DNA from: Lama guanicoe
Lineage: Eukaryota
Assembly (NCBI GenBank): GCA_013239625.1
Contig: MU053652.1
Span: 3,162,828-3,182,827, forward strand
Direction of reading: 5' to 3'
DNA: 20,000 nucleotides
This document shows, in pieces, positions 1-20,000 of this stretch. The notes below the pieces were generated by a model, which did no database searches, had not been told where the DNA came from, and saw only the letters and a list, made by a program, of their open reading frames with translations. Both the position numbers and the translations under genes were made by a program. Numbering within the stretch: the first letter of the stretch is position 1; the number at the start of each line of letters is the position of its first letter.

Positions 1-788
1 TCTCTTTTTAAGAGTAATTTTTTAAAATATTCTGGTCCATTTAAAGCAAAATTATATTTTTAGGACTTTATTATTTCACTAAATACATTTTAATTGGAGT
101 TGTCCCTCCAAAAAAAAAAAAAAGGTAGCAGAGCACCTACTGGTATAATTTAGCCATGGCTCCTTATATATCTGGTAGAAGTTTCTGCCCTCGTCTCCTT
201 CTGTCTGCATTTTGAGCTAGATAGTGGGAGGGAAGCTCACTTGATTGCTCATATCTGTCTTTGTAGAAATCACACTGGTGGCTACTAAGCCAGAGAAGTT
301 GGCTCCTTCCAGGCAAGACATTTTCCAAGGTATGATGATTTGATGTGTAGAAGCAGTAGCCTTGTACCCTAGGCATTGTAAATATAATGAAGTCCACTGC
401 TTTTATTCAGTTTGATTATTTCTTGGTACAGGAAATCTTTGTGAGGCTGAATGTTTGTTGTCACAGCCCACCGTTGCTGTGGCTGCCTGCAGTCTGTGGG
501 ACTTGTCAGTCTAAGTGGGAGTGTTTTTACTCTATCTTGGTTAATGGGAATTCATATTCTATGAAATCAAGGATTTAGTTTCTTCCTTTTTTTTTCTTTC
601 GCCTTTAGCAATTCAGTGTACAAATTCTCTTACTTAAAAGATTATTTACTAAAGTTTGGAGACATATTAGTTGGGTGTTTAACTATTAGTAAGGCTATGG
701 AAACTGAAAACATTTTAGACATTCAGAGAAACGTCTTCCTCTGTCTTCTTATCTTTCTTCCTTCTTTCCTTTCCATTTTTCTTAATAG

Positions 789-928
789 AACAACTGGCTG
801 CCATTCCTGAGTTTATGAATCTAGGACCCTTGTTCAAGTCATCCGAGCCTGTCCAACTTACAGAAGCAGAGACAGAATACTTTGTTCGTTGTATCAAGCA
901 CGTGTTTACCAAGCACATTGTGTTCCAG
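789..928 (+). CDS. COPG2: COPG2 internal coding exon (probably exon 19), coatomer subunit gamma-2, appendage region
   Basis: Long polypyrimidine tract (~733-783) then taatag|AA, and donor CAG|gtgaga at 928/929. The 140-nt exon starts in phase 1 and reads (E)[46 protein letters not shown], which I recognise as gamma-COP, gamma-2 type. It is absent from the ORF track. Exon number is recalled, not derived. Confidence 0.96.
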
Positions 929-1501
929 GTGAGATCAGTGCTGTAACAGGCTCCTGGGAGGGGCTTAATACTCATTCCCCTTCAGTTTATGATTCTAGTT
1001 CCTTTTATAGAGAAGTAACGTGGCAGCATTTCTGGTTTTCTTTCCTAAGTCCATAGCTCTAGAGATGCCTTCGTGTGATGGGTAGCTTTTAATGGTTTAA
1101 ATTTAAAAGAACATAAAATCAAAATGTCTAAAGAAGTTGGACAGCATAAAGTAGAACCTGCTAAAAAAAAAAATCATTCAGTATCAGGGTAAATTAAGTG
1201 CATTGTCCAAGAACTTGGATTTTAATTTGTTTCCCAGACAGCTGTCAGGCCTCTACCCTGTCATTTGGTAGAACTCAGTCTCAGGAAAGAGAAGAAACTA
1301 GTGAATAACATAAAGGAGATCTCAAGAATAAGCTTATGCCTGTTGCCTCAAGAAAACCTTTAGGGGGAGACCTGTCTTGGTGTATAGAGAGGGAAAGTGT
1401 AGTGGGTTCTGGGACTGAGTTGTGGGTTATGGGTGGGAAGGAGCAACTTGCTTGAAAACAGTTCTTATCCTTCATAACTTTTGTGTTTGCTGCCTTTTCA
1501 G
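929..1501 (+). other. COPG2: COPG2 intron between the two exons (573 nt)
   Basis: Canonical GT...AG boundaries that join the two exons in frame. Confidence 0.93.
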
Positions 1502-1673
1502 TTTGACTGTACCAATACTCTCAATGACCAGCTGCTGGAGAAAGTGACAGTGCAGGTGGAACCATCAGACTCCTGTGAAGTGCTGTGCTGTATCCCAGCG
1601 CCCAGCCTAACTTATAATCAGCCGGGAATATGTTACACTCTTGTTCGTTTATCTGATGACGACTCTACAGCAG
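1502..1673 (+). CDS. COPG2: COPG2 internal coding exon (probably exon 20)
   Basis: Acceptor tgccttttcag|TTT and donor GCAG|gtactg. The 172-nt exon is in frame with the previous one (phase 0) and reads [57 protein letters not shown], matching COPG2. It lies inside ORF 1481..1753. Confidence 0.96.
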
Positions 1674-2437
1674 GTACTGATACCCAGAATGAAAGACATA
1701 TGATTGTGGGTACATTACCACTTGAGCTCGTAAATGTCTGGACAAGTATTTGAGGTTCAAGAATTTGTTTTCCAGAATTAAATGTAATGATAATGATGGT
1801 ATATTTATATTTATAAAATTAATTACTGCTATAGATATACTAATTTTATAACTAATTCTCTGAGTAAAATATGCTGGACATTTAATCTTAAAAGAGAAAC
1901 TGAATGTATACAGTGGTAGCCCAAAAAGGAATTCAGACTTTCTGTTGAAACAGTGTGACCACTGGTTCATGTAGCTGATGTCTCCTTGAAGGATCATGGC
2001 CTCCTTCTCCCTGATGTTTCTTTCCAGGGCATCTTGGGGATTTTTTACTTAGTAGATCCATGGCATCTGAAAATGTATTTTTTTTAAGGGTCCTGTAGCC
2101 CAAGGCTGGCGTCTTAGTATGTCTCAGCCCAGTAAGTGGCTTAGCCAACAACTGGGTGTCCACATTTGAGAAAGGCTTTGTAATTCTCTACTTGACCTGT
2201 ATGCACTGTATGCAGTCTTAGGGGTGGGGGATGGGGGTCAGGGGAGGCCTGTGAAGGAGAACCAACTGCTAGTGCCAACAGTATTTACAAATTTGGGGAT
2301 TTGAGACCTTCTGACATATCTCTTCTGAATGTCAAGTATTTGTTGTACTTGCTTTCCTCCTTTTCCTTTGTGAGTTCTTTTCTTCCCAGATTCACTGCAG
2401 AATATTCACAACTGCTAACCAGTTTACTCAGAAATAA

Positions 2438-2610
2438 GCACACACATCACACTTAACATTTTAAACAATTTTTATTACTAGTACAGGAAAAACAATTTTT
2501 ACTGTTAATACAGGAAAAAAACAAAGTAACAAATAGTGGGGAAGTTACAGAGTTACAAGAAATCATAAAAGTACTAGTCAATAGTTGTCCCTGGTCATCA
2601 CTGAGTTACA
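2438..2610 (-). terminator. Antisense (minus-strand) cleavage/polyadenylation site
   Basis: Minus-strand AATAAA (+ TTTATT 2471-2476) and variant AGTAAA (+ TTTACT 2498-2503). Five upstream TGTA motifs (+ TACA at 2482, 2509, 2546, 2554, 2607). GU-rich downstream element GTGTGATGTGTGTGC (2452-2438) about 19 nt after the hexamer. Confidence 0.6.
2464..2517. repeat. 27-bp imperfect tandem duplication carrying the poly(A) hexamers
   Basis: aacaatttttattactagtacaggaaa (2464-2490) followed directly by aacaatttttactgttaatacaggaaa (2491-2517). Confidence 0.8.
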
Positions 2611-4147
2611 TTTGGGGCTTAACCTGTCTTCTCTTAGCCCCTCTCCCAACCCCCTTTTTAGCTGTTGGTTCTGGGAGCCCCTGTCCAGTCTCATCTGTGT
2701 TGGATGATAGACCAGGCTACTCACTCTAGCACGAGGTAGATTCAAGTTGGCACCATTGCTGGGTCTGAATCCCAGGTTGTTCCCTCTGGCCCTGGGTGGA
2801 CCTGCACTTGCAGCCACCCTGGATCCATAACCCCCTGGGTAGGAAGGCACTTTTCTATCTGGCCTCCAGTATTTCTCCTTCAAGCATTAGGCATCCAACT
2901 TTAACCTTTAATTACCTCCTTTATCCCTTTATGAGGTTTCTCTAGTTCCGTTCCCTTTTAGCTACACTTTCTTTCCTGGTCTGTTTTCCTCTGGTTAGAC
3001 TCATTTAAAATATGTCCACCAGCCAGTAATTAAGCTGGCTGTACTCTTTAGTAAAGCTAGTTTTATTTAGCCTTGTTCTAAACCAGTATCTGGGCCCAGT
3101 CTTAATGTAGCCCTGTGGCTTCTGCCATCATCCTGGGCGATTCCACATTTTTTTAGTTTTTTCCAGTAGCCACCCACCTCTCCTTATTTCACAATTCTTC
3201 CCCCATTGTACTTCTTACTAAGTTTCTTTTTCTTAAGGGATGCCATTCCTTTGCCACTTAATTTCAGAGGGAAGCAAAATGCTGAACTCATTGAAGAATC
3301 AAGCTTTTCCCAATTGAGAATACTAGCTCCTCCCATTTCCCCAGGTTCACTTGGATAACTGATAACTCAGGTGCCTCACATCCCAAGGAGTGGTCCTAAC
3401 AGAATACAATAAATACAGTTTTACAATATCAAAATACGTAAAACAACAATATTGAAATTACAGAAGTTACATATAGTACAGGAGAAAACAACAACAACAG
3501 AAAACATTTCTACCAAGACAAAATATAGGGGCGGTTTCTTAGACCTCCTTACTAAGGAGTTAATTTCTTTTTAAAATATAGATCTTACAAATTAGCCCAG
3601 AGGTTTCAACTTTTGGTCTGCTGGCTATGGGCGCTTTTGCTTGATGGTTGTTAGTATTTTGTTTGTAAAAATTTGACATTTGGAGAATTTTCTTTCTTTT
3701 CTGTTAAATTTAAAGGATTTGCTGATTGGTGTTAAAACTTAGTTGTAAATTTGTCTTTGTATCTTGGAGAGAAGAAATGGAATTCTGTCTCAACATTTGG
3801 ACTTTTAAAACTTTGTTAGTAGTCAATTTATATTTGACCCATCACGTGCCTGCTTTAAAAAAAAAATCCTTTCTATTCTTTAGTCTTTGTTAGAAACTAA
3901 AATTTTTCATCCATGGCCAATCCAAAGTCTTTGCTGTACAGTGAACAGAAGTGAAACACCAGGGTCTAGGTGGTACTAAGAGTCTTTTACCCATTCCTTC
4001 TTTTCTGCATTTTCCCACTGTAGATATGTTGAATTTCACCAATCACCTGAAGATATATACATCACCGCTACTCGTCTTATCTCAGAAAATATATTTTCCA
4101 TATAATTACAGAAAAAAAAATTCTGGAGACTGTGATTTCCTTCAACT

Positions 4148-4350
4148 GTATAGAATAGAAAGGAGTCTAGGTTTTGAAGATAGATTGGGATTTGAATTCT
4201 GACTCTGCTACACACTGACTGTAATCTTGGACAAATTATTTGATCTCTGTAGGCCTTTTAGGATTGTCAGAGGGATAAAATGAAATTAAGTAAAGTGATT
4301 AGTGTGGTGCCAGATACATAGTAAATACTTAATAGATAGAAGCTATTATT
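4148..4350 (+). mobile_element. MIR-family SINE, degenerate
   Basis: MIR-like segments: ggatttgaattctgactctgctac, gtaatcttggacaaattatttgatctctg, ggattgtcagagggataaaatgaa, and a 3' end gtgccagatacatagtaaatacttaatagatagaagctattatt. Confidence 0.8.
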
Positions 4351-4399
4351 GTTTCAGTTCTGAAACTATCCACTCTCTCCCTTTATCTTCTTTAAAATC

Positions 4400-6449
4400 A
4401 AGTCTCTCACAGTTCAAAAGACACACACTGGCCAGTCTCCCCCAGAAAGCTGTTCCAGCAATTGTTCTTATCTTTGCTGTATCTTTAAACTTGCTCACTC
4501 CTCCTACTTTATAAGTGTCAAAAAAATCTACGCCATCTGAAAAAAATCTACTCTAACTCAACATCAAGATATTACCATAACTCTGTCCGTCAAATCTTGG
4601 GCAATTTGTGGAAAGAGTAATCACCTTCATAAGTCTCAATTCAGTTAGTCCTACTTACTCTTTTCTGTCCTCCATAATTACTCTTCACTCAAATTTGTAG
4701 AAAAGCCTTCAAGGCAGCATGCCTTCTTCATGTCCTTTCTCATCCAGCAACTTTCTTTCCTCTGAATATTTATTATACTAGTAATAACATACATATATGC
4801 AACATTCTACAAATTTTTCCCTGCTTTGGACCTCTATAATGACCCTACCTACTTAACTTTTTGTTTTATTATGTCGTATTTCTCATCTTAAAGCATTTCA
4901 ACAAATTTACATAACTCACTTAAAAGGTCTTTAATATCAAATATCCATACTAAGATCAAGTTTAACAGTGATGTATGAGTCTTTTTCTGGTTTTCATTAG
5001 GGAGGCTGCCTCCCATTTAACAATCCATAACTTTCGCATATGCTTCAGTTCTCAACTTTCTGCCTTGAGCTACCACGGGATTCTGACGGACTCCAGACTC
5101 TTCTCTGAATCTGCAGTCTCCATTCTATTATTTGTGGTTCAGTATCAACTGTATTAACTCCTGACATTCTGACATTAAATCCACAGCTTCAATTAAGTAA
5201 CATTTCTGTTTTTTACTTTGACTCACCTCCAACCACTCACTGGGATCCACACTAATGACCCTTGATGAAACTCTGCATTCTTCTTAGCTAAGCACATAAT
5301 CTCAATTTTTACTCAAAGCCTATAAAAGCAGGATAAGTTGAATATAACTGTTCAACCACCGTGTCCCCTATCAATCACTAGAATTTATATCAGTCTAGCC
5401 GTAAAATCAGTTTTCCTCCAATTTGACCGATTATGAGATTGGCCAAGACTTCCAGTTTGAGATCTCATTCACCCTGTTCATTCATTTCATAAGCCGTCTC
5501 CCTTTCCTCAAACACACTGAAATGTCTAACTTTCCCTCTATACTTACTTTCAGTCTGATTTCTATCCTATTTCATGTTTCCGTTTCACACCATCAGCATC
5601 AGTAAATGTAATCTTTATTGCTCCTTTTCTTAAGTGATAGCATCTCTCCAGAATGCAGTGTAAACATGGCATATCCACTCATTTCCTCTTTTTCCCTCTT
5701 GACCTTAGGGAAAAACCCTCTGCTTGGTTCACCCAGGCTTGGTTCACAACCTGAGCTTTTAAATAGATTCAGTATGTGAAAATGTGTGAACTTCCTCCTT
5801 GACTTACTGTTACTATTCCAAACGATACCACTGTAATGCGTGCATCTTCATCTTTGGATGTCAGTGTTACCAATGTCATGAGGTTGCTGCTGGCGCTCTC
5901 CCTTCAGATTTCATTTTATGAATTTACCTCCATATGACCATTTATTCTCCTGAATCTACCCACTCTGACGTAATTATCTGATGGATTTTTTCCGGCAGCC
6001 ACCAATTTGCCTGTGACAATTTCTTTTTATATATTTCTTCCATTTTCCTTTATGCCATTAATTGTGCTCAAGTTTAACACGCAGCACTATGCCTCGTAAC
6101 CATTATAATCCTCCTTAATAATTCCACGGATGATTTGTATCATTATATGTATACTCTCAACTTAATTCCAATTTCATTTTAACCATTTCTTTCCATTTTT
6201 CCTCTGCTCTTTTTCATTGGAAAAACATTAAACATATAAACACTACATCAACATCTGAAGAAGACTATTTTACCAGTGCTAAATACAATGCTTTCAAAGC
6301 TCAGCTGACTGCACCACACCACCTTTACTCTGTACTGGGCTGTGCTACAGCCTCTCCCTCTGTGAACATTCTGCGTCGTGTATCTTCCTAATAAAAGCAT
6401 GCTTGCCCACAGACATAGCAGATAGCACCTATGCTTTCTTATATTCACT
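4400..6449. repeat. Highly decayed, AT-rich edge portion of the same macrosatellite
   Basis: ggatccacactaatgacccttgatgaaactct at 5243 resembles the anchor and lies ~3.95 kb before 9197. ccagactcttctctgaatctgcagtc (~5093) resembles cccagtcctctcctcaacctgcagtc (~8986). catttcctctttttccctcttgaccttagggaaaaaccctct (~5680) resembles catttcttctctttccctccctggtccagggaaagcgccctct (~19674). The left boundary is uncertain. Confidence 0.6.
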
Positions 6450-9096
6450 AGTATGCACCTACTGTCTGATCTCAATACCACATATGCCCCACTCCTGTCC
6501 CTGAGATCTGCTGATGTCCCCAGATTGGGAGCCCTTCAGGCTGCCCTCGCCTTTTCTTTAGAGCCCCCTTTAACTACCCTGAGCCCTTCATACATTCATC
6601 AGGTTCTCCCCCTCTCCCATGATGCCTGTCCCTTTCTCCTCCCTTTGACTCCCCTGGCCCGTCTCAACGCTGGCCTGTCCCCTTCATGGCTGCTCAGGAA
6701 TCCAAGGTCTCTGCACACTGGGTGTGGACTGAGCCTTCCTTGGCCCATCGTCTACCTTTTCTCCCACTCCAGCCTTTGAGAGCCACTCTGCTTTACCTTC
6801 AGCATCTGATCCTACCTCCCCAACCACCTGCCAGTCATGTGACAGATATAGTGGTCTCTTCCTTGATATCTGCTCCCTTCTTGATCTGCCCTCACGCTCC
6901 CCTGTGAGCAGCTTCTTGGTCTGCAGGGTGCTGCATGAATCCATATGCTGTTCCAATTCACCCTTAAGCACACTATCTTTGCAGGTCCCCCATTTTGGAG
7001 ATGGTCATGGCCTCTCTGGGCTTGTCTCTGACCTTTCATCATTTCATCTTGTGTTGCCCTGCACTGACTGGGTTGTCTCCAATGTCTTCCATGAGTCAAT
7101 ACCTCTACCACCTGATCCTCCTCTAGCCTATTCCTACCCCAGCATGTTCCCCACTAGCCTTACTCCCATGCTATCCTCTGCCTCCTACATGGGCTTTGTC
7201 ATGGCCCACTCATGGGACAAAGCTCCTGGATCCTCCACATCCACTCCAACCTTCTGCCTCTTTGTTATCACCCTCTGTGCAGCACATTCCCTCATCTTCT
7301 CAACAAGCATCTCCTGTCCTAGCTGCAAGGTGCCTGCCCTTTCTCTTCTTACTGGACGACCACTTCTCCTCTACTTCCTGCTTCAGAATGCTCACCTGAT
7401 CACCTGCTTCCAGGCACAATTTCATCATCTCTCCTAATTTCGTTCTCTACTGCTTATGTTCCTGATCCGTGTGACATTCCGTGAGTCTTCCAGCTGGACT
7501 CAGTACTTTCCTGTGCTGTGTGCTCCCTTCTTGACCCCCCACCTTCTGCTCAGCCCAACTCCATCGTCCCTGCTTCAGACACACTGCACCGACCCTGCAC
7601 GCTCCGCCCCCAACCTCTGCTCATGAGCCAGGCTGCGCTGTCCTCCCAGGTCCCTGCAGCGTCACTCCTGAAACTTTCACGTTTCCATCCAGACCCCTTG
7701 TTGCACACTCTACTGATGCAGCTCTTGGGGAGCCCCTGCCTCTGATTCTCCTAGCTTTTTCCTTTCACCTTCTCACCCTCTTGCCCCCATGTCTGCCAGC
7801 TGCACTCCTGATGCCATCATACTCAGTCTGGACCCGCACAAAGCCCTGGGCACTGCTGTCCACCCTGCTTCTGCCCTTCTCCTGCCATGCAGTCACCTCT
7901 CTCCCAGAGCCTCTCCTGCACTGTCCCATCCCATCCACCCCTTCCTTTGGTGTGTATGTCCCCTCTGGTACCCTCTGCTCACATACACACAATCTATCTT
8001 CCTTTCAGCCACTACTTCTGTCTCCCTCAGCCTTACTCCACAAAACTCCTCAGCTCCAGGAACACCATGCTTGCAATCCACTCCCTACCGACTGACAGTA
8101 ATCCCAACCCACCACCCGTCATTCCAGGTGCCTTGTCGGCTACATTCATTTGCTCGCTGTCTGCTTGGTCCTGGGTCCTTTTCCTCCACGTCTCCCAGTC
8201 TTGACTCTGATGCCTGCATCTACCCCGACTCGGGCTTATCTGCTTATGTTCCCCTCCCTCCCCCTTCCACCCAGTGATTCTCCCCCAAGGATGCGTGGCC
8301 CCCAAGGCAAGCCTATCAATGTCATCTTTTCATCTTTCTTGTATTTTTGTGGTTTTACTCTGGGTTTTTGTTTTGAGCAAAGTACTGCACCCCAGATGTT
8401 TTGATAGGCCTCCCCTGGGGTGCATGCCTGCAGCTCCCACTCAGGTGAAATCCACACCCTGACCGTATCCCTGGGCAGAATCATCACAGTGTGACCCCCT
8501 GAGATACACTCTCCCCTTGAGCGCCTCTGGCCCCAACAGTTGCTAATGATGCTTTTTCCTAAAAAAAAAAAGAGACCCAAAACCCAGCATTTGCCCCACT
8601 CTGACTGCCCGGCACTGTCCTCTTGGAACCACCACATTCCCTTCAGTATTTACTCAGTGACACCCAACATCCCCCAAACTCCAGTCTGCATCAGAGCACT
8701 TTTCTTCTCAAGTCACCACACCCCAGACACTCCCCTGCCCCTCACCCTTTATGACTCTTAGGCATTATGACAGTACCTTTGGTGCAAACCTGTCGTTCTT
8801 CTTGGCGCTTGCCACTGTCCCTTTCCCTAGGTTACCCCTCCTCATTTCACACCCATGACACCGTCCCCCTTCAGAGCCCTGCCCCTGTCGTCCGCACGTT
8901 CCTCTGTGATTCCTGCTAAGCAGCCTTTCCCTTCCTCCTCTCCTGCAGCTGCTCTCTGTCCTCTCTGGGTGGATTCACTGGTCTTCCCAGTCCTCTCCTC
9001 AACCTGCAGTCATCACCCCAACACTGGACCTGCACTCAGTCCAGAAGCGCAGATAAAGATGCTTTTCTCAGTGTCTGGAGCTGGATCTCCCCCCCC

Positions 9097-9169
9097 NNNN
9101 NNNNNNNNNNNNNNNNNNNNNNNNNNNNNNNNNNNNNNNNNNNNNNNNNNNNNNNNNNNNNNNNNNNNN
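9097..9169. other. Assembly gap (73 N) within the poly-C-rich part of a monomer
   Basis: Run of N flanked by C tracts, at the position homologous to ~11880-11990. Confidence 0.97.
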
Positions 9170-9561
9170 ACCCCCACCTCCCCCCGCATCCCTAGCGGAT
9201 CCGTATTAAAGAGCCTGGCCAAAAAGTTCTACCCTTGCCACAACATTCAATGCTGTTAGCAGCAGCCACTGCTCCCCACCCACTACTAGCCACCCCTTTC
9301 CCACTCCTCCTTCCTCATGCCTCTGCCCGCCCTGGGTAGTCCCGAATCTCAAAAGTTCCTTCTGGTTGGCACTTCTGCCACTACGGCTACACTGCTAATT
9401 TTCTCCTCTCATTCCTTCTCCTCTTGGTCTCCAGCCTGTGTTCCTCCACTGTGCTCCACTCTCCATCCTGTCCTGGAGGCCTCTTATCACCTTCTCTGTG
9501 TCTGGGAGGTGACCTTCCTGTCCTGCTGCATCAAGGCCCCATTAGGACATTCTTTCCCACA

Positions 9562-10593
9562 ACCCTTCCTCATGTGACCCATTTCTTCCCTTTACCAACC
9601 TGGCCCAGGGAAAGCGCCCTCCTCTTCTCTAGGAACCATGATCTCAAAGCTCCCCAGTGCCCGTCATGGAGTAGAACGGGGTCATCCCTTCTCTGTCGGG
9701 GTGCTCCCTCCTTGGACCTGATCGCACACTCACACTCTTCCCTCCCCTGCCCTGCCACATCCTTTCCAGAACCATCTGCTGTCTCCTGTCAGGTTCTTCC
9801 ACTGGCTCAGGCCACTACCTCCCCTTTATCCTCAGGCTTCCTTATTCTCATCCTCACCTCATCTCACCCTCCTCCTCTTCTCTCTTCCCTTGTAATCAAG
9901 CCACTGCGCACAATTCTTTACACCAAGCGAGTGCTTCCTCCTCCTCTTCCTTTTCCTGGCCTCCACTGCTTCCAGCTCTCCTCCTTTGGGCCCGGGACGC
10001 ACCCCTGCCCATCAGCCTTGCGCTCCCACTCCCCGATGACATCCAGACCCCCCTTGGCCCTCCTTCTCTCTAGGCCACCATCCCCTCATGCACGGATTTT
10101 AAGACCCCACTCTCACGCTCCGTCCCATTCTGCCTTGCCCCCTCTGCTGTTCCCTGGATCCAGCCTCCCAAACAAGAGCCCCTGCTGCTCAAGCCCTCAC
10201 CGTCCTGCCCTCGGCTCGCTCCCTCTGTGCTGCCCCCATTACCTTCTCAGACGAGACCCCTGGCACCCCACTGGCTTCGGAGGTCCCCCTCCTCCCTCCT
10301 TCCCTGTGTGCAGCCCCCACCACATGCTGGACCTGCACCCTTCCCAACACCCCTGGAAGAGCAAAAGCTCAGTCAGTGATGGTTGGGCAATGTCAGCTCA
10401 GCCTGCTCCTCCCCCACTCCGCTGCCATTTGACGCACGTTTGCTGCCTGCACTCTGCACTGCAGCCACAGGAGCCCAGCCCAGATCCCTGAGGTTACCTG
10501 CCAGTGGCTTCTCTGTAGGGTCCGGCTTAATGTGCGGTGACACCCAGGTTCCTCAGTTTTAGCGCAGCCATTGGGTTTCCTTTCCCAGGTCTC
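9562..10593 (+). repeat. Near-identical duplicate of 12359-13390 (offset 2797)
   Basis: Direct comparison shows only isolated mismatches. The ORF track gives near-identical peptides (9570 vs 12367; C-terminal parts of 9424 vs 12050). The match ends exactly at the N gap. Confidence 0.95.
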
Positions 10594-10619
10594 NNNNNNN
10601 NNNNNNNNNNNNNNNNNNN
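10594..10619. other. Assembly gap (26 N), probably a collapsed repeat
   Basis: Run of N. The left flank matches up to 13390 and the right flank matches from 17918. Confidence 0.95.
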
Positions 10620-12361
10620 GAGCCCTGGACACTGCCTCTGCCCTCCTTCTCTTCCCTCCCGGGCTGTCATCTCTCTCCCAGATGCTCCCCTTCAGTGTTG
10701 TCCCGTCTCTTCCACCCCTTCCTTTGCTGTGTACATCCCCTGTGGTGCCCTGCGCTCACGTGTGCACACCTAGCTTCCTTTCAGTTGCCACTCCCATCTC
10801 TCAGCCTTATATCACAAGCATCCTCAGCTCTGGGACCGAAAAGTTGGCACTTCACTCCTGGTCCATTGACGCTAATACAAGCCCACCCCCCATCATTCCA
10901 GAGGCCCTGTTGGCTACATCCATTTGCTCGCTGTCTGCCTGGTCCTGAGTCCTTTTCCTCCACGTCTCCCAGTCTTGACTCTGATGCCTGCATCTGCCCC
11001 CACTCAGCGGCTCACCTGCTCGTGCCCCCCCCCCAACTGCCCAGCTCTCCACCTTGCCCCCCCCCCCAGTGATTCTCACCCGAGGATGCATGACCCCCAA
11101 GGCTGGCCTATCAACATCACCTTTCAGGAATGTTTTTGTGTTTTCTGTTTGGATTTTTTTGGTTTTGTTTTTGTTTTGAGCAGAGCACTGCTCACCCTCA
11201 GATGTGTTGCTAGGCCTCCCTTGGGGTCCATGCCCACAGCCCTCCCTCGGGTGAAATTCACCCCCCCCCCTCGGGAAGAATCACTGCTGTGCACCACCAG
11301 CCTGCCCCCCTGGGCTGCCCTCTCCCCTTGCCCGCCCCTGGCTTCCAGCAGTTGCCACTGACATTTGTTCCTCAAAGATCCCAGCGCGGAGCCCACTCTT
11401 ACACTGCCCGGCACTGTCCTCTTGAACCACCACATGGCCTTTCATATCTACTCTCTGGCACTCAACATGCCCCAAACCCCAGTCTGCATTAGAACACCAT
11501 TCCTTTCACATACTCCTTCTGCCTCCCCCATCCTTTAAGACTCTCAGGCATTGGTACAATATCTTTGGTCCAAATCTGGTCCATCTTGGCACTTGCCATT
11601 GTCCCTTTTTCTGCTTTACCCTCCTCATATCAGACCCGTAACACCGTCCCCCTGCAGAGCCCTGCCCCTGTCGTCCTCACGTTCCTCTGTGATTCCCGCC
11701 AAGCAGACCTTGCCCATCCTCCTCTCCTGCAGCTACTCTCCTCTGTCCTCTCTGGGTGGATTCACTGGTCTTCCCAGTCCTCTCCTCAACCTGCAGTCAT
11801 CACCCCAACACTGGACCTGCACTCAGTCCAGAAGCGCAGCTAAAGATGCTTTTCTTAGTGCCTGGAGATTGGCTCATGCCCCAACCCACCACCTCACACC
11901 CACACCCGTTAATCCCAACCCTGCCCTCCCAGCCAACCCAGCCAAAGCCCGCCCTAACCCATTCCTCTCCCCTTTACCCCATTCCCAGTCCATTCCCAGC
12001 GGATCCATATTAAAGAGCCTGGCCAAAAAGTTCTACCCTCCCCACAACATTGGACGCTCTTAGGAGCAGCCACCGCTCCCACCCACTACTAGCCACCCCT
12101 TTCCACTCCTCCTTCCTCATGCCTCTGCTCCCCCTGGTTAGTCCCGAATCTCTGAAGTTCCTTCTGGTTGGCACCTCTGAGATCTGCCTGGATTCCCACC
12201 TGCCACCTCCCTCTCCTCATTCCTTCCCCTGTTGGTGTCCAGCCTGTCTCCCTTCCACTGCGCTCCACTCTCCACCCTCCCCTGGGTGCCTCCTGCCAGA
12301 GACAGGTGACCCTCCCGTCATGCCACATCAAGGCTCCACTTGGACATTCCTTCCTGAGACC
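10620..12361 (+). repeat. Near-identical duplicate of 17918-19658 (offset 7297-7298)
   Basis: Identical ORF translations (11124/18421, 11551/18848, 11756/19053). The only difference I saw is a 1-nt poly-C length change near 11025. The match starts exactly after the N gap. Confidence 0.95.
11133..11180 (+). repeat. T/GT-rich low-complexity tract in the monomer (copies at ~8343-8378 and ~18430-18477)
   Basis: tttttgtgttttctgtttggatttttttggttttgtttttgttttgagc, which is A-rich on the minus strand. Confidence 0.8.
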
Positions 12362-15300
12362 CTTCCTCATGCGACCCATTTCTTCCCTTTACCAACCTGG
12401 CCCAGGGAAAGCGCCCTCCTCTTCTCTAGGAACCATGATCTCAAAGCTCCCCAGTGCCCGTCATGGAGTAGAACGGGGTCATCCCTTCTCTGTCGGGGTG
12501 CTCCCTCCTTGGACCTGATCGCACACTCACACTCTTCCCTCCCCTGCCCTGCCACATCCTTTCCAGAACCATCTGCTGTCTCCTGTCAGGTTCTTCCACT
12601 GGCTCAGGCCACTACCTCCCCTTTATCCTCAGGCTTCCTTATTCTCATCCTCACCTCATCTCACCCTCCTCCTCTTCTCTCTTCCCTTGTAATCAAGCCA
12701 CTGCGCACAATTCTTTACACCAAGCGAGTGCTTCCTCCTCCTCTTCCTTTTCCTGGCCTCCACTGCTTCCAGCTCTCCTCCTTTGGGCCCGGGACGCACC
12801 CCTGCCCATCAGCCTTGCGCTCCCACTCCCCGATGACATCCAGACCCCCCTTTGCCCTCCTTCTCTCTAGGCCACCATCCCCTCATGCACGGATTTTAAG
12901 ACCCCACTCTCACGCTCCGTCCCATTCTGCCTTGCCCCCTCTGCTGTTCCCTGGATCCAGCCTCCCAAACAAGAGCCCCTGCTGCTCAAGCCCTCACCGT
13001 CCTGCCCTCGGCTCGCTCCCTCTGTGCTGCCCCCATTACCTTCTCAGACGAGACCCCTGGCACCCCACTGGCTTCGGAGGTCCCCCTCCTCCCTCCTTCC
13101 CTGTGTGCAGCCCCCACCACATGCTGGACCTGCACCCTTCCCAACACCCCTGGAAGAGCAAAAGCTCAGTCAGTGATGGTTGGGCAATGTCAGCTCAGCC
13201 TGCTCCTCCCCCACTCCGCTGCCATTTGACGCACGTTTGCTGCCTGCACTCTGCACTGCAGCCACAGGAGCCCAGCCCAGATCCCTGAGGTTACCTGCCA
13301 GTGGCTTCTCTGTAGGGTCCGGCTTAATGTGCGGTGACACCCAGGTTCCTCAGTTTTAGCGCAGCCATTGGGTTTCCTTTCCCAGGTCTCGCGATGCTCC
13401 GGCTATGAGGTCTCACCTCTGCACTGCAGCTCCTGGCCGGTCTCAGTACCGCACGTACCCCCTCCCCCTGACATCTGCCGAAGTCCCACATTGAGGGCTC
13501 TTCAGGCTGCCTTCCCCCTTCCACGGTGCCCCCTTCACTGACCCTGGGCCCCTCAGGCATTCCTAAGGCTCTCTCCCTTCTTCTGTGATTCCTGTCCCCG
13601 GTCTCGTCCCTTCTGCCCCCTGAGCAGTGCCCCTACCACCTGTCAGTCATGAGAAGGATGCAGCGTTCTTTTCCTTGACCGGCCCTCATGCTCCTGGGAG
13701 GGCCAGCTTCCCTGTCCGCAGTGTCCTGTACTGAGTCCATCTGCCATCCAGATTTCCCCCTAAGCGCCCTAACCTTGCCGAGTCCGCCAGACGGGAGAAG
13801 GTCACTGCTTCTCCGGCCTTCTCTATGACCTTTCCTCTCGCCGTGCCCTGTCTCCAACATTTTCGATCGCCACTACCTCTAGGACCTCGTTCTCCTCTGG
13901 CCTCACCCCGCCTCTCCCGAGTTCCTCGCGTGCCTCACCTGCGCTGTGCTCCTCCTCCTGCCCACGTGGGCTTCCTCTCCCCTTTCCTGCCCCCTCGGGG
14001 GCAGGGACCCTGGATTCTCCACATCCACTCTCTCCTGTGTGTTCCCTGATGCCCTCCACAGGCCTTTCCTTGCCCGGCGCCATCGCCTGCCCCTCCTCCC
14101 TCTCCTGGCCCGTTGGACCACCTCTCGTCCACCACACTCTCCTCCACCACACTCTCCCAGTTGTTCGAGGCCGCTCACCTGGTCACCTACATCCTCGGCC
14201 CGCTTTCAGGGTCTCTCCTGCTCTCGCGCTACTGCACACATAGCAAAGGAACTGTGCTGCCTGATCCGTGTGACATTCTTGCAGCTACCGTCTGTCACTC
14301 TTCCAGCTGGACTCAGTACTTTCCTGTGCTGCGTGCTCCCTTCTTGACCCCCCCACCCCCACCTTCCGCTCAGCCCAGCTCCATCATCTCTGCTTCAGAC
14401 CCACTGCACCGACCCTGCACGCTCCGCCCCCGACCCCGGCTCACGAGCCAGGCTGCGCTCTCCTCCCAGGTCCCCGCGGTGTTGCTCCTGTAACTCTCAC
14501 GTTTCCATCCAGACCCCTCGTTGCACGCTCTCCTGACCCAGCTCTCGGGAAACCCCTGCCTGATTCCCCTTTTTCCTTTCACCTTCTTCTCACCTCCTTG
14601 CCCCCACACCTGGCAGCCCCACTCCCGACACCAGCACACTGAGTCTGGACCCGCACAGAGCCCTGGGCACCGCTGTCCGCCCTCCTTCTCTCCTCCTCCC
14701 TCCGATTGCTCCTCTCTCCCCCACAGCCTCTCCTGCACTCTTGTGTCCCATCTCTTCTCATGCCCACACCCCTCCTATCCCGCACACTTCATGACTCAGG
14801 CAGGTGACAATATCTTTGGTCTAATTCTCTTTCTAGGTGCTTGTCACTGTCCCTTTCAAAAGTTTACCCCTCCTCATTCAGCTCTGTGACACCTTGTGGT
14901 CGTACTGTCCAGCTGTGTCTCCTGACAGACAGGTGTTTCCCTTCTGCCTTCCCTGCAGCCCCTCTCCCTTGTCCTCTCTGGGTGGATTCAGTGGTCTCAC
15001 CCTCCCTCTTCTCAACGTAGTCATCACCCCCAGCACTGGACTCGCAATCATTCCATAAGCTCAAAGTAGATGATTTTCTCAGTGCCTGGAGCTCCTTCTC
15101 CCTTCCCCACCATCCCCACTGATCCCAACCCTGCCCTCACATCCAATCCAGTCAAACTCAGTTTGTACCCCAATCCTGAACCCTGTCCCAAACCACACCC
15201 CACCCTGGATCCATATTAAAGAGCCTGGCCAAAAAGTTCTACCCCTGCCACAATATTCCAGGTTGTAGCAGCAGCCACTGCTCCCACCCGCTGCTAGCCA

Positions 15301-18300
15301 CCCCTTTCCCACTCTTCCTTCCTCATGCCTCTGCTCCCCCTGGCTGGTCCCGAACCTCTGAAGTTCCTTCTGGTTGGCACCTCTGAGACCTGCCTGGATT
15401 CCTACCTGCCACCTCCCTCTTCTCATTGCTCCCCCTGTTGTTGTCCAGCCTGTCTCCCTTCCACCGCGCTCCAGTCTCCCATCACCTGGGTGCCTCCCAT
15501 CACCTGTCTTCTGGCAGGTGACCCTCCCGTCATGCCACATCAAGGCTCCACGTGAACATTCCTTCCTGAGACCCTTTCTCATGCAACCCACTTCTTCCCT
15601 TTCCCTCCCTGTCCAGGGAAAGCGCCCTCCCTCCTCTTCTCTAGGAACCATGATCTCAAAGCTCCCCAGTGCCCGTCATTAAGTTGCACGGGGTCATCCC
15701 TTCTCTTGTCGGGGTGCTCCCTCCTTGGACCTGCTCTCACGCTCACACTCTTTCCTCCCCTTCCCTGCCACATCCTTTCCAGAACCATCTGCTGTCTCCT
15801 ATCCAGCATTTACACTGACTCGGGCCACCACTTCCCTTTAGACTCCCTTTTCTTCTCCCTGCCTCTCCTTCCATCTTCTGTTGTTGTCTCTAATCAAGCC
15901 TTTGCCCTCAGGGCTTTATCTAGCTCACACTTCCTCCCCCTCTCTTATCCCATGCCTCCACGGCTTCTGTTTCACCTCCATCAGCCTTTAAGAAGCACCC
16001 TTGCCAACTGTCCTACGCCTCCCACTCCCTGATGATGCAGTCCTGATCCTCACTTTGCCCCCTTTCCGTCTTGGCCATGCTCCCCTCACAAAACCCATGT
16101 GCAGGTTTTAAGACCCTCCTCTCACTCTCCATCCCATTCTGCCTGCCCCCTCTGTAGTCCATCAGCTCCAGCCTCCCGACCCACAGACCCCCTTCTCCCA
16201 CGGCCCCGCCCTCCCACTGCGTGCTCTCTCCCTCGGCCACTTTGCTGCCCACATTACCTTCTCGGACTAGACCTCTGACACCCCAGGGATTGTGTTGGTC
16301 CCCCTCTTTCCCAGCTTCCCTGTGTGGAGTCTCCAGCACACGTTAGACCTCCACTCTTTGCAACCCCCCTGGAATAGCAGATGCATGAATTCAGTGATCG
16401 TTGCAAACTGTCACCTCTGCCTCGATTCCTGCTCACTCCTCCACTTCTAAGCATATCTGCTGCCCACCCGCTGGACTCCATCCGCATGCGTCCATACCCA
16501 GGTCCGAGATTACCTGCCAGTGGTTTCTGTGCAGGATCCATCTGAATGTGGCACACGGCCCTGTTCCCTCAGACTCACCCCGTCACTGGGTCCCCTTTCC
16601 CTGCGTGCTCCTGAGGGCCCCAGGCATTCAAACACCGAGGCCTGGGGTCTCTGCTCTGCTGTCTAGCCTCAGTACCGCATAAGCCTGTCCTCTGGCCCCT
16701 CAAGGTCGGCCGACAGCCCCAGACTGGGAGCTCTGCGTGTGGCCTTCCCCTTTTCCGCGGTGCCTCCTTGACTGTGCCTGAGCCCGAGGACCTGCATGAG
16801 CTTTTCTCCCCTCTTCCGTCCCTTTCTCTTCCCGCATGACTCGCTCCTGGGGACCACCATCTCACGGCTGCTCCAGACTCCACGAACTCCCTTTTCCTAC
16901 TCTGGGTGTGGACTTGGACTGAGCCTTACTAGGCCCATCCTACCTTTTTCTTACACTCGTGTGTTTGGGAGCCCCTCTGCTCCATCTTCCACTGCTTCCC
17001 TGCCGCCTCTGCCAGTCACGCGACAGAGTCAGCGGTCCTTCCTTACATCTTCCCTTCTTGCCCTGCACTCATGCTTCCTCCGTTGCCATTCTCTCCATCC
17101 CAGTGTCCTGCCCTAAATCCGCAGCTGTCCCAAGTCACACCCAAGCACCCTTCCTTTTCTGGTCCACCATTTTGGAGATGGTCATTGCTTCTCTGGGCTT
17201 TTCTCTGACTTTCCATCATCTCATCCCACCATCCCAGGTTCCCTGCTGGCCTTACCCACATGGTGCTCTGCCTCCTGCATGGGGTTTGCCACAACTGTGG
17301 CCCACTTTTGGAGGCAGAACGTCTGTATTCTCCATATCCACTTCTCCTTCAGGCTCTCTGTAATCCCTCTCTCGATGCAGTACACACTCTGATCCTCTCA
17401 ACAAGCCTCTCATTCTTTAGCTGCAAGGGCCCATCACCTGCCCATCCTCCCCCCGGACCACCTCTCCTCTGCCACACTCCCCCAGGTGGAGACGGCTCCC
17501 CTGATCTGCATCCTGGCTCCTGCTTTGCCTCTCTTTCACATGCAGCACTTTCAGCTACTGTCTGTGAATCTTCCGGCCGGATTCAGCCCTCTTCTCTGCC
17601 GCCTCCTCCCTGCTCATTCTCCCATCCGCTGCTCAGCCCAGTTCGGTCATCTTTGCTTCAGACACACTAGACTGAATCCAGGCTCCGCCCACCAGCCCGT
17701 GCTCGTGTCCTGTGAACCCAGGCTATGCTTCCTCCAGGCCCCGCCACATAACCTTTCATGTTTCCATTCAGACCCCTCTGTTTCACACTCTTCGAGCACA
17801 GCTCTTGGGGAACCCTTCCCCTGATTCTCCGGCCTTTATTCCTTTCATCACAGCACTTTTGCCTTTTGCCCTCCCCCTCTTGCCTCCTCACCTGCCAACC
17901 CCCACATCCCCTCCACAGAGCCCTGGACACTGCCTCTGCCCTCCTTCTCTTCCCTCCCGGGCTGTCATCTCTCTCCCAGATGCTCCCCTTCAGTGTTGTC
18001 CCGTCTCTTCCACCCCTTCCTTTGCTGTGTACATCCCCTGTGGTGCCCTGCGCTCACGTGTGCACACCTAGCTTCCTTTCAGTTGCCACTCCCATCTCTC
18101 AGCCTTATATCACAAGCATCCTCAGCTCTGGGACCGAAAAGTTGGCACTTCACTCCTGGTCCATTGACGCTAATACAAGCCCACCCCCCATCATTCCAGA
18201 GGCCCTGTTGGCTACATCCATTTGCTCGCTGTCTGCCTGGTCCTGAGTCCTTTTCCTCCACGTCTCCCAGTCTTGACTCTGATGCCTGCATCTGCCCCCA

Positions 18301-20000
18301 CTCAGCGGCTCACCTGCTCGTGCCCCCCCCCAACTGCCCAGCTCTCCACCTTGCCCCCCCCCCCAGTGATTCTCACCCGAGGATGCATGACCCCCAAGGC
18401 TGGCCTATCAACATCACCTTTCAGGAATGTTTTTGTGTTTTCTGTTTGGATTTTTTTGGTTTTGTTTTTGTTTTGAGCAGAGCACTGCTCACCCTCAGAT
18501 GTGTTGCTAGGCCTCCCTTGGGGTCCATGCCCACAGCCCTCCCTCGGGTGAAATTCACCCCCCCCCCTCGGGAAGAATCACTGCTGTGCACCACCAGCCT
18601 GCCCCCCTGGGCTGCCCTCTCCCCTTGCCCGCCCCTGGCTTCCAGCAGTTGCCACTGACATTTGTTCCTCAAAGATCCCAGCGCGGAGCCCACTCTTACA
18701 CTGCCCGGCACTGTCCTCTTGAACCACCACATGGCCTTTCATATCTACTCTCTGGCACTCAACATGCCCCAAACCCCAGTCTGCATTAGAACACCATTCC
18801 TTTCACATACTCCTTCTGCCTCCCCCATCCTTTAAGACTCTCAGGCATTGGTACAATATCTTTGGTCCAAATCTGGTCCATCTTGGCACTTGCCATTGTC
18901 CCTTTTTCTGCTTTACCCTCCTCATATCAGACCCGTAACACCGTCCCCCTGCAGAGCCCTGCCCCTGTCGTCCTCACGTTCCTCTGTGATTCCCGCCAAG
19001 CAGACCTTGCCCATCCTCCTCTCCTGCAGCTACTCTCCTCTGTCCTCTCTGGGTGGATTCACTGGTCTTCCCAGTCCTCTCCTCAACCTGCAGTCATCAC
19101 CCCAACACTGGACCTGCACTCAGTCCAGAAGCGCAGCTAAAGATGCTTTTCTTAGTGCCTGGAGATTGGCTCATGCCCCAACCCACCACCTCACACCCAC
19201 ACCCGTTAATCCCAACCCTGCCCTCCCAGCCAACCCAGCCAAAGCCCGCCCTAACCCATTCCTCTCCCCTTTACCCCATTCCCAGTCCATTCCCAGCGGA
19301 TCCATATTAAAGAGCCTGGCCAAAAAGTTCTACCCTCCCCACAACATTGGACGCTCTTAGGAGCAGCCACCGCTCCCACCCACTACTAGCCACCCCTTTC
19401 CACTCCTCCTTCCTCATGCCTCTGCTCCCCCTGGTTAGTCCCGAATCTCTGAAGTTCCTTCTGGTTGGCACCTCTGAGATCTGCCTGGATTCCCACCTGC
19501 CACCTCCCTCTCCTCATTCCTTCCCCTGTTGGTGTCCAGCCTGTCTCCCTTCCACTGCGCTCCACTCTCCACCCTCCCCTGGGTGCCTCCTGCCAGAGAC
19601 AGGTGACCCTCCCGTCATGCCACATCAAGGCTCCACTTGGACATTCCTTCCTGAGACCATTCCTCGTGTGACCCATTTCTTCTCTTTCCCTCCCTGGTCC
19701 AGGGAAAGCGCCCTCTTCTTTAGGAAGCATTATCTCATCTCCGTGCTCCCTAATGCCTGTCACTGAGTTGCACTGGGTCACCCTGTCTCTGTAGGGCTGC
19801 TCCCTCCTTGGCCCTGCTGTCATGCTCACACTCTTTCCTCCCCTTCCCTGTTCTCCCTGAAATCATGGGCTGATTCTTCCACTGGGCCACTACCTCCCCT
19901 TTATCCTCAGGCTTCCTTATTCTCATCCTCACCTCATCTCACCCTCCTCCTCTTCTCTCTTCCCTTGTAATCAAGCCACTGCGCACAATTCTTTTCTTTA

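Follow-up and report, generated by a model that had tools for sequence, protein, structure and literature searches.

The MEST/COPG2 gene pair is a current model of antisense transcription tuning an imprinted gene, and the locus analyzed here raises the question of whether a large tandem array in the overlapped COPG2 intron takes part in this process or is a passenger of it. The window, by which we mean the whole 20,000-nucleotide stretch of Lama guanicoe DNA that was analyzed, contains the first part of the array; extended coordinates carry the window numbering past 20000 into the same genome. The available portions of the studies cited below do not mention a strand-asymmetric tandem array as most of this intron, and no published description of it was found in the accessible text of the literature on COPG2, its intron 20, or COPG2IT1.

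The locus is COPG2. The window exons match the Pfam family COP-gamma_platf, and their best named relatives are coatomer gamma-2 proteins (90-95% identity). Three coding exons lie on the plus strand at 266..328 (about residues 592-613; translation and tblastn with P0027), 788..928 (about residues 613-659; Pfam E 1.6e-21 and tblastn), and 1502..1675 (Pfam E 2.8e-13), the last corresponding to residues 663-719 of COPG1 and preceding the large intron. COPG2 exons 21-24 were located by tblastn at extended 64080-66126, and because four coding exons come after it, the array-bearing intron is taken as intron 20 and the exon before it as exon 20. Downstream of this intron, mir-335 and MESTIT1 are found on the minus strand. 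This intron of COPG2, the gene next to MEST, is roughly 62 kb long, and the array takes up ~45 kb of it. The Pfam match, the gamma-2 relatives, exons 21-24, and mir-335/MESTIT1 all agree with the initial annotation, which had placed the array in a COPG2 intron of an imprinted domain, and we have hardly any doubt that the array is genuine and located in COPG2 intron 20.

Self-BLASTN and profile mapping resolved four head-to-tail units on the plus strand from 6454 to the window end (E-values of unit pairs, 7e-27 to 0). The initial annotation had proposed at least four complex monomers of ~3-4 kb, which these alignments confirm, and its start at 6450 was right to within 4-10 bases. The monomer consists of three parts, A-B-C, and the units measure 4.1, 2.8, 3.2, and at least 3.3 kb. 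Unit 1 (6454..10593; A 6460-7840, B 7842-9095, C 9176-10585) is the edge copy and the most diverged in A (63-69% identity to A4) and B (76% to B2), and in C it shares 94% identity with C2. Unit 2 (10620..13390) is composed of B 10621-11902 and C 11979-13382; unit 3 (13425..16601) of A 13431-14657, B 14659-15093, and C 15188-16600; and unit 4 (16656..20000) of A 16657-17916, B 17919-19199, and C 19276-19994, which is cut at the window end. Unit integrity has been lost, A being absent from unit 2 and B truncated in unit 3, an observation that counts against the mechanism considered below. Assembly gaps (N runs) lie within unit 1 (9097..9169) and between units 1 and 2 (10594..10619). The segments 10620-12716 and 17918-19994 are 96.5% alike, which gives a higher-order period of 7.3 kb, and the B parts of units 2 and 4 are identical over ~1283 bases, a block that could be the product of gene conversion or an assembly copy.

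Past 20000 the array continues to extended 51258, for a total of ~44.8 kb including 15.9 kb of assembly gaps, and 9 C, 10 A, and 13 B pieces were mapped by profile between 6460 and 51258. No unit similarity was detected by nhmmer in the left flank (4400..6453), nor were decayed units found in the array flanks by profile search. The old unit lineages are 63-79% alike, and the young copies 94-100%. With units of at least 1 kb in a single orientation, in many copies, and at one locus, the array is an old single-locus macrosatellite, in which an A-B-C unit of 4.1 kb was amplified in at least two waves.

The conservation of the unit is strongly uneven, with 86 of 100 columns invariant against a shuffle maximum of 64. 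A conserved core of 66 nt lies at the end of B (8967..9032, plus strand) and recurs unchanged at 11754 and 19051; it contains an invariant run of 56 columns across four B lineages whose identity elsewhere is 74-79%, while the longest run in 1000 column shuffles was 14. At the start of C, a 31-nt motif (9204..9234, plus strand) that carries ATTAAA on the plus strand occurs without change in each of the four units (9204, 12008, 15214, and 19305), and in translation it is found again in outside ORFs whose similarity elsewhere is 37-50%. Nine unnamed predicted ORFs show 39-51% identity to the array and, within the whole genome, match this array alone. In addition, the tails of the yak and red deer COPG2 gene models, both automatic predictions, score 33.1 and 33.9 bits, respectively, with the A unit (shuffle maxima, 28.9 and 25.4), and none of 60 shuffles reached the score of either tail. 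Because these two models and the nine ORFs hold homologous pieces, the unit is older than this species. This answers in part the question of conservation that the initial annotation had posed, in that homologous pieces do exist in other species.

Several other candidates were set aside. The tail of a pangolin gene model matched the A unit at only E = 0.05; P0128, an ENA protein with 34% identity over 65 residues and itself a tandem repeat, was judged a chance or low-complexity match; and L019, the sole locus from a metagenome scan with P0132, is balanced in composition and was not similar to the array by BLASTN. A coding reading was likewise rejected: the many long plus-strand ORFs overlap one another in all frames, and no Pfam family was found in the 47 scanned among the 60 ORFs of at least 100 aa. 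A 424-aa ORF had no match among proteins of 233-742 aa.

The strand asymmetry of the array is extreme. Over 6454-20000 the plus strand is 40.0% C, 17.0% G, 15.8% A, and 27.3% T, that is, 67.2% pyrimidine, as had been noticed in the initial annotation, and the GC skew lies between -0.30 and -0.48 in each 1-kb window from 6001 onward. The skew is not confined to the array: it spans nearly the whole intron (~4.4-64 kb), including the single-copy flanks, and the left flank (4400..6453; 37.5% GC) already has more C (25%) than G (12.5%). No other COPG2 intron examined was skewed. By a general rule for R-loop initiation motifs rather than a dedicated predictor, G clusters numbered 39 on the minus strand and none on the plus strand in 10620-20000, and 26 and none, respectively, in extended 41015-47448. 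Windows of 100 nt with at least 40% G made up 55% and 48% of the minus strand in these two segments, and none of the plus strand. The composition of R-loop-forming repeats (GC skew of 0.3-0.48, a G-rich non-template strand, and G clusters) is found in the MEST direction only.

The minus-strand RNA had also been proposed to be suited to G-quadruplexes, but this was not supported: the minus strand has 8 canonical motifs against 9.5 ± 2.8 in dinucleotide shuffles and 406 G runs against 389 ± 10, and because these counts match the shuffles, its G-quadruplex content is nothing beyond base composition. Among 116 polarized recent substitutions, C was lost 51 times and gained 30 times, with no clear strand bias (at low power). 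Because C is being lost without such a bias, the skew looks inherited and decaying rather than maintained. That no array feature exceeds composition, and that recent substitutions erode the skew, are further observations counting against the mechanism below.

MEST-direction transcription had been described as known to enter this intron, and this is borne out in other mammals by the available text of several studies: MEST-direction RNA crosses COPG2 intron 20 in mouse, human, and pig (PMC3287194, PMC13691114, PMC12969872), with further support in PMC13547231. The read-through RNA from paternal MEST is called MestXL in mouse and COPG2IT1/CIT1 in human and pig. In this species, 0.23-0.29 of the sampled words of the array were present in three RNA runs from two studies, which carry no strand information, and this share could come from COPG2 pre-mRNA or DNA carry-over; runs X19 and X20 contained only 0.07 and do not count as evidence. 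Antisense transcription of the array in this species is somewhat more likely than not. A minus-strand RNA would meet 14 AATAAA and 21 ATTAAA signals in the right flank before reaching the array, which likewise counts against the mechanism.

How might the array act? Judging from other mammals, the whole array would lie within the stretch where paternal MEST read-through opposes COPG2 and would therefore provide the larger part of the region in which polymerases from the two directions encounter each other. Reading in the COPG2 direction would yield an ordinary C/U-rich intron RNA. In the MEST direction, G would account for 40% of both the nascent RNA and the non-template strand and would be densely clustered, a composition expected to favor R-loops, in which RNA pairs with DNA, and to slow elongation. 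On the paternal allele, the array would in this way make the interference zone longer and stiffer. We put forward tentatively, at a little under an even chance, that the array acts in cis by being transcribed, without a coded product; its participation in the interference as a transcribed body is proposed with the same reserve. A specific R-loop effect is rather unlikely. The lncRNA-module reading of the initial annotation is plausible but unproven.

In its strongest form, this proposal would make the array ancestral to placental mammals and the filler of the intron-20 gaps of mouse and human; as the working part of MestXL/COPG2IT1, with a conserved core in each unit, it would act over 45 kb as a one-way region of R-loops and pausing, through which paternal antisense transcription could block COPG2 while maternal sense transcription passes freely. 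We consider this form unlikely. Long-standing assembly gaps in intron 20 are noted for mouse mm9/mm10 and for human in the available portions of this literature (among PMC3287194, PMC13547231, PMC13691114, PMC12969872, and bioRxiv 10.64898/2026.05.09.724006). The mm10 gap, of 50 kb, was closed in GRCm39, and no CTCF peak was seen in the former mouse gap (bioRxiv 10.64898/2026.05.09.724006). Should mouse and human possess the array as well, it would explain the resistance of this intron to assembly, affect read mapping and probe design there, and provide a deletable element for testing whether the transcribed content matters beyond transcription itself. The mouse papers, as far as their available text goes, account for the effect by transcription alone, which counts against the mechanism. 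Were it limited to a few lineages, the array would be no more than an ordinary macrosatellite in an intron.

That the array is a neutral passenger is a serious possibility, though short of an even chance. Unequal crossing-over would have built it in an intron both long and tolerant, it would persist because nothing deletes it, its skew would be inherited from a pyrimidine-rich intron, and it would have no effect on COPG2 or MEST. This reading accounts for a skew that belongs to the whole intron with its single-copy flanks and is eroded by recent substitutions, for the variable make-up of the units, and for motif counts at the composition expectation, and the 21-37% divergence of the lineages resembles free drift. 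Consistent with it, scans for Pfam families, Rfam families, CTCF cores, and TGCCGC clustering, as in imprinting-control-region repeats (2 against 3.5 expected), detected no known functional element. Free drift does not predict the uneven conservation with its 56-column run, the 31-nt motif kept in all four units and recurring in translation outside, or the pieces retained in ruminant gene models. The 80% mouse-human identity of intron 20 given in the available text of PMC3287194 also argues against it, as do, weakly, the few interspersed repeats detected across intron 20 by a search that passes over very common words.

An RNA scaffold resembling Xist or Firre, in which the minus-strand G/A-rich RNA or the sense C/U-rich RNA binds hnRNP H/F, SR proteins, PCBP, hnRNPK, or PTB, is very unlikely. 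Each RNA would contain many copies of the conserved core and have an extreme composition, and mouse MestXL is enriched in the nucleus according to the available text of PMC13547231. Against these points, the motifs are not enriched over composition, no conserved RNA structure was found (the best hairpin, z = -2.3, is not kept in other lineages), and kilobase units that are mostly drifting are unlike the short, tightly kept modules of Xist and Firre.

An origin as a known transposon-derived satellite, or as an artefact of assembly, is more improbable still. Parts of the assembly are indeed uncertain, given seven N runs and several blocks of 100% identity beside gaps, but the gap-free 9.4 kb of 10620-20000 contains three and a half diverged units, and 93-95% of its sampled words are present in 14 DNA runs from 5 studies, one of which may be the source sample. 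A B+C search of the genome (2.05 Gb) gave 27 matches, of which 19 are at the locus, 6 on tiny unplaced contigs, and 2 weak over ~50 bp, and 12 of the 13 matches of an A search are at the locus, the other being on an unplaced contig; neither search found dispersed copies, and no transposon protein remains were seen. Rfam gave no tRNA-like match in the window, and at most 95 bases are unassigned between unit parts. These results agree with the initial annotation, which saw no SINE or LINE and did not recognize the monomer as a named repeat family.

We give very little credence to a trap for the COPG2 sense transcript, in which CTGCAG (3' splice-site-like) in the B core and the ATTAAA ~190 nt downstream on the plus strand would create alternative terminal exons and short isoforms. 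Both signals do lie within the most conserved part of the unit, 10620-20000 has 3 plus-strand ATTAAA where 0.2 would be expected, the yak and deer models join exon 20 to A-unit-like sequence, and paternal short COPG2 isoforms occur in pig (PMC12969872, available text). However, the mappable orca and pig short isoforms pass the exon-20 splice donor into 1673-1845, and 4 of 6 bear tails map to 3470-5262 (P0015 and P0026 being unplaced), all upstream of the array; the yak and deer models were predicted automatically; and no GU-rich element follows the ATTAAA.

A small-RNA host array like SNORD116/115, C19MC, or the Sfmbt2 miRNA cluster, suggested by analogy of kilobase-scale tandem units inside an imprinted non-coding transcription unit, is largely refuted and has a negligible chance of being correct, as Rfam at E <= 1 gave a single sub-threshold lncRNA match and no snoRNA or miRNA, the C/D-box scan found no plus-strand candidate and one minus-strand place that does not repeat per unit, no inverted repeats were found, and the best hairpin is not kept.

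Several known systems resemble the array in part. In immunoglobulin switch regions, the non-template strand is G-rich over kilobases, and R-loops arise in one direction of transcription only. Their repeats are units of 20-80 bp, whereas the units here are complex, measure 2.8-4.1 kb, and have no link to recombination. The DXZ4 and FIRRE macrosatellites, like this one, are locus-specific arrays of kilobase units, and they are transcribed and tied to allele-specific chromatin. They are CpG-rich and bound by CTCF in every unit; the array here has no CTCF core within one mismatch, no CpG island, and a CpG observed/expected ratio of 0.2-0.47. The Snord116 cluster in Snrpn/Ube3a-ATS likewise consists of kilobase-scale tandem units in a paternal antisense unit responsible for silencing a convergent gene in neurons, and paternal R-loops over its repeats affect polymerase progress (Powell et al., 2013, via the available text of PMC4169248). 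Each Snord116 unit carries a C/D snoRNA, none of which was found here, and the R-loops proposed here are predicted from composition.

A close likeness is also found in MestXL/COPG2IT1 itself. The tandem array is not mentioned for it in the available portions of the cited papers, which do note the intron gaps in mouse and human. The locus and the gene order are the same, with COPG2 exon 20, a large intron, exons 21-24, and a convergent MEST with mir-335. Moreover, a canonical-looking candidate poly(A) site for the MEST-direction RNA is predicted on the minus strand at 2430..2476 (AATAAA at 2476-2471, with a GT-rich stretch after it). It is ~800 bases away from exon 20, and mouse MestXL ends ~720 bp from that exon (PMC13691114, available text).

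The array lies in intron 20 of COPG2, beside MEST. Three plus-strand COPG2 exons in the window (266-328, 788-928, and 1502-1675) encode the coatomer gamma platform domain (Pfam PF08752, E 1.6e-21 and 2.8e-13). Exon 1502-1675 shares 41 of 57 residues with COPG1 residues 663-719 (counted from the alignment) and is 90-95% identical to proteins named coatomer gamma-2 by their source in many mammals, a name borne by 273 of the 291 candidate relatives of this exon at E <= 0.001. With a full-length COPG2 (P0027) as the tblastn query, sixteen coding exons were found upstream of the window exons and four further ones at 64080-66126 (coordinates up to 20000 are those of the window; larger or negative ones extend this numbering on the contig, with L011-L018 spanning 20001-100000 and L020-L026 spanning -69999 to 0). 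Because these four coding exons come after it, the intron from 1676 to ~64100 is COPG2 intron 20. Downstream, Rfam matches above the gathering scores mark mir-335 (113 bits) and MESTIT1 regions 1-3 (113-250 bits) on the minus strand; MEST and COPG2 thus converge, the arrangement also seen in mouse and human. The COPG2-intron location in an imprinted domain, proposed in the initial annotation, is borne out by these domain, exon, and RNA matches. A PF14994 domain is fused to some COPG2 gene models (dog, mole-rat, and yak; P0022, P0049, and P0051), probably through automatic annotation that ran on from the adjacent gene.

The tandem array is genuine: it is large and old and occurs at a single locus. 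Self-BLASTN, repeat-family spacings (2.8, 3.2, 4.1, and 7.3 kb in the window), and nhmmer searches with profiles of parts A, B, and C revealed four head-to-tail units, all on the plus strand: unit 1 (6454-10593, A-B-C), unit 2 (10620-13390, B-C), unit 3 (13425-16601, A, truncated B, and C), and unit 4 (16656-20000, A-B-C, running off the window end). Tandem Repeats Finder did not detect the array in the window because its longest allowed period was 500. The plus strand of 6454-20000 is 40.0% C, 17.0% G, 15.8% A, and 27.3% T, and the GC skew is -0.30 to -0.48 in all 1-kb windows from 6001 onward. In the profile map, unassigned stretches between unit parts never exceed 95 bases, which leaves no space for a SINE or LINE. 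Thus, at least four tandem units, a C- and pyrimidine-rich plus strand, and the absence of SINEs and LINEs, all read earlier from the sequence, stand. The window part of the array contains N runs at 9097-9169 and 10594-10619, and a 4084-base N run (20001-24084) begins directly after the last window base, so that the window stops at an assembly gap or at a withheld stretch.

By nhmmer profiles the array spans 6454-51258 (44,805 bases), of which 15,858 bases in seven runs are N and ~28.9 kb are real sequence. Within 100 kb, 10 A, 13 B, and 9 C pieces were placed, all on the plus strand and all within this span, besides two marginal minus-strand B matches (E = 0.009). A B+C query against the 2.05-Gb genome of the same animal gave 27 matches: 19 lie at the locus, 6 fall on unplaced contigs 259-880 bases long, and 2 are weak, at ~50 bases each. 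Of 13 matches to an A query, 12 fall at the locus as well, and the other is on an unplaced contig. The unit is thus no dispersed repeat in its own genome. One unplaced contig (G000:C46089:1-462) matches the B/C junction at only 70% identity, which points to another diverged unit that the scaffold lacks. Fourteen DNA runs from five studies, one of them maybe the assembly source, contain 93-95% of 799 sampled words of 10620-20000. Three A copies (16656-17917, 42765-44026, and 45773-47034) are 99.9-100% identical, and two of them adjoin N runs; true recent duplication or an artefact of gap filling could explain them.

Identity among the old unit lineages is 63-73% for A, 74-79% for B, and 69-78% for C. 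A difference of 25-35% corresponds to 0.30-0.47 substitutions per site (Jukes-Cantor), and the mammalian neutral rate is ~1-2e-9 per site per year; the lineages are therefore many tens of millions of years old. Over them lies a young layer, in which identity is 94% between C1 and C2, 96.5% between 10620-12716 and 17918-19994, and 99.9-100% in several blocks. B2 (10620-11902) and B4 (17918-19199) show zero differences over ~1283 bases, against 52 differing sites in the C parts next to them; the pattern marks either a sharp boundary of gene conversion or an assembly copy. Conservation within the unit is uneven. Among four B lineages 41.6% of columns are invariant, including a 56-column run ending at 9032 (1000 column shuffles: mean 7.8, maximum 14), and the best 100-column window holds 86 invariant columns vs a shuffle maximum of 64. 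A 66-nt core of B is identical at 8967, 11754, and 19051. C carries at its start a 31-nt motif with the same sequence in 4/4 units, and conservation is likewise good over its first ~400 bases. Either constraint or conversion accounts for this unevenness, and the outside relatives of the unit tip the balance toward some constraint.

These relatives came from protein and gene-model comparisons. A phmmer search (1.84 billion representatives, E <= 0.001) with P0004, a 424-aa reading of C2, gave four matches, three of which are unnamed Logan-contig ORFs (39-50% identity); the fourth was rejected as an unrelated repeat protein. A profile search gave nine ORFs, none named (8 Logan and 1 JGI). The own-genome matches of P0126, P0125, and P0127 fall only on the array (6/6, 8/8, and 1/1), with identities of at most 51%, 46%, and 39%, so their sources are not any assembled copy; since copies so diverged would assemble easily, the simplest reading is that these homologous ORFs stem from other species. 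Translated, the outside ORFs keep the 31-nt motif, and the remainder is 27-48% alike. In a yak (Bos mutus) gene model (P0051), the tail that follows exon 20 aligns to the A unit (27180-27386 and 14071-14169) with 33.1 bits (60 shuffles: mean 23.8, maximum 28.9), and in a red deer model (P0047) the tail matches two A units at equal relative position (26781-26837 and 6780-6833) with 33.9 bits (shuffles: mean 21.0, maximum 25.4). Being short alignments to automatic gene models, these matches are moderate evidence for A-like sequence, rather than for an array, after exon 20 in ruminants. The orthologue or conserved motifs anticipated in other mammals are thus recovered in part, as pieces (the ORFs and the ruminant tails) and not as an array. 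Intron 20 is reported to have been gapped in the then-current mouse and human assemblies, with a mouse-human identity of 80% (PMC3287194), and the 50-kb mm10 gap to be closed in GRCm39, with no CTCF peak reported inside (10.64898/2026.05.09.724006). These gaps are compatible with a hard-to-assemble array there, without proving one. Our literature searches found no description of the array.

Known element classes were also looked for in the array. Pfam gave 0 families in the 47 ORFs scanned (of 60 ORFs of at least 100 aa), Rfam a single sub-threshold match, and no C/D-box candidate repeats per unit. There are 0 inverted repeats and 0 CTCF cores, TGCCGC occurs 2 times vs 3.5 expected, CpG observed/expected is 0.2-0.47, and the best hairpin (z = -2.3) is not kept between lineages.

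The skew is a property of the intron and not of the array alone. It runs at -0.27 to -0.48 from ~4.4 kb to 64 kb, over the array, a 2-kb left flank, and a 12.7-kb right flank; the flanks are only 37-46% GC and show no unit similarity by nhmmer. It ends at exon 21, the MEST side having -0.2 to +0.19, and 70 kb of upstream COPG2 introns are without such skew (-0.05 to +0.135). Single-copy sequence makes up the left flank (4380-6453) and the initial 2.8 kb of the right flank, and only a few short repeats occur in the remaining right flank, in a search that skips very common words and that abundant transposons could escape. Transcription-coupled mutation yields a G+T excess, whereas the asymmetry of intron 20 is of the purine/pyrimidine type. 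Because 116 recent polarised substitutions (distant outgroup, low power) lack a clear strand bias and on balance lose C, we read the skew as inherited. By eye, the tRNA-like Rfam match L014:4184-4256 (minus strand) lies within a tRNA-derived SINE, the only clear one noticed in the right flank of the intron; another such match is L018:7853-7924 (plus strand), and 4140-4340 in the window looks, by eye, like a MIR element.

Judging from the locus context, antisense transcription of the array is likely. In three RNA runs (two studies), 0.23-0.29 of its sampled words, counted regardless of strand, are present as contigs. G clusters, whose motif rule is used to predict R-loop initiation, occur on one strand: 39 minus vs 0 plus in 10620-20000, 26 vs 0 in 41015-47448, and only 5 vs 0 in the 12.7-kb right flank. 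On the minus strand, about half of the 100-nt windows are at least 40% G, and the plus strand has no such window. RNA:DNA hybrids over the array are thus predicted to be favoured by transcription in the MEST direction only; a one-way R-loop zone is, from composition, a fair hypothesis. The suggested suitability for G-quadruplexes reflects composition alone, canonical minus-strand motifs showing no excess over it (8 vs a shuffle expectation of 9.5 +/- 2.8). A function of the array, e.g., in COPG2 interference, is putative, and a neutral passenger is nearly as likely.

Poly(A) hexamers are almost absent from the array on both strands. For a minus-strand RNA, 14 AATAAA and 21 ATTAAA lie ahead of the array in the right flank, and six AATAAA lie past it, one of which (2476-2471) has a downstream GT-rich element and is ~800 bases from exon 20. 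Exactly at this candidate signal there are 2.1 copies of a 27-bp repeat unit (2463-2519). The mouse MEST read-through RNA MestXL is reported to end ~720 bp from exon 20 (PMC13691114) and is described as paternal, neural, and nuclear-enriched, reducing paternal Copg2 (PMC3287194; PMC13547231; PMC13691114), and a paternal antisense RNA with paternal short COPG2 isoforms is reported in pig hypothalamus (PMC12969872). Orca and pig short-isoform models run past the exon-20 splice donor into 1673-1845, and of the six bear short-isoform tails five (all but P0026) were compared, of which four map to 3470-5262 and one (P0015) has no significant match. Every mapped tail is upstream of the array, and the bear tails map to the left flank, so this flank is common to different orders.
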